Of a stretch of DNA of 55,726 nucleotides, positions 1 through 55,726 are shown piece after piece. Each line of letters starts with the position of its first letter. The first letter of the stretch is position 1. The notes under the pieces are model-generated. The model had not been told where the DNA came from. It saw only the letters and a list, made by a program, of their open reading frames with translations, and searched no databases. Origin of the DNA: a bacterium. Lineage in GTDB: Bacteria; Patescibacteriota; Patescibacteriia; Veblenbacterales; UBA10138. The stretch is from positions 1-55,726 of the forward strand of contig JAGVEX010000016.1 in the NCBI GenBank assembly GCA_020057885.1, given 5' to 3'. Made by a program: the position numbers and the translations under genes.

Positions 1-99
1 ACCCACAGCGTTGTCAGCGAATCAATCATCCGTAACTACATTAAGAATCAAAAACAAGACCGTTAATACTGCGGGCTTTAGACCGCAGTAATTTATTAT
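1..99 (+). mobile_element. tnpA: IS200/IS605-family element: 3' end of tnpA (partial, 1-66) plus right end
   Basis: Frame 1 reads THSVVSESIIRNYIKNQKQDR*, matching the C-terminal YIxNQ catalytic-Tyr helix of Y1 HUH transposases. It is followed by AATA (65-68), hairpin ctgcgg-N8-ccgcag (69-88) and TTAT (93-96 or 96-99). Confidence 0.8.
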
Positions 100-422
100 A
101 AATTGGCCAATTGTTCGTCACTAATTTTATCCCAATAGTGCTCTTTAATTTTATCGTAAATTTCTAATAAAAAAGCTAGATGAACGCTTTTATTGGTATT
201 AGTGTTCTGGTTGTCAGTTTTTGGCTGAGCAGCATAAAAATATCCTGCCAATGAACCAGTAGTAAAAATAAGCAAAACTATCAAGACATAACCAACGATT
301 TTGTAGGGATGTTGGTTGTTTGTAAAATGATGTTTTATCTGTCCGCGCAGGGTGGGCCGATTGTTTATTGCCCGAAGTGTATTATTCTCGGCGGAATTAT
401 AGGAAGATGAATTAAATTCCAT
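96..422 (-). pseudogene. Probable truncated N-terminus of a membrane-anchored S41/CtpA-like peptidase
   Basis: One TM helix, then AFLLEIYDKIKEHYWDKISDEQL, resembling the first helix of S41 carboxy-terminal proteases. The ORF stops right at the IS right end. Confidence 0.5.
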
Positions 423-520
423 AGGTAGATTTTATTATAGCAATTTTTTATAATTATGCCAAAACTTGCTTGTAAATTCATACACAGGTAAGATATTAAT
501 ATAATAATAAATACTAATTT

Positions 521-973
521 ATGAAAAAAATCTCAGTTATAATGAGTTTTGCGTTACTTTTAGTAGTCAGTATAATATTTGGTTGGTGGGTAGGGCAAAA
601 TAAGTGTATGGGGCCACAAAATATAATAGAACTCCCACTTGCTAATTTTTCCTCCCCAAATGTGCGAGCAACAAACCCTAAGGTAAATCAAATAGTCACC
701 AGCCCTTTGGAAATTCAGGGTGAAGCCCGCGGCACTTGGTATTTTGAAGCTTCTTTTCCAGTGAAGTTATTAGATGGTAATGGCAATGAGATCGCTTCTG
801 GAATAGCGAGTGCGCAAAGTGATTGGATGACGGAAAATTTTGTGCCATTCAAATTAAAGCTTGTTTTTAATAAGCCAACTACAGCCACAGGCACTTTAGT
901 TTTAATTAAAGATAATCCTTCTGGTTTGCCGCAGAATGATGCTCAAGTTAGTTTTCCCATTCGTTTCCAATGA
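521..973 (+). CDS. Gmad2 immunoglobulin-like domain protein, membrane anchored
   Basis: N-terminal TM; motifs SPLxIxGEARGxWxFEASFPV, DWMT and KDNPSGLP. Confidence 0.8.
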   Translation: MKKISVIMSFALLLVVSIIFGWWVGQNKCMGPQNIIELPLANFSSPNVRATNPKVNQIVTSPLEIQGEARGTWYFEASFPVKLLDGNGNEIASGIASAQSDWMTENFVPFKLKLVFNKPTTATGTLVLIKDNPSGLPQNDAQVSFPIRFQ

Positions 974-2106
974 TTAATTTTAAAGTTTTAAAAAAATCTC
1001 AACATAGTCAGGCGCGGCTAGGATTACTCACTACATCACACGGTGAAGTGGAAACGCCTTGTTTGGTGCCTGTGGCCACGCAAGCCACAGTAAAAACTTT
1101 AACCAGTGAAGAAGTTTTGCAAACTAAAGCCAAATTATTAATTTCCAATACTTTTTATTTACACCAAAAACCAGGTGAGGGTTTGGTAAAAGCGGCCGGC
1201 GGGTTGCACTGTTTTATGAACTGGTCGGGCAGTTTAATGACTGATTCGGGCGGCTTTCAGGTTTTTAGTCTTGGTTTTGGCACAGATTTAGGAACTACTA
1301 AAATAGCAAAATCAAAATCGCGTTCTGAAATTGTTGTGGGACAGCAACCTAAATTGATAAAAATTACTGACCAAGGAGTTCATTTCACTTCTTACTTGGA
1401 TGGCGCTAAGCTTTTTTTAGGGCCGCGTGAATCAATTAAAATCCAGCAGGATTTGGGCGCTGATATTATATTTGCTTTTGACGAATGCCCGCCGCCACAC
1501 GCCACGCAGGACTATATGAAAAAATCTTTGGAGCGCACTCATAAGTGGGCTAAACTTTGTTTAAAACACAAAACTTCCGAGCAAGCACTTTTTGGCATTG
1601 TGCAGGGTGGCCGTTTTAAAAATTTACGTACCATTAGTGCACAGTACATTGCCAGTTTGCCTTTTGACGGTTTTGGCATTGGCGGTGAATTTGGGGCCAA
1701 TAAAGCAACTATGGAAAAAATGATAGGCTGGGTAGTGCAAAATTTACCACCCTCCAAACCAAGGCATCTTTTGGGCATTGGTTATGTGGAGGATATTTCT
1801 CGCCTTATCAAATCAGGAGTGGATACTTTTGATTGTATAGTGCCAACCCATTATGCTCGCCGCGGCATAGCTTTTACTGCAACTGGCAGGTTAGATATGA
1901 ACAAAGCCAAATTTTTACGCGATAAAAGTCCATTAGATAAAAAGTGCCATTGTTTTGTTTGCCGAGGCTATAAACGTAATTATATTACCCATCTTCTCCG
2001 TGCTAAAGAAATTACTGCACTTAAACTTTTAACTTTTCATAATTTATATTTCTTCAATGCGGTGGTGGAAAATTATCGTAAGTTAATTAAACAAGGTAAA
2101 TTGTGA
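970..2106 (+). CDS. tgt: tRNA-guanine transglycosylase
   Basis: TDSGGFQVFSL, FGIVQGG, PRHLLG and GVDTFDC motifs; Zn site CHCFVC...HN. Confidence 0.97.
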   Translation: MINFKVLKKSQHSQARLGLLTTSHGEVETPCLVPVATQATVKTLTSEEVLQTKAKLLISNTFYLHQKPGEGLVKAAGGLHCFMNWSGSLMTDSGGFQVFSLGFGTDLGTTKIAKSKSRSEIVVGQQPKLIKITDQGVHFTSYLDGAKLFLGPRESIKIQQDLGADIIFAFDECPPPHATQDYMKKSLERTHKWAKLCLKHKTSEQALFGIVQGGRFKNLRTISAQYIASLPFDGFGIGGEFGANKATMEKMIGWVVQNLPPSKPRHLLGIGYVEDISRLIKSGVDTFDCIVPTHYARRGIAFTATGRLDMNKAKFLRDKSPLDKKCHCFVCRGYKRNYITHLLRAKEITALKLLTFHNLYFFNAVVENYRKLIKQGKL

Positions 2107-3143
2107 GCATAAATTTTAAAAGATTGTTGCGGGATTATAATTATAATTTACCCGCGGATTTTATAGCGCTCAAACCAGTGCGTCCTCGCGATAGCGCTAA
2201 GCTTTTAGTGTATCAGCGCAGTTCTAATAAGATTAGTTATGATAAATTTTTTAATTTGTCAGGATATTTGCCACTCGGGTCGGTTTTAGTATTTAACCAA
2301 ACCAAAGTGATTCCCGCGCGTTTAGTTTTACAAAAGGAATCAGGGGGCAAGGTGAGAGTTTTGTATTTAGGTAGGGTGGGCAATTATCTGGAAGTTTTAG
2401 CAGACCGTAAACTAACCATTGATTCCGATATTTTTTTAAATGATAAATTAAAATTCAAAGTTATTAAACACTCTCGTGCTCATTATTTACTTAAACCGTC
2501 TTTCGCTGTAAGTCAGTTGAATAAAATATTAGAGCAATATGGAAAAACACCGTTGCCGCCTTATTTGAGGTATTCACCTTTATCAGAAAGTAGCAGACGC
2601 GAGCAGTATCAAACTGTTTTTGCGCGGGTTCCTGGATCAGTAGCGGCGCCTACCGCTTCTTTACATTTTACCAAGCGGTTGTTGCACAATTTAAAAAAAT
2701 CAGGCGTTAGTTTAAAATTTGTTACACTTCACGTTAATTTGGGAACTTTTGCGCCACTGACACAGGATCAAGTCATTACCAATAAACTTCATCGTGAATA
2801 TTATGAGATAGATAAATCAACCGCCCAATTTTTAAATAAGGCAAAAATGGAACAGCGACCAATTATTGCTGTTGGCACTACCGTAGTTAGGGCCTTGGAA
2901 TCATCCTGTGTGGCTAACAATAAAATTAAAAAGTTACGCGGCGACACCAGGTTGTTTATAAAACCGGGTTATAAATTTAAGTTTGTGAACGGTTTAATAA
3001 CGAATTTTCATGTGCCGCGTTCAAGTTTATTAATGTTAGTGTCGGCTTTTTTGTCGCGTCAAAAATTATTTAAATTATACAATTTGGCTCGTCGTCGAAA
3101 TTTTAGATTTTTTTCTTTTGGCGACGGAATGATGATACGCTGA
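2103..3143 (+). CDS. queA: S-adenosylmethionine:tRNA ribosyltransferase-isomerase
   Basis: PLPPY, YQTVFA, GSVAAPTASLHF, VGTTVVRALES, TNFHxPxSSL and FFSFGDGM motifs. Confidence 0.97.
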   Translation: MSINFKRLLRDYNYNLPADFIALKPVRPRDSAKLLVYQRSSNKISYDKFFNLSGYLPLGSVLVFNQTKVIPARLVLQKESGGKVRVLYLGRVGNYLEVLADRKLTIDSDIFLNDKLKFKVIKHSRAHYLLKPSFAVSQLNKILEQYGKTPLPPYLRYSPLSESSRREQYQTVFARVPGSVAAPTASLHFTKRLLHNLKKSGVSLKFVTLHVNLGTFAPLTQDQVITNKLHREYYEIDKSTAQFLNKAKMEQRPIIAVGTTVVRALESSCVANNKIKKLRGDTRLFIKPGYKFKFVNGLITNFHVPRSSLLMLVSAFLSRQKLFKLYNLARRRNFRFFSFGDGMMIR

Positions 3144-3157
3144 AGTATTTAATTGGC

Positions 3158-3186
3158 TTGACTTGTAGGTGCATTAGTAATATTAT
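3158..3186 (+). promoter_or_regulatory. sigma70-type promoter of the hydrolase gene
   Basis: TTGACT (3158-3163), 17 bp, TATTAT (3181-3186). Confidence 0.55.
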
Positions 3187-3267
3187 CGTTGTAAGTTAAA
3201 TAAATAATTTAAAAATGCTACCGTATAATTTTGTATAATTAATTAAATTAAAGGAGGAGTAATAAAA

Positions 3268-4140
3268 ATGGATTATTTTATTAAACAGTCGAAAGTTGTG
3301 GAGGAGAGGATATCTTTTGATTTTAATGGAAAACCTAGTTATGTGAATGTAAGGTTTTTCGAAGGCAAACGTCCTGGAAATCTTTTAGCCCTGCACGGAC
3401 TTGGCACGCAGGGATATTGTTTTGATAAAGTTGCAGACAAGCTGAAGTTGACACTCATTGCTATAGATTGGTATGGATATGGTAAATCAGATAGAAGGCT
3501 TGGAAAAAATGATAAATATGAAGCACAGACGTGCGCTGATTGGTTATTGGTTGCAGTGACAGCATTGCAGGCTAGGGGAGTTCTGGCTAGTAAATTCAGT
3601 GTCCTGGCCATATCGATGTCGGCTATACCTTTAGCATTAGACTATGAGAAAATGCCCATAGAAAAGATAATATTAATTCATCCAGCAGGGCTTGATAAGA
3701 AGATAAGTAAGAAGTTTGCCTTCGGACTAAGTAGTGGAATATTATCCGACGGTTTACTTAATGTCCTAACTTTGCACCCAGTCTGGGAGTTAATATGGAA
3801 ATTTACACCTATCCAAAGTTCAGATGAGCGAAGAAGATACATCAGGGCTGATGTACTGCAGCATAATGGTGAGTTTGAGGTTTTACGTAGATATTCTAGG
3901 AGTGGTTTTGACTTTTTTGGAAATATGAGAAAAACTCATTACATCCCAGAATATTTCAATAGGATTAAATGTCCAGTACTTTTGCTTTATGGGAACGATA
4001 CCATATTTTATAAGAAGAAGTATGTAGAGTTCGCAAATAAAGTAGGTTGGAAAACTGTACACTTACCAAATTTTCCCCATAATATGGTTAGGAGTCATGC
4101 AGATATAATTGCTAGATCAATCAATGATTTTCTAGATTAA
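3268..4140 (+). CDS. Alpha/beta hydrolase fold protein
   Basis: LHG oxyanion motif, IDWYGYGKSD, elbow AISMS, CPVLLLYG and a C-terminal His; strong SD AAGGAGG. Confidence 0.85.
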   Translation: MDYFIKQSKVVEERISFDFNGKPSYVNVRFFEGKRPGNLLALHGLGTQGYCFDKVADKLKLTLIAIDWYGYGKSDRRLGKNDKYEAQTCADWLLVAVTALQARGVLASKFSVLAISMSAIPLALDYEKMPIEKIILIHPAGLDKKISKKFAFGLSSGILSDGLLNVLTLHPVWELIWKFTPIQSSDERRRYIRADVLQHNGEFEVLRRYSRSGFDFFGNMRKTHYIPEYFNRIKCPVLLLYGNDTIFYKKKYVEFANKVGWKTVHLPNFPHNMVRSHADIIARSINDFLD

Positions 4141-4176
4141 TATGATACAAAAGAACAACGTAAACATAAAGGTACA

Positions 4177-4212
4177 AAGCCCTGGTTGGAATTTGTCGGG
4201 GCTTATTTTTTT
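4177..4212 (+). terminator. Intrinsic terminator
   Basis: aagccctg/cggggctt stem followed by a T-tract. Confidence 0.6.
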
Positions 4213-4254
4213 GACTATAGAATGATGATATACTGAAATAGGGGAGCGAGGTTT

Positions 4255-4545
4255 ATGCTTAAACATTTAAATATCAGGGTCTTTGGCAGAGTGCGGGATG
4301 TTGGTTATCGTGCCACAGCGCGGCAAAAAGCCATAGCCCTTGGTTTGGTTGGCCTAGCTCGTAATGAGACAGATGATTCGGTTTATCTTGAGATAGAGGG
4401 TGAGGCAGGTAAGATAGATAAATTTCTTAAATGGTGCTACAAAGGGCCTTGGTTTGCTAAGGTTATTAAGGTTGAAGTGACTGAAGGAGTTATTAAGCAC
4501 TATATTAACTTTATTATTGATTACAACCAAACATTATTGACATAG
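4255..4545 (+). CDS. acyP: Acylphosphatase
   Basis: GRVRDVGYR (canonical GxVQGVGFR), conserved Asn, GPxxAxV; 96 aa. Confidence 0.88.
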   Translation: MLKHLNIRVFGRVRDVGYRATARQKAIALGLVGLARNETDDSVYLEIEGEAGKIDKFLKWCYKGPWFAKVIKVEVTEGVIKHYINFIIDYNQTLLT

Positions 4546-4594
4546 TATTTATTAATCTGTTATCATATAAGTATGATATTTCATACTTTTCATA
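4537..4594 (+). promoter_or_regulatory. Promoter with overlapping palindromic operator(s) ahead of the AbrB-ABC exporter operon
   Basis: TTGACA 4537-4542 and extended TGn-TATCAT 4558-4566. Palindromes: aagtatga-N4-tcatactt (4569-4588) and tatcata-N4-tatgata (4561-4578). Confidence 0.65.
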
Positions 4595-4602
4595 TTTAAA
4601 CT

Positions 4603-4851
4603 ATGTCTGTTACTAAACATAAATTAGCATGCGTTATTGACAATATGTGTTTAGGGACTACTACTATGGGAGCTCGTGGCCAAGTGGTAGTGCCAGTAGA
4701 AGCCAGAAAGGCTATGCGTTTAAAGCAGGGGGATAAATTAATGGTTTTTGTTAAATTTGGCAAAGCGCTAGGATTTATCAGAACAGAAGAGATGTCTGGT
4801 TTTATCGATAGCCTTACCAAACATGTTAATAAAATTAAAAAACATAAATAA
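4603..4851 (+). CDS. AbrB/MazE/SpoVT-family DNA-binding protein
   Basis: GARGQVVVPVEARKAMRLKQGDKL looped-hinge helix motif. Confidence 0.9.
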   Translation: MSVTKHKLACVIDNMCLGTTTMGARGQVVVPVEARKAMRLKQGDKLMVFVKFGKALGFIRTEEMSGFIDSLTKHVNKIKKHK

Positions 4852-4873
4852 TTTATAAATAATTTTTTAATCT

Positions 4874-6445
4874 ATGTCAGTTTTACGTATTTTAAAACTT
4901 AAGATATTTTGGATACCGTTTGGGGTAGTTGTTTTAATTATAGTTGGTGTAATATATCAACGCGGACAAAATGCTAAACCAACCTATTCCACCGAAACAG
5001 TTAAAAAACAAGATCTCATGCAGACAGTTTCGGTAACTGGTACAGTTGAGGCGGCGGAAGAAATAAATTTAAATTTTAAAACTTCGGGGAGAATTTCTTC
5101 CCTTAAAGCCAAAGTAGGCGATAGTGTAAGGGCTGGCGATTCCTTAGCTAGTTTAGATAGCCGTGATGCTGAAAGCGCGGTATTAACTGCTGATGCTAAT
5201 CTGAAAAGTGCACGAGCCACTTTAGATAAACTAAAGGCTGGTACACAACCAGAAAGTATTGCAGTAACACGTGCTGCTTTTAGCGCCGCGCAAACCACTT
5301 TGGATAATGCCCGACAATCTTTGGAAAATACTAAAAATTCTCAAACACAGGCAGTGTCCAATGCTTTGGCACAGTTAGTTGGCTTACCAGTAACAGTCGT
5401 GTCAGCTAAAGATAATCTTTCTACTATTACACTTACAGTCAGTGGTACTTACTCAGGAACTGAAATGGGAAAGTATACTATCCGTCTTGATAATCCATAC
5501 AATTTATTATATTTGGTTACTGGTTTAGAAACAGGTGGAGCCGAGGGTAGTCGCACTACTAGTACACCAATTGGTATCCGCGGTTTAAAATTACAATTCA
5601 GTTCGACCGGCACTTTTGTTGTTGGTGACACTTTTACAATAGAAGTTCCCAACACATCAAGTTCCAGTTATGCTAGCTATAAAGCCGCTTATGATGCTGC
5701 TCTCACAACTAAAAAACAGCAAGTAGATGCCGCCGAAGCTACAGTTAAAGCGGCCGAGCAGTCATTGGCCCAAGCGCAAGCTTCCTTGTCTTTAGCAGAA
5801 GCGCCTGCTAGGTCTTTTGATATTAATGTAGCTGAGGCAAATGTGGAATCTGCGCAAGCAACTTTAATTAAAATGCAGAGTGATTTTGGCGACCGTATTT
5901 TACGTGCGCCAGTTGATGGCATAGTTACGAAAGTTAATAATGAAGTGGGTGAAACAAATTCATTGGCAACCCCTGTTGTGGTAATGTTGTCGCTCGGTAA
6001 TCGAGAGGTGAAAGTAAAAGTTCCAGAATCAGATATTGCCAAACTTAAAGTTGGTCAACTGACCGATATGACGCTTGATGCTTTTGGCAGTGCCGAACAT
6101 TTTAGTGGACATATTTCTTTTATTGATCCAGCCTCAACTGTGGTTCAGGATGTGGTTTATTATGAGGTTACTATATTGTTTGACGGCAAAGATGAACGTA
6201 TTAAACCAGGCATGACTACAAATATTGATATCACCACCGGCGCCAGTACCAATGTTTTGGTAATTCCTTTGCGTGCGGTTAAGTATGATGCAGATCGTAA
6301 AATTTATGTGGAAACTCTGGTAAACGATCAGGTTGTAAAAAAAGAGGTCAGTTTAGGTTTGAAGGGTGATGATGGTTTAGTTGAGATAACGAGCGGGTTG
6401 CAAGAAGGTGAAAATGTAATTACTTTTAAGCAAAACGGCAAATAG
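4874..6445 (+). CDS. Efflux membrane-fusion (adaptor) protein, MacA/YknX-like, with an inserted beta-rich domain
   Basis: N-terminal TM, lipoyl half-motifs (VGDSVRAG, LRAPVDG), long coiled coil, IKPGMT and GLQEGENV. Confidence 0.9.
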   Translation: MSVLRILKLKIFWIPFGVVVLIIVGVIYQRGQNAKPTYSTETVKKQDLMQTVSVTGTVEAAEEINLNFKTSGRISSLKAKVGDSVRAGDSLASLDSRDAESAVLTADANLKSARATLDKLKAGTQPESIAVTRAAFSAAQTTLDNARQSLENTKNSQTQAVSNALAQLVGLPVTVVSAKDNLSTITLTVSGTYSGTEMGKYTIRLDNPYNLLYLVTGLETGGAEGSRTTSTPIGIRGLKLQFSSTGTFVVGDTFTIEVPNTSSSSYASYKAAYDAALTTKKQQVDAAEATVKAAEQSLAQAQASLSLAEAPARSFDINVAEANVESAQATLIKMQSDFGDRILRAPVDGIVTKVNNEVGETNSLATPVVVMLSLGNREVKVKVPESDIAKLKVGQLTDMTLDAFGSAEHFSGHISFIDPASTVVQDVVYYEVTILFDGKDERIKPGMTTNIDITTGASTNVLVIPLRAVKYDADRKIYVETLVNDQVVKKEVSLGLKGDDGLVEITSGLQEGENVITFKQNGK

Positions 6446-6449
6446 TAAT

Positions 6450-7178
6450 ATGACCGATCTTATTAAAATAGTAAAACTTAATAAGCAGTACGAAAATGAA
6501 GATGTGGTTACGCCAGTACTGCACGAATTATCATTCAATATAAAATCAGGAGAGTTTGTCTCCATTATTGGTCCTTCTGGTTCTGGAAAATCGACCCTGA
6601 TGCATATTTTGGGTTTTTTAGATCGATTATCTAGTGGAGAATATTTTTTTGAAGATAAAGATGTTAGCAAATTTACCGAAGATGAATTAGCTCAAATGCG
6701 TTCACAAAAAGTTGGATTTGTTTTCCAGCAATTTAATTTATTGCCCAAGACCAGTGTGCTGGAAAATGTTAAATTACCTTTGCTTTATGTAGATATAACA
6801 GAGGGGGAGCGGGATAAGCGCGCCCGCGAGGCGGTAAAATCGGTTGGTTTGGAGCATCGTGTAAATTATTTATCTAACCAGCTTTCGGGCGGTGAAAAAC
6901 AGCGCGTGGCTATAGCACGGGCGTTGGTAAATAATCCGGCAGTAATTTTTGCTGACGAGCCAACTGGCAATTTAGATTCAAAATCAGGCCAACAGATTAT
7001 GAAATTGCTTTATGACCTCAATACTAAAGAGGGTCATACCGTAATTTTGGTTACACACGAAACATATACAGCTGAGCATGCTAAGCGCATTTTAAAACTG
7101 AAAGACGGTAATTTGGTGTCGGATGAGTTAGTGCCTGAAGATCGTCGGCAGAATGCGATTAGCGGTGAACTTAAATAA
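6450..7178 (+). CDS. ABC transporter ATP-binding protein (MacB/LolD type)
   Basis: Walker [27 protein letters not shown] and H-loop. Confidence 0.95.
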
Positions 7179-7220
7179 AAAAGGAGTAGTACGTTTTGTT
7201 TTTGATTGCCAGCTATTTTT

Positions 7221-8465
7221 ATGAATTTCCGCAGTGTATTAAAATTATCAACCAATAATCTCAGAGCTAATCCTTTGCGGTCTTTTTTAACAATGCTCGG
7301 GCTTATTATTGGTATTGGTTCGGTGATACTTATTGTTTCGGTTGGCGCTGGTGCACAGTCACTCATCTTGTCGCAAGTTAATAAAATAGGGAGTAATCTT
7401 ATAGGCATTTTGCCAGGCGCTTCGGATGCCAAAGGGCCGCCCGCTTCTGTATTTGGCATTCAGGTAAAAACTTTAATCAATGATGATATAAAGGCTATTT
7501 CGAACGATGGCCGCGCGCATCATATTGTGGCGGTGGCTGGTTATGCCCAAGGTCAGGGTGAGGTGATTTACGAAAATCGTAGTATTAAAAGTGGTACTTT
7601 TATGGGAGTGTCGGACAATTATCCAGAGGTTGAAAATGTTGCTTTACAATCTGGACGTTTTTTTACTGCCGAAGAGGAAAGTGGATTGGCTAGAGTGGCA
7701 ATTTTAGGGAGCGAGGCGGTTAATGAACTTTTTCAGGGAGAAAATCCCCTTGGTAAGACCATCAAAATCAAACATACGTCTTATAAAGTAATAGGTGAGT
7801 TTGAATCACGCGGTTCGGTTGCTTTTACAAATCAGGATAAATATATCTTTATTCCTTTGGGTACGGCACAAAAAATTATGCTCGGTTGGCGGCATCTTTC
7901 TTTAATTCGGGCTAAAATAGATGACGCTGCCAATGTAGACGAAACTATAGATTCGGTTAAACAAATTTTACGTCAGCAGCATAAATTGGAAGGTGATGCG
8001 GAAGATGATTTTTCAGTGCGTAACGCCGCTCAAGCCATTGATATGCTTAAAAGCATTACAGATGCTTTTCGTTTTTTCTTAGCGGCCATTGCGGCTATTT
8101 CTCTTTTAGTTGGCGGAATTGGGATTATGAATATAATGTTGGTAGCAGTAACAGAACGCTATCGGGAGATTGGCTTGCGTAAGGCCGTGGGCGCTACCAA
8201 GCGTAATATTTTAAATCAGTTTATTTTAGAAACATTGGTTATTGCCACCATTGGTTCAGCGCTTGGCATTTTTGGTGGAGCAGCTATTTCCGGAATAATT
8301 GCTATTGTAGCCAAAGCGCTTGGTTATGATTGGTCATTTATTGTTTCCGTCACTTCTATTTTATTAGCAGTGGTCGTGGGCACATTGATAGGCTTGGTTT
8401 TTGGTTATTATCCAGCCCGCCGTGCAGCTGGCTTGGATCCAATTACCTCGTTGCGCTATGAATAA
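7221..8465 (+). CDS. MacB/FtsX-type ABC permease 1 (ATG at 7221 preferred)
   Basis: RSFLTMLGLIIGI, GGIGIMNIMLVAVTER, EIGLRKAVGA and PARRAAxLDPI. Confidence 0.93.
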   Translation: MNFRSVLKLSTNNLRANPLRSFLTMLGLIIGIGSVILIVSVGAGAQSLILSQVNKIGSNLIGILPGASDAKGPPASVFGIQVKTLINDDIKAISNDGRAHHIVAVAGYAQGQGEVIYENRSIKSGTFMGVSDNYPEVENVALQSGRFFTAEEESGLARVAILGSEAVNELFQGENPLGKTIKIKHTSYKVIGEFESRGSVAFTNQDKYIFIPLGTAQKIMLGWRHLSLIRAKIDDAANVDETIDSVKQILRQQHKLEGDAEDDFSVRNAAQAIDMLKSITDAFRFFLAAIAAISLLVGGIGIMNIMLVAVTERYREIGLRKAVGATKRNILNQFILETLVIATIGSALGIFGGAAISGIIAIVAKALGYDWSFIVSVTSILLAVVVGTLIGLVFGYYPARRAAGLDPITSLRYE

Positions 8466-8470
8466 TTTTT

Positions 8471-9727
8471 ATGCTTACTAAAGACTATTTTAAACTCGCC
8501 TCGGTTTCATTTAGGCGTAATTTATTACGCACTTTACTTTCTGGTTTGGGTATTGTTATTAGTATAGCTTCGGTTATAGTGGTCATTTCCGCCGCTCAAG
8601 GCGTAAAAGGGTTTATTATTGGTCAGTTTGATTCTTTTGGCAGTAATTTGTTACAAACCGAAACGCGTGTACCTTCCACTGGCAGTATTAATAGCGGTGA
8701 TAGCGCACAGGCGCAAGCCTTAGGTACAGTAATTACTACTTTGACGCTTGATGATATGTTGGCCATACGCAAATTACCTAACATTGTTACTAATTATGGT
8801 TATCAAATGGGACAAGCAGTTGCTACTTCGCCTACGGACAAAAAAACCGTAATGCTCTGGGGAGCGTCAGCCACTTTTTTAGATATTGATACTGGTAAAA
8901 TTAAAGAGGGGCGTTTTTATACTGAGGAGGAGGATGCTTCATTAACACGTGTTGCAGTATTAGGCTCCGAGGTAGCCAGTGAATTATTTGGCGATATTAA
9001 TCCAGTAGGGCAGACTATAAAAATAAAACAGAAAAATTTTGAAGTGATAGGTGTTTTTGCTAAGCGTGGGGCGGCCTTATTTTTTAATCTTGACGCGGTA
9101 GTTTATGTTCCGGTAAAAACACTGCAAAAACAAATTTTAGGAACAGATTATGTTTCTGCTATTACTAGTCAGTATCGCGATAAAAGCAAATTAACCGCTA
9201 CTATTGCCGACGTGCAGGATTTATTACGCGCGCGGCACAACATTGACCTTAGCGACCCTGATAAAGATGATTTTATTGTTACGACCAGCGATGATGTGGC
9301 TAATATTTTGGATACAATTTTGGGTGGCTTTACTATTTTATTAGTCGCGCTAGCCGCCATCTCTTTAATAGTAGGCGGCGTGGGAATTATGAATATTATG
9401 TACGTTTCTATTTTAGAAAGAACTTTTGAAATAGGTTTGCGCAAGGCCGTGGGTGCTACACGGGAACAAATTTTAAGGCAATTTTTAATTGAAGCAGTAC
9501 TGGTAACAACCATGGGTGGTATTACTGGTATTATACTCGGCGTGTTGATTTCTTTGGGGATTGCGGGGGTAGCAAAAATACAAGGTTTTGCCTGGAGTTT
9601 TGTAATTCCCTTGTACTCAGTAATTTTAGCTACTGGTTTTTCTATAGTCTGTGGACTTATTTTTGGACTTTACCCAGCCCGCCGTGCTGCTGAGCTGGAT
9701 CCAATAGAGGCCTTGCGGAAGGAATAG
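8471..9727 (+). CDS. MacB/FtsX-type ABC permease 2
   Basis: Paralogue of the preceding gene: GGVGIMNIM, EIGLRKAVGA and PARRAAELDPI. Confidence 0.93.
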   Translation: MLTKDYFKLASVSFRRNLLRTLLSGLGIVISIASVIVVISAAQGVKGFIIGQFDSFGSNLLQTETRVPSTGSINSGDSAQAQALGTVITTLTLDDMLAIRKLPNIVTNYGYQMGQAVATSPTDKKTVMLWGASATFLDIDTGKIKEGRFYTEEEDASLTRVAVLGSEVASELFGDINPVGQTIKIKQKNFEVIGVFAKRGAALFFNLDAVVYVPVKTLQKQILGTDYVSAITSQYRDKSKLTATIADVQDLLRARHNIDLSDPDKDDFIVTTSDDVANILDTILGGFTILLVALAAISLIVGGVGIMNIMYVSILERTFEIGLRKAVGATREQILRQFLIEAVLVTTMGGITGIILGVLISLGIAGVAKIQGFAWSFVIPLYSVILATGFSIVCGLIFGLYPARRAAELDPIEALRKE

Positions 9728-9733
9728 TGAGAT

Positions 9734-9768
9734 AAAAAAACGAGAATATCCATTTAAATACTCTCGTT
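9734..9768 (-). terminator. Intrinsic terminator of the minus-strand orphan
   Basis: aacgaga/tctcgtt stem with an A-tract on the + strand 5' side. Confidence 0.45.
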
Positions 9769-9799
9769 GGCGTTTTATAAAAATTGCGTTTGTTTAGTC

Positions 9800-10225
9800 T
9801 TATTGGAAAAAAGCGAGCGCTTTATTTGAGGCGTTGATACACAGCCTGTCATCGGGCATATTAATAACTTTATCTAATAATCCGTCTACTGGTAGGTGAA
9901 TGGTAACTGTTCTTATCATTCTTTTTATATTATTTACATTATCGTGTAGATTTTTTACCGTGATAACTACCGAGAAGCACATTTTTGTAGCATCAAACGA
10001 AGATTTTTGCACGCGGCCTTTTAGGACGTAGTTAGGGACGACACTACCCGCCAGTCCATAAATTTCGCATTTTTTATTTTTTAGATTAGTAAGTATTTCC
10101 GGCAGTTGATTTGATGTGAGTAAGGCACATCCCTCTGGCACGTCAATCAAATCATGCCCATTACCACCCTCTGGCACATTTGTCATTTTACGATAATCAA
10201 TCGTAATTCTCTGTCTTTTCTTCAT
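9800..10225 (-). CDS. Hypothetical protein (orphan cassette)
   Basis: 141-aa ORF with SD AAGGAG, own TTGACT promoter (10308-10303) and a terminator; no recognised motif. Confidence 0.65.
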   Translation of the reverse strand: MKKRQRITIDYRKMTNVPEGGNGHDLIDVPEGCALLTSNQLPEILTNLKNKKCEIYGLAGSVVPNYVLKGRVQKSSFDATKMCFSVVITVKNLHDNVNNIKRMIRTVTIHLPVDGLLDKVINMPDDRLCINASNKALAFFQ

Positions 10226-10330
10226 TTATTCTCCTTAGTTTAGTTTTGTGATTAGTTTTTTTAATGAACAATAACCCTATTTTATAGTGCCTAGAGTAGG
10301 TGAGTCAAGGGTTGGGTGTAGTGTTATCCC

Positions 10331-10359
10331 TTGACACCATTTTGGGGGTATTTTACAAT
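10331..10359 (+). promoter_or_regulatory. sigma70 promoter of the hrcA operon
   Basis: TTGACA 10331-10336, 17 bp, TACAAT 10354-10359. Confidence 0.85.
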
Positions 10360-10363
10360 GATA

Positions 10364-10390
10364 TTAGCACTCTCGACCTTAGAGTGCTAA
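10364..10390 (+). promoter_or_regulatory. CIRCE element (HrcA operator)
   Basis: Exact TTAGCACTC-N9-GAGTGCTAA directly upstream of hrcA. Confidence 0.98.
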
Positions 10391-10420
10391 CGCGATAAAA
10401 TTCAATATTTTAGCCATTTT

Positions 10421-11116
10421 ATGGATAAAAGACAGCATAATCTGTTAGCCGAAGTGGTGCGAAGCTATATACGCGAAGCAGAGCCAGTTGGCTCTAAAGC
10501 GTTAGAAGGGGCTTTGGGTGTAAGTTCGGCTACTATCCGTAATGACATGGCTGAATTGGAGGAGCAAGGTTTTTTGGCCCAACCATACACTTCAGCCGGC
10601 CGAGTGCCGACTTTAAAAGGTTATCAATTTTTTATTGATAATTTATTGGAAGCGCGCGAGCCTAAAATAACAGAACAAAGACTTTTAAAAGATTTAGTGA
10701 AACAATTGCAAGCCTCTCACGAAGCTGTGGTTAAAAATTTAGCGCGCAAGTTAGCCGAACTAGCGGGTGAGGCAGTGGTAGTAGGTTTTGCACCTTACGA
10801 CGTATACTATACTGGTTTAGCTAATTTATTTGAACAGCCTGAGTTTGCTGAGGTCAATATGGTGCGCCATATTGGCAAAGTGATTGATAATTTAGACCAA
10901 GCTATGGCTAAACTTTATCATGATACTAACCATAATGAAGAAGTGGGGATAAAAATTGGTTTATCTAATCCTTTTGGCGAAGGTTGTGCCTTAATATTTA
11001 CCAGTTGCCGTAATCTCGAAACGCGTAGCTTAATTGGTCTGCTTGGCCCTATTCGAATGGATTATGATGCTCATATTGGCAGATTGCAATATATAAAATC
11101 ACTTTTCACAATTTAA
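10421..11116 (+). CDS. hrcA: Heat-inducible transcription repressor (short form)
   Basis: EPVGSK, SSATIRNDMAELE, TSAGRVPT and LGPIRMDY; adjacent CIRCE. Confidence 0.95.
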   Translation: MDKRQHNLLAEVVRSYIREAEPVGSKALEGALGVSSATIRNDMAELEEQGFLAQPYTSAGRVPTLKGYQFFIDNLLEAREPKITEQRLLKDLVKQLQASHEAVVKNLARKLAELAGEAVVVGFAPYDVYYTGLANLFEQPEFAEVNMVRHIGKVIDNLDQAMAKLYHDTNHNEEVGIKIGLSNPFGEGCALIFTSCRNLETRSLIGLLGPIRMDYDAHIGRLQYIKSLFTI

Positions 11117-11119
11117 AAT

Positions 11120-11623
11120 ATGAATAATGATGAATCAGAATTAAAAGAGAAAATTCCAACTCAAGCATCGGCCCCAGTGTCGGCCGAAGGCGAGCCAGAT
11201 TTAGCGCGACAATATTTGGAGGGCTGGCAGCGCGCTAAAGCAGATTATGCAAATTTAAAGCGCGAAACCGAAAGTAGAATGCAAGATTTGGTTAAATATG
11301 CCAACGCCGAACTTTTAAAAGAGTTATTGCCGCTAGTTGATTATTTTAAGCACGCGCTTAAAAGCGTCCCCACCGAGCATAAAGGGGATTCCTGGGTAGA
11401 GGGTATTCGGCATATTCAATCTAAACTGGAACAAGTATTGGCGTATTATGGAGTTAAAGAGCTTGAAGTAGTGGGAGAAAAATTTGATCCGGCCTTTCAT
11501 GAGGCAGTTGGTGAAGTGGAAAATTCAGGCGAGTCTGGTGGTATAATAGTAGAGGAAATTAGAACAGGTTTTATGTTACACAATAAGCTATTACAGGTAG
11601 CGCGGGTGAAAGTAGCTAAATAA
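11120..11623 (+). CDS. grpE: Nucleotide exchange factor GrpE
   Basis: RAKADYANLKR, LLPLVD, GEKFDPAFHEAV and ARVKV. Confidence 0.95.
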   Translation: MNNDESELKEKIPTQASAPVSAEGEPDLARQYLEGWQRAKADYANLKRETESRMQDLVKYANAELLKELLPLVDYFKHALKSVPTEHKGDSWVEGIRHIQSKLEQVLAYYGVKELEVVGEKFDPAFHEAVGEVENSGESGGIIVEEIRTGFMLHNKLLQVARVKVAK

Positions 11624-11710
11624 ATGTAAAATGCAAATATCAAAAATAAAAATAACAAATAAAAATAAAATTTTCCATTTTGATTTTTAAATTTTAATTT
11701 TAAAATTTAA
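11624..11710. repeat. Degenerate ~7-bp tandem arrays in inverted arrangement
   Basis: A-rich units (atgtaaa atgcaaa tatcaaa ...) followed by T-rich units (attttga tttttaa attttaa ...). Confidence 0.5.
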
Positions 11711-11712
11711 TT

Positions 11713-11856
11713 ATGGACTACATCTGTCCGGAATGCGGTTACACCGATGAGGCTCGTGGCCGCTGCCCTTCCTGCGATGTGCCCTTAATCCACATTGATG
11801 ATGTGGGTGAAGAGGGTAAAAGCGAGGAAGTGGAGGAAGAAGAACCAAAAGTGTAA
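11713..11856 (+). CDS. Small 47-aa CxxC-x9-CxxC metal-binding protein with an acidic tail (not in the ORF track)
   Basis: MDYICPECGYTDEARGRCPSCDVPLIHIDDVGEEGKSEEVEEEEPKV*; GC-richer coding-like stretch inside AT-rich flanks. Confidence 0.8.
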   Translation: MDYICPECGYTDEARGRCPSCDVPLIHIDDVGEEGKSEEVEEEEPKV

Positions 11857-11986
11857 ATTTCGAGAACAGGTCCGCGTTTAGCGGACCACTCGAACCGGCG
11901 GCATCTTTGCTTTAAAAGGTGTTTCTGGTTTGGGTTCTAAACCCATTCATTATTAATCTTTTAAAAAGAAAGGGGTGTAAAATTTT

Positions 11987-12409
11987 ATGTCAATTGTACG
12001 TTGGACACCAATGTTTCCTGCACTCGAAGAGTTTGATAAATTTTTTGACGATTTTTCTCCTATGAATCGCATGGCAAATTTTGTGCCTGCCCTGGATGTT
12101 TATCAAACTAAAGATGATGTAGTGGTAGAGGCGCCGCTTGCCGGCATAGATCCAGCCAAGGTGAGTATCTCCATTGAGAATGATGTTTTGACTATTGAGG
12201 GTCAAAGCGAGCACAAGAGCGAGGTGGATGAGAAGAATTATTACCGCAAAGAGGTGCGCTGTGGCTCGTTTCATCGTTCCGTGGCTTTACCTGCCGCAGT
12301 GAATGGCGATAAAGCTAAAGCGACTTATGAAAAAGGTGTGCTTAAAATTAGTATTCCGAAAGAGGAGAGGGCAAAACCAAAAACTGTCAAAGTTGAGATA
12401 AAGGATTAG
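11987..12409 (+). CDS. Hsp20/alpha-crystallin small heat-shock protein
   Basis: PALDVYQ, GSFHRSVALP, AxYEKGVLKISIPK and a C-terminal VxV motif. Confidence 0.95.
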   Translation: MSIVRWTPMFPALEEFDKFFDDFSPMNRMANFVPALDVYQTKDDVVVEAPLAGIDPAKVSISIENDVLTIEGQSEHKSEVDEKNYYRKEVRCGSFHRSVALPAAVNGDKAKATYEKGVLKISIPKEERAKPKTVKVEIKD

Positions 12410-12492
12410 GTAGGATGCCGTTCGGCCCTAAGGCGGACGGATCCTTAAGCAAGTTAATCAAACATTGGTCGATTTACTTAAGGAAAAAACAA

Positions 12493-12529
12493 AAATAAAA
12501 AAGTGTTTCCGGAATTTTAGAAACACTTT
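12493..12529 (-). terminator. Intrinsic terminator of the minus-strand orphan
   Basis: aagtgtttc/gaaacactt stem preceded by an A-tract on the + strand. Confidence 0.6.
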
Positions 12530-12547
12530 AGCACATTAAATTTTTTG

Positions 12548-13069
12548 TTACGTTTTGTTGTTTATGGTTTTACTTGGTTTCCATTCTTTAATGATTAGTA
12601 TGATAAGAAGAAGTAAAAATAAAGAAAAGAAAGTTATAACAAAGCCTTGTAGCCCTGGTTTATTACCACCATCATAATAAATAGATGTAATAGCGCTTAC
12701 ACACCAACAGGAAATAATGAGAAATATAAAAGTACTGAGAATTTTCGATCGTAATAAACTAGCGGATTGTTTGTTTGAAGGAGTTGTTAGTTGTTTTTTT
12801 CGCCAAGTGAATTTAATAATTTTGTCCCAGATTTCTTGAGCAAGATCAGACTTCCAAATGCCAAGTATAGCAAGTGGTAGCAATGAAACGTAAAATGATA
12901 GTAAATTTGCAAAAGGCATGACAGAATAAAATTCATCGGCTGATGGTTTTTTATCACTCATGAGGTTTAATAAAAAAATACACCCACTAGCAAAAGCCAC
13001 ATAAAAAACAGCTTCCCCAATTTTTTTCCAGCTAAACCACGAAGGTTTCATTTGTAAAATAGCGACCAT
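12548..13069 (-). CDS. Hypothetical 4-TM membrane protein (orphan cassette inside the heat-shock cluster)
   Basis: Four hydrophobic segments; SD AAAGGAG; promoter TTGACA (13155-13150), 17 bp, TAAAAT. Confidence 0.7.
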   Translation of the reverse strand: MVAILQMKPSWFSWKKIGEAVFYVAFASGCIFLLNLMSDKKPSADEFYSVMPFANLLSFYVSLLPLAILGIWKSDLAQEIWDKIIKFTWRKKQLTTPSNKQSASLLRSKILSTFIFLIISCWCVSAITSIYYDGGNKPGLQGFVITFFSLFLLLLIILIIKEWKPSKTINNKT

Positions 13070-13185
13070 ATTAGTCTCCTTTAAATTTGATTTTTGAATA
13101 TATTTATATTGTATTTATTTGTTAAAATTTTAAACTTATTATTAAATTTTGTCAATAATTGTAATTATTAACTTATTAAAATCAT

Positions 13186-15105
13186 ATGCCAAAAATATTA
13201 GGAATAGATTTAGGAACAACTAACTCTTGTATGGCCATCATCGAAGGTGGTGAGCCTAAGGTGTTAGAAAATAAAGAAGGCGCGCGCACCACGCCATCTG
13301 TTATAGCACAAGCCAAATCGGGTGAGCGCCTGGTTGGTTTGCTGGCTAAGCGCCAAGCAGTTACGAATCACGAGAATACGCTTTATTCCATTAAGCGCCT
13401 TATTGGCCGCCGCTGGGACGATCCAGAAGTTCAGCGTGATTTAAAAGTGTTACCGTTTAAGTTGGTAAAATCGGGTGAGGGAGTAAAAGTTGCTATGGGC
13501 GGCAAAGAATATAGTCCGCAGGAAATTTCCGCCATGGTATTGCAAAAAATGAAAGCTGATGCTGAAGAAAAGACTGGTGAAAAGATTACCGAAGCAGTAA
13601 TTACCGTACCGGCTTATTTTGACGATTCACAGCGCCAAGCTACCAAAGACGCCGGTGAAATTGCCGGTCTTAAAGTGCGGCGTATTATTAACGAACCTAC
13701 AGCCGCGGCTTTGGCCTATGGGTTTGATAAAAAAAAGGATGAAAAAATCGCAGTGTACGATCTTGGCGGTGGTACTTTTGATATTTCGGTGTTGGAAGTT
13801 TCAGCTGACACAGTAGAGGTTAAGGCTACCAACGGTGATACGCATTTGGGTGGCGATGATTTTGATCAGCGTATTATTCACTGGATTGTGGACGAATTTA
13901 AAAAAGATACATGTGTGGATTTATCCAAAGATAATTTAGCGCTACAACGCGTAAAAGAATCAGCGGAAAAAGCTAAAATTGAACTTTCCACCTCAATGGA
14001 AACGGAAATCAATCAGCCGTTCATTACTTCCGATGCCTCTGGCCCTAAGCATTTGGTAATGAAAATGACACGCGCCAAACTGGAGGAATTAGTGAACGAT
14101 TTAGTGCAAAAAACTTTAGAGCCGACTAAAAAAGCTTTGCAGGATGCCGGTTTAACCGTGGGACAGCTTAACGAGGTAGTTTTGGTTGGCGGTATGACTC
14201 GTATGCCGCTAGTGCTAAAAACTGTGGAAAAATTCTTTGGTAAAAAACCAAATGTGTCAGTGAATCCCGATGAAGTTGTGGCAGTGGGTGCGGCCGTGCA
14301 AGCTGGTGTTTTACAGGGTGAAGTGCGCGACGTACTATTGCTTGACGTAACTCCGCTTTCACTTGGCATTGAAACTTTGGGTGGCGTAATGACCAAATTA
14401 ATAGATCGTAATACCACTGTGCCAACCTCCAAGAGTCAAATTTTTTCTACCGCAGCCGATGGCCAAACCAGTGTGGAAATTCATGTGTTACAGGGTGAAC
14501 GCGAATTTGCGCCCGATAATAAAACCTTAGGCCGGTTTATTTTGGATGGTATTCCACCAGCCCCGCGCGGTATGCCGCAAGTGGAAGTATCTTTTGATAT
14601 AGATGCCAACGGTATTCTCTCGGTAAAAGCCAAAGATAAAGCGACCAGCAAAGAGCAAAAAATTACTATCACAGCTTCTAGTGGCCTTTCTAAAGATGAA
14701 GTGGAAAAAATGAAGAAAGAGGCAGAACTGCACGCGGAAGATGATAAAAAGAAGCGCGAACTTATAGATATGAAAAATACGGCAGAATCTACTGTGTATC
14801 AAACTGAGAAAATGCTAAAAGAGCAGGGCGACAAAGTGCCGGCTGATATTAAAAAAGATGTGGAAGAAAAATTAGAAGCTGTGAGAAAAATTAAGGACGC
14901 CGAAGATGTAGCTACAATTAAATCAGCGCTGGATGCTTTACAGCAGTCTGTAATTAAGATTGGCGAGGCAATGTATAAAGCTCAATCAGCCTCCGCGCAA
15001 GGCTCCGGCGGATCTTCGACCGGTTCAGAGCAGTCCACTGGTCAATCAGCAGAGGATAAGAAAGATGAGCCCATTAGTGGGCAGTATGAGGAGGTTAAGA
15101 AGTAA
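13186..15105 (+). CDS. dnaK: Chaperone DnaK (Hsp70)
   Basis: [25 protein letters not shown] and [11 protein letters not shown]. Confidence 0.99.
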
Positions 15106-15113
15106 TTAAGTAG

Positions 15114-15137
15114 GGCGCCCCGCATACGCGGGGCGCC
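15114..15137. repeat. Perfect GC-rich hairpin after dnaK (terminator/stabiliser or REP-like)
   Basis: ggcgccccgc-atac-gcggggcgcc; no adjacent U-tract. Confidence 0.6.
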
Positions 15138-15182
15138 TAGATTCTAAATTGTCATTCTTAATTTTTACAAACGTTCTTTGAA

Positions 15183-15573
15183 ATAAAAAACTGGCCACCG
15201 AATATGCAAGTGACCAGTATGAGATGACAATCCGCGGGGTGGAGATTCTTTGCCAGGAAAAGCTCACGCAACTTGTCTTTTCTCTTCAAGAAGAATTGAC
15301 CTCCACCACCATTAAGGAGGTAATAGGGTTAGCGCTATGAAGATAGCAGACGTTGTAGTTTAGCTACTTGGCGTCACTTCCATGGGTTCCCCTTGTTATA
15401 TATTTTGGCTCGGGCTCCCTCCTTAGCTATAGTGTGCCAGTGTCATTACTTCCTGGCAGCCCCTAAAAAGTGTTACTACTGGATTGTCGTGGAGGTATAC
15501 TTCATGATAGCCTCCTTTGTTTGTTGTTACGCCGCCAGCCGAGTACACTATTAAAGTACAGGTCAGCAACTTA
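15183..15573 (-). ncRNA. Candidate structured RNA / micro-ORF transcript of unknown family
   Basis: Promoter TTGACT (15608-15603), 17 bp, TAAGAT (15585-15580); terminator ctggtcac/gtggccag plus U-tract (15217-15183); three nested long-range helices; no long ORF. Confidence 0.55.
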
Positions 15574-15631
15574 AGCATTATCTTATTCCAAATCAAATAA
15601 TTAGTCAATTTACAATTTTATTCCATATTAT

Positions 15632-15664
15632 TACTTTCTAATTTGCCTAAATAGGAAAGTAGTA
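15632..15664. promoter_or_regulatory. Palindromic element, copy A
   Basis: tactttctaattt-gcct-aaataggaaagta(gta); inverted copy of 18327-18359 (30/33 identical). Confidence 0.7.
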
Positions 15665-15722
15665 GAAATAAAAATATTTAAAATTTATTCATTATTCATA
15701 ATTCTTAATTCCAAATTAATTT

Positions 15723-15747
15723 AAAACTCTTACTCTTAACTCTTACT
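15723..15747 (+). repeat. 25-bp (ACTCTT)x3 element, copy 1
   Basis: aaaactcttactcttaactcttact, identical to 23200-23224; ends 7 nt before an ATG. Confidence 0.8.
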
Positions 15748-15754
15748 TAACTAT

Positions 15755-16042
15755 ATGCCTAACGAACAACAGCAAATCCAAGTCAAAATCAGCGATAAGG
15801 TGCTAAAAGGTGTTTATGCCAATTTGGCGCAAATTGCCCACAGCAAAGAAGAATTTGTTATAGATTTTATGACCATGATGCCACCTCAGGGTATTGTAGG
15901 CGCGCGGGTTTATATGAATCCAGCCCATGCCAAGCGCTTAGGGCATGCTTTGCTCGAGAATGTAAAAAAATATGAAGATCAATTTGGCAAGATTGAAGAC
16001 GTTGCCCAACAAACTCCAGAAGTTGGCTTTAAAACCAGCTAG
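15755..16042 (+). CDS. DUF3467-family protein
   Basis: GVYANLAQIAHSKEEFVIDF, PAHAKRL and YEDQFGKI pattern. Confidence 0.85.
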   Translation: MPNEQQQIQVKISDKVLKGVYANLAQIAHSKEEFVIDFMTMMPPQGIVGARVYMNPAHAKRLGHALLENVKKYEDQFGKIEDVAQQTPEVGFKTS

Positions 16043-16129
16043 TTTTTGACAATTTAAATATTTTTTGTTAATCTTGGTACAAATTGCACACTTAAATTAA
16101 CTAAAAATAAACATCAATAGGAGAAATAT

Positions 16130-16426
16130 ATGTCTGATAAACAAAATACTGATCAGTTAGTTGTAGATGAAGGTGGACAATATGCATTTTTTCCACCATC
16201 AGATGGTACCAGAAAGTCTGGACCTATTGGACCGACTGAGGCGGATAGAGTTATTGCAACTATTAGATCAGGACAAATAGAACTTGATATACATCAAAAA
16301 AAAGAAGATTCATGGGAAATTTCAAAGGATTATCTTAGTTTTCGAGTACAAGAGGAGTTAGTAGCAATAGATCCGGATTCTTCAGATATTCCTGTTTTTA
16401 AAGAAGAAGAATCCAGTTTTTTATGA
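16130..16426 (+). CDS. Hypothetical acidic protein (orphan cassette)
   Basis: SD AGGAG; promoter TTGACA (16046), 17 bp, TAATCT; terminator aaggcatcg/cgatgcctt (16439-16480). Confidence 0.65.
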   Translation: MSDKQNTDQLVVDEGGQYAFFPPSDGTRKSGPIGPTEADRVIATIRSGQIELDIHQKKEDSWEISKDYLSFRVQEELVAIDPDSSDIPVFKEEESSFL

Positions 16427-16488
16427 ATCATTTAAAGTAAGGCATCGTTAATAATTTTTACTGCGATGCCTTTTCATTTTTTGTAATT

Positions 16489-17619
16489 ATGGCTAGTAAA
16501 GATTATTATCAAACATTAGGAATATCAAAATCCGCTTCGCCAGATGAAGTTAAAAAAGCTTTTCGTAAACTGGCACACCAGCATCATCCGGATAAGCACG
16601 GTGGTTCCGATGCTAAGTTTAAAGAGATAAACGAGGCTTACCAAGTGCTTTCTGATTCCCAAAAGCGGCAACAGTATGACCAATTTGGCGCTAATTTTGA
16701 AAGTGCTGGCGGCCCTGGTGGTTTTAATTGGCAAGATTTTGCGCGCGCGCAACAGGGTGGCTTTAATCAAAGTAACGTTAATTTTGATTTTGGCGACATT
16801 GGTGATTTGTTTGGTGACTTTTTTGGCGGGGGAGCCGGTCGCCGCTCCAGACGCGCCGGACCGCGGCGTGGGGCGGATGTGGAGTTTGTCACAGCGATTG
16901 ATTTTCGTGAAGCTGTTTTTGGGGTGGAAAAAGTTTTGCGTTTTGAAAAATCTATAGTGTGCAATCATTGCAAAGGCTCGGGCGCCGAACCGGGGGCTAA
17001 AATAAACACTTGCTCAACCTGCGGCGGCGCTGGGCAAGTAGAGCAAATGCAGCGCACTTTTTTGGGCGCTATGCGTACAGTGGCTGTTTGTCCAACCTGC
17101 GGCGGCGAAGGGAAAAGCGCGGAAAAAGCTTGTACCCATTGCCACGGCAAGGGGAGTGAAGTAGGAGTAAGAGAACTTAAGGTCCAAATTCCCGCTGGTA
17201 TTGATAATGGGCAAGCTATTAGGCTTTCGGGCGAAGGCGAGCCAGGCGTCAAAAGCGGACCGGCTGGCGATTTACATTTAATTGTGCAAGTTAGGCCCGA
17301 TAAGCTATTTAAACGCGAAGGTTACAATTTAACCACTGCCCGGGAAATAAGTATGTCACTTGCCAGTTTGGGCGGCAAGGTTAAATTAGCCACGCTTGAT
17401 GGTGATATTTATTTAAAAATTCCAGCCGGCACGCAAAGCGGCAAGATTTTTAAGTTAGAAAGCAAGGGCGTGCCGCATTTACGCGGTAAGAATAGAGGCG
17501 ATATTTTAGTAACAATTTATGTAAAAACTCCGGAAAAACTTAGTAAAAAAGAAAAAGAATCAATCCGCGCCTTGCCCAAATTAGCGGGTGAGGAAATAGA
17601 TGATTTCGGGTGGTTTTAA
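16489..17619 (+). CDS. dnaJ: Chaperone DnaJ
   Basis: J-domain HPD, G/F-rich region and four CxxCxGxG repeats. Confidence 0.98.
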   Translation: MASKDYYQTLGISKSASPDEVKKAFRKLAHQHHPDKHGGSDAKFKEINEAYQVLSDSQKRQQYDQFGANFESAGGPGGFNWQDFARAQQGGFNQSNVNFDFGDIGDLFGDFFGGGAGRRSRRAGPRRGADVEFVTAIDFREAVFGVEKVLRFEKSIVCNHCKGSGAEPGAKINTCSTCGGAGQVEQMQRTFLGAMRTVAVCPTCGGEGKSAEKACTHCHGKGSEVGVRELKVQIPAGIDNGQAIRLSGEGEPGVKSGPAGDLHLIVQVRPDKLFKREGYNLTTAREISMSLASLGGKVKLATLDGDIYLKIPAGTQSGKIFKLESKGVPHLRGKNRGDILVTIYVKTPEKLSKKEKESIRALPKLAGEEIDDFGWF

Positions 17620-17630
17620 ACCACCCTTTT
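17608..17630 (+). terminator. Terminator overlapping the dnaJ stop
   Basis: gggtggtt/aaccaccc followed by tttt. Confidence 0.6.
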
Positions 17631-17639
17631 GTTTACTCC

Positions 17640-17668
17640 TTGACAGTTTTAATTTTTAGTATTATAAT
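17640..17668 (+). promoter_or_regulatory. Perfect-consensus sigma70 promoter
   Basis: TTGACA (17640-17645), 17 bp, TATAAT (17663-17668). Confidence 0.85.
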
Positions 17669-17756
17669 GTATTATTAAATAAAAATTCAAAAATAATCAA
17701 CTAAAATAACTAAAAAACAAACAAAATAAAAAAATCAAAGATTGGAGTTTAATAAA

Positions 17757-18200
17757 ATGAACCAAATGGAAGTTTCCGGCAAAAGTCTCGTAACAATTTT
17801 GCACTTGTTATTATCTGAGATGTTCTATCTTTTGGTTATGGCGAATAAATATTCGCTTGATGATTCCGAGAAAATTCTTAATTTATTACAAAAATATTGC
17901 TCCGATAAATCCGGGGTGACCAGTGATGAAATAAAAGCCTTTTCGATGTGTTATGGGTTAAGAATTGAGGGCATCAATGATTTTAAACAGAGACTAGATT
18001 GTTTCGATGTTGCCAAAGAGATGGGTATATCACCATCGAAAGTTACACAACTTACGCATTCCTTCATTGGTAAAATTAAAAATTCTCATTTTTGCATTGA
18101 ATTTCATTCAATGTTCAGAGCATTCAAATATGCTGACGATGGCCAAAAACTGCAAGACGTTGAGCTAATTCAAGTCGTAACCGAGATAGTAGAATTGTAG
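17757..18200 (+). CDS. Orphan with a sigma70 region-4-like HTH (ATG at 17757 after GGAG preferred)
   Basis: FSMCYGL...DVAKEMGISPSKVTQLTHSFIGKIK resembles region 4.2 (RFGL...EIAxxxGVSxERVRQIxxxALxKL); terminator at ~18223-18262. Confidence 0.6.
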   Translation: MNQMEVSGKSLVTILHLLLSEMFYLLVMANKYSLDDSEKILNLLQKYCSDKSGVTSDEIKAFSMCYGLRIEGINDFKQRLDCFDVAKEMGISPSKVTQLTHSFIGKIKNSHFCIEFHSMFRAFKYADDGQKLQDVELIQVVTEIVEL

Positions 18201-18326
18201 CCGCTATAATAAATAAAATTTTAGAGAGGATTCATTTTTATTTTGAATCCTCTTTTCTTTTTTAAAAATGTTATTATTTAAAGCAACATTAATCAAAAAC
18301 TCTTAATCAATGTTTTTTACTTACCA

Positions 18327-18361
18327 TACTACTTTCCTACTTAGGCAAATAGGAAAGTAGT
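18327..18361. promoter_or_regulatory. Palindromic element, copy B
   Basis: (tac)tactttcctactt-aggc-aaataggaaagta, 20 bp upstream of TTGACA (18380). Confidence 0.7.
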
Positions 18362-18453
18362 TAAATTAATGTGTCTGGTTTGACAAACAATGTTTAATTT
18401 AGTAAGTTGTCAAAAACAAAATAAGAGCAATGTAGTATTGCCAAAGGAGACAT

Positions 18454-18720
18454 ATGACAGAAGAACGAAGAAAGGTTTTAGAGAAAATCAAAACCGACCT
18501 CGCGATTATTAAAAATAACGGCGGAATGGCTGTAAGCTGGGTAGACAATCATAGCAATATTCATTCGGCCAGGTGTTTAGGCCCAGACAAGAGTGGTGAT
18601 TGTATGCTTATTGAGCGTTTTCCAGGCCATGGAACTATTGAGGTGCCACTTGATACTATTTATAGCTTCACGATACTAGTGGCGTACAATAATTTAACAT
18701 TTCCGCCAAAATCAAAATGA
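18454..18720 (+). CDS. Hypothetical protein, possible Sm/SH3-like beta-barrel (orphan cassette)
   Basis: SD AAAGGAG, own promoter and terminator; N-terminal helix then a beta-strand pattern ending IEVPLDTIYSF. Confidence 0.6.
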   Translation: MTEERRKVLEKIKTDLAIIKNNGGMAVSWVDNHSNIHSARCLGPDKSGDCMLIERFPGHGTIEVPLDTIYSFTILVAYNNLTFPPKSK

Positions 18721-18742
18721 TTGCACGAATCTTAACGTAAAT

Positions 18743-18775
18743 AAGCCGGTCTTAAATAATTTGATCGGCTTTTTT
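18743..18775. terminator. Terminator between convergent genes
   Basis: aagccggtc/gatcggctt followed by a T-tract. Confidence 0.65.
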
Positions 18776-19736
18776 AATTAAAATTTACTGTTAGTATGTT
18801 TTTAATCTCTTCCAGTGTTTTTATGTGCACTAATTGCGTGCGTATTTGGGAAGCACCGGCAAAACCTTTTACATACCAGCTTAAATGTTTGCGCAGTTCA
18901 ATTAAACCATATTCGCCTTTGCTTTGTAGAGCGATTTCGGCGTGTTTAAGCATAACTTGTTTTATGGCTGTCCAATCTGGGGTTTTGTAACTGCCAGTAG
19001 TTAGATATTGTTTAATCTGTTCAAAAAACCAGGGTTTCCCCCAAGCGCCGCGGGCAATGCCAACGCCGTCAGCCCTAGTTGCTTCTAGAACCTCTTTGGC
19101 ATTTTCCGGCGTGTAGATTCCGCCATTGGTTAGCAGAATGCCGGACCAAATTTTTCGCACTTCCGCCACTACGTTTAAATTTGGTTCGCCGTCAAAAGGC
19201 TGTTCGTAAGAACGCGCGTGAATCATAATAGTGCTTACTGGCAGTGCTTTTATTTTATCCACCAAATCCAGCGCAGTTACTACACCAGCATTTTGTTTTT
19301 TAATACTGGCGCGGATTTTTATGGAGATTGGCAATTTAGTGCCTTCGCAAGCCGCTTGTACAAGTTCATAACACAAAGGTAAGTCACGCATTAAAGTTAC
19401 CCCGCCGCCGTTACGCACTACTTTATAGGCCGGACAGCCAAAATTTAAATCTATGCCGGCAAAGCCCATCTCTTCTAAAACTTTCACGGCTTTAAAAAAA
19501 TGTTCCGGTTTTTTGCCGAATATTTGGCAAACTACTGGCTGTTCGGCTGGATCATAACCAATAAATTCTTTGGTTTTTTTATTTTCATAAACCAAAGCAT
19601 CAACCGAGGCAAATTCAGTATAAATAACATCCGCGCCGTAAGCTTTACAAAGTTGCCGAAAAGCTGTATCAGTCACGCCAGCCATCGGCGCCAGCGCGAT
19701 TATTGGTTTAGGTAATTTTGTCCAAAAATTGTTCAT
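18774..19736 (-). CDS. tRNA-dihydrouridine synthase (Dus family)
   Basis: [27 protein letters not shown] and RKHLSWY. Confidence 0.93.
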
Positions 19737-21181
19737 TTACTTTTTACCACCGGACCGAATTCGGTATCATCTACTGCAAAACCCTGTTCTAAAATTTGTT
19801 GCCGCAAAGAATCAGCTTTGCCCCAATTTTTCTCCTGGCGAGCTTGTTCGCGCTCCTTCACCAAATTGGTTATTTCTTTGGGTACAGCAAGAGGTTTAAT
19901 ATTTTTTAATCCCAACCCAAGTATTTCATCAAATTTAAACAAAGTCTGTTTTTTAACAGCATCCTGCTCCTCTTCTTTTAATAATTCCCACATAATTGCC
20001 AGAGCTTGCGGCGTATTTAAGTCGTCATTCATGGCTTCCATAAACCTTTGTTCAAAACTAGTGTTTATTTTACCAGCCTTGCTTATAGTGGCAACTTTGT
20101 TTTGCAGGTTGAGTAAGGCTTTAGCCGAGCCCAGTAAAGCTTCCCAGGAAAAATTTAACGGTTTGCGGTAGTGCGTACCCAAACAGAAGTAGCGATAGGC
20201 GAGCGGGGTAATGTTTTTTTCTTTTAAAGAATCAAGTGTGATAAAATTATCTTCGCTTTTGCCCATACGTTTTTCATCAATTACCATAAATTCGCCGTGC
20301 AGCCAATACTTCACAAATGATTGACCAGTAGCCGCTTCACTCTGGGCAATTTCATTAGGATGATGCACAGGAAGATGATCAATTCCGCCGCAGTGGATAT
20401 CAATGGTTCGACTGCGCTCACCATAAAATATTCCATTAGGGTCATAGGCATCGCCCAAGTACTTTAGAGACATAGCCGAGCATTCAATATGCCAGCCTGG
20501 GAAACCAACTCCCCAAGGGCTAGGCCATTCCATTTGGCGTCGTTTAGTGGCGTCATCCTGAGCCGAGTCAAAGGATCTCCCATTAGTATGCGAAAATTTC
20601 CACAAAGCAAAATCGGTTGAGTTTCGTTTTTCAAGATTAGCCTCCACACGTGCGCCTTCTTTTTGGCCTTGTATATCAAGCCGCGCTATTTTGCCGTAAT
20701 CTCTGAATTTAGATGTATCAAAATAAATACCATCAGAAATTTGGTAAGCATAGCCCTTATCTTGTAGTTTTTGTATAAGCTCAATTTGCTCTTTGATATG
20801 GTCAGTGGCCTTGCACCAAATATTAGGTTCCAAAATATTAAGCTCTTGCAAATTGCGTTGGAACATTTTAGTATATTCCTCGGCAATTTCCCAAACACTT
20901 TTGCCTTCGCGCCGCGCGCCTTTTTCCATTTTATCTTCACCTTCGTCCGCGTCGCTGGTCAGGTGGCCTACGTCGGTAATGTTCATTACGTGTTTGATTT
21001 TGTAGTTATTGGCCAAAAGCGTACGTTTTAAAATATCCTCAAAAAAATAAGTACGCATATTGCCAATATGTGGCGCGCCATAAACCGTCGGGCCGCAAGT
21101 ATAAAGGCCAACTTCGTTCTTGTGAAGCGGTACAAAATCCTCTTTGGAGCGGCTGAGAGAGTTAAAAAGTTTAAGCGTCAT
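19733..21181 (-). CDS. cysS: Cysteine-tRNA ligase (ATG at 21181 preferred), with two short insertions
   Basis: [34 protein letters not shown] and RMGKS. Confidence 0.97.
20403..20424. repeat. REP-like hairpin inside cysS
   Basis: atgg-ttcgactgcgctca-ccat; translated as GERSRT within an extra loop. Confidence 0.7.
20552..20579. repeat. REP-like hairpin inside cysS
   Basis: gtcatcctgagccgagtcaaaggatctc; translated as RSFDSAQDD within an extra loop. Confidence 0.7.
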
Positions 21182-21299
21182 ACTTATGATATTGTAGCTT
21201 AATTTGCGATTTCTTGACAATTTAATGTGTTGCCAGTAAAGTAGTGGCAATTAAAAAGAAATAAAAATAATCAAAAACAAACAATATTATGGAGTAGTT

Positions 21300-21713
21300 A
21301 TGATAAAATTGTTTTTTAAATTTGCCGTTATTATGTTCCTGGCTTGTGTAGTTAGGGGGATATTTGTAGATGATTACCCAATTGTTACATCATACGTAGC
21401 CGCCATCATTATCTTAGCTGTGGCTTATGGAATTAATCATTTCTTATTGTTTTGGGGATCCAAAGAAGTGTTCAGTAGACGTTTTGAAACAAGCCTAATA
21501 ATTTTTGTTGCTGACGTTGTGATGACGATTTCTATGTGTCTTGACCCAGAAGTAATTATTAATAGCGCTGGACCTATTACTGGTATTATTTTTATGGTCG
21601 CATGTCTTATTGGTGTTATAGTTTCTTTTAGTTATGACGACGATACTAATTTTACATTAGATAAAGCACTTACACTCATTACAGTGGCGACAGTTAGTGT
21701 ATTTGTCGTCTAG
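21300..21713 (+). CDS. Hypothetical membrane protein
   Basis: About 5 hydrophobic segments; SD GGAG; promoter TTGACA (21214), 17 bp, TAAAGT. Confidence 0.65.
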   Translation: MIKLFFKFAVIMFLACVVRGIFVDDYPIVTSYVAAIIILAVAYGINHFLLFWGSKEVFSRRFETSLIIFVADVVMTISMCLDPEVIINSAGPITGIIFMVACLIGVIVSFSYDDDTNFTLDKALTLITVATVSVFVV

Positions 21714-21732
21714 GAAAAGAGGGATATTATAA

Positions 21733-22221
21733 ATGGTTCTAATAGAAATTATAAGAAAAGTATTTCGCGTAGCAATAGCGATTAGTATAGTGTGGTTATT
21801 GGTATTCAAATTCACGTCTGATAATGTAGCTGTGGCCAGCGTTTCCGTTTTTGTTTTTATTGTTTTTGTAGCGTTGTATTTGTTCCGGTCATTTTTGAAA
21901 GGAAGGTTTTTGGTTGGCCCCGAATCGCCAAAGCTATACGATGTGCAGTTGTGGATATTGATATTTGTTTCTGCAATTCCGAGCGTGTTGTGTAGTATTA
22001 GTGGTGCGGAGATTTTTTCTGCACTCACCTTGTTATTTATATTAGTATTTAGCGCAGCACAATCAAAAAAGATAGGATTACACAAAAAGGAATTAGTAGC
22101 AGCATTATTAAGTGAATCACTGATACTTGGATTAATAATTTATTTGATGGCAAATTGGGGTAAAGTTATACTATGGTTTCAACAGCTATTAAACAATTTG
22201 CGCATATTATTTAATCCTTAA
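21733..22221 (+). CDS. Hypothetical membrane protein
   Basis: About 5 hydrophobic segments; terminator aagtcggtc/ggccgactt at ~22244-22277. Confidence 0.65.
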   Translation: MVLIEIIRKVFRVAIAISIVWLLVFKFTSDNVAVASVSVFVFIVFVALYLFRSFLKGRFLVGPESPKLYDVQLWILIFVSAIPSVLCSISGAEIFSALTLLFILVFSAAQSKKIGLHKKELVAALLSESLILGLIIYLMANWGKVILWFQQLLNNLRILFNP

Positions 22222-22343
22222 ACAATAAAAAGTAGTTATAATAAAGTCGGTCTTAGTCTATGGCCGACTTCTTTTATTTATTTAGATAATATTATAAATT
22301 TATGCTATGATTATTTTATACTTTGTTATTAAATGTTAAATTT

Positions 22344-22541
22344 ATGGCTAGGTTGGTGAAAAAAGAGGCCAAGGGGCCTATGGAAATTAAACCGTCCGAT
22401 AAGCCGGCTTGGATTTGTATGTGTGGACTTTCTAAAAATCAGCCATTTTGCGATGGTTCACATATTAAAACCAAAAGCGAGGAAGATGATAAAACATACA
22501 CTTATGATGAACAAGGAAATCGTCATGAGGTAAAAGAATAA
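22344..22541 (+). CDS. CDGSH iron-sulfur domain protein (ATG at 22344)
   Basis: CMCGLSKNQPFCDGSH signature. Confidence 0.93.
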   Translation: MARLVKKEAKGPMEIKPSDKPAWICMCGLSKNQPFCDGSHIKTKSEEDDKTYTYDEQGNRHEVKE

Positions 22542-22546
22542 AATTT

Positions 22547-22717
22547 ATGCCTAAACATTATGATTTTATAATATTTCTTGGTATTTTGGCAGGTGCTTTT
22601 ATTGGTACTATGTTAGTTCCCGGAATTGGCACTATTGTAGGTTTGGTAGTTGGTTTGTTTGTAGGGTGGCATTTTTCTAAACACAGCAAGAAAGAAGAGG
22701 GGCCAAGGCCAAATTAG
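22547..22717 (+). CDS. Small 56-aa glycine-zipper membrane protein (not in the ORF track)
   Basis: MPKHYDFIIFLGILAGAFIGTMLVPGIGTIVGLVVGLFVGWHFSKHSKKEEGPRPN*; repeated GxxxG. Confidence 0.75.
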   Translation: MPKHYDFIIFLGILAGAFIGTMLVPGIGTIVGLVVGLFVGWHFSKHSKKEEGPRPN

Positions 22718-22732
22718 GTTTTTATATAAAAT

Positions 22733-22778
22733 TTGACTTTTTCTCAAATAACTCCTACTATTTTAGTAGGAGTTATTT
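22733..22778 (+). promoter_or_regulatory. Promoter with a perfect 15-3-15 palindromic operator (probable Rrf2 site)
   Basis: TTGACT (22733), 17 bp, TACTAT (22756); aaataactcctacta-ttt-tagtaggagttattt (22746-22778). Confidence 0.85.
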
Positions 22779-22780
22779 AT

Positions 22781-23194
22781 ATGTTAAATCTTTCAGCCAA
22801 AGGGGATTACGGGTTAGTTTTTTTGCAGCAATTAGCCAAATTGCCAAAAGGACAATATTTGGGACTTAGGGAAGTAGCTAATGCTCATAATTTACCCCTT
22901 AAATACTTAGAACAGCTAGCTTATAAATTAGCGCGGGCTGGTGTTGTGGCTAGTCGTGAGGGCAAGAGCGGTGGGTATGCTTTAGTTAAAAAGCCAAGCG
23001 CTATTTCCTTAGGCAAGGTTTTGGAGGTGTTGGAAGGCGGATTATCACCGACTGTATGTGCGGCAGGGTGCAGTTTGTGTTCCCGTCAACAGGCTTGTGA
23101 AAAAAAAACCGGCTGGAAAAAAATTCACCAGCAATTGTATAAAGTAATTTCTAAATATACTTTGGCGGATATATTGTTTAATTCTAAAAAATAA
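22781..23194 (+). CDS. Rrf2-family transcriptional regulator (IscR-like; ATG at 22781)
   Basis: YLEQL, SREGKSGGYAL and a C-terminal Cys cluster CAAGCSLCSRQQAC. Confidence 0.92.
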   Translation: MLNLSAKGDYGLVFLQQLAKLPKGQYLGLREVANAHNLPLKYLEQLAYKLARAGVVASREGKSGGYALVKKPSAISLGKVLEVLEGGLSPTVCAAGCSLCSRQQACEKKTGWKKIHQQLYKVISKYTLADILFNSKK

Positions 23195-23199
23195 TTTTC

Positions 23200-23224
23200 A
23201 AAACTCTTACTCTTAACTCTTACT
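23200..23224 (+). repeat. 25-bp (ACTCTT)x3 element, copy 2
   Basis: Identical to 15723-15747; ends 6 nt before the sodA ATG. Confidence 0.8.
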
Positions 23225-23230
23225 AAACAT

Positions 23231-23833
23231 ATGTTCGAACTTCCTAAACTTTCATATTCATACGATGCGCTTGAGCCATATATAGATGCCAGTACTATGG
23301 AACTGCATCATTCCAAGCATCACGCCACTTATGTAGCCAAACTCAATGAAGCTTTAGCCAAAGCACCGGAGTGGCAAAATAAAACAATCGAAGAATTACT
23401 TACTTCACTAAATAGTATTCCTGAGAGTATTCGTACCGCGGTAAAAAATCATGGCGGCGGACATTATAACCACTCTTTGTTCTGGAGTATTTTAAAATTA
23501 AATGGTGGCCAAGAGCCTCAGGGCGAATTAGCAAAAGCTATCGCGCGCGATTTTGGCGATTTTGCCAAGTTTCGTGAAATTTTTACCCAAGCAGCTGTTG
23601 GTTTGTTTGGCAGTGGTTGGGTTTGGTTGGTGGCAGATGCCGCAGGCAAGCTTTCTGTAATTACTACATCAAACCAAGAAAGCCCAATTTCTCAGGGATT
23701 AAAATCTCTACTTACACTTGATGTTTGGGAGCATGCTTATTATCTTAAATTCCAAAATCGACGCACCGAATATGCGGAGGCATGGTGGAACGCAGTGAAT
23801 TGGGAAGAGGTTGGCGCCAGATTAAATAAATAA
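23231..23833 (+). CDS. sodA: Superoxide dismutase (Mn/Fe family, Mn-type residues)
   Basis: HHSKHH, GGGHYNH, FGSGW and DVWEHAYY. Confidence 0.95.
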   Translation: MFELPKLSYSYDALEPYIDASTMELHHSKHHATYVAKLNEALAKAPEWQNKTIEELLTSLNSIPESIRTAVKNHGGGHYNHSLFWSILKLNGGQEPQGELAKAIARDFGDFAKFREIFTQAAVGLFGSGWVWLVADAAGKLSVITTSNQESPISQGLKSLLTLDVWEHAYYLKFQNRRTEYAEAWWNAVNWEEVGARLNK

Positions 23834-23843
23834 AATTATTAAC

Positions 23844-24593
23844 ATGTTGCATTTACTTGAGATTAGGAATCTGCATGTAAAAGTGGGCGACAAAGTAATA
23901 ATTAAGGGCCTTAATCTTATAATAAAGCCGGGAGAAACCCATGCTTTAATGGGGCCTAATGGTTCTGGTAAATCAACTTTATCAGCCGTATTAGCAGGAC
24001 ATCCGTCGTATAAAATAACAGTTGGTTTACTTAGATACTTAGGTAAAAATATTATTAAGCTTGCCCCTGAAAAAAGAGCGGGTAAGGGATTATTTTTGGC
24101 GTTCCAGTATCCGCAGAGCATCCCTGGTCTTTCGGTGGAGGAATTTTTGCGTACGGCTTATAACGCACAAGCAGAAATTAAAAAAAATAAAAAACTGAAT
24201 GTTTTAGAATTCCGTCAGCTCTTGGAGCAGGCCATGGCCGGGCTTAAATTTAAAATTGAATTTTTGTCACGCAGTGTTAATGATGGTTTTTCAGGCGGAG
24301 AGAAAAAACGTTTAGAAATTTTGCAATTAGCAATATTTAAACCCAAGTTAGCAATTTTAGATGAAATTGATTCTGGGTTAGATGTCGATGCGCTTAAACT
24401 GGTCGCGCAAAGCGTGAAGCGTTTGGTTACCGCTAAAATGGCGGTAGTTGTAATTACCCATCATCAACGCATATTGCATTATTTAAAACCAACCAAAGTG
24501 CACGTGATTATGAATGGTAAAATAGTTAAATCAGGCGGCCGCGAATTGATTGCCAAAGTTGAGCGTAGCGGCTACGAGCAATTTATAAGTTAG
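23844..24593 (+). CDS. sufC: Fe-S assembly ATPase SufC
   Basis: GPNGSGKST, FLAFQYP, GFSGGEKKR and DSGLDVDAL. Confidence 0.96.
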   Translation: MLHLLEIRNLHVKVGDKVIIKGLNLIIKPGETHALMGPNGSGKSTLSAVLAGHPSYKITVGLLRYLGKNIIKLAPEKRAGKGLFLAFQYPQSIPGLSVEEFLRTAYNAQAEIKKNKKLNVLEFRQLLEQAMAGLKFKIEFLSRSVNDGFSGGEKKRLEILQLAIFKPKLAILDEIDSGLDVDALKLVAQSVKRLVTAKMAVVVITHHQRILHYLKPTKVHVIMNGKIVKSGGRELIAKVERSGYEQFIS

Positions 24594-24607
24594 ATGTATA
24601 TAATAAA

Positions 24608-26008
24608 ATGTCTCGGCCGAGCAAAACCATATTGAACGATAAGTATAGTTATGGTTTTCACGATTCAGTGAAGCCAGTTTATTCTTTATCGCGCGGACTT
24701 TCGCAGCGCGTGGTAGAAGAAATATCTTCGCTTAAAGCAGAGCCGGCTTGGATGTTTAAACTTCGTTTAAGAGCCTTGGAGATTTTTAAAAACAAACCAC
24801 TGCCCACTTGGGGTGCGGATCTTTCGAGTATTGATTTTTCTAAAATTTGCTATTATGTAAAACCATCCGAAAGGCGCGAGTCAACCTGGGCCGAAGTGCC
24901 TACCAAAATTAGAAACACTTTTACCAAGCTTGGCATACCGCAGGCCGAGGCTAAATTTTTGGCTGGTGTGGGCGCGCAGTATGATTCCGAAGCTGTGTAT
25001 CATAATTTAAAAACCGAGTGGAAAAAGCAGGGCGTGATATTTTTGGATATGGATTCGGCTTTGCGCGAACATCCTGATATTGTAAAACAATATCTTGGTA
25101 CAGTGGTGCCTCTGGCAGATAATAAATTTGCCAGTCTTAATTCTGCCGTATGGTCAGGTGGTAGTTTTGTTTATGTGCCGCGTGGCGTGCGGGTTAATAT
25201 ACCAATACAAGCTTACTTTAGGTTAAACGCCCAAAATATGGGGCAGTTTGAAAGGACTTTAATTATTGCCGAAGAAGGTAGTTTTGTGCATTACATTGAG
25301 GGTTGTACAGCTCCGGTTTACGCGGTTGATTCGTTGCATTGTGCAGTAGTGGAAATTATTGCCAAGCCATATTCGCACGTGCGGTACACCACTATGCAAA
25401 ATTGGTCCACGGATGTTTATAATTTAGTAACTAAACGGGCGGTAGCTTATGAGGGTGCCACAGTGGAGTGGGTAGATGGTAATTTTGGCAGCAAGGTAAC
25501 CATGAAATATCCTTGTGTGATAATGAAAGAGCGCGGCAGTCGGGTAGATGTGCTGTCACTTGCTTTTGCGGGGGAGGGGCAGTATCAAGATACTGGCACT
25601 AAAGTAATTCATTTGGCTCCTGACACAAGTTCTAATATTGTTTCTAAATCTATTTCACGCGGCGGGCGAGCGAGTTACCGCGGTCTTTTAAAAGTGGCGT
25701 CACAGGCACTTAATGTAAAAAGTAAAATTAAATGTGATGCTTTATTGTTAGATGAAAAATCCCGTTCGGATACTTATCCTACTATACAAATAAATGCGAG
25801 CGACGCGCAAATAGAACACGAAGCTACTGTTTCCAAAGTAGGAGAGGAGCAGTTATTTTATTTACGTTCGCGGGGATTATCTGAAAATGAGGCTTTGTCA
25901 ATGATAGTTTCTGGATTTATAGAACCAGTGGCTAAGGAGTTGCCTATGGAATACGCCGTTGAACTTAATCGTTTAATCAGATTAGAAGTGGATGGAAGTG
26001 TAGGATAA
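24608..26008 (+). CDS. sufB: Fe-S assembly protein SufB
   Basis: AQYDSE, GQFERTLII, EGCTAP, TMKYP, HEATVSK and LPMEYAVE. Confidence 0.97.
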   Translation: MSRPSKTILNDKYSYGFHDSVKPVYSLSRGLSQRVVEEISSLKAEPAWMFKLRLRALEIFKNKPLPTWGADLSSIDFSKICYYVKPSERRESTWAEVPTKIRNTFTKLGIPQAEAKFLAGVGAQYDSEAVYHNLKTEWKKQGVIFLDMDSALREHPDIVKQYLGTVVPLADNKFASLNSAVWSGGSFVYVPRGVRVNIPIQAYFRLNAQNMGQFERTLIIAEEGSFVHYIEGCTAPVYAVDSLHCAVVEIIAKPYSHVRYTTMQNWSTDVYNLVTKRAVAYEGATVEWVDGNFGSKVTMKYPCVIMKERGSRVDVLSLAFAGEGQYQDTGTKVIHLAPDTSSNIVSKSISRGGRASYRGLLKVASQALNVKSKIKCDALLLDEKSRSDTYPTIQINASDAQIEHEATVSKVGEEQLFYLRSRGLSENEALSMIVSGFIEPVAKELPMEYAVELNRLIRLEVDGSVG

Positions 26009-26040
26009 AAAAATCATCAACTAGTAGTAAGTTGATGATT
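26008..26040. terminator. Hairpin terminator between sufB and the convergent orphan
   Basis: aatcatcaact/agttgatgatt with an upstream A-tract. Confidence 0.6.
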
Positions 26041-26060
26041 AGGGAAATTATCGCCCTGTA

Positions 26061-26525
26061 TTAAGGCTTAACTATATACATACGATATGCATATTGTGGT
26101 GCAAGAATAATCAAATATTGTATTATTGAGGTAATCATATAATTTTTATGGGTTAGTCCGTCAGTCTTATTCTCTTCACAAATAACTTTGCGAGCCATGA
26201 ATACACATATCATACATAATATAAAAACGAACAATAATAATTGATACATTACGGAATCATTTTTCCATGTAAGCGCACTTGATGGTCCCATAGCAATGAG
26301 CGCGGCCACAAGTAGGGAATTAGGCGTTCCTGTTATGAGTATATAACCCATTGAAAGTATTGAACCAAACACTAATCCCATAGCCATTATATTTAGAAAT
26401 ACCATGACGCTTGTCTGTGGTCCAGTAAAGTACATTATACCTATACCTATCCAAACTGCGATTACATAGAAAATTTGATGTACCATGAACGATGACATCT
26501 TAAATATATTTGAAAAGTACGACAT
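26061..26525 (-). CDS. Hypothetical membrane protein inserted between sufB and sufD
   Basis: About 5 TM segments; promoter TTGACA (26608-26603), 17 bp, TAAAAT. Confidence 0.65.
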   Translation of the reverse strand: MSYFSNIFKMSSFMVHQIFYVIAVWIGIGIMYFTGPQTSVMVFLNIMAMGLVFGSILSMGYILITGTPNSLLVAALIAMGPSSALTWKNDSVMYQLLLFVFILCMICVFMARKVICEENKTDGLTHKNYMITSIIQYLIILAPQYAYRMYIVKP

Positions 26526-26634
26526 TTTAATTTCTTTCTGTATTTATTTAACATTAGTGGTTTAGTTTCATTTTAAGTTATTTTAGAGTAAACACATCTA
26601 AATGTCAATTTATATCAATTTCGTTGTTAATTCT

Positions 26635-27432
26635 ATGTTACCTAAGAAAATATTTTATAATGTTAAAAAATCTAACACAACTCAACAGTTGACTATTAAA
26701 CCAAGTCGTCAGTCCGTGGCTTATGATTTAAAATTTGAATCGTATTCAGTGGCAGATATTTATATAAAAGAACAAGTTATTGACACTTGTTTTAATATAG
26801 ATATAAAAGATGCCGCCAAAGTTAATTTAATATTAGAAGGAATTTTTGGAAATAATAAGTTTTTTATTAATGTTGGTAAATTAGGAAATTTAGCTTTTAC
26901 TTCCTTTATAGCATCCAAAAAATCAGTCAAACTTTTTTCACAAATTAATTTACAGGGTGATGGAGCGCGGGCTTATCAGCAAGTGTTGGTTTTGGGCAGT
27001 GGTAATAGTCAAAATAATCTAAATTTGGTATTAAATCACAAGGCTCAGAATACTTTTGGCAGATTAATTGTGCGGCGTGTTCAGGCCGAAGGTTCAGCTA
27101 GTTCGCTTTATGGTATGCTTAATATAGAGTCAACAGCACACGGAACAAATAGTTATCTTTCCGATAAAGTTATTCTTTTAGGTAATAAATCAAAGGCCGA
27201 CTCCATTCCAAGTTTAGAAATAAAAACTAATGATGTACAAGCTTCGCACAGTGTTACTATTGCCAAATTATCACCAGAAGAGTTGTTTTATTTACGTAGC
27301 CGTGGGTTGACAGAAGATGCGGCTCGTGCTTTACTTTTAAAAGCGTTTATAGGACCAGTTTTAGTAGATGTGCCGAACGGTTTAAAAGATTCTACAATTA
27401 TTAAATTGTCACAATTGAATACCAAATGTTAA
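26635..27432 (+). CDS. sufD: SufD-family protein (short form; start uncertain)
   Basis: PSLEIKTNDVQASH and LFYLRSRGL; position between sufB and sufS. Confidence 0.88.
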   Translation: MLPKKIFYNVKKSNTTQQLTIKPSRQSVAYDLKFESYSVADIYIKEQVIDTCFNIDIKDAAKVNLILEGIFGNNKFFINVGKLGNLAFTSFIASKKSVKLFSQINLQGDGARAYQQVLVLGSGNSQNNLNLVLNHKAQNTFGRLIVRRVQAEGSASSLYGMLNIESTAHGTNSYLSDKVILLGNKSKADSIPSLEIKTNDVQASHSVTIAKLSPEELFYLRSRGLTEDAARALLLKAFIGPVLVDVPNGLKDSTIIKLSQLNTKC

Positions 27433-28640
27433 AAAATAATATCAAGTCACAATTTCCATTATTGGATTCACCGGAGAATAAAAATCTGGCTTTTTTGGAT
27501 AATGCCGCCTCCACACAAAAGCATGAAAGCGTGCTTAAGGCTATGGATGATTTTTATCGTGGTAGTTATGCCAATATTCATCGTGGTGTGTATCGTTTAG
27601 CTGAGGCGGCTACAGCTGCTTATGAGAACGCCCGCGTTACCATAGCCCAGTTTATAAATGCCGGTGAAGAGGCCGAAATAATTTTTACGCGTAATACTAC
27701 CAACTCACTGAATATGGTAGCGAGTTCAATTTGTCAACAGTTTGCCCCGGGTGATGAAATTTTGCTTACCGAGATTGAACATCATGCCAATTTAGTGCCT
27801 TGGCAGCAAGCGGCTAAACACTATCAATTGAAACTAAAATTTATACCAGTTACTAGTGAAGGACGTTTGGACTTATCAAATATTTCTGATCTTTGTAATA
27901 ATAAAACAAAAGTGGTGGCCGTGAGCGCTATGTCCAATGTTTTGGGCACCATCACCGAATTGGAGCCGATAATTAGCGCGGCTCATAAAGTTGGCGCAGT
28001 AGTAGTGGTAGATGCGGCTCAAGCCGTGCCACATACGCCAATTGATGTTAAAAAATTGGATTGTGATTTTTTAACCTTTAGCGCCCATAAAATGTTTGGC
28101 CCCTCTGGCATTGGTGTGCTTTATGGCAAAAGGAGTTTATTAGAAGCCCTGGAGCCGTTTGAGTTTGGCGGTGGTATGATTAGCGAAGTAACTTGGAATA
28201 GTTCAACTTGGGCTGACATTCCTGAAAAATTTGAAGCAGGCACACCGCCGATCGCAGAAGCTGTTGGTTTGGCCAAGGCAGCTGAGTTTATACAAAGTGT
28301 TGGTTGGGATAATTTTTTATCGCACGAAGCTGAGCTCACAAATTATGGTTTGACAGAACTTACAAAAATTTCTGGCTTGCACTTATTTGGCCCTAGTGAT
28401 GCAAAAAATCGCGGACCAGTTTTTGCTTTTACATTAGATGGTGTTCACCCCCATGATTTAGCCAGTGTGTTGGATGAAAATAATATAGCAGTGCGTTCTG
28501 GGCACCATTGCGCTATGCCCTTGCATCGTAAATTTGAGTTATTGGCCACCACGCGCGCCAGTTGCACTATTTATAATACCAAAGAAGACATTGATAGGTT
28601 AGTGGAAGGAATTAAAAAAGCCCAAAAGCTATTTTGTTAA
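27426..28640 (+). CDS. sufS: Cysteine desulfurase SufS
   Basis: LDNAAST, EHHAN, SAHKM (PLP Lys) and RSGHHCA. Confidence 0.96.
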   Translation: MLKNNIKSQFPLLDSPENKNLAFLDNAASTQKHESVLKAMDDFYRGSYANIHRGVYRLAEAATAAYENARVTIAQFINAGEEAEIIFTRNTTNSLNMVASSICQQFAPGDEILLTEIEHHANLVPWQQAAKHYQLKLKFIPVTSEGRLDLSNISDLCNNKTKVVAVSAMSNVLGTITELEPIISAAHKVGAVVVVDAAQAVPHTPIDVKKLDCDFLTFSAHKMFGPSGIGVLYGKRSLLEALEPFEFGGGMISEVTWNSSTWADIPEKFEAGTPPIAEAVGLAKAAEFIQSVGWDNFLSHEAELTNYGLTELTKISGLHLFGPSDAKNRGPVFAFTLDGVHPHDLASVLDENNIAVRSGHHCAMPLHRKFELLATTRASCTIYNTKEDIDRLVEGIKKAQKLFC

Positions 28641-28651
28641 TTTTTCTTTTA

Positions 28652-28686
28652 TTGTTTCGGATTTAGAAATTAGGATTTAGGATTTT
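28652..28686. repeat. Heptamer tandem repeat (GATTTAG-like)
   Basis: tttcgga tttagaa attagga tttagga tttt. Confidence 0.6.
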
Positions 28687-28693
28687 AATAGTT

Positions 28694-29050
28694 ATGGATC
28701 TCTATCAGCAGAACATTCTGGATTATTATAAACATCCTCGCAAATCAGGCGAGGTGGCTGGGGCTACCCATCATTGCAAAACTTCCAATCCTTTGTGTGG
28801 TGACAATGTAGAGCTTTGGCTTAAATTAGATGGTAATAAAATTGTTAAGGCTGGCTGGCAGGGTGAGGGTTGTGTATTATCACAAGCTGCTTCGGATATG
28901 TTGTCAGAATATTTAGAGGGTAAAACAATTTTAGAAATTAAAAATATTGATAAAAATGTTTTACTTAAAATGGTGGGAGTGGAGCTTGGGCCGAATAGGT
29001 TAAAATGCGCTCTCTTGCCGCTGGATGCCTTAAGAGAAGCAATTAAATAA
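28694..29050 (+). CDS. sufU: SufU/NifU-type scaffold or sulfur-transfer protein
   Basis: NPLCGD, GCVLSQA and RLKCA. Confidence 0.92.
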   Translation: MDLYQQNILDYYKHPRKSGEVAGATHHCKTSNPLCGDNVELWLKLDGNKIVKAGWQGEGCVLSQAASDMLSEYLEGKTILEIKNIDKNVLLKMVGVELGPNRLKCALLPLDALREAIK

Positions 29051-29060
29051 ATTTAAAATT

Positions 29061-29088
29061 AAAAAGCCTTTTTATCAAAGGCTTTTTT
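29061..29088. terminator. Bidirectional terminator
   Basis: aaaaagccttt/aaaggcttttt. Confidence 0.7.
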
Positions 29089-29103
29089 GATTATGGTATA
29101 AAA

Positions 29104-29448
29104 CTATTTTTTATATTTACCACCGATTAAACATCCCGCCACACCAATAATGGCATGAAAAAAATGTTCCGGCACTTCTAAGTGAAAAATATCAAAAAAA
29201 TTCGGAAAAGTAAGCCCAAAGCTAAGTAATACCAATCCCATAATACCAGTCGCCGTAGCATAGCGACTACGTGTTTTGTCTGTTGCTTTACCCCAACCAA
29301 GCTGCATACCAATAGCTCCTCCAATCAAATATACAAAGCTTTGCCACAAGTCCAATTGGGCAAAACCTGGAATATGTCCAATAAAGAATCCCCCCAAGCC
29401 CAACAGGAACAAAATTAAGCCAATAATTCGTATATACCATTTAAGCAT
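29104..29448 (-). CDS. Small 4-TM membrane protein (DUF4383-like)
   Basis: Four TM segments and a C-terminal HFFHAIIG pattern. Confidence 0.6.
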   Translation of the reverse strand: MLKWYIRIIGLILFLLGLGGFFIGHIPGFAQLDLWQSFVYLIGGAIGMQLGWGKATDKTRSRYATATGIMGLVLLSFGLTFPNFFDIFHLEVPEHFFHAIIGVAGCLIGGKYKK

Positions 29449-29507
29449 ATTTATAGTATAGGAGAGAGTCTTTTTATACTCAAGTTTTTATGATACAATT
29501 TAGCTAT

Positions 29508-30488
29508 ATGAAAAATCAAGTTTGCGTAATTGGAGGTGCAACTTGGGATGTACTTTTTACAACACCCCAAGCCTGTTTGTTGCCGGTTTCAAAAACTAGA
29601 CAAAGTTTTTTGGCTTTTCCCTATGGTAGTAAAGTAGATGCCAAAGATATAACTTATTGTTTTGGCGGTGGTGCGGCCAATGTGAGTATCGGCTTAGCTC
29701 GCTTAGGTGTTAAAGCTAGTATTTTAACATGTGTAGGTAAGGATTGGCGAGGGCAAGAAGTGGCAAAAAATTTACAAAAGCAGAAAGTTGATACTAAGTT
29801 ATTACAATACAATAACAGCGAAACTACTGCCTTGGCATTTATTGTAACCACAGTTGGTGCCCACGATCACGTGGCTTTTGTATCGCGCGGCGCGAGCGGT
29901 AAATTAAAACTGCCAATGTTATTGTCTAAAAAATTTGATTGGTGTTATGCAACTTCAGTATCTGCTCTAAATTGGTACCAAGGACTTAATAGACTATTTA
30001 AACAATTAAAAGAACAAGGCACGAATATTTTTTGGAATCCTGGCGTGGCACAACTTGCCACCGGTCGCAAGCTTAAAAATTTATTACGCTATGTTACAAT
30101 TCTTGATCTTAATAAAGAAGAGGCAGAAATTTTGGCACGCGACTTAAAATTGTCTTACGTAGGCTTAAACGGTTTGTTAAAAGTATTAAAATCTACTGGA
30201 CCATCTGCCGTGCTTATTACCAATGGTGCCAAGGGCGCTTATTTTTATGATGGTAAAAAAATAATTTATCACGCTTCTTTGACGGTAAAATTAGTTAACA
30301 CTACTGGTGCTGGTGATAGCTTTGGTGCTGGGTTTTTGGCTGGTTATTTAAATACTAGAGACATTAAACAAGCTATGCGCTGGGGAATGCTTAATTCAAG
30401 TTCAGTAATTATGCAAGCAGGTGCTCAACGCGGCTTGCTTAATATTAAATCTCTTAAAATTTTTCTTAAAAAATATGGCAGAGCATAA
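29508..30488 (+). CDS. PfkB-family carbohydrate kinase
   Basis: GGGAANVSIGLARLG, NKEE and NTTGAGDSF. Confidence 0.92.
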   Translation: MKNQVCVIGGATWDVLFTTPQACLLPVSKTRQSFLAFPYGSKVDAKDITYCFGGGAANVSIGLARLGVKASILTCVGKDWRGQEVAKNLQKQKVDTKLLQYNNSETTALAFIVTTVGAHDHVAFVSRGASGKLKLPMLLSKKFDWCYATSVSALNWYQGLNRLFKQLKEQGTNIFWNPGVAQLATGRKLKNLLRYVTILDLNKEEAEILARDLKLSYVGLNGLLKVLKSTGPSAVLITNGAKGAYFYDGKKIIYHASLTVKLVNTTGAGDSFGAGFLAGYLNTRDIKQAMRWGMLNSSSVIMQAGAQRGLLNIKSLKIFLKKYGRA

Positions 30489-31047
30489 GGTATTAATAGA
30501 AGTCTCAGCGCGGCACATTCATTTATCGGCAGAGCATTTGGAAGCCCTTTTTGGCAAAGGTGCCGAGCTCCATGTTTATAAAAAAATATCACAGCCTAAT
30601 CAATTTGCGGCTGTGGAAAAAGTTACACTGGTTGGCCCAAAAGGCAAACTTGATCTTAGGGTGGTTGGCCCTTTGCGTTCCGAGACACAGGCAGAGCTTT
30701 CAGTGTCTGATTGTCGCACCTTAGGCTTGCCTGTGGTTTTGCGTGTTTCTGGAAATTTAGCTGACACTGCTGGCGCAATAATAGAGGGTCCTCAAGGTAA
30801 AGTAGAGCTTAAGCAGGGTGTAATTGTGGCTCAACGTCATTTACATATTAATCCTAAGCAAGCCGCCTTATTCGGTTTAAAGCATGGCGACGTAGTTTCT
30901 GTTAAAACAAATAGCACTAGGCCAGTGACTTTTCACGATGTCTTTGTGCGGAGTAGGGAAGGTGTGGACGAAATGTCATTTATGATAGATACCGACGAGG
31001 CTAACGCCGCAGGTATTAATAGTGGGGAAGAGGGAATTATTATTTAA
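30475..31047 (+). CDS. pduL: PduL-type phosphate acyltransferase (ATG at 30475)
   Basis: VSARHIHL, SQPNQFA, VAQRHLH and IDTDEANA. Confidence 0.93.
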   Translation: MAEHKVLIEVSARHIHLSAEHLEALFGKGAELHVYKKISQPNQFAAVEKVTLVGPKGKLDLRVVGPLRSETQAELSVSDCRTLGLPVVLRVSGNLADTAGAIIEGPQGKVELKQGVIVAQRHLHINPKQAALFGLKHGDVVSVKTNSTRPVTFHDVFVRSREGVDEMSFMIDTDEANAAGINSGEEGIII

Positions 31048-31112
31048 CTTTTTTATTTTAGGATTATTTGTACAAACTATTCCGTAATTATATGAGGGAT
31101 GAATCTTTGAAA

Positions 31113-32267
31113 ATGGATAATAATTATATTTTAGTGCTTAATGCCGGCAGTGCGACTTTGAAATGGTCGTTATTTGAATATGATGATTTGGTTGAATTTG
31201 GTAGAGGAGTGGTAGAGCGTATCGGTAGCAAGGGTAGCTTTACTGAGTGGCGATTAAAAGGCAAAACCGCGGTTAAATACTCTTCATTTAAAGATCACAA
31301 ATCCGCTTTGACTTATGTGCTTAAAATGCTAGCGTGGCATGGCTTTGATTTGAATAGGATTAAAATAGTAGCACATCGAATTGTTCACGGCGGTAGTAAA
31401 TTTCAAGCGCCTACAAAATTAAATAGCTCTGTGTTAAAACAAATTAGCCAATACAATAATTTAGCGCCACTGCATAATCCAATTCAATTAATGGTGGCCA
31501 ACTTGGCAATTAAACTTTTACCACAAGCAAAGCCGATGGCTGTGTTTGACACAGCCTGGTTTACTAATTTACCACCTCAAGCGTGTGAGTATGCCTTACC
31601 CCAACAATTAGTTAGTAAATATAATCTCAGGCGTTTTGGTTTTCATGGTATTTCCCATTCTTATGTGGCTGGTCAGGCGGCACGCGGTTTAAATAAATCA
31701 CTTGATAATTTAAATCTCATAACTTGCCACTTGGGCAGTGGTTCTAGTATTACAGCAGTGCGTGGTGGTAGAGCAATAGACACCTCAATGGGTTTTACAC
31801 CCTTGGAGGGCTTAATGATGTGTACGCGTGCAGGCGACATTGACCCGGGAATATTACTGCATTTATTATCTCAAAAAGGTATGAATGTTAAAAAACTGCA
31901 AATAATTTTACAAAATGAATCTGGCCTTAAGGGCGTGGCAGGGGTTAGCGATATGCGTGAGGTTATGGTACGTGCTGGCTATGAGGTGCTTGGTTTTAAA
32001 GAGGGTGGCAAGATTAGTGCAGAAGATAAAAAACGAGCTGGTTTGGCTTTTAAAATGTTTCTTTATCGTGTACAAAAATATATCGGAGCTTATGTCGCCA
32101 TATTAGGACGAGTGGATGCCGTTGTGTTTACTGGAGGTATAGGAGAGCGCAACGAAGCAGTGCGTAATTTAATTATGAAAGGTTTACCTAATTTTAAAGA
32201 TATTCCTATTTTAGTCATTCCTACTAATGAGGAATTAGCTATAGCACAACAAGTGTTAATAAAATAA
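31113..32267 (+). CDS. ackA: Acetate/propionate kinase (start uncertain)
   Basis: LVLNAGS, HRIVHGG, APLHNP, FHGISH, MGFTPLEG, FTGGIGE and TNEE. Confidence 0.96.
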   Translation: MDNNYILVLNAGSATLKWSLFEYDDLVEFGRGVVERIGSKGSFTEWRLKGKTAVKYSSFKDHKSALTYVLKMLAWHGFDLNRIKIVAHRIVHGGSKFQAPTKLNSSVLKQISQYNNLAPLHNPIQLMVANLAIKLLPQAKPMAVFDTAWFTNLPPQACEYALPQQLVSKYNLRRFGFHGISHSYVAGQAARGLNKSLDNLNLITCHLGSGSSITAVRGGRAIDTSMGFTPLEGLMMCTRAGDIDPGILLHLLSQKGMNVKKLQIILQNESGLKGVAGVSDMREVMVRAGYEVLGFKEGGKISAEDKKRAGLAFKMFLYRVQKYIGAYVAILGRVDAVVFTGGIGERNEAVRNLIMKGLPNFKDIPILVIPTNEELAIAQQVLIK

Positions 32268-32272
32268 TTTAT

Positions 32273-32893
32273 ATGAATGAACGCATGGGCACTGTGCCAG
32301 GAACAGTAATTCACGAAGGACAAGTACAAAACGGTTCCAGTATGGTAGCGGTTATTAAGGGTGTAGTAAGCGGCGAGGTGGAAATTAAAACAGCTGGTTT
32401 GGTGGTGGCTATTTCGGGTGGGGGAAAATTACCGCAATCTGATCCTATTTGTTATGAAGCACAAAAATTAGCCACTGGTGTAGCGGCACGCGGTGGTGTT
32501 TTGGTTAATGGTGGTGAAAATGGTGGCACCATGTTGGCTGTTACTGAAGTAGAGCCAGATATTACCTTGGGGGTGGTTTGCCCTTATCACGAATCCATAC
32601 ATTTTGGCACCAAAGCTACAGTAAACTCTTACCAAACACGTAAAACTATAATTTCTATTATGCCAGTTGTTGTGGTTTTTCCAGGCCAAGTCGGTACTTT
32701 GGATGAATTAATAATGGCTATAGGTTGGATAAAATCATTGTCAAAACAAAATACTGAACCGCCCAAATTATGGGCGCATCAGTATTGGTGGGATGTTTTA
32801 GATTTATTACACAACAAAGGAACAATACAAGATAATGTTTGGGATAAAATTAATCGTTTTAATGAAGTAGATGAAATCCTCGTTACATTTTGA
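32273..32893 (+). CDS. LOG/SLOG-family protein (divergent)
   Basis: NGG...GTM, RK and FPGQVGTLDEL (cf. PGGxGTxxE). Confidence 0.75.
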   Translation: MNERMGTVPGTVIHEGQVQNGSSMVAVIKGVVSGEVEIKTAGLVVAISGGGKLPQSDPICYEAQKLATGVAARGGVLVNGGENGGTMLAVTEVEPDITLGVVCPYHESIHFGTKATVNSYQTRKTIISIMPVVVVFPGQVGTLDELIMAIGWIKSLSKQNTEPPKLWAHQYWWDVLDLLHNKGTIQDNVWDKINRFNEVDEILVTF

Positions 32894-33857
32894 TAAAAAA
32901 CAGAATGCTTATATTAATATAAAGCGAGTCATAGTTTATGGCTCGTTGGCTTATGATAGAGTGATGGATTTTCCAGGTAAGTTTCGTGATAATTTTTTGC
33001 CAGATAAACTGCATCTTATAAACGTATCCTTTGCTGTACCTAAACTCACAGAGAATTTTGGCGGTACTGCAGGCAACATCGCTTACAATTTATCTCTTTT
33101 GCGTGCCAGGCCGATTATTTTGGCGGAGGCTGGCAATGATTTTATTAAATATTCCAAATGGCTGGTCCAGTTAAAAATAGAAACAAAGCATATTTATTCA
33201 GTCAAAGATTTGCCCACAGCTTCGGCTTATATTATTACTGATAAAGAAGATAATCAAATTACAGGATTTTATTCTGGCGCTATACAAAAGCACTACCCTA
33301 GTTTTTCAGACGATATTTTTAAAAACGCTTTAGTTATTATTTCACCAGGTAATTGCAGAGATATGTCTACACTCGTGAAAATTTGTTTTAAAAAACAAAC
33401 TCCTTTTATATATGACCCCGGCCAACAAATTCCCCATTTAACCAAAAATGAGCTTGCATATGGTGTAAAAAATAGTTTGGTATTTATTGGTAATGATTAT
33501 GAGATAAGTTTAGTGGCGCATATATTAAAAATTAGCGAACAAACTCTTATTCAGCGTGCAAATATATTAATTAAAACTTTGGGCGCAAAAGGCTCAGAAA
33601 TTTGGCATAAGGGTAAGTGTATAAAAATTCCGGCTTTTAAGCCACGACAGGTGATTGATCCGACTGGCGCAGGCGATGCTTATCGTGCTGGTTTAGCAAT
33701 GGGTTTATTGCGCCATTGGCCGATTACTAAAATTGGTCGTTTTGTCTCTTTAGTAGCTTCATATGCCGTGGAACAATATGGCACGCAAAAACATAAATTT
33801 ACTCAAACAGAATTAGAGCAACGGTATTCAAAACGTTTTAAAGAGAATTTATTTTAA
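32871..33857 (+). CDS. PfkB-family kinase, adenosine/nucleoside-kinase-like (start uncertain)
   Basis: GSLAYD, FGGTAGNIAY, DPGQQ, NDYE and DPTGAGDAYRAG. Confidence 0.9.
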   Translation: MKSSLHFDKKQNAYINIKRVIVYGSLAYDRVMDFPGKFRDNFLPDKLHLINVSFAVPKLTENFGGTAGNIAYNLSLLRARPIILAEAGNDFIKYSKWLVQLKIETKHIYSVKDLPTASAYIITDKEDNQITGFYSGAIQKHYPSFSDDIFKNALVIISPGNCRDMSTLVKICFKKQTPFIYDPGQQIPHLTKNELAYGVKNSLVFIGNDYEISLVAHILKISEQTLIQRANILIKTLGAKGSEIWHKGKCIKIPAFKPRQVIDPTGAGDAYRAGLAMGLLRHWPITKIGRFVSLVASYAVEQYGTQKHKFTQTELEQRYSKRFKENLF

Positions 33858-33887
33858 CTAAAGGTTAAAAACCTGTATAATAATCTT

Positions 33888-34154
33888 ATGAGTAACAAAT
33901 CATTAAAAATAGAAATTATTACCAAGATGAGCGAGTTAGCAACTGCCGGTTTTGGCTTAGTAGCCGCTTTGGCTTGGAACGATGCCATTCAATCGCTATT
34001 TAAAGAACTGTTTGGTTCGCAATCGGCCGTGTGGGCCAAGTTTGCTTATGCGGTAATAGTTACCGCGTTAGTAGTATTGGTTATTATTAAACTTGGAAAT
34101 ATTTTAAACAAACTTAAAGAAAATAATAATGGAGAGCAAAATAAACAATCTTAA
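33888..34154 (+). CDS. DUF5654-like small membrane protein
   Basis: AGFGLVAALAWNDAIQ...YAVIVT. Confidence 0.8.
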   Translation: MSNKSLKIEIITKMSELATAGFGLVAALAWNDAIQSLFKELFGSQSAVWAKFAYAVIVTALVVLVIIKLGNILNKLKENNNGEQNKQS

Positions 34155-35919
34155 TTGGAAAATAGGAGGTGAGGCTGGCTATGGCATTGCTTCGGCTGGC
34201 GAGATTTTTACTTATGCTTGCGCTCATGGCGGCTTGAAAACTTTTACTTATTTAGAATATCCCTCTTTAATTCGCGGCGGGCATAATACCTATCAGGTTT
34301 TAGTGCGCGAGAATAATGTACAATCGCACTCGGCGCGAGTTGATTTGTTAGTTGCACTACACAAGCAAGCCATAGATAAAAATTTAAATGAATTAGTATC
34401 GGGCGGCGGTTTGATTTTTGATGTAGATAACAGTAAAATGGCTGACTTTAAATGTCTGCGCCAAGATATACACTGTTTTCCTATACCACTTGAAACTTTG
34501 GCCAAGCAAGCTGGTGGCGAAAAAGTAATGCGCAATATGGTGGCGGTGGCCGCCTCGCTCGCTTTAGTACAATTTCCCTTTGCATATTTAACTGAACTTA
34601 TAACCCGAGTTTTTAGTAAAAAAGGAGAAAAAATTGTTGAACTCAATATCGCGGCGGCTAAAGCTGGTTATGATTATGTAGAACAAAATTTTGCCGGTAA
34701 GTTTGGTTATAAATTACAAATCAAGCCAGAATCAGGTAAGCGATTATTAATAAATGGCAATGAGGCTATTGCTATGGGTGCTATTAAAGCCGGGCTTAAG
34801 TTTTTTGCAGCTTACCCCATGACCCCAGCAAGTTCTATTATGCAATATCTAGCTAATAATGAGCGTAAATATAATCTGATAGTTAAACAAACAGAAGATG
34901 AAATCGCGGCTATGAATATGATAGTCGGCGCTGGTTTTGCTGGCGTACGCACCATGACAGCCACCTCGGGCGGCGGTTTTGCTTTAATGACAGAGGCTTT
35001 GGGACTCTCTGCTATGGTTGAATCGCCAACTGTAATTGCCTTAGTACAGCGTCCTGGGCCTGCCACAGGGCTTCCTACCTGGACAGAGCAGGGTGATTTG
35101 CGTTTTGCCTTGCATGCGGCACAGGGCGATTTTCCGCGCGTGGTATTGGCGCCAGGCGATCCAGAGGAATGTTTTTATATGACTTTCCAAGCTTTTAACA
35201 TTGCGGATAAATATCAACTGCCGGTAATTATTTTATCTGATAAATATTTGGCTGAAGCGCGCCAAACCTTGCCTTATTTTGAAACATCTGATTTGAAAAT
35301 TGAAAGAGGGGGATGGGCCAATGTTTCCGGGTTAGGAGCTAATGAACGTTTTGATAGATATGTTGATACTCCAACTGGCGTATCCCCGCGGGTTATGCCT
35401 GGTACTCCGGGCGGAGTTTTTATAGCTAATAGTGATGAACATGAACTTGATGGTTTGGATAATGAGGAGGCGGAAAATAGAAAAATGATGATGGATAAAA
35501 AAATGCGTAAACTTCAGTTTATAAAAAATGATATGCCAGAGCCAGTGAAACTTTATGGCCCCAAAGAGGCAGATGTTACGATTGTGGGTTGGGGTTCAAC
35601 CAAAGGTCCGATACTTGAGGCTATGAAAATGATTGAGAGCGAGCCTATGAAGGCGAAGCCCGGTACCGAAACGCGTAGCGGGTCTGGTACTCGGGTAAAT
35701 TTTTTACAAATTAAACTTTTAAGTCCGTTTCCTGTAAAAGAAGTTGATGCTATTTTGCGGCAAGCTAAGAAGAGGGTATTGGTGGAAAATAACTTTTCTG
35801 GTCAACTTGGAGGATTAATCCGCGAGAAAACTGGTATTGATATAACTGAAAAGTTATTGAAGTACGACGGCCGGCCAATACATCCGGAGGAAGTGGTAGA
35901 TAAAATTCAATCCATATAA
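34129..35919 (+). CDS. 2-oxoacid:ferredoxin oxidoreductase alpha subunit (gamma-alpha fusion)
   Basis: GGEAGYG, IRGGH, YPMTP, EDEIAA, TSGGGF and RPGPATG. Confidence 0.95.
   Translation: MESKINNLNWKIGGEAGYGIASAGEIFTYACAHGGLKTFTYLEYPSLIRGGHNTYQVLVRENNVQSHSARVDLLVALHKQAIDKNLNELVSGGGLIFDVDNSKMADFKCLRQDIHCFPIPLETLAKQAGGEKVMRNMVAVAASLALVQFPFAYLTELITRVFSKKGEKIVELNIAAAKAGYDYVEQNFAGKFGYKLQIKPESGKRLLINGNEAIAMGAIKAGLKFFAAYPMTPASSIMQYLANNERKYNLIVKQTEDEIAAMNMIVGAGFAGVRTMTATSGGGFALMTEALGLSAMVESPTVIALVQRPGPATGLPTWTEQGDLRFALHAAQGDFPRVVLAPGDPEECFYMTFQAFNIADKYQLPVIILSDKYLAEARQTLPYFETSDLKIERGGWANVSGLGANERFDRYVDTPTGVSPRVMPGTPGGVFIANSDEHELDGLDNEEAENRKMMMDKKMRKLQFIKNDMPEPVKLYGPKEADVTIVGWGSTKGPILEAMKMIESEPMKAKPGTETRSGSGTRVNFLQIKLLSPFPVKEVDAILRQAKKRVLVENNFSGQLGGLIREKTGIDITEKLLKYDGRPIHPEEVVDKIQSI
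35659..35695. repeat. REP-like hairpin inside the oxidoreductase alpha gene
   Basis: cccg-gtacc-gaaa-cgc-gta-gcg-ggtct-ggtac-t-cggg; encodes PGTETRSGSGTR. Confidence 0.7.
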
Positions 35920-35936
35920 ATCTTGATAATAACTTT

Positions 35937-36638
35937 ATGGCCTTGCAGCAAAATCAAATAGAACAATTAAAGAAGTATATTTCTGATTCTTTTCTTGCTG
36001 GTCAGAATAAGGAACAAATTAGGACAAATTTACGCACCGCTGGTTGGGAAGATATTGATATTGATTTAGTATTTGATGATAAAAACCCTAAGAGATCGGG
36101 GAAAAAATATTATTTTGGTATGACTGGGAGAACTTTCTTACTTTTTATTGCTATCGTATTATTTTTCATGTTAGGGAGTTTTTCTACACCAAATAATTAT
36201 CAAATATTTAATGTTATTTCATTGATTTTTTCTAGTATTTTTTTGGTTGTAGCTTCTTATGTAGTGGTGAAATTATTACGTTCAACTTTACCTAATTTTA
36301 GTTTGCTAAAAACTAAAAAGGGGTTGCTATACTTGCTTAGCCAATTGTTGCCAAGCCTTATTTCATTGTTTTTGATTAGAGTGTTTGGTGAAATCGTGAG
36401 TGAGAATTTTTGGATTCACGTTTTTCCTGGAGATATACTAGGTATAGGGCCAATATTTGTTATTTTAATTGGTAATCTGCTTTTTTCTATGATGATTGTT
36501 GGAATATTAAACAGGTTGTGGACAGTATCACTACCAGAGGTCAGATCAACAAAGTGGTTTTGGACCATGGTGTTATTAGAAAATTGTTTATTTTATGGTT
36601 TTGTTGTGACTGCTTCATATTTGAATATTTATATTTAG
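35937..36638 (+). CDS. Hypothetical membrane protein between the alpha and beta subunits
   Basis: N-terminal helical segment (LKKYI...G...I...L...GW...DI) plus about 5 TM segments; AT-rich. Confidence 0.7.
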   Translation: MALQQNQIEQLKKYISDSFLAGQNKEQIRTNLRTAGWEDIDIDLVFDDKNPKRSGKKYYFGMTGRTFLLFIAIVLFFMLGSFSTPNNYQIFNVISLIFSSIFLVVASYVVVKLLRSTLPNFSLLKTKKGLLYLLSQLLPSLISLFLIRVFGEIVSENFWIHVFPGDILGIGPIFVILIGNLLFSMMIVGILNRLWTVSLPEVRSTKWFWTMVLLENCLFYGFVVTASYLNIYI

Positions 36639-36642
36639 TGTT

Positions 36643-37530
36643 ATGTCCACCACCAAAGATTTTGAAACTAAACAATTTCCCACCTGGTGCCCCGGGTGCG
36701 GTGATTTTGGTATTTGGACAGCCTTAAAAAACGCTTTTGTAGCGCAAGGGCTGGAACCACATCAGATTGTGACTGTTTTTGGTATTGGCTGTTCTGGCAA
36801 CATGGCATCTTTTCTTAATACTTATGGTTTTCACGGGCTTCATGGTCGCAGTATTCCAGCAGCTACTGCTATTAAACTGGCTAATAATAAATTACAAGTA
36901 GTGACTGTAGGGGGTGATGGCGATGGTTATGGCATTGGTTTAGGGCATACTATTCACGCTATGCGCCGAAATGTGGATATGACTTATGTGGTGCACGATA
37001 ACCAAATTTATGGGCTTACCAAAGGCCAAGCCTCGCCAACATCAGAAAAAGGCGTTACCACCAAATCCACGCCGTTTGGTTTAATAGAAACTCCACTTGA
37101 TCCAATTGCTATGGCTATAAGCGTTGGCGCAACTTATGTGGCGCGCGGTTTTGCCGGCAACACCAAACAACTAACAGAACTTATTGTGGGCGCTATGAAA
37201 CATAAAGGTTTTGCCTTGGTTGATGTATTACAACCATGCGTAACTTTTAATCATCATAATACATTCCACTGGTTTTATGATCGGGTTTATGAATTAGAAA
37301 AAGAAGGCCATAATCCAAAAGATAAACAAGCCGCTTGGACGCGTGCTATGGAATGGCCCACGCCACTAAAAATTGACGAGAGCAGGGTAGACAAAATTCC
37401 CACGGGATTGTTCTATGTGGAGGACCGAGCAACCTACGAAGATGAATTGCCACAGATAGCAGAGAAGCCGTTAGTAGAGCACCCACTTGATAATATCGAC
37501 ATTACTCCTTTAATGGAAACCCTGAGTTAG
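36643..37530 (+). CDS. 2-oxoacid:ferredoxin oxidoreductase beta subunit
   Basis: WCPGCGD, GIGCS, HGR, GDGD TPP motif, YGLTKGQASPT and QPCVTFN. Confidence 0.95.
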   Translation: MSTTKDFETKQFPTWCPGCGDFGIWTALKNAFVAQGLEPHQIVTVFGIGCSGNMASFLNTYGFHGLHGRSIPAATAIKLANNKLQVVTVGGDGDGYGIGLGHTIHAMRRNVDMTYVVHDNQIYGLTKGQASPTSEKGVTTKSTPFGLIETPLDPIAMAISVGATYVARGFAGNTKQLTELIVGAMKHKGFALVDVLQPCVTFNHHNTFHWFYDRVYELEKEGHNPKDKQAAWTRAMEWPTPLKIDESRVDKIPTGLFYVEDRATYEDELPQIAEKPLVEHPLDNIDITPLMETLS

Positions 37531-37552
37531 TTTGGAAATTTTATACAAATGG

Positions 37553-37585
37553 AAAAGGAGAGCCTGCAATTTGAGCTCTCCTTTT
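37553..37585. terminator. Bidirectional terminator
   Basis: aaaaggagagc/gctctcctttt. Confidence 0.75.
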
Positions 37586-37853
37586 AGTATAATTTTTGAT
37601 TTTTTTCTTTAGGCAGGCGTGCCAGCAGTGAAAAAAGCCATACGACCAACGTGGTTATTAAAACTTGAGCAATTTTTTCGCTCCAACTTGGCACTTCAAT
37701 ACCGCCTGTTAAACCGCCGGCAATCACACCGCAAATTATAAATCCCCATCTAATTCGGGGATATTTATTAGCAAAGAAAACTATCAGATAATAAATCGAG
37801 GTGAATACGGCGGAAAATATTATATTAGCAATGTTAAATACTGTAAGGTTCAT
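37584..37853 (-). CDS. Hypothetical 3-TM protein (orphan cassette)
   Basis: SD GAGG; TTGACA at 37917-37912. Confidence 0.6.
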   Translation of the reverse strand: MNLTVFNIANIIFSAVFTSIYYLIVFFANKYPRIRWGFIICGVIAGGLTGGIEVPSWSEKIAQVLITTLVVWLFSLLARLPKEKNQKLY

Positions 37854-37945
37854 TTTTTCCTCTTTGATTAGTTGTTTTGATTTTATATAACCTTAATACA
37901 AATACAGCTTTTGTCAAGCCTTGGTTTTTCCAGTAAAATAGATTT

Positions 37946-39673
37946 GTGATTACTAAAAATTGGCAAATAGCCGAGTTAATTAATAAAGATGTTTTAGGGT
38001 CGTGGCCGGAAATCGACCCCGTTTTGTTGCAGCTTTTGTGGAACAGGAATATTCGTACCCAAGAAGCGATTGATGAATTTTTAAATCCCGATTGGAGCCA
38101 GGATGTGCACGATCCGTACTTGTTTAGAGATATGAAAAAGGCAGTAGAGCGAATTTATGAAGCTGTTGGCGCCAAGCAAAAAATAGGTATTTTTGGCGAT
38201 TATGATGCCGATGGCGTTTCGGCCGCGGTAATGCTGGCCACTACGCTAAAAAAATTAGGCGCTATTCCGGAAGTTTATTTGCCTCATCGCGAGCGCGAGG
38301 GGTATGGAATAAATAATGAGGCTATTAAATATTTAGCAGATAAGGGCGTTGAACTTCTCATAACTTGTGATTGTGGTATTGCCAACGTAAGCCAAGTAGC
38401 TTATGCGAATAGTTTGGGTTTAGTGCTAATTATCACTGATCATCACCAACAGCAAGCTGAATTACCGCCAGCTTACGCTATTTTACATTGCGGGTTGGAG
38501 GACGAAACATATCCTTTTAAATATCTCTCGGGCGGGGGAGTAGCTTTTAAATTGGTGCAGGGATTATTGCGCTACGAAGGTTGCCACTTGAGTAAACAGG
38601 AGGGTGAAGCTTGGGAAAAATGGTTGCTGGATTTAGTGGCAATTTCCACTGTTGCCGATATGGTGCGCTTAGTTGGTGAGAATCGTACTTTAGCTCTTTA
38701 TGGTCTTAAAGTATTGTGTAAAACACGCCGGTTGGGTTTGCGTAAAATAATAGAGGTTGCTGGTTTGAGATTTGATAATTTGGGTACTTACTCTATAGGT
38801 TTTCAAATAGCGCCACGCATAAATGCTGCTGGACGTATGGATCATGCCAACGCGGCTTATGCTTTGCTTGTTTCGGAAAATGCCACTGAGGCAGAGGAGC
38901 TGGCGCGGGCGCTTAATTTAACAAATTCGGAAAGGCAAAAAGTAACAGAAGAAATGCTGCAAACCGCTCGTTTGCAAATTGGTGAATTAAAACCGGAACA
39001 ATATTTCGTGCACGCTTTTGAACCTTCGTGGCAGCTTGGTATTGTTGGTTTGGTGGCTGGTAAATTGGTGCAGGAATACAATAGGCCGGCTTTAGCAATG
39101 TGTCAGATAGGGGATAAAATTTGCGGTTCAGGGCGAAGTGGCGTGGGGAATTTTGATTTAGCCGCCGCGCTTAAAGAGTGTCAGGAACATCTTATAACTT
39201 GGGGCGGGCACAAAGAAGCGGCTGGTTTTTCACTGGGTAAAGACAAATTAGAAGAGTTTTTAAAAGCTTTTACCAAAATAGTCAAACGTGAATTAAAAGG
39301 GATTAATCTGGCGCCAATATTGAATATTGATTTACCATTAAAATTAAATCAAGTGGATTGGTCGCTTTATGAACAGGTTGAAAAAATGGAACCTATTGGG
39401 CAACTTAACCCAACACCTAAATTTGTATCTTATGGTCTAAATGTAGCCGGGTTAATACCAGTTGGTAGTACAGGTCAGCATTTGCGATTAGTGCTGGAAG
39501 GCGACGGCTTAAGCCGTAAATTTATTTTATTTAGACAGGGTGACGCGAGCACGCAATTTAGAATAGGTGACGCAGTTGATGTAGTATATGAAGTGGGGGT
39601 AAACGAATGGAATGGCAATAGAGAGTTGGAGCTTAAGCTAGTTGATATTAAACTAAGTAAGGATAAAGAGTAA
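37946..39673 (+). CDS. recJ: ssDNA exonuclease RecJ
   Basis: GDYDADG, TCDCG, DHH, PRINAAGR and GGHKEAAG. Confidence 0.97.
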   Translation: MITKNWQIAELINKDVLGSWPEIDPVLLQLLWNRNIRTQEAIDEFLNPDWSQDVHDPYLFRDMKKAVERIYEAVGAKQKIGIFGDYDADGVSAAVMLATTLKKLGAIPEVYLPHREREGYGINNEAIKYLADKGVELLITCDCGIANVSQVAYANSLGLVLIITDHHQQQAELPPAYAILHCGLEDETYPFKYLSGGGVAFKLVQGLLRYEGCHLSKQEGEAWEKWLLDLVAISTVADMVRLVGENRTLALYGLKVLCKTRRLGLRKIIEVAGLRFDNLGTYSIGFQIAPRINAAGRMDHANAAYALLVSENATEAEELARALNLTNSERQKVTEEMLQTARLQIGELKPEQYFVHAFEPSWQLGIVGLVAGKLVQEYNRPALAMCQIGDKICGSGRSGVGNFDLAAALKECQEHLITWGGHKEAAGFSLGKDKLEEFLKAFTKIVKRELKGINLAPILNIDLPLKLNQVDWSLYEQVEKMEPIGQLNPTPKFVSYGLNVAGLIPVGSTGQHLRLVLEGDGLSRKFILFRQGDASTQFRIGDAVDVVYEVGVNEWNGNRELELKLVDIKLSKDKE

Positions 39674-39683
39674 ATATTATTTT

Positions 39684-40088
39684 ATGTCTAAAATTATTAT
39701 TTTAAGAACAGATGGCGGAGCACGCGGTAACCCTGGTCCGGCGGCTATTGGCGTGGTGTTGGAAGATGAACAAAAAAAAGTTATTAAAGAATTTGGCCGT
39801 TATATTGGCGAAACCACAAATAATCAGGCCGAGTATCAAGCTTTGTTAGCAGGCCTTACTGAGGCGCATAAATTGGGCGCAGAAGAGGTTTATTGTTATT
39901 TAGATAGTGAATTGGTGGTAAAACAGCTTAAGAGGGAATATAAGGTTAAAGATAAAGAATTGGCTCCGCTTTTTATTAAAATTTGGAACTTGAGCCAAAA
40001 TTTTAAAAAAATTTCTTATCATCATATACCGCGCGAGCAAAATAAGCACGCTGATATGTTGGTAAACAAAGCGCTTGATAATAATTAA
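39684..40088 (+). CDS. rnhA: Ribonuclease HI
   Basis: DGGARGNPG, TNNQAEY, DSELVV and REQNKHAD. Confidence 0.93.
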   Translation: MSKIIILRTDGGARGNPGPAAIGVVLEDEQKKVIKEFGRYIGETTNNQAEYQALLAGLTEAHKLGAEEVYCYLDSELVVKQLKREYKVKDKELAPLFIKIWNLSQNFKKISYHHIPREQNKHADMLVNKALDNN

Positions 40089-40098
40089 TTAAAATTCT

Positions 40099-40536
40099 AT
40101 GAGCGAAAAAGGCATTACTGGCGGGGGAGCTGGAGTAATGGTTATTAAAGAAGGTAAAGTATTGTTGGGTTTGAGAAATTCCGATCCAACTAAAGCGGAT
40201 AGCGCTCTTCATGGCGAGGGTAATTGGACAATGCCTGGCGGCAAAATACGTTTTGGTGACACCTTCGAGCAAACAGCTTCACGCGAGTTAACAGAGGAAA
40301 CTGGTTTAGTAGGCAATAGTTTTAAGGTTTTTTCAGTATCAAACGATAAAGTTCCAGACGCTCATTTTATTACTGTAGGTTTATTGTGCGATGATTTTAA
40401 TGGAGAACCTAAAGTTATGGAGCCAGACGAGATTGTTGAATGGCGTTGGTGGAATATAGATAAACTGCCGAGCAATATTTTTCCACCAAGCAGAATAATG
40501 GCAGATAATTATTTGAGCGGTAAAATGTATCATTAA
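40099..40536 (+). CDS. Nudix hydrolase (MutT/NUDT15-like)
   Basis: PGG...RELTEETGL and EPDEIVEWRW. Confidence 0.9.
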   Translation: MSEKGITGGGAGVMVIKEGKVLLGLRNSDPTKADSALHGEGNWTMPGGKIRFGDTFEQTASRELTEETGLVGNSFKVFSVSNDKVPDAHFITVGLLCDDFNGEPKVMEPDEIVEWRWWNIDKLPSNIFPPSRIMADNYLSGKMYH

Positions 40537-40546
40537 TTTTGGAAGT

Positions 40547-41104
40547 ATGAAAATTCCACCACAAGCCAAAAGAGTTTTTAAAGGAGTTATTTTTGATGTG
40601 TATCAATGGGAACAGGAGATGTTTGACGGTTCTAAGGTAATTTTTGAAAAAATCAAACGCCCTTATACTGTTGAAGTTATCCCGGTGTACGAAGGTAAGA
40701 TATTGGTTGCTTTACAAGAACAGCCAACTCGTCCGTTGAGTTATTCTTTATTTGGCGGCAGAGTTGATGAAGGAGAGGACGAATTAAGTGCAGCCAAACG
40801 TGAACTCTTAGAGGAAGCTGGTTTAGCTTCGGAAGATTGGGAATTATTTAAAATAGACGACCCTAGTTCCAAAATAGATTGGAAAGTTTATTATTTTATT
40901 GCGCGTAATTGTAAGAAAACAGCCGAACAAAAACTTGATGCCGGTGAAAAAATACAAATTAAAACAATGTCTTTTGATGAATTTATAAATTTAATGTCGT
41001 CTGGCGAAACCCATGATAATCAGTTAGTAGCCGATATTTTGAGAATGAAACTAGAACCGAGTAAGTTGGAAGAATTTAAGAAAAAATTATTTAAAAATAT
41101 ATGA
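40547..41104 (+). CDS. Nudix hydrolase (ADP-ribose pyrophosphatase-like)
   Basis: GGRVDEGEDELSAAKRELLEEAG and LDAGE. Confidence 0.9.
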   Translation: MKIPPQAKRVFKGVIFDVYQWEQEMFDGSKVIFEKIKRPYTVEVIPVYEGKILVALQEQPTRPLSYSLFGGRVDEGEDELSAAKRELLEEAGLASEDWELFKIDDPSSKIDWKVYYFIARNCKKTAEQKLDAGEKIQIKTMSFDEFINLMSSGETHDNQLVADILRMKLEPSKLEEFKKKLFKNI

Positions 41105-41874
41105 ATTATAAAAATAAAATTTTGCCAATTATACGACAAACGCGGGCGATTTCTTTGTCTAAATATGGTGTTGATAAAATTATTAGGCAAAAAGGTCAAT
41201 CACAAGTTGATGTGGTTACAGAGGTTGATATTAAAATTGAAAAGCTTTTAAAAAACAAGTTAAAAATTTTATATCCCGATATAGAATTTGTTGGGGAAGA
41301 GTTGGGTGGAAATAGAAAATCAAGCCGTTTTTGGTTAGTTGATCCAATTGACGGTACCGGCCATTATATAAGAGGTTTGCCGTTTTGTACCACAATGCTA
41401 GCTTTGATTGACAAAGGAAAACCGGTTTTTTCCGTAATTTATGATTTTGTAAAAGATGAGGTTTATTGGGCGCAGAGCGGTGGTGGAGCATTTTGCAATA
41501 AAACAAGAATCGGGGTAAGTAATAGGAAGCCTCAGAAATCTTATATTGCCTGTGAAACTCATCTTGCTAAACCGGCTAATATTAAAATTCTTAATTCTCT
41601 GGAAAAGAAAATGGCCATTATGAGCACTATTAGTTCTGGTTGGGAGCATGCCATGGTCGCCACTGGAAAGTTAGACGCCAGAATATGTTTTGACCCCTAT
41701 GGCTGTGATTATGATTATGCTCCAGGTGCCTTGCTTATAGCAGAGGCCGGTGGTATTGTTCGAAATCTTTATTCTAATAAGTACGATTATCGTAATGTTA
41801 ATTTTATTGCAGCGGCTCCAGCTATTTATAAAGAATTAACTAAAGGCCCAAGTGCCATATTTCCAGTTAAATAA
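41101..41874 (+). CDS. Inositol monophosphatase-family protein
   Basis: VTEVD, GEE, DPIDGT and DYAPGALLIAEAGG. Confidence 0.9.
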   Translation: MNYKNKILPIIRQTRAISLSKYGVDKIIRQKGQSQVDVVTEVDIKIEKLLKNKLKILYPDIEFVGEELGGNRKSSRFWLVDPIDGTGHYIRGLPFCTTMLALIDKGKPVFSVIYDFVKDEVYWAQSGGGAFCNKTRIGVSNRKPQKSYIACETHLAKPANIKILNSLEKKMAIMSTISSGWEHAMVATGKLDARICFDPYGCDYDYAPGALLIAEAGGIVRNLYSNKYDYRNVNFIAAAPAIYKELTKGPSAIFPVK

Positions 41875-41890
41875 AAATTTTATAGATAAA

Positions 41891-41922
41891 CAAAAACTTC
41901 GGGGTTGAACCCGAAGTTTTTG
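41891..41922. terminator. Bidirectional terminator
   Basis: caaaaacttcggg/cccgaagtttttg. Confidence 0.8.
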
Positions 41923-41935
41923 ATGTTTAATTTGC

Positions 41936-42408
41936 CAGATAAACCAATAAGCCGAATTTTGTATTCCGATTTGCATCGGAACAGCGACTATCTATCTTGT
42001 TCCTAATTCGCATTAGGACTCTAGCTACCAACCCGTCCCGCCTAGCGGGACCTACTTGGTATTGCACCGGGTAGAGTTTGCCTAGCCCTCCAAATCACTT
42101 TGGAAGCTGGTGAGCTCTTACTTTACCCGCCGAAGCGAGCTATCCCGCGCGTAGGCGGGCTCACCGTTTCACCCATCACCCCGTAAAATTAATTTTGCAA
42201 TTAATCACGTGGCTGGTTTATTTTCTGTTGTACTTGTCCTGCGGCCTTGTTACCAAGGCCAACGGCTCCTGTTAGGAGCTACCCCTCCCTAAAAGCGGGA
42301 GCGCTATGGTGTTCGGACTTTCCTCCCCTCGACAAGCTCGGGGTAAACCCCAAAGTATATTAGGGTTTGTCTTGAGCTTGCCGAAAGGCAATCGCCTAGA
42401 TTTACCTA
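41936..42408 (-). ncRNA. rnpB: RNase P RNA (ends approximate)
   Basis: The minus strand has GAGGAAAGUCC, GGGUGAAACGG, GGCAAACUC and 3' ACAAAAUUCGGCUUAU. P1 pairing is seen, with TTGACT upstream (42444-42439). Confidence 0.95.
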
Positions 42409-42581
42409 GCGTTATTAACCTAGCATAAACTCGCAAAAAGTCAAGTGTATGCGCTATACTATAGTTTGTATCACCCAATAACTTAATTTAGCGTCTATAT
42501 TAGACAATTAATGCTATTGGGTTTAAAATACCAATCGATTTTGGCCTATATTAGTAGTTTTAACGAATTTTATTATTGAGT

Positions 42582-43958
42582 ATGAAACGATCGCAATTAG
42601 TCCTTTCTACCATAGCATTACCGCTTGATTATTTAATGTTGCTTTTAGCCGGTTTATTGGCTTATCAGTTACGTTTTGTGACCTTTATTCGCGATATTAA
42701 GCCAATTGTTTTTCAATTGCCACTGCATAATTTTATTCCAATATTGTTGATAATGTCGGTGATTTGGATAGTTCTTTTTGCGGTGGCTGGTTTATACACC
42801 TTGCGTTCTTATTTAAAATTTTCTAAAGAAGTATCAAGATTGTTTTTGGGTTGTTCTGCCGGACTCGCTTTGATTATTGTATTATTCTTTTTTAATCCAT
42901 TTTTATTTAATTCCCGTTTTATTGTTTTAGCTGGTTGGTTACTGGCTTTTGTTTTAACTACTATTGGTCGTTTGGTTTTAAGATTAGTACGCGCAAGTTT
43001 ATATCGTCGCAATATAGCGACTACCAAAATTCTTTTGGTGGGTAACGATCAAGCCACCTTGGTTTTAGAAAATCTTTTTAAACAATCGCCTGGTTTAGGT
43101 TTTAGAATAATCTCTCGCGTTGATTCGTTACCAGTCGACAAACTCGACGATTATACCTTTGGTGTAGACGAAGTAATTGTGGGCGATCCAACTTTATCGC
43201 GTGAGGCTAATTTGAATATTTTAGAATATTGCGTTACACATCATTTAGGCTTTAAATATGTGGCAGATATGTTTGAAGCTCAATCGCACAATGTGGTAAT
43301 ACATACCTTTGCTGGTATGCCGTTAGTGGAAATTAAACGTACACCACTTGATGGTTGGGGCAGGGTGGCAAAGAGAATATTTGATTTAGTGTTGTCTTTT
43401 TTTCTGCTAATAATATTATTACCAATATTTTTTATTATTACCGTGTTAATATATTTAGATTCAAGTGGGACGGCTATAGTAGCGCTCGAACGAGTGGGGG
43501 AGCACGGTAAAAAATTCCGTTTGTATAAATTCCGTTCCATGATTTGCGGCGCGGAAAAATTAAAGGATCAGCTAATGCCATATAATGAACGTGCCGATGG
43601 CCCTTTATTTAAAATGACAAATGATCCCAGGGTTACTAAATTTGGCCGCATTTTACGCCGTACCTCGCTCGATGAATTGCCACAGTTGTGGAATGTTATA
43701 AGGGGTGAAATGTCGCTGGTCGGTCCGCGTCCCCACGAGCCGCGGGAAGTTGAAAAATACAAACAACATCATCATAAATTGCTTAATTTAAAATCTGGTA
43801 TGACCGGTTTGGCGCAAATTTCCGGGCGCTCTAATTTGAATTTTGAAGACGAGGCTAAATTGGATATGTTCTATATAGAAAACTGGTCACTGGGGCAGGA
43901 TATTGTTATTTTGGTGAAAACTATTATAGTAGTGTTACAGCGTAAATCAGTTTCATAA
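42582..43958 (+). CDS. Polyprenyl-phosphate glycosylphosphotransferase (WcaJ/WbaP-like sugar transferase)
   Basis: Four plus one TM segments; KRIFD, KFRSM, DPRVT, SLDELPQ, SLVGPRP and GMTGLAQ. Confidence 0.93.
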   Translation: MKRSQLVLSTIALPLDYLMLLLAGLLAYQLRFVTFIRDIKPIVFQLPLHNFIPILLIMSVIWIVLFAVAGLYTLRSYLKFSKEVSRLFLGCSAGLALIIVLFFFNPFLFNSRFIVLAGWLLAFVLTTIGRLVLRLVRASLYRRNIATTKILLVGNDQATLVLENLFKQSPGLGFRIISRVDSLPVDKLDDYTFGVDEVIVGDPTLSREANLNILEYCVTHHLGFKYVADMFEAQSHNVVIHTFAGMPLVEIKRTPLDGWGRVAKRIFDLVLSFFLLIILLPIFFIITVLIYLDSSGTAIVALERVGEHGKKFRLYKFRSMICGAEKLKDQLMPYNERADGPLFKMTNDPRVTKFGRILRRTSLDELPQLWNVIRGEMSLVGPRPHEPREVEKYKQHHHKLLNLKSGMTGLAQISGRSNLNFEDEAKLDMFYIENWSLGQDIVILVKTIIVVLQRKSVS

Positions 43959-43968
43959 TTTGCATATT

Positions 43969-45054
43969 ATGCGTGTTGCTTTAGCTCATGATCATTTAAA
44001 TCAAATAGGCGGTGCCGAGCAGGTGCTGGCGGAGTTTCACAAACTTTATCCAACCGCGCCGGTTTTTACCTTGCTTTATGATCGCGCAGTGGTGGGTAAA
44101 TTTTGTGATGATTGGAATATAAAAACTTCTTTTGTGGAGAGGTTGCCTGGCGGCGCGCGATTTTTTAAATGGTATCTTTGGTTAATGCCAACTGCCGTGG
44201 AACAATTTGATTTTACTAATTTCGATACAGTGATAAGTTCAGCCTCGGCGCTTATTAAAGGCATAGTGGTAAAACCGGCTACCACACATATCTGCTATTG
44301 CCACACTCCCACCAGATATTTGTGGAGTGATACTCATCAATATACTTCCGACTTACCACAGCCGCGTTGGGTAAAAAAAATATTGCCAATTTTACTCACT
44401 CGTCTTAGACAGTGGGATTTTGTGGCGGCTCAGCGTGTTGATTATTTTGTAGCTAATTCAAAATTTGTAGCGAAACGCATTGCTAAATATTACCGTCGTG
44501 AATCCGAAGTTATTTACCCGCCAGTTAAGGTATCTAATTTTAAAAATTTAGCTGAACCAGAAGATTATTATTTGATTATTTCTCGCCTGAGACCATACAA
44601 ACGAGTTGATTTGGCAATTCGCGCTTTTAATAAATTAGGCATCCCTTTGCGTGTTATTGGCACCGGTGAACAAGAAGCTGAACTAAAAGCTTTAGCAAAA
44701 CCGCATATTACTTTTTTGGGTCAAGTTTCCGAAGAGGAAAAGGCACGTCAATTGGCGCATTGTCGGGCGCTCATTCATCCCCAAGAAGAAGATTTTGGCA
44801 TTACAGCGGTGGAGGCTATGGCCTCCGGCAGACCAGTAATTGCTTATGGAGCAGGCGGAGCCATAGAAACAGTGCAAGATGGAATTACTGGTAAATTATT
44901 CATCGAACAAAGTTGGGAGGCTCTCGCTGATACTGTAATACGTTTCCGTTATGAAAAATTTGATCCAATTAAAATTCAAGCCGAGGTTCAAAAATTTTCT
45001 CAGGAGCATTTTGATGAAAAATGGCAAAGTTATGTTAAAAAAGTAACAGCCTAA
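43969..45054 (+). CDS. Glycosyltransferase family 4
   Basis: GGAE, YCHTP and EDFGITAVEAMASG. Confidence 0.92.
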   Translation: MRVALAHDHLNQIGGAEQVLAEFHKLYPTAPVFTLLYDRAVVGKFCDDWNIKTSFVERLPGGARFFKWYLWLMPTAVEQFDFTNFDTVISSASALIKGIVVKPATTHICYCHTPTRYLWSDTHQYTSDLPQPRWVKKILPILLTRLRQWDFVAAQRVDYFVANSKFVAKRIAKYYRRESEVIYPPVKVSNFKNLAEPEDYYLIISRLRPYKRVDLAIRAFNKLGIPLRVIGTGEQEAELKALAKPHITFLGQVSEEEKARQLAHCRALIHPQEEDFGITAVEAMASGRPVIAYGAGGAIETVQDGITGKLFIEQSWEALADTVIRFRYEKFDPIKIQAEVQKFSQEHFDEKWQSYVKKVTA

Positions 45055-45055
45055 T

Positions 45056-46216
45056 ATGGTAGTCGGCGTTGATATTCGTTGTTTGCAAGACACTTGGCGC
45101 ACTGGCGTGGGTGAAGTGGCTTGGCAAACTTTACGCGCCTTAGCTAATTTTCCCGATATTAAGTTAGTTGGTTTTGCTAATGCAGCTGGAAAAATTAATT
45201 TACCACCTGAAGTTGAAAAAGTTATTAAAGTAGTTAGGACTAGGGTGCCCAATAAAGTTAAAAACTTGGCATTTTATCTAAAACTAGGCAAATCGTTAGA
45301 TAAATTATTAACTGAACAAAGCGGTACACCAATAGATGTTTTGTGGTTACCAAACCCGGGATTTGCTTTTTTTAGCGGTCAAGTGCCAGTAGTGCTGACA
45401 GTGCATGATTTATCTTTTATTCATTTTTCAGAATTTTTTCCGCGTCGAGGTAAGTGGTGGTATTTTCCAGCCGTGCGCCAGTTGCTAAAAAAAGGCTTAC
45501 CGCAAAAATCTTTTGTAGCCGCTGTTTCTCAACATACGGCTGATGATTTAGTTGAACAATTTCCCAATCTACGCTCTAAAATTAAGGTTATATATCCAGG
45601 TGTAACAGAGGATAATTTTACCTCGCCTTCAGATCAATTTAAAAAAAGTGTTAGAGATAAATTTAATTTACCAACCAGATTTCTTTTAAGTGTAGGCACG
45701 GTTGAGCCGCGCAAAAATTATGGTTTGCTTTTGCAAGCCTATGATAATTTATTAAAAATAGAACCAACTTATCCTTGGGATTTAGTAATTGTCGGCGGTT
45801 GGGGTTGGCGTTCACAAGCTTTAAAAAAGCAATATAATAATTTAACTTGCCAAAGTAGAATTCACTTTGTTGGTTATGTAACTAGTGAAGAAAAAAAAGC
45901 GCTCTACGCTCAGGCTGAATTGTTTTTGTACCCGTCTTTTTATGAAGGGTTCGGTATTCCACCACTGGAGGCCATGGCAGCTAGCGTGCCAGTGGTGGTT
46001 AGTCACACCTCTTCACTAGCAGATGTGGTAGGTGAGGGGGGTGTTTTATTAAACCCGCGAAAATCCTCAGCTTGGGTGGAAGCTTTGCAATGGCTCAAAG
46101 AAGATGCAGGCGCGCGGCAACAATTATCTCAGCAAGGCCGCAGGCAGGCACAAAAGTTTTCCTGGACCAGTTCCGCCCAAAGTTATTATGATTTATTTAA
46201 ATCTTTGCTTAATTAA
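45056..46216 (+). CDS. Glycosyltransferase family 4
   Basis: TVHD, EPRKN and YEGFGIPPLEAM. Confidence 0.92.
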   Translation: MVVGVDIRCLQDTWRTGVGEVAWQTLRALANFPDIKLVGFANAAGKINLPPEVEKVIKVVRTRVPNKVKNLAFYLKLGKSLDKLLTEQSGTPIDVLWLPNPGFAFFSGQVPVVLTVHDLSFIHFSEFFPRRGKWWYFPAVRQLLKKGLPQKSFVAAVSQHTADDLVEQFPNLRSKIKVIYPGVTEDNFTSPSDQFKKSVRDKFNLPTRFLLSVGTVEPRKNYGLLLQAYDNLLKIEPTYPWDLVIVGGWGWRSQALKKQYNNLTCQSRIHFVGYVTSEEKKALYAQAELFLYPSFYEGFGIPPLEAMAASVPVVVSHTSSLADVVGEGGVLLNPRKSSAWVEALQWLKEDAGARQQLSQQGRRQAQKFSWTSSAQSYYDLFKSLLN

Positions 46217-46218
46217 AA

Positions 46219-47313
46219 ATGAAAATAGTAATTGATGCGAGACTTTATGGTTTAGAGCACCGAGGTTTGGGCAGATATTTAGTTGAGTTGATTGACGCGC
46301 TCGGTAAAATTGATCGTGAAAATAATTATATTTTATTAACCAACCCCAACAATAAGGGGCAAATTTTAAATTTACCCTCAAATTTTACAGTCGTATCCGC
46401 GCCTTGGCGGGTTTATAGTTTGGTAGAACAAATTAAATTACCGCTTTTGTTGCGTAAAATTAAACCGGATTTAATCCATTTTCCGCATTTTACTGTTCCT
46501 TTTTTGGCGCCTGCACCATTTGTCGTAACAATTCACGATTTAATCTTGCACCATTTTCCTTCAGAACGAGCCACTACTTTATCCCCAATATTATATTGGT
46601 TTAAAGTGCGTGTTTATTATTTAGTGGTAGGGGTGGCTATACGCCGAGCTAAAAAAATTATTACTATAAGCCAGGCCGTGGCTCAGGATATAATTAATTA
46701 TTATCCAAAAGAAAAAAGTAAGATTTCAATTATTCCTTTAGCACCAGGCAGTTTAAATGAGGGTGTAGTTTTAAACCTGCCACTGAAATATTTTTTAGCA
46801 GTGGGTGCGGCTTATCCGCATAAAAATTTGGAATTAGTACTAAGAGCACTTAAGCAAGTGCCAGCTGATTTAAATGATTTTAAATTTATAGTAGTGGGCA
46901 GAAAAGATATTTTTATGGAGCGTTTAGAAAAATATGCTAGCGAGTTGGGTTTGGTTGAAAAAGTAATTTTTTGGGGTGAGGCCAGCGAGGGCGAGCTGGT
47001 TACTTTATATAAAAATGCCACAGCGTATCTTTTGCCATCGCTCGCTGAGGGTTTTGGCTTAGGCGCGGTAGAAGCTTTAGCTTGTGGTACACCGGTGATT
47101 GCGGCTGATATTCCGGTATTGCATGAAGTTCTAGGCCAAGCAGCCCTATTTGTTAATCCGCAAAGCGAGTTGGACTTAATTAAAGCCTGGCAAGCCATTC
47201 AAAATTCCGAAACAAGAAAAATTTTATTGTCAGCTGGTCAAGGCGTGCTTCAAAATTTATCGTGGGACAAGGTGGCACATAAAATGCAAAAGTTATATAC
47301 AGACCAAAATTGA
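46219..47313 (+). CDS. Glycosyltransferase family 4
   Basis: GLGRY, TIHD, PHKN and EGFGLGAVEA. Confidence 0.92.
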   Translation: MKIVIDARLYGLEHRGLGRYLVELIDALGKIDRENNYILLTNPNNKGQILNLPSNFTVVSAPWRVYSLVEQIKLPLLLRKIKPDLIHFPHFTVPFLAPAPFVVTIHDLILHHFPSERATTLSPILYWFKVRVYYLVVGVAIRRAKKIITISQAVAQDIINYYPKEKSKISIIPLAPGSLNEGVVLNLPLKYFLAVGAAYPHKNLELVLRALKQVPADLNDFKFIVVGRKDIFMERLEKYASELGLVEKVIFWGEASEGELVTLYKNATAYLLPSLAEGFGLGAVEALACGTPVIAADIPVLHEVLGQAALFVNPQSELDLIKAWQAIQNSETRKILLSAGQGVLQNLSWDKVAHKMQKLYTDQN

Positions 47314-47372
47314 GTTTTAATTAAAATTCTTGTATAATATTAGAGTGTTAAAAATAAGAAGTTAACAAAAAC

Positions 47373-49919
47373 ATGTTAGAAACAGACATTCATAATCAAG
47401 CTAAACAAAAATCATCTGTTTCGCGCCGGAAAACAAAGGAATTTTGGCCGTGGCTAAAAGTTGAAATAGCTGGTTCTAAATCTAGAATGGAGGGTCGAAC
47501 GCAAGCTGCGCTTTCGCCTCATGTTTTGAATTTGCGTCCCAACCCAATTTTGTCAACCTCCGCTGTCGTTAATCAAAAAGTGGAGGCTAAATCTCAAATC
47601 CATTATTATAGTCACTCCAAAATAGATTTTTTAGAATTAGCTCTGCCTAATTATAAACTTTCTGGTGATTCATTGTGGCATTCCTTATCACATTTCCCTA
47701 AACTAAGACAACTTTCTATCTTTACAATATTGGAGATACTATGGTTACCCTTGAGTTTTTTGTGCAACATAGCCCTTTATGGATTTTTTAATATAGCCGA
47801 AGAAGCCTACGCCATCGGCCGTGAGATAAAAGCAGACGCACTGGCCTTTACCAAAGCTGTTGGCACGGTTTTAGGAATATTGTTTAGTCCTTTACGCGGT
47901 TTGTTGCCGCGAAGAGTTTTAACAGTAGAGAGCCAAAGGTTGGCTTGGCCGGCTTTGGGTCAGGTCGGATTTTTTTTGTTTATAGCGTTGATTATAACCT
48001 TGCCTTTTAAAGGATTTGATCTGTGGCAAAAAGTAACAGCCAGCGAGGGTAAGGTGATTACCTTAGCGCAAAATGCTATTGGTAATTTAAAATCGGGCGG
48101 AGAACAATTTACCAGTGGTAACCCTGCTTTGGCGGAGATTGATTTTAAACGCGCGAGTGATAATTTTTCCCAAGCTTTAAATGTCTTAGGCGGTTTACCC
48201 GATCGTATGCTGGGAGTTTTAGATAAATTACCTGGTACGCCACAAAAGTTATCAGCCGCCAATCATTTATTGGCAGCTAGTCGCGAAGCCTCACAGGCCG
48301 CGGCTTTGGCAGCTGGTGTGTGGCAGCAAGTGGTGGGTGGAACAGCTAACCAGCCGAATGATTTAGGTGCGCGTGTTACGCTTTTGCAAAATACATTAAT
48401 TGAACTTAAACCGCATTTGGATACAGCTCTCAAAGAGCTTAAAGAGGTTGATTCAGCCTCATTGCCGCCAGAACTCAGTAGTAGTGTATTAGCTTTGCAA
48501 AATGAGGTTGATAGTTTGGAGGCTTTAATTGGACAAGCCTTTACTTTGCCTGGTTTTTTACAAGAAGTGCTAACCTCGCCTACAATTAAGCGTTATGTAA
48601 TTTTATTCCAAAATTCCAGCGAGCTTAGACCCACGGGCGGATTTATGGGAAGTTTGGCTTTTGTAGAAATAGCCAGTGGCCAGGTAAAACAAATGCAGAT
48701 ACCGGGCGGCGGGCCTTATGATTTTCAGGGTTCCTTAACGCGCGTTATAAATCCACCTGAGCCGTTAAGATTAGTGCGCGGCACTTGGCAGTTGCAAGAT
48801 GCCAATTGGTTTTTTGATTTTCCGACTTCAGCACGAAAGGTTTTGTGGTTTTTGCAGGAGTCAGGCGGACCCGAGGCACAGGGTGTAATTGCACTAACAC
48901 CCGATTTGGTAATAGGGCTTTTAAAACTCACCGGTCCGGTAGATTTACCTCAATATAAAAAAGTTTTGACAGCTGATAATTTTATGCGCGAAACACAAGA
49001 AGCGGTTGATATTGAGTATGATAAAAAATTAAACAAACCAAAACAATTTATTGCTGATCTCGCGCCAATTTTATTACAACGCGCTTTGGAATTATCGGTT
49101 GATAAAAGAATGGAGCTTGTGCAGTTATTGGAGCAGGGGATAACAAAACGGAGTTTCCAGGTTTATTTAACCGAACCCGAGTTACAGGCCAATGTCAGCG
49201 CCTATGGCTGGAGTGGTGAGGTTAAAAAAGCGCCCTTGGATTATTTAGCAGTAGTGCGTACTAATATTGGCGGCGGTAAAACTGATGCTGTAACCAACGA
49301 TCAAATACGCCACCAGGTTGAAGTAACCGAGTCTGGTGAACTAATGGTTAATTTGGAATTTACCCGCACTCATCAGGGTAGTAAAACAGATATTTTTGAA
49401 CAGCGCCGCAATAATGATTATGTGCGTTTTTATGTACCACTTGGTTCACAATTAATCAGTGGCTTTGGCTTTACCACGCCACCTGAAGATTATTTCCTTG
49501 CCGTGCCGGAAAAGGCTGAACTAGATAATGATTTATTGCAAGTTGAGCAAAATCCAAGTGTTGATTTGGGTTCGGGCGCGCGGATAACACAAGAGTTTAA
49601 TAAAACTGTTTTTGCTGGATGGTTAAATGTGGCACCAGGTGAAACCAAGACAGTAAAATTATCATACCGTTTGCCTTTTACTTTAAAATCAGAATCAAAC
49701 TGGCAGGATTTACGCAGATATAATGTTTATTTCCAGCGTCAGGCAGGCGTGCAACCGGTTGATTTTATTTCTACAATTACCTTGCCTTTGGATTGGCGCG
49801 TGCGGTGGCAAGAGGGCTCTAGCACATTAATTCCCAATGCCGCTGGCGTTGAATTTAAGAGCGAGTGGATGCGGGATGAATATTACGGCGTAGTGCTGGA
49901 AAGATTAGTAGCGTCTTAA
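47373..49919 (+). CDS. DUF4012-domain membrane-anchored protein
   Basis: LFQNSSELRPTGGFMGS, DANWFFDFPTSA, N.GGGKTD and YVRFYVP. Confidence 0.85.
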   Translation: MLETDIHNQAKQKSSVSRRKTKEFWPWLKVEIAGSKSRMEGRTQAALSPHVLNLRPNPILSTSAVVNQKVEAKSQIHYYSHSKIDFLELALPNYKLSGDSLWHSLSHFPKLRQLSIFTILEILWLPLSFLCNIALYGFFNIAEEAYAIGREIKADALAFTKAVGTVLGILFSPLRGLLPRRVLTVESQRLAWPALGQVGFFLFIALIITLPFKGFDLWQKVTASEGKVITLAQNAIGNLKSGGEQFTSGNPALAEIDFKRASDNFSQALNVLGGLPDRMLGVLDKLPGTPQKLSAANHLLAASREASQAAALAAGVWQQVVGGTANQPNDLGARVTLLQNTLIELKPHLDTALKELKEVDSASLPPELSSSVLALQNEVDSLEALIGQAFTLPGFLQEVLTSPTIKRYVILFQNSSELRPTGGFMGSLAFVEIASGQVKQMQIPGGGPYDFQGSLTRVINPPEPLRLVRGTWQLQDANWFFDFPTSARKVLWFLQESGGPEAQGVIALTPDLVIGLLKLTGPVDLPQYKKVLTADNFMRETQEAVDIEYDKKLNKPKQFIADLAPILLQRALELSVDKRMELVQLLEQGITKRSFQVYLTEPELQANVSAYGWSGEVKKAPLDYLAVVRTNIGGGKTDAVTNDQIRHQVEVTESGELMVNLEFTRTHQGSKTDIFEQRRNNDYVRFYVPLGSQLISGFGFTTPPEDYFLAVPEKAELDNDLLQVEQNPSVDLGSGARITQEFNKTVFAGWLNVAPGETKTVKLSYRLPFTLKSESNWQDLRRYNVYFQRQAGVQPVDFISTITLPLDWRVRWQEGSSTLIPNAAGVEFKSEWMRDEYYGVVLERLVAS

Positions 49920-49950
49920 TATTTTTGAAAGATTGAGTAATATTTATAAT

Positions 49951-50373
49951 ATGAAAATTACTATTGTTAGTAGTTCCGTGTTTGTAAAGCAAATGGTTGA
50001 TTATCGTGATAAACTTATTGCGCTTGGGCATATAGTTGATCTTCATCCTCATTATGTAGCTCAAGCGGCGGGGGAGAGATCAGATTTAGTTGAACGTACG
50101 ATGACAGAACATGCACTTCTTAAAAAAGAATATGATTATATTAGGTATCATTATAATGAAATAGTTGATAGTGATGCGATTTTGGTTTTAAATTTTGATA
50201 AAAATGGGATTAAGAATTATATAGGGGGTAATACTCTTATGGAAATAGGTTTTGCCCACGTACACTATAAAAAAATATTTTTGCTTAACCCAATACCAGA
50301 AATTAATTATGAAGAAGAAATTAAAGCGATGGAACCGGTTGTTATTAATGGTGATCTTTCTTTGATTGTTTAA
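49951..50373 (+). CDS. Nucleoside 2-deoxyribosyltransferase-like fold protein
   Basis: SDAILVLN...YIGGNTLMEIGFA...KKIF pattern. Confidence 0.65.
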   Translation: MKITIVSSSVFVKQMVDYRDKLIALGHIVDLHPHYVAQAAGERSDLVERTMTEHALLKKEYDYIRYHYNEIVDSDAILVLNFDKNGIKNYIGGNTLMEIGFAHVHYKKIFLLNPIPEINYEEEIKAMEPVVINGDLSLIV

Positions 50374-50396
50374 TATTTGTAACCATTAAAATAATA

Positions 50397-50430
50397 TAAA
50401 AAGTACCACTTACAAAGGTGGTACTTTTTA
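50397..50430. terminator. Bidirectional terminator
   Basis: aaaaagtaccac/gtggtacttttt. Confidence 0.75.
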
Positions 50431-50447
50431 AATATCAAGAAATTGGT

Positions 50448-50819
50448 TTATAACGCGAGTATTTTATCAATTATAACCATAACCACAGCGCCAAAAAACA
50501 TTAAACTTATCGTGGCTGGTTGAAATTTTTTGTTTTTCAAAAACGTAGCCGCCGTAAGCATAATTATCCAAACACCAACCGTAGCTATAACCATTGGTAT
50601 TCCCACTCTGATGATTTCAGGAATCATTTCTTTAATGCCAGCAGTAAAAAATGGGGGATATAGTGTTACCTCGCCATGGTAGATGTGTTCTGGAATCAGC
50701 CAAGCCACTCCGCCCCAAAGCATTGCGAGCAACCAGCCAACATGATATTGCGCAGGAATTTTCTTTTTAGTCGCACTAACTATAATTGCCGCGGTTAAAG
50801 GAACTACAAAACAACCCAT
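50448..50819 (-). CDS. Hypothetical 4-TM membrane protein
   Basis: MGCFVVP...LWGG...EHIYHGE...PPFFTA; hydrophobic. Confidence 0.7.
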   Translation of the reverse strand: MGCFVVPLTAAIIVSATKKKIPAQYHVGWLLAMLWGGVAWLIPEHIYHGEVTLYPPFFTAGIKEMIPEIIRVGIPMVIATVGVWIIMLTAATFLKNKKFQPATISLMFFGAVVMVIIDKILAL

Positions 50820-50938
50820 AAATTAAAATTGGTTAATATTAATTATATTATAACTATAACTAAATATGATAAGAAAGCAAAGATTATCAGCAGTAATTCT
50901 AATTTAAATTTTATCATTGTCTGTGTTATCATAATACT

Positions 50939-51853
50939 ATGATAGAAGATATAAACGAGATAAAAATTGATAACCAGATTTTTTCTTACCTTGATGACCA
51001 GCGTAATGGCCTTAAGCTTTATGTGAATAAAAATCGTAGCCAATATCTTCGCTTGGGTAATGTCGAGATTATTGATAAAGAAATTGCCTTACATCAGCAA
51101 TTAATCAGTGAGGGATTCCCTATAGCTAAGATTATTAAAAAAGGTAAATGGCAGGATTTATCTTATTGGATTGAAGAGTCTTTGGGCGAGAAACACCTGG
51201 CTGATTTATTTGCTGATGAATATAAGGCAAATGGCTGTATCACTGAAAAAACATTTCAACTTTTTCTTACTATTGTTGAAAAATTTCAAACGACTCAATT
51301 TAAAACTTTAAAAATTCCAATTAATTGGGATAAGGTTTATAAAGGGGTTGGGTTTGGTGATATTTTAAAAGAGTTGCCACAATATAAAACTAAACTTGAA
51401 ACTAGCTGGACAAATATGTGTAAAGAGTTGGAGAGTTTTCCAGCCGTATATTGTCATGGTGATTTTACTTCCCATAATATATTGCCACTTGGCGTTATCG
51501 ACCACGAAGATCATTTTGAAGGCCCTTTTGGTTATGATCTTATTACAGCTATAACTCCAGCCTATTGGTTTTCAGCAGATTCATCATATGGAAACTATGC
51601 CCGTCGTTCTCAATTTAGCCCAACTCAAAAAGAAGAGTTTTTTAACCGTTTTGGGATTTTTCAGTATGGGGGCAAACAATTTAACTTAAAAGATTATTTT
51701 AGCCCTTTATTTTTCTTAAAGGCAACCTGGTGGTCTGTTCGCAATTTTAAGAATCCTAAAATGCAGGAGTGGCGATACCAGAAATATATTTATTTATTAG
51801 AAAAGTATTTAGAGAAAGGTGATTTGTATCAGATTTGGTTAGAGAGCGAATAA
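50939..51853 (+). CDS. Aminoglycoside phosphotransferase/choline kinase-family protein
   Basis: HGDFxxxN catalytic loop, IDHE and GxxxYD. Confidence 0.8.
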   Translation: MIEDINEIKIDNQIFSYLDDQRNGLKLYVNKNRSQYLRLGNVEIIDKEIALHQQLISEGFPIAKIIKKGKWQDLSYWIEESLGEKHLADLFADEYKANGCITEKTFQLFLTIVEKFQTTQFKTLKIPINWDKVYKGVGFGDILKELPQYKTKLETSWTNMCKELESFPAVYCHGDFTSHNILPLGVIDHEDHFEGPFGYDLITAITPAYWFSADSSYGNYARRSQFSPTQKEEFFNRFGIFQYGGKQFNLKDYFSPLFFLKATWWSVRNFKNPKMQEWRYQKYIYLLEKYLEKGDLYQIWLESE

Positions 51854-51942
51854 GACAATCCTATGTCTGTGGAACAATAATATCCATTTAATTATTTTTC
51901 CCTAAACTTAGCCAAAATTAGTTTTTTATTGTTCCACAAGCC

Positions 51943-51971
51943 TTGACAAAACCACATATTCGCGCTATTAT
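51943..51971 (+). promoter_or_regulatory. sigma70 promoter upstream of the candidate ncRNA
   Basis: TTGACA (51943-51948), 17 bp, TATTAT (51966-51971). Confidence 0.7.
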
Positions 51972-51996
51972 GACTATGTTAAAAATCGTGTCTTTT

Positions 51997-52146
51997 TAAG
52001 GCTCCCTTTAGGTGGAGGAGATAGAGAATGACGTGAAGAGATGTAAGACTCGTACTCAATTGGTACGACTCGTGCACTCTCCCTGCTTGGATACCATCAT
52101 TTTGGTCCCTTCAAGCCTTCTCGCCTCCAGCCAAAGGGAGCTTTTA
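51997..52146 (+). ncRNA. Candidate 6S-like RNA (~150-nt rod)
   Basis: Closing stem aaggctccctt..ggtggagg / cctccagcc..aagggagctt; inner gagaa/ttctc and tgaag/cttca; 3' CUUGGA...UUCAAG reminiscent of 6S; own promoter. Confidence 0.5.
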
Positions 52147-52234
52147 GTTTTCCCGCGATAATACTAATTGGCGCGCAATAAGTAATAACAAACTTCCATT
52201 TTAGTCTAGATACAGCTATAATTATTGATACGAT

Positions 52235-53821
52235 ATGTTGAAAAATAAAATGGCGAATTTAAGTCTGACGGGCGGTGTTTTAATCATCGCCGTTTTTTCT
52301 GTACTTTCGCGTTTGTTGGGAGTTTTAAGAGATAGGTTGCTAGCTTCACACTTTGGCGCCGGTTCGGTGCTCGATGCTTATTACGCCGCTTTTAAGATTC
52401 CTGATTTTATTTTTAATATTTTTGTATTGGGTGCGCTAGCTTCGGCTTTTATTCCGGTGTTTATTAGTTTGCGAGATAAAGAGGGCGAAGCAAGTGCACA
52501 AAAGCTCGCGCAAATTGTTTTTAATTTATTGGTGGCATTTTTAACCGCTTGCGCCTTTTTAGGAATTATTTTAGCGCCTTGGTTAATGCCGCTTATAGCG
52601 CCAGGATTTGATCCAGAACGTCAGGCGCTTGCTATTTCATTAACGCGCATAATGCTTCTTTCAATTATTTTCTTTGGTGCTTCCAATGTTTTGGGTAGTG
52701 TGTTACAGGCGAAAAAAAGATTTTTAAGCTATTCTATTGCACCAGTGCTGTATAATTTAGGAATTATTTTTGGACTTTATACTTTTGTTTCCCGGTTTGG
52801 TCCTATTGGTTTGGCTTGGGGCGTGGTGTTAGGGAGTGTACTGCATCTTTTAATTCAAATTCCCGCCGCGCGACAAGCTGGTTTTAGTTGGCGTCCTTTG
52901 TTTAATTGGAGCGAGCGCGGTGTAAAACAAGTGTTAAAACTTTTAGGTCCGCGTACCATTGGCTTGGCCGCGAGCTCACTAGAGCAAATTATCACAGCCA
53001 GCTTTGTTTCCACTTTGGGTGTGGGAAGTTTGGCCGCTTTTACATTGGCTTCCAATTTGCACAGTTTTCCCATAAATGTTTTTGGCGTATCACTCGCCGT
53101 GGCGACTTTTCCTTTGTTTAGCGAGGCTTTTAGTAATAACAAAAATGATGATTTTATTAGTCATTTTAAACATAGTGTAAGGCGAATTTTATTTTTTGTA
53201 ATACCAATGTCCGTGCTTTTTTTAGTATTACGCGCGCAAATTGTGCGTGTGGTGCTGGGGAGTGGCGCTTTTGATTGGAGCGATACCATTCGTACCTCGC
53301 AGGTATTAGGATTTTTGGCCCTCGCTATGGTGGCAGATAGCTTAGTGCCGCTGGTGGCGCGCGCTTTTTATGCTTTGTCCGATACACGCACACCGGCGCT
53401 GGTAGCAGTGAGTAGCGTAGTTCTTAATTTATTTTTATTGATGATTTTTGCCCGTTATGGTTTAGGCGGTATTGGTTTGGCTTATGTAGCTTCGCGCGTT
53501 TTAAGCCTAAGCGCTTTGGTTGGTTTGCTGGGCAAAAAAATAGGCGATTTGGGCGCGGCCTATATTATGCAAGGCGCTTGGCGAATGTTATTTGCTTCCG
53601 TACTTTCAGGAGCGGCCGCTTATGCCACTTTATGGTTCATGGCGCCACAAGTTAATATGCATACTTTTATCGGCATTTTTATGCAAGGAACAACAGCTGG
53701 TAGCGTGGGAGTGTTGAGTTATTTGGCCTTGGCTTTTGTTTGGCGCTTGCCCGAAGTTAATTTTGTTAAACGATGGTTAGTTTCGGCTTGGCAACTTTCA
53801 TTGCATTTAGGGAGGCGTTAA
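52235..53821 (+). CDS. murJ: Lipid II flippase MurJ
   Basis: SRLLGVLRD, DAYYAAFKIPD, AFIPVF, APGF and RAFYALSDTRTP; many TM segments. Confidence 0.95.
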   Translation: MLKNKMANLSLTGGVLIIAVFSVLSRLLGVLRDRLLASHFGAGSVLDAYYAAFKIPDFIFNIFVLGALASAFIPVFISLRDKEGEASAQKLAQIVFNLLVAFLTACAFLGIILAPWLMPLIAPGFDPERQALAISLTRIMLLSIIFFGASNVLGSVLQAKKRFLSYSIAPVLYNLGIIFGLYTFVSRFGPIGLAWGVVLGSVLHLLIQIPAARQAGFSWRPLFNWSERGVKQVLKLLGPRTIGLAASSLEQIITASFVSTLGVGSLAAFTLASNLHSFPINVFGVSLAVATFPLFSEAFSNNKNDDFISHFKHSVRRILFFVIPMSVLFLVLRAQIVRVVLGSGAFDWSDTIRTSQVLGFLALAMVADSLVPLVARAFYALSDTRTPALVAVSSVVLNLFLLMIFARYGLGGIGLAYVASRVLSLSALVGLLGKKIGDLGAAYIMQGAWRMLFASVLSGAAAYATLWFMAPQVNMHTFIGIFMQGTTAGSVGVLSYLALAFVWRLPEVNFVKRWLVSAWQLSLHLGRR

Positions 53822-53831
53822 AATTATTTTT

Positions 53832-55625
53832 ATGATACACGAGCAAATTAGAAATTTTTGTATAATTGCGCATATTGACCACGGCAAATCAACTTTGGCT
53901 GATAGATTTTTAGAATTAACAGGCACTATAGCTAAACGCGATATGAAAGAGCAGTTGCTTGACCAAATGGATTTGGAACGTGAGCGCGGCATTACTATCA
54001 AACTACAGCCCGTTATTATGCATTGGAAGGGTATTCAACTTAATTTAATTGATACGCCCGGGCACGTGGATTTCACTTATGAAGTTTCGCGTTCACTAGC
54101 TTGTGTGGAAGGGGCTATTTTATTAGTAGATGCAACCCAAGGTATTCAGGCACAAACTATTGCAAATTTTGAATTAGCGCGCGAGCAGGGTTTGGTTATG
54201 ATTCCTGTAGTAAATAAAATAGATCTGCCGGCGGCCGATGTGGAGCGCGCTACGGCCGAACTTTGTCAATTATTAAATACTACTCCAGATAAAATTTTTA
54301 AAGTTTCAGCTAAAGACGGTAGGGGGGTGAAGGAGGTGTTGGACGCCGTAGTGGCGCTAGTGCCTGCGCCACAAATAAAACAGGGTGAAGGTACAAGGGC
54401 GCTTATTTTTGATTCGTCTTATGACGATTTTCGTGGTGTAGTGGCGGCAGTACGTGTTTTTGACGGTGAGCTTAAAGCTAGGGATATTTATACTCTTTTA
54501 GGGAGTAAGGCCAAGCAAGAAATATTGGAAGTTGGTATTTTTACTCCAAAATTAAAACGGACAGAAAAACTTAAAGCTGGCGAAATAGGCTATGTGGTAA
54601 CAGGCTTAAAAGATATTCGTTTGGCGCGCGTAGGTGATACCTTGGCGGTAGGAGGTGTGGAACCAAAACCTCTTTCCGGATATAAAGAAATAAAACCAAT
54701 GGTATTTGCCGGGTTTTTTCCAGCCGCGGGCGAAAGTGCGGATAAATTACGGGAAGGCTTAGGCAAACTTAAGCTTAGCGATGCGAGTTTATCTTATGAG
54801 GGTGAGCATTCTTCCGCGCTTGGTTTTGGTTTTCGTTGCGGTTTTTTGGGATTATTACATTTGGATATTGCGCGTGAAAGACTAAAACGTGAACATAATT
54901 TAAATGTAGTTATTACTACGCCATCGGTGGCTTACGAAGTGGATTTAAAAAACAATGAAACAATAATAGTGTGCGGCGCGTTGGAGCTGCCGAGCCCCGA
55001 CAGAATAGCAGAGGTGCGCGAACCAATGGTTAAGGTGGATGTAGTAACGCCCATAGAGTATTTGGGTAATTTGATGAAAGTGGCGCAAGATTTTAGGGGG
55101 ATTTATTTAACTACAGATTATTTGAGCATGAGCCACAACAAAGGACGTGCGATATTGCATTACGAGTTGCCGTTGAATGCGATTTTGGTTGATTTTTATG
55201 ATCAAGTTAAAAGCGTTAGCTCTGGCTATGCTTCGTTGAATTACGAATTTTTGGAATATAAAAAATGTGAAGTGGTTAGGCTCGATCTTATGGTAGCTGA
55301 TGGAGTGGTAGAGGCCTTGGCTTCAATTGTCTATAAAGATGAAGCTTATAGGCGTGGCCGAGTGGTAGTTGATAAATTAAAAAAGATTTTACCTCGTCAA
55401 ATGTTTGAGGTAAAAATTCAGGCGGCTTTGGGCGGCAAGATAATCGCCGCGGAACGCATCCCAGCCATGCGCAAAGATGTTATAGCTGGTCTTTATGGTG
55501 GCGACGTTACACGTAAACGAAAACTTTTGGAAAAGCAAAAAAAGGGCAAGCGTCGAATGAAGCTGGAAGGTAAAATGAATATTCCGCCTGAGGCTTATTT
55601 GGCCTTAGTTAGCCGTCAGGAATAA
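53832..55625 (+). CDS. lepA: Elongation factor 4
   Basis: IAHIDHGKSTLADR, DTPGHVDF, GFRCGFLGLLH and YGGDVTRKRKLLEKQK. Confidence 0.98.
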   Translation: MIHEQIRNFCIIAHIDHGKSTLADRFLELTGTIAKRDMKEQLLDQMDLERERGITIKLQPVIMHWKGIQLNLIDTPGHVDFTYEVSRSLACVEGAILLVDATQGIQAQTIANFELAREQGLVMIPVVNKIDLPAADVERATAELCQLLNTTPDKIFKVSAKDGRGVKEVLDAVVALVPAPQIKQGEGTRALIFDSSYDDFRGVVAAVRVFDGELKARDIYTLLGSKAKQEILEVGIFTPKLKRTEKLKAGEIGYVVTGLKDIRLARVGDTLAVGGVEPKPLSGYKEIKPMVFAGFFPAAGESADKLREGLGKLKLSDASLSYEGEHSSALGFGFRCGFLGLLHLDIARERLKREHNLNVVITTPSVAYEVDLKNNETIIVCGALELPSPDRIAEVREPMVKVDVVTPIEYLGNLMKVAQDFRGIYLTTDYLSMSHNKGRAILHYELPLNAILVDFYDQVKSVSSGYASLNYEFLEYKKCEVVRLDLMVADGVVEALASIVYKDEAYRRGRVVVDKLKKILPRQMFEVKIQAALGGKIIAAERIPAMRKDVIAGLYGGDVTRKRKLLEKQKKGKRRMKLEGKMNIPPEAYLALVSRQE

Positions 55626-55629
55626 ATGT

Positions 55630-55726
55630 TTATTTAATGTCGCAGAATACTCCAGCCTTTTAAGGCTGGAGATGAATGCGACACCACTCCGAGCGTTAGC
55701 GAGGATATGCTAAATTTGAGGCATGA
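55630..55726 (+). mobile_element. Probable IS200/IS605 left end (window ends at a possible tnpA ATG)
   Basis: TTAT (55630-55633), AATA (55646-55649) and hairpin ctccagcctt-tt-aaggctggag (55650-55671) inside an outer stem tgtcgca/tgcgaca. Same guide/cleavage tetranucleotides as the right end at 65-99. Confidence 0.65.

Follow-up and report, generated by a model that had tools for sequence, protein, structure and literature searches.

In type I toxin mRNAs of the hok type, the transcript contains a long-range helix between its 5' and 3' parts and the Shine-Dalgarno (SD) sequence is hidden in a hairpin, and RNAIII and SgrS are dual-function small RNAs. The genomes of Patescibacteria (CPR) are tiny and hold very little spare DNA; it is thus likely that a non-coding gene of 220-390 nt which has kept an elaborate fold is of some importance to these bacteria. 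A further group of described RNAs comprises the orphan structured non-coding RNAs (ncRNAs), such as the raiA motif RNA, OLE, ROOL and GOLLD, the last three of which are stated in PMC12286853 to form RNA-only homo-oligomers. Literature searches on ncRNAs and RNA motifs in Patescibacteria/CPR brought up, in listings and abstracts, nothing on the RNA that is described here.

The window analysed, a stretch of 55,726 nt, is contig C5 of a genome (G000) of 0.95 Mb in 21 contigs, and the RNA element within it is referred to below as the G000 copy. Our preferred reading, held with some though by no means full confidence, is that the minus strand of 15183-15608 is a separate gene for a structured ncRNA of a family not described so far. 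Comparison with relatives revealed helices that are kept complementary in diverged copies, which suggests that the element is probably a functional RNA, and a new one; as it matches no described RNA family, it is rated, on the basis of four copies, as new at the level of the family.

The element lies in a heat-shock cluster in which the genes follow in the order hrcA (10421-11116), grpE (11120-11623), hsp20 (11987-12409), dnaK (13186-15105, plus strand), the RNA element, a DUF3467 gene (15755-16042, plus strand), a 98-aa ORF and dnaJ (16489-17619). The dnaK product matches the Pfam HSP70 family with E = 8e-258, and the gene lies outside the RNA and is convergent with it, an arrangement found also in a second genome (G008), with a GIY-YIG gene intervening. 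In a third genome (G009) two copies of the RNA gene, A and B, follow one another, and beyond copy B there is, in place of dnaK, a palindrome and, in convergent orientation, an AbiU2-like gene. In each of the three genomes the DUF3467 gene neighbours the RNA gene and points away from it; indeed, all four copies adjoin the DUF3467-dnaJ operon in divergent orientation, with a 112-aa ORF in between in G009. The layout of dnaK, variable insert, DUF3467, variable insert and dnaJ is kept in most members of the family whose contig reaches that far, and the spacer between dnaK and DUF3467 holds, depending on the genome, GIY-YIG genes (G008 and G002), other small ORFs or nothing. A dispersed palindrome adjoins the RNA element. 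The 28-nt palindrome was considered as an HrcA operator and rejected, given that further perfect copies of it are found behind greA and within a cluster of sugar-nucleotide genes, as would befit a dispersed palindrome.

The preliminary description of this region had proposed a complete minus-strand unit, running from a TTGACT-17-TAAGAT promoter to a terminator, that is richer in GC than other intergenic DNA and free of long ORFs, and the promoter scan, the minimum free energy (MFE) fold and the composition of the DNA bore this out. The sigma-70-like promoter has its -35 box TTGACT at 15608-15603 and, after a 17-nt spacer, its -10 box TAAGAT at 15585-15580 (minus strand), and the same layout precedes the homologues in G008 (TTGACA-17-TAAGAT) and copy B of G009 (TTGACT-17-TATGTT). 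Over 14900-15900 the scan listed five promoter-like sites, against 2.4 +/- 1.5 in shuffled sequence. The plus-strand promoter-like sites, as an antisense RNA gene would need, occur at the level of shuffles. A plus-strand site TAGTCA-18-TATTAT at 15602-15631, the -35 box of which overlaps that of the RNA gene, probably serves DUF3467-dnaJ. The predicted transcript of ~390 nt (15183-15573, minus strand) would start ~7 nt past the -10 box and end in the U run (15184-15189) of an intrinsic terminator at 15183-15218, which in the MFE fold has a 10-bp stem and a 9-nt loop at 15190-15218. This hairpin is not listed by the simple terminator scan because that scan accepts only loops of 3-8 nt, and similar terminators end all the other copies. 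The GC fraction is 0.43-0.47 over 15100-15599 versus 0.21-0.28 in three spacers (13000-13199, 15600-15799 and 17600-17799). No RNA run is listed among those that contain this DNA, and contigs from three DNA runs yielded near-identical DNA only, with no informative variants.

The longest ORF inside the element has 61 aa (15423-15608, minus strand) and its TTG start falls within the -35 box of the promoter; a Pfam scan of four small ORFs in the element gave no matches. When the G000 copy was compared with the other copies by tblastx, only stretches of up to 19 aa were matched, and between any two copies the stretches reached at most 26 aa. They are spread over several frames and both strands, the best-scoring ones being centred on an invariant nucleotide block. 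Likewise, a tblastn search with 306 stop-to-stop frames from the regions downstream of dnaK in relatives produced no match above 24 bits. No ORF is conserved between the copies as judged from these comparisons, and with no conserved frame and no likeness to the neighbours' proteins, a frameshifted protein pseudogene is not indicated.

The element matches none of the 4227 families of Rfam 15, either at the gathering scores or at E<=10. The sole match from a cmscan of 14000-17000 at E<=1 was to RsmY; it falls on the dnaK terminator and, with 20.8 bits, stays below the cut-off of 57. At E<=10 the element alone and both G009 copies gave noise only (mir-684 at 15.3 bits, SNORD26 and Hrs13). The earlier failure to recognise the element as tmRNA, RNase P RNA, signal recognition particle (SRP) RNA, 6S RNA or a riboswitch thus agrees with the models. 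ARAGORN found no genes in the window, and RF00023 places the tmRNA of this genome on another contig (C6:55578-55959, 76.6 bits) with no match at the element; RF00010 locates the RNase P RNA at 41932-42408 with 177 bits and does not score the element, even at E<=10. The SRP RNA and 6S RNA models (RF00169, RF01854 and RF00013) had no match anywhere in the G000 genome. Neither Ffh nor FtsY was detected in it, so no SRP RNA is expected and that idea was dropped. The Rfam riboswitch and thermometer models also failed to match the element.

Searches in related genomes, which the preliminary description had recommended together with a test of covariation, yielded four copies with covarying helices in three of the 21 genomes of the family. 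A DNA search with the whole element in 61 genomes at E<=0.001 found no relative; its only match, 37 nt of AT-rich DNA in G047, is treated as chance. Against the regions downstream of dnaK in relatives, nhmmer and blastn gave only weak colinear matches, in L041, and these led to G008, where a unit of ~220 nt occupies the same place and strand, with its own promoter and terminator and two blocks identical to those of G000. A motif search with the main block matched three of the 21 family genomes (G000, G008 and G009), and G009 carries its two copies in tandem and strongly diverged. A covariance model of the RNA core (R1), run over the same 21 genomes, which are also those covered by the search at the level of the order, detected the four copies with E = 3e-31 to 5e-20 and nothing beyond them at E<0.05. 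The RNA is therefore known in three of the 14 genera of the family, with a single copy in G000. This homologue set comprises four copies from three metagenome-assembled genomes, two of the copies lying in one genome, so that counts are small and the copies are not independent. With stricter filters, R1 found only G000 among 151 genomes sampled from the class, a sample that includes three other family genomes and leaves out G008 and G009, and again only G000 among 151 genomes sampled from the phylum; both results are to be read as 'not found' rather than as 'absent'.

Weak matches to R1 were discarded in G007, where the match lies inside a 246-aa ORF and is treated as chance, and in G015, where the conserved blocks are missing. 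Scans of genome contigs with the motif gave real matches only in the records of G008 and G009, and a scan of viral contigs gave none. The scan of metagenome contigs returned 38 loci, all with R1 E>=0.18, leaving no homologues; on inspection by eye, ~30 of these 38 loci belong to an unrelated repeat in which TAACCC-like units abound. In the class, the motif was found in four of 401 genomes, the fourth being G051, where it has two mismatches; that match was rejected, since a reversed control pattern was commoner (six genomes) and R1 finds nothing in L046. A young or selfish element could likewise show the narrow, patchy distribution that the RNA has, in a place that is a hot spot of insertion.

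The four copies have in common the invariant blocks GGGCUG, AGCCC, CCCA and CAUAGCGCUAAC, which sit in helices that differ in sequence yet have kept their complementarity. The comparison is consistent with a core of ~170-250 nt in which a long-range helix, P1, would close a junction of P2, a stack of P3, P4 and P5, P6 and possibly a pseudoknot (all G000 positions that follow are on the minus strand). P1 pairs GACAAUCC at 15481-15488 with GGAUUGUC at 15226-15233, 8 nt ahead of the terminator stem. Its counterparts are AGAUGAUUC/GAAUCAUCU in G009 copy B, GCGGUCUG/CAGACUGC in G008 and UUCGGUU/AGCCGAA in G009 copy A, and in all four copies it lies 15-23 nt ahead of GGGCUG and 1-8 nt ahead of the terminator, the hairpin of which probably forms the mature 3' end. 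P2 is a local hairpin (GCCAG...CUGGC, 15436-15457) that recurs at this place in all four copies, each time with a different sequence. P3 pairs AAGGAGG (15418-15424) with CCUCCUU (15314-15320), and is represented by GAGAAGG/CCUUCUC in G008, GAGGGGG/CCCCCUU in G009 copy B and GGAGAGG/CCUCCCC, with one A-C mismatch, in G009 copy A. P4 pairs GGGG (15389-15392) with CCCU (15325-15328), as GGCG with CGCC in G008. P5 (GAAG...CUUC, 15339-15380) is a hairpin with a lineage-specific insert, ranging from 4 to ~80 nt among the copies, that ends directly ahead of AUAGCGC. P5 and P4 are separated by an internal loop that contains the invariant block CAUAGCGCUAAC (15328-15339), and in this loop of the P3-P4-P5 stack AACCCAU(C)G and AUAGCGCUAA would be the two invariant strands. 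P6, a 3' hairpin domain (GGUGGAG...CUCCACC, 15238-15307), varies in size between copies. The strands GGGCU (15458-15462) and AGCCC (15412-15416), both invariant in the four copies, could pair across P3 and so form a pseudoknot; because this pairing never varies and hence allows no covariation test, it is treated as a candidate only.

Three properly nested perfect helices had been noted in the G000 sequence at the outset, namely 15226-15233/15481-15488 (GACAAUCC/GGAUUGUC, now P1), 15251-15259/15450-15458 (UGCCAGGAA/UUCCUGGCA) and 15313-15320/15418-15425 (UAAGGAGG/CCUCCUUA, now P3). All three are perfectly complementary, as is the alternative pairing 15299-15306/15489-15496, and the first and third are kept, with compensatory changes, across the four copies. 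The second, however, is specific to G000, where it has 10 bp, whereas the corresponding place in the three other copies offers no more than 6 bp; its formation competes with that of P2, the local hairpin kept by all four.

For the G000 sequence alone, the predicted fold is not beyond chance. Its MFE of -110.4 kcal/mol corresponds to z = -1.25, with 12 of 100 shuffles folding equally well, and a second run gave z = -1.0, with -1.57 for the opposite strand. By the criterion of the preliminary description this copy alone would thus speak against a structured RNA, whereas the homologues fold well below their shuffles (z = -3.2 in G008, -2.4 in G009 copy A and -3.2 in G009 copy B), and comparison of the homologues reverses the conclusion drawn from G000. 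RNAalifold, applied to a MAFFT alignment (A1) that had not been fitted to any structure, predicted P3, P4 and P5 unaided, with eight of the 16 pairs changing on both sides. Along the P3-P5 string, 84.7% of cells pair versus 49-71% with slid partners, and the covariation score of 0.389, against 0.246 +/- 0.047, was reached by one of 500 shuffles. A curated table that covers P1-P5 and the pseudoknot has canonical pairs in 131 of its 132 cells and changes on both sides in 19 of its 35 pair columns, and five G-U cells fit the minus strand only; in P1 and P2, where the sequences differ completely, any hairpin at that place counts as 'compensatory', and the exact registers, like P1 and P2 themselves, were chosen by eye. 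Shuffling of windows of 30-32 by 28 nt gave p = 0.004, 0.0016, 0.017 and 0.22 for P1 in the four copies, values that are optimistic given that the windows were picked after the helices had been seen. Of the comparative pairs, plain MFE folding reproduces 30 of 34 both in G008 and in G009 copy A, as against only eight of 35 in G000 and nine of 32 in G009 copy B. Helices are thus kept via compensatory changes, as is usual for a conserved structured ncRNA, in four sequences from three genomes.

An accessory 5' module of ~90 extra nt stands ahead of P1 in G000 and G009 copy B, and is absent in G008. In the MFE fold of G000 it contains a 5' hairpin (15531-15570, minus strand) and a second hairpin (15491-15515, minus strand) that pairs an SD-like GGAGG with CCUCC and has an AUG in its loop; the equivalent hairpin in G009 copy B pairs GGAGGC with GUCUCC. 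Behind AAAGGAGG-N6-AUG, a mini-ORF of nine codons (MKYTSTTIQ, 15476-15505, minus strand) crosses the 5' strand of P1, and in G009 copy B AGGAGG-N5-GUG is followed in the same register by a 12-codon ORF of unrelated sequence. Both mini-ORFs cross the 5' strand of P1, and in both the stop codon begins exactly 2 nt past the helix, while G009 copy A has a UUG ORF that ends 6 nt past it. G008 has neither module nor mini-ORF and keeps the whole core. The peptides, of 9, 12 and 14 aa, are unrelated in sequence.

In our preferred reading, of a separate gene for a structured ncRNA, the RNA would act in trans as a folded molecule, with the invariant loop (AACCCAU(C)G opposite AUAGCGCUAA) and the candidate pseudoknot as its working surface, which would most probably bind a protein; a small ligand or a second copy of the RNA would be a less likely partner. 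If the RNA does act in trans, protein binding can be put forward tentatively, at a little below an even chance, whereas ligand binding or self-association is unlikely and catalysis highly improbable. No result indicates a partner, target or ligand. The invariant block contains an 8-nt palindrome, UAGCGCUA, the self-duplex of which is predicted at -12.5 kcal/mol and which is predicted to be unpaired once the comparative helices are enforced; a palindrome of this length is common by chance, being present in 3932 of 5000 shuffles. Dimerisation via UAGCGCUA, an idea that derives from the RNA-only oligomers of OLE, ROOL and GOLLD, would be speculation by analogy.

The preliminary description had also called the transcript switchable, and this part survives as a hypothesis only through the hairpin-held SD and the mini-ORF across P1 in G000 and G009 copy B. 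In the long forms (G000, G009 copy B and perhaps G009 copy A), ribosomes on the mini-ORF may unzip P1, and opening of P1 would tie folding of the core to translation or temperature; from the arrangement, the helix could be opened by translation, which heat might set free. Carried further, the element could represent a new class of RNA gated by translation, with a P1-closed pseudoknotted core and a heat-labile, SD-guarded mini-ORF, that reports translational or thermal state from its place within the heat-shock cluster of an ultra-small bacterium. We regard this as unlikely; the loop of the core would then possibly be a self-pairing, protein-binding or catalytic site.

The mini-ORF can also be read as the point of the transcript, with the 3' structure merely stabilising or gating it, in which case the element would be a small-ORF regulatory or dual-function RNA, its SD-guarded ORF serving as a thermometer, a leader peptide or a type I toxin mRNA. 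The location in a heat-shock cluster fits such a role, as do the two hairpin-paired SD sequences with their start codons (AAAGGAGG-N6-AUG and AGGAGG-N5-GUG), the stop codons set 2 nt past P1 (6 nt for the UUG ORF) and the combination of a long-range 5'-3' helix with a sequestered SD, which recalls hok-type mRNAs. The peptides of 9, 12 and 14 aa are unrelated, however, G008 keeps the core with neither 5' module nor ORF, the strongest conservation is found in the loops of the core rather than in the ORF, no overlapping antisense gene was seen, and no heat-shock ORF lies downstream on the minus strand, so that we consider the proposal decidedly unlikely. The type I toxin-antitoxin architecture suggested in the preliminary description is not supported: a toxin ORF of ~20-60 aa, conserved and usually hydrophobic, would be expected, and the SD-preceded ORFs have nine and 12 codons, no ORF is conserved and the shortest copy, in G008, has no 5' module. 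A cis-acting, riboswitch-like element, in which a ligand would set the efficiency of the terminator and read-through would produce RNA antisense to the 3' end of dnaK, could account for the compact conserved junction with its invariant loop bases and candidate pseudoknot, for the end of P1 1-8 nt ahead of an intrinsic terminator in all four copies, and for the convergence with dnaK in G000 and, across the GIY-YIG gene, in G008. Nevertheless, no minus-strand ORF precedes or follows the terminator, no conserved anti-terminator alternative was found and no Rfam riboswitch model matched; moreover, read-through would be stopped by the strong hairpin of the dnaK terminator (15114-15138) as well, and the G009 copies succeed each other, copy B facing the AbiU2-like gene and not dnaK. 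This reading is given only a slight probability.

A similarly slight probability is accorded to an origin in a mobile or selfish element that inserted into the variable dnaK-DUF3467 spacer, of which the RNA would be, for instance, a guide-like scaffold, a ribozyme or a remnant. The content of that spacer differs between genomes, the RNA is found in just three of 14 genera of the family, G009 has a tandem duplication and a dispersed palindrome adjoins, all of which such an origin would explain. It would be harder to reconcile with the single copy in G000, the lack of the motif in the viral contigs scanned, and the same neighbourhood in three genomes, which fits vertical descent; no terminal repeats were noticed, and no transposase, nuclease or reverse transcriptase gene adjoins any of the four copies. 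Finally, the DNA might be non-functional, either the remnant of a decayed gene or a spacer that looks conserved through kinship alone, as the ordinary folding energy of the G000 copy and the small number of homologues might suggest. Yet the helices remain complementary although the copies, apart from the blocks, have diverged beyond the reach of BLAST, the two G009 copies have diverged with the core kept, and there is neither a conserved frame nor likeness to the neighbours' proteins, and this explanation is given a very low probability. The preferred reading, a separate ncRNA gene, also fits the proposal of a novel ncRNA made from the G000 sequence, which now has behind it the lack of any Rfam match and four copies with conserved loops and covarying stems.

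The element illustrates how, in an AT-rich genome, a spacer that is rich in GC and free of ORFs can point to a real RNA despite an unremarkable single-sequence folding energy. For biochemistry it offers concrete handles in the invariant internal loop, the possible pseudoknot and the mini-ORF of the modular 5' part. With class A RNase P RNA (RF00010) it shares a closing P1, a multi-helix junction and a long-range pseudoknot (a candidate here), although the order of these parts differs and RF00010 does not score the element at E<=10. An exact 10-mer, CCAUAGCGCU, is common to all four copies and the RNase P RNA of G000, but kinship was rejected, since the match is no better than chance: BLAST gives E = 0.08-0.13 for three of the copies, and 9 nt with E = 0.55 for that of G000. 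The closing 5'-3' helix and the hairpin-hidden SD are shared with hok mRNAs, from which the element differs in having no conserved or hydrophobic toxin ORF and no antisense gene that could be seen, and in that its shortest family member, in G008, lacks the ORF module. Like the ROSE and fourU thermometers, it has an SD and start codon in a hairpin within a heat-shock gene cluster, and, as in leader-peptide attenuators, a helix is overlapped by a short ORF, not conserved here, that could keep it from forming; unlike both, it controls no downstream gene, its module is absent in G008, and no Rfam thermometer matches it. RNAIII and SgrS likewise combine a short ORF and a structured part in one transcript, whereas the peptide of the element is not conserved. 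The element resembles the orphan structured ncRNAs most. It differs from them in matching no Rfam model of raiA, OLE, ROOL or GOLLD, in having a core of ~170-250 nt where OLE, ROOL and GOLLD are larger, and in being known from only three Patescibacteria genomes; in common with them it has loops that are more conserved than its stems, a stand-alone transcript (predicted here), several covarying helices, a possible pseudoknot, and neighbouring genes that give no clue to function.

The candidate structured RNA gene located between dnaK and DUF3467-dnaJ (15183-15608, minus strand) shares its promoter region with a promoter-like site that faces the opposite way, towards DUF3467-dnaJ. The -35 boxes of the two overlap at 15602-15608, where one strand carries TTGACTAA and the other TTAGTCAA, and a comparable overlap, TTTGTCAA, was identified by eye in the relative G008. 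Polymerase may be subject to competition between the RNA promoter and the site directed towards DUF3467-dnaJ. The invariant block conserved in all copies of the RNA also contains a 10-mer, CCAUAGCGCU, that is found in the class A RNase P RNA of the window (41932-42408, minus strand, 177 bits), where it lies in what we take to be the J5/7-P7 region.

A 28 nt palindrome, ACTTTCCTA-N10-TAGGAAAGT, was also examined. Three perfect copies are present in the genome to which the window belongs, at 18331-18358 in the window and at 5064-5091 and 180016-180043 of contigs C4 and C13, respectively, and an imperfect copy is located at 15633-15660 in the window. Related copies are also present in the relatives, upstream of DUF3467 in G004 and G007 and after copy B of the tandem RNA genes in G009. 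Among its other sites, one follows greA and another falls between two sugar-nucleotide genes, so that it has the appearance of a palindrome dispersed over intergenic DNA and not of a heat-shock operator. With regard to heat-shock control more generally, the HrcA protein encoded at 10421-11116 is short (231 amino acids) and is matched only partially by the HrcA C-terminal domain, and no canonical CIRCE element was seen by eye, against the CIRCE consensus, in the region upstream of dnaK (13060-13200).

Among the relatives, the dnaK-DUF3467 spacer is a hot spot for insertions. Small GIY-YIG nuclease genes, confirmed with Pfam, occupy the spacer in G008 and G002, and ORFs that by eye resemble GIY-YIG genes are present in G012 and G014, while the remaining relatives have different small ORFs or an empty spacer. 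At the G009 locus, the ORF convergent to RNA copy B (L042:2132-2482, minus strand) encodes a HEPN AbiU2 domain of the abortive-infection type (E = 1.2e-7). Two dnaK matches apiece were obtained in G008 (contigs C4 and C58; 90% and 70% identity to the DnaK of the window) and G004 (contigs C23 and C29; 80% and 77%), suggesting either mixed bins or the presence of a second dnaK-DUF3467 locus. In G008, the RNA gene sits on the contig with the less similar dnaK. Approximately 30 of the 38 metagenome contigs that carry the motif of the RNA, none of which holds a homologue, have by eye a common repeated element, unrelated to the RNA and of ∼150 nt or more, which includes CCATAGCGCTAACCCTACTAAC followed by TAACCC-like units and is present as inverted copies in some contigs.

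The SRP pathway was undetected in the whole genome and in sampled relatives. A search for the Ffh M domain (PF02978) gave no match. RF00169 was matched in none of 21 family genomes, the window's own genome has no match to RF00169 or RF01854, and at E ≤ 1e-10 none of 41 relatives, and none of 61 genomes in a sample of the phylum, gave a match to the SRP54 GTPase domain. The best tblastn match to E. coli Ffh was no better than E = 1.4; GrpE, L19, TrmD and S16, included as controls, were all matched, and SecY is present. This observation is already known, since PMC8080830 reports that many CPR bacteria lack two SRP subunits.

Follow-up and report, generated by a model that had tools for sequence, protein, structure and literature searches.

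Introduction

Proteins of the ArsR/SmtB group are small HTH_5 winged-helix regulators that repress their own genes. Described examples are SmtB, CzrA, CadC and the non-metal members HlyU, BigR, SdpR, PagR and NolR. Their operator is an imperfect palindrome ahead of the gene over its own promoter, for SmtB and CzrA with a layout of roughly 12-2-12, and there are few further operators. Sensing sites in these proteins are an alpha3N Cys pair, His/Asp/Glu residues in alpha5 or a reactive Cys pair as in BigR. Chaperone genes are preceded by another inverted-repeat operator, the CIRCE element of HrcA. Palindromes are also known from REP/REPIN elements, dispersed in tens to hundreds of copies and flanking the gene of the likely binder RAYT, and from the sites of Cre/loxP and XerCD/dif with 13-bp inverted arms. 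In tyrosine-recombinase sites the asymmetric centre measures 6-8 bp.

Patescibacteria (CPR) cannot be grown alone, and to our knowledge almost nothing is known about their transcriptional regulation. A full-text literature search, including the term DUF3467, found no paper on an ArsR-palindrome system of this type in Patescibacteria. Here we describe a 30-bp palindrome in a window of 55,726 nucleotides, the whole stretch of DNA analysed, from an ultra-small member of this phylum. Its sequence context indicates that it is probably bound as operator by a small repressor of the ArsR/SmtB winged-helix type that lacks a sensor site and is encoded elsewhere in the genome (C13:50182-50442).

Results

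The initial annotation of the window had pointed to two inverted 33-mers at positions 15632-15664 and 18327-18359, and these were indeed identical in 30 of 33 positions after reverse-complementing, compared with 12 of 33 in direct alignment. The shared element is a palindrome of 30 bp with the consensus TACTTTCCTAyTT-AGGC-AArTAGGAAAGTA, a 13-4-13 layout. Copy A (15632-15661, plus strand) has its core GCCT directed toward the DUF3467 gene and matches the consensus on the minus strand with two mismatches. Copy B (18330-18359, minus strand) carries GCCT on the minus strand, presents AGGC toward ORF18454 and matches on the plus strand with one mismatch. The number of consensus matches expected in the window by chance was zero (100 shuffles). 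Seven copies are present in the genome containing the window (G000, 952 kb), two of them in the window, while a reversed control pattern had no match in a search of the whole G000 genome. Of 20 further genomes from the same Patescibacteria family, 11 contained the motif, and it was missing from all 20 genomes taken from other families; this 40-genome comparison gave one control match. Motif-bearing genomes have 1-7 copies. An exact 24-mer of the palindrome occurred in 12 stretches among all GTDB species representatives, only in this family. The motif is confined to a single Patescibacteria family, and its role as a putative regulatory protein-binding site, rather than a chance repeat, is supported.

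Altogether 39 sites were collected, 34 of them asymmetric, and no clear gene contained any of the 39. Toward a gene start at most 100 bp away, as placed by our own ORF calls, GCCT is directed in 26 of the 34 asymmetric sites. Distances from site to start codon range from -9 to 98 bp; at eight sites the right arm (AGGAAA) lies within 9 bp of the start codon or even overlaps it. The site centre is most conserved, with G14 C15 C16 T17 invariant in 33 of 34 sites, which may reflect the promoter instead of protein contacts. For five of the 34 sites, copy B and G000:C4:5063 included, the first 500 bp on the usual side contain no gene start. Such sites are located just past terminators or amid convergent genes, an odd setting for an operator. 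In the relative G011 one site is duplicated together with a fragment of the 5' end of an HD gene.

The only close ArsR/HTH_5 gene of G000 is located outside the window at C13:50182-50442 and is bracketed by palindromes at C13:50136 and C13:50447. Its product of 86 amino acids is an HTH_5/ArsR-type winged helix-turn-helix protein by its matches to HTH_5 (PF01022, E 1.5e-10, 41.2 bits for a cut-off of 22) and to the NCBIfam ArsR/SmtB profile NF033788 (73.5 bits, cut-off 55); the nearest solved structure is HlyU (3jth, E 2.4e-8). The protein has no Cys and two His residues, and none of the alpha3N Cys pair, the alpha5 His/Asp/Glu ligands and the BigR-type Cys pair was found in it. Palindromes 16-19 bp ahead of the ATG of an ArsR gene are also present in G004 (two genes, four sites), G005 and G012. 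In all five AGGC-type ArsR genes the inverted repeat lies over the gene's own predicted promoter, with the site ending 16-19 bp before the ATG and TAnnnT following at +5..+10 past the site. A variant with GCGC core precedes a second ArsR paralogue by 22-35 bp in G004, G005 and G011, and here TGnTATAAT or TGnTATGAT follows immediately in three of three sites. Among 22 ArsR-like genes in 20 further loci from relatives, 11 are accompanied by a private long palindrome at a distance of about 60 bp or less, four of the 11 being bracketed on either side; these palindromes have an inner ATT[CT]-core-[AG]AAT in common and differ in their outer arms. The occurrence of ArsR-like genes cannot discriminate, since all 20 family genomes have them. 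In G002, G007, G009, G015 and G017 no canonical site was found beside any ArsR-like gene, and the cognate pairing in these genomes is thus putative. The ArsR proteins of G006, G008 and G010 are 51-55% identical to that of G000, yet these genomes lack the canonical motif.

At the ArsR genes, the palindrome core TTGCCT would constitute the -35 box, with TAnnnT as -10 box 17 bp further on; this TTGCCT-17-TAnnnT promoter of the AGGC-type genes is a prediction from the nucleotide sequence. The ATG follows 6-9 nt past the predicted -10 box, and the promoter is probably leaderless. With its -35 box inside the palindrome, a bound ArsR protein would occlude its own promoter, amounting to autorepression.

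Copy A is followed by the genes for DUF3467 (15755-16042, plus strand; PF11950, E 2.9e-25), the first gene of the operon, for a protein of 98 amino acids without known family (orf98, 16130-16426, plus strand) and for DnaJ (16489-17619, plus strand), in which Pfam recognised the J domain (E 2.4e-42), the CXXCXGXG zinc centre (E 1.4e-24) and the C-terminal domain (E 5.4e-16). The gene content of the slot between DUF3467 and dnaJ varies among relatives. The order dnaK>DUF3467>dnaJ is collinear in seven of seven genomes. Orthologues of site A are located 41-93 bp upstream of DUF3467 in seven genomes of six genera, GCCT reading in gene direction in every case, and due to this fixed position and orientation we propose site A as operator of DUF3467-orf-dnaJ. 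Six of the 14 family genomes with an examined DUF3467 locus have no upstream site, and in G009 the site is about 1.2 kb away. Repression at DUF3467 is a prediction from the overlap, since the spacing from TTGCCT to the -10 box is non-canonical there. The classical heat-shock operator is separate: perfect CIRCE elements, which differ in sequence (TTAGCACTC-N9-GAGTGCTAA) from the palindrome, are present in G000 only at 10364-10390, preceding hrcA (10421-11116) and grpE, and on contig C12 (C12:83495).

In the spacer between dnaK (13186-15105, plus strand) and DUF3467, a candidate structured RNA of about 390 nt is encoded on the minus strand (15185-15573, ends predicted from the sequence), convergent with dnaK. 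It has a promoter (TTGACT 15608-15603, TAAGAT 15585-15580), a terminator hairpin with U-run (15217-15185), a GC content of about 45% compared to 17-25% in the adjacent spacers, a fold z-score of -2.39 on its own strand and a covarying helix. Rfam had no match, and conserved blocks were detected in G008, G009 (two copies) and G011. The initial annotation had tied this RNA, the palindrome and ORF18454 together. The spacings on which it relied are correct: copy A is 23 bp from the TTGACT on the minus strand, copy B is 20 bp from TTGACA (18380-18385), and both are followed after 17 bp by a second hexamer, TAAGAT and TAAGTT, respectively. Our promoter scan reported the TTGACT promoter at 9/12; the TTGACA promoter was absent from its output, the second hexamer being below the scan threshold. 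Both copies also share the polarity of AGGC toward the promoter, yet this is the reverse of the polarity toward the nearest gene start in the 26 family sites, and copy B is the sole asymmetric site with a gene start on the AGGC side and none on the GCCT side. Across genomes, site A keeps its position to DUF3467 and not to the RNA. At the same locus no palindrome was found beside the RNA in G008 and G011, the promoter in G008 being TTGACA-17-TAAGAT, and in G009 the palindrome lies past the RNA terminator, not before the RNA promoter. The RNA is real, and it belongs to the dnaK-DUF3467 spacer independently of the palindrome.

Copy B is situated between dnaJ and dus in an insert that only G000 has and that carries two orphan genes; G012 also has a site at this 3' end of dus, next to other neighbour genes. 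ORF17757 (17757-18200, plus strand, 147 amino acids) has a perfect TTGACA-17-TATAAT promoter at 17640-17668. Its proposed sigma-70 region-4-like HTH is a weak lead (Pfam E 0.14-0.17, Atlas score 0.86), and no homologue was found in 40 relatives or in a set of 5.8 billion proteins. The motif is present in 11 of these 40 relatives, and ORF17757, previously suggested as the single activator, is not its binder. ORF18454 (18454-18720, plus strand, 88 amino acids) has a good ribosome-binding site, no homologue in the 40 relatives and one known homologue with 77% identity. The Sm/SH3-like fold attributed to it has weak support: one of five AF2 models reached a pLDDT of 80.5 with a helix (residues 3-21) and five strands, the other four 33-46. 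The VIA comparison gave Z 7.7 both to designed SH3 barrels and to Hfq 6gwk, the latter with an rmsd of 2.0 over 62 residues; by the tool's own note, values below 8 fall among those of common arrangements. Foldseek matches had E-values of 5.9e-3 at best. No Pfam family (E up to 1), NCBIfam or Hfq/LSM profile matched the sequence, and a search of the whole G000 genome with PF17209 found nothing. ORF18454 is a possible small Sm/SH3-like beta-barrel according to this model. With both orphans missing from all 40 relatives, and the RNA in G000, G008, G009 and G011, the expected co-occurrence of RNA, ORF and motif does not exist.

Discussion

The outcome is a concrete candidate regulator-operator pair with a small regulon, testable in vitro. 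Predicted members of the regulon are the regulator itself, two NUDIX genes with a Ham1-like gene after them, RmlD and DUF3467-dnaJ. Copy A abuts the promoter of DUF3467-orf98-dnaJ and would bring these co-chaperone genes under control of the same ArsR repressor, alongside HrcA/CIRCE. As HrcA and both CIRCE elements are also present in G000, the palindrome would be a second, separate layer acting on DUF3467-dnaJ only, a hint at additional control of part of the chaperone machinery besides HrcA/CIRCE. Copy B may modulate ORF18454 from about -70, or may be a solo site without own promoter.

The earlier account of an RNA and an Sm protein does not hold. An upstream activator site serving the RNA and ORF18454, with ORF17757 as activator, would agree with a real RNA, with the Sm/SH3-like model and with two copies of the same polarity 20-23 bp upstream of TTGAC[AT]-17-TAAG[AT]T, the site centre at about -70 to -74 being a possible class I activator position. 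The distribution largely refutes it and leaves it very improbable: the orphans are missing from relatives that have the motif, the RNA occurs without palindrome in G008, under the same promoter type, and in G011, and among the 39 sites no further one is followed at +20 in AGGC direction by a promoter of this kind; four of the five ORF18454 models were poor. A role at the RNA level, as transcribed 13-bp hairpin for termination, processing or ribosome-binding-site masking, is equally hard to sustain. The AGGAAA arms near eight start codons could be hairpin-masked Shine-Dalgarno sequences and some sites are in 3' regions, but no U-run follows the hairpin, the start-codon distances vary and the arms are perfectly complementary in only 6 of 34 sites, with 41 uncompensated against 4 compensated deviations. 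Frequencies of the pair 11-20 are exactly those expected under independence; arms that evolve independently fit protein-DNA recognition, not an RNA hairpin. Inversion of the 2.7-kb DUF3467-dnaJ segment between lox- or dif-like sites, raised earlier as an alternative, is extremely improbable. The two copies are inverted with 13-bp arms around an asymmetric centre, but this centre (AGGC or GCGC) has 4 bp instead of a 6-8 bp crossover, the seven copies are dispersed, the gene order is collinear, and a second site after dnaJ exists only in G000. G000 has three genes for tyrosine recombinases (PF00589; C12:161794, C2:60112 and C13:59388), all on contigs other than C5, the window contig. An identity as lox/dif core site was rejected on the crossover region as well as on nearby recombinases.

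It is unlikely, though less so, that the palindrome and its ArsR-like binder form a portable or selfish, semi-mobile unit similar to REP/RAYT, in which solo copies mark junctions of variable DNA and regulation is secondary. The bracketing of the regulator gene on both sides, the five sites with nothing to regulate, the duplication in G011, the G000-specific insert around copy B with other neighbours at the same dus end in G012, and the RNA on opposite flanks of the site in G000 and G009 would be explained by it. The copy number is however low and stable, the sites ahead of DUF3467 are orthologous in position and orientation across genera, no site lies within a clear gene and the geometry to the ArsR start codons is fixed; no Y1 transposase (PF01797) was found in G000, and the flanked gene is of ArsR type. 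A broader and rather doubtful idea is the palindrome as a portable promoter-operator cassette. Its -35 box (TTGCCT) in the core and SD-like AGGAAA in the right arm would create an ArsR-controlled start on landing, the copying of sites would recruit new regulon members, the sites would also mark variable-DNA junctions (ORF17757/ORF18454, RNA insert), and sensor-less ArsR paralogues with private palindromes would form much of the transcription factor repertoire of these reduced genomes.

Among the known systems, Hfq/Sm proteins and small SH3-like barrels (RimP C-domain, WYL, YaeO/Rof) share with ORF18454 the predicted helix and five strands; it differs from Hfq/Sm by the missing LSM or Hfq family match and the single confident model. 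Cre/loxP and XerCD/dif have the same arms, asymmetric centre and pair of inverted copies, unlike the present system with its short centre, seven copies, no adjacent recombinase gene and no inversion among relatives. REP/REPIN with RAYT is alike in dispersed palindromes flanking the gene of the likely binder, but reaches far higher numbers than the 1-7 per genome seen here, where the positions are orthologous across genera and no Y1 transposase was found. HrcA/CIRCE shares an inverted-repeat operator preceding chaperone genes and differs in sequence and regulator family. Closest are the ArsR/SmtB autorepressors, with the same small HTH_5 protein, a predicted imperfect palindrome over the own promoter and few further operators. 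Here, the protein has only 86 amino acids without cysteine and without the usual metal ligands, the operator is 13-4-13 instead of about 12-2-12, the gene is bracketed on both sides, each paralogue has its private palindrome, and the predicted regulon includes a co-chaperone operon. The ArsR-palindrome pair is a family-specific variant of this theme.

Palindrome sites in the source genome and its relatives

Both palindrome copies of the initial annotation were recovered. The 30-bp inverted repeat (13-4-13, with the asymmetric centre AGGC/GCCT) matched at 15632-15661 on the minus strand (copy A, two mismatches to the consensus) and at 18330-18359 on the plus strand (copy B, one mismatch); no match is expected in the window by chance (100 shuffles). 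The inverted identity of the two 33-mers was 30/33 as claimed, and the promoter spacing was confirmed as well: a gap of 23 bp separates copy A from TTGACT-17-TAAGAT on the minus strand, and one of 20 bp separates copy B from TTGACA-17-TAAGTT. A promoter scan picked up the former promoter, not the latter. The source genome (G000) comprises 952 kb at 38.8 % GC on 21 contigs, of which the window is one entire contig (C5). Seven sites were present in the whole genome at up to six mismatches, and none was found with the reversed control pattern. Two sites on contig C13 (50136 and 50447) bracket an ORF of 86 aa at C13:50182-50442, one lies between an FdtA-like cupin gene and rmlD (C13:180015) and one after greA (C4:5063). 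Six of the seven have the AGGC/GCCT centre; the site at C2:52431 has GCGC and is a perfect palindrome with nearly identical arms. This GCGC-core site (C2:52431-52620, fetched as locus L007:1432-1620) is followed 9 nt on by an extended -10 (TGCTATAAT) and then by about 130 GC-rich nucleotides that end in a hairpin and hold neither an ORF nor an Rfam match. In relatives, the GCGC-core variant of this site precedes a second ArsR paralogue that is absent from G000. Rfam searches of the C2 and C4 site loci and of the relative G009 returned nothing relevant.

When up to three mismatches were allowed in the arms, 11 of 20 further genomes of the family carried the palindrome, with one to seven sites each, and none of 20 genomes that each represent another family of the class did (the control gave one hit). 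Among all GTDB species representatives the exact inner 24-mer occurred in 12 stretches only, all on contigs of the source family; their records read Candidatus Kerfeldbacteria, Patescibacteria group or Parcubacteria group, and two are labelled as Gammaproteobacteria MAGs. For the analysis of neighbourhoods, the DNA around the sites was fetched, ORFs of at least 50 aa were called by us and clustered by BLAST. The set comprised 39 sites, 34 with the asymmetric centre and five with GCGC, leaving out G016:C63:11310 (three mismatches in one arm) and a core-less false match (L045:5603). None of the 39 lies inside a clear gene. At one locus (L029:1835-2014, on contig C84 of G011) two sites are spaced by 120 bp that hold no ArsR gene, and the second precedes a short duplicate of the 5' end of an HD gene; the arrangement resembles a cassette that is empty or rearranged.

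DNA site, RNA hairpin or recombination site

Only 6 of the 34 asymmetric sites, which represent 25 distinct sequences, had perfectly complementary arms. The arms departed from their consensus 19 times on the left only and 22 times on the right only, versus 4 compensated changes, and the variable pair 11-20 (TA 14, CA 11, TG 5, CG 4) had exactly the frequencies expected for independent variation. Such independent arm changes argue against a selected hairpin and fit two half-sites read by a protein. The centre was more constant, with G14 C15 C16 T17 invariant in 33 of 34 sites, and oriented: GCCT points to a gene start not more than 100 bp away in 26 of 34 sites and 163-247 bp away in three more, while five sites had no gene start within 500 bp in this direction. 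Copy B is unique among the 34: a gene start lies where AGGC points, and GCCT points to none. The initial annotation had alternatively proposed lox-like sites able to invert the segment between the two copies. This reading is disfavoured by the centre of only 4 bp, the seven dispersed copies and a collinear gene order in 7/7 genomes; the three tyrosine recombinase genes of G000 are all on contigs other than C5, and a Y1 transposase was not found in the genome. Contigs of three DNA runs, which leave parts of the stretch uncovered and from which rare inversions could escape, gave no strand-changing joint. Contigs with loose ends occurred at 18328 and 18359-18361, and two of these ends were recognised as flanks of the C13 palindrome copies. 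One contig of run X1 (151 nt, depth 7.8) joins 17290, within dnaJ, to 18577, within ORF18454, and omits 1286 bp in between; the two sides share eight letters at the junction, which is not at the palindromes, and the contig may represent either a deletion variant or a chimera.

At the ArsR genes the oriented centre suggests a mode of action for a protein-bound site. The five AGGC-type ArsR genes carry TAnnnT (TAAAAT, TAAGAT, TAGGAT, TAAGGT, TAATGT) at +5 to +10 after the site, which places it 17 bp downstream of TTGCCT and 6-9 nt ahead of the ATG; the three GCGC-type ArsR genes have TGnTATAAT or TGnTATGAT immediately behind the site. Thus TTGCCT would also serve as the -35 box for a promoter that is probably leaderless and that the bound protein would occlude. 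The extension of this role of TTGCCT to every site was rejected, since the 17-bp spacing fails at DUF3467, rmlD, the C4 site and copy B. There the bound protein might cover a promoter placed differently, act as a roadblock, or do neither.

Copy A and the DUF3467-dnaJ operon

Seven genomes of six genera (G000, G002, G004, G007, G015, G016, G017) have a site 41-93 bp before the start of DUF3467, in all of them with GCCT reading towards DUF3467 and with dnaK, DUF3467 and dnaJ collinear. Downstream of the site come a hexamer resembling TAAAAT/TATAAA and a leader with the conserved sequence UUUAUUC...UAAUUC; on the far side of the site the DNA varies between genera. These seven belong to 14 DUF3467 loci examined in the family. 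Six of the 14 (G001, G003, G005, G008, G010, G011) had no site within 260-300 bp upstream, and in G009 the site lies about 1.2 kb from DUF3467, behind an inserted ORF and two copies of the candidate RNA. Judged by this conservation, copy A is predicted to be a conserved element that controls DUF3467-orf-dnaJ. The genome has two perfect CIRCE elements, at C12:83495-83521 and in the window at 10364-10390. The latter precedes hrcA-grpE (10421-11623), followed by an Hsp20-like ORF (11987-12409), and no CIRCE stands directly before dnaK. As G000 has hrcA and these CIRCE elements besides the palindrome, the palindrome would form a separate control layer.

The DUF3467 leader (15662-15754) holds repeated TTATTC/TAATTC units that are conserved across genera, e.g., ttattcattattcataattcttaattcc, and recur in the orthologous leaders of loci L034, L037, L041, L043, L044, L045 and L093. 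They may be a second regulatory element. Small GIY-YIG-like ORFs of about 96-102 aa were observed in or near the dnaK-DUF3467 spacer in G002 (L034:3230-3520), G008 (L093:2153-2443) and G011 (L089:2257-2565).

The candidate RNA

In the dnaK-DUF3467 spacer, the stretch 15106-15600 has a coding-like GC content of about 45 %, compared with 17-25 % in nearby spacers, and fold z-scores of -3.84 on the plus and -2.39 on the minus strand. The candidate RNA is predicted to span about 15185-15573 on the minus strand, with promoter, terminator and the conserved blocks GGAGGGAGCCCGAG ... GGGGAACCCA ... CAUAGCGCUAACCCUAUUACCUCC. These features recur, always in the dnaK-DUF3467 spacer, in G008 (L093:1836-2045), in G009 as two tandem copies (L031:2340-2600 and 2620-2980) and, more diverged, in G011 (L089, upstream of DUF3467). 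The promoter TTGAC[AT]-17-TAAGAT was seen in G000 and G008, and the outer helix covaries, with four of eight pairs changed on both sides in a three-sequence alignment. Rfam at gathering thresholds reported only RNase P (41932-42408) in the window; on 14900-18900 with E-values up to 10 it gave sub-threshold rows at chance level and no match for the RNA. BLAST of the region against 40 relatives yielded short matches in G009 only, plus one match of 33 nt in G013. The pattern of a 19-nt block, searched in 301 genomes of the class, hit G000, G009 and one further sequence with one mismatch, no better than the control rate; a gapped pattern retrieved G008 and G009 from the 21 family genomes and missed G000 by design, the gap being 72 nt there. 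MAFFT did not align the 5' block and the long copy correctly, which precluded a covariance model; the presence in at least four of 21 family genomes is accordingly a lower bound.

The initial annotation proposed that the palindrome places this RNA and an Sm-like protein from ORF18454 under one activator, with the product of ORF17757 as the candidate. In relatives the RNA occurs without the palindrome: no site was found beside it at the G011 locus or anywhere in the G008 genome (up to three mismatches), and this palindrome-free genome has the same RNA promoter, TTGACA-17-TAAGAT. In G009 the palindrome is found 45 nt beyond the terminator of the last RNA copy. The RNA is thus conserved where the palindrome is missing or elsewhere, which speaks for a real, locus-specific RNA, probably a new structured element, whose link to the palindrome is a shared address and not a common regulation.

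The proposed protein partners do not support the system either: neither ORF17757 nor ORF18454, which sit with copy B in a dnaJ-dus slot whose content differs between genomes, has a homologue in 40 relatives. In G012 a site lies at the same 3' end of dus among other neighbours. ORF17757 matched only itself in 5.8 billion proteins; it is preceded by a perfect sigma-70 consensus promoter (TTGACA-17-TATAAT, 12/12, 17640-17668), and of its suggested sigma4-like HTH a weak signal was left (Pfam E-values of 0.14-0.17; Atlas score of 0.86 to sigma-70 region-4-like clusters). ORF18454 has one full-length homologue, 77 % identical, on a 653-bp contig and starts after a good ribosome-binding site; it is therefore probably a real gene. 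Its relatives were not found in genome and metagenome contig sets, its Atlas scores (up to 0.87) are at lead level only, and in the HMMER representative search the sole matches, weak and inflated by repeats, were to giant Big_9/cadherin-like proteins. ORF18454 may have an Sm/SH3-like fold: a helix and five strands appeared in the one confident model of five AF2 models (pLDDT 80.5, the others 33-46), with a best Foldseek E-value of 5.9e-3 (Gemin6/7, Hfq). The VIA-align Z-scores of 7.7 to Hfq and designed SH3 barrels and of 7.3-7.5 to RimP and WYL domains fall below 8, the tool's mark for more than a common arrangement, and no Hfq or LSM profile matched.

A candidate repressor of the ArsR type

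The ORF between the two C13 sites (C13:50182-50442) encodes an ArsR-type protein, with a Pfam HTH_5 match (E-value 1.5e-10), 73.5 bits to the NCBIfam ArsR/SmtB family NF033788 (cut-off 55) and HlyU (3jth, E-value 2.4e-8) as the closest solved structure. The protein has no cysteine and two histidines. An HD-domain gene precedes its gene, and two NUDIX genes and a Ham1-like gene come after it. From the end of the site to the ATG of the ArsR-like genes, the distance is 16-19 bp in G000, G004, G005 and G012. G004 has two ArsR paralogues, with four sites bracketing ArsR-HD-ArsR, and the GCGC variant stands 22-35 bp before a second paralogue in G004, G005 and G011. The ArsR-like 'LKALANRRRL' family is expanded in the source family (20/20 genomes, one to nine hits each; outside the family 3/20). 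In L067 (891-914), L070 (895-918, no mismatches) and L076 (897-920), the conserved LANRRRL codons themselves form a palindrome of 24 bp. Twenty further ArsR loci were fetched, holding 22 ArsR-like genes, half of which (11/22) had an individual long palindrome not more than about 60 bp away; four were bracketed on both sides. An inner ATT[CT]-centre-[AG]AAT is common to these palindromes, and the outer arms differ. The paralogue and its palindrome co-vary, as cognate pairs of ArsR protein and operator would. Since G000 holds only one close member, the C13 protein is the natural candidate binder of all seven sites. The best explanation of these sequence comparisons, and in our judgement a likely one, is that the palindrome serves as the operator of this ArsR-type repressor. 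For an unculturable lineage this would provide a first regulon that can be tested. The system is of a known kind, and the palindrome is its family-specific variant.
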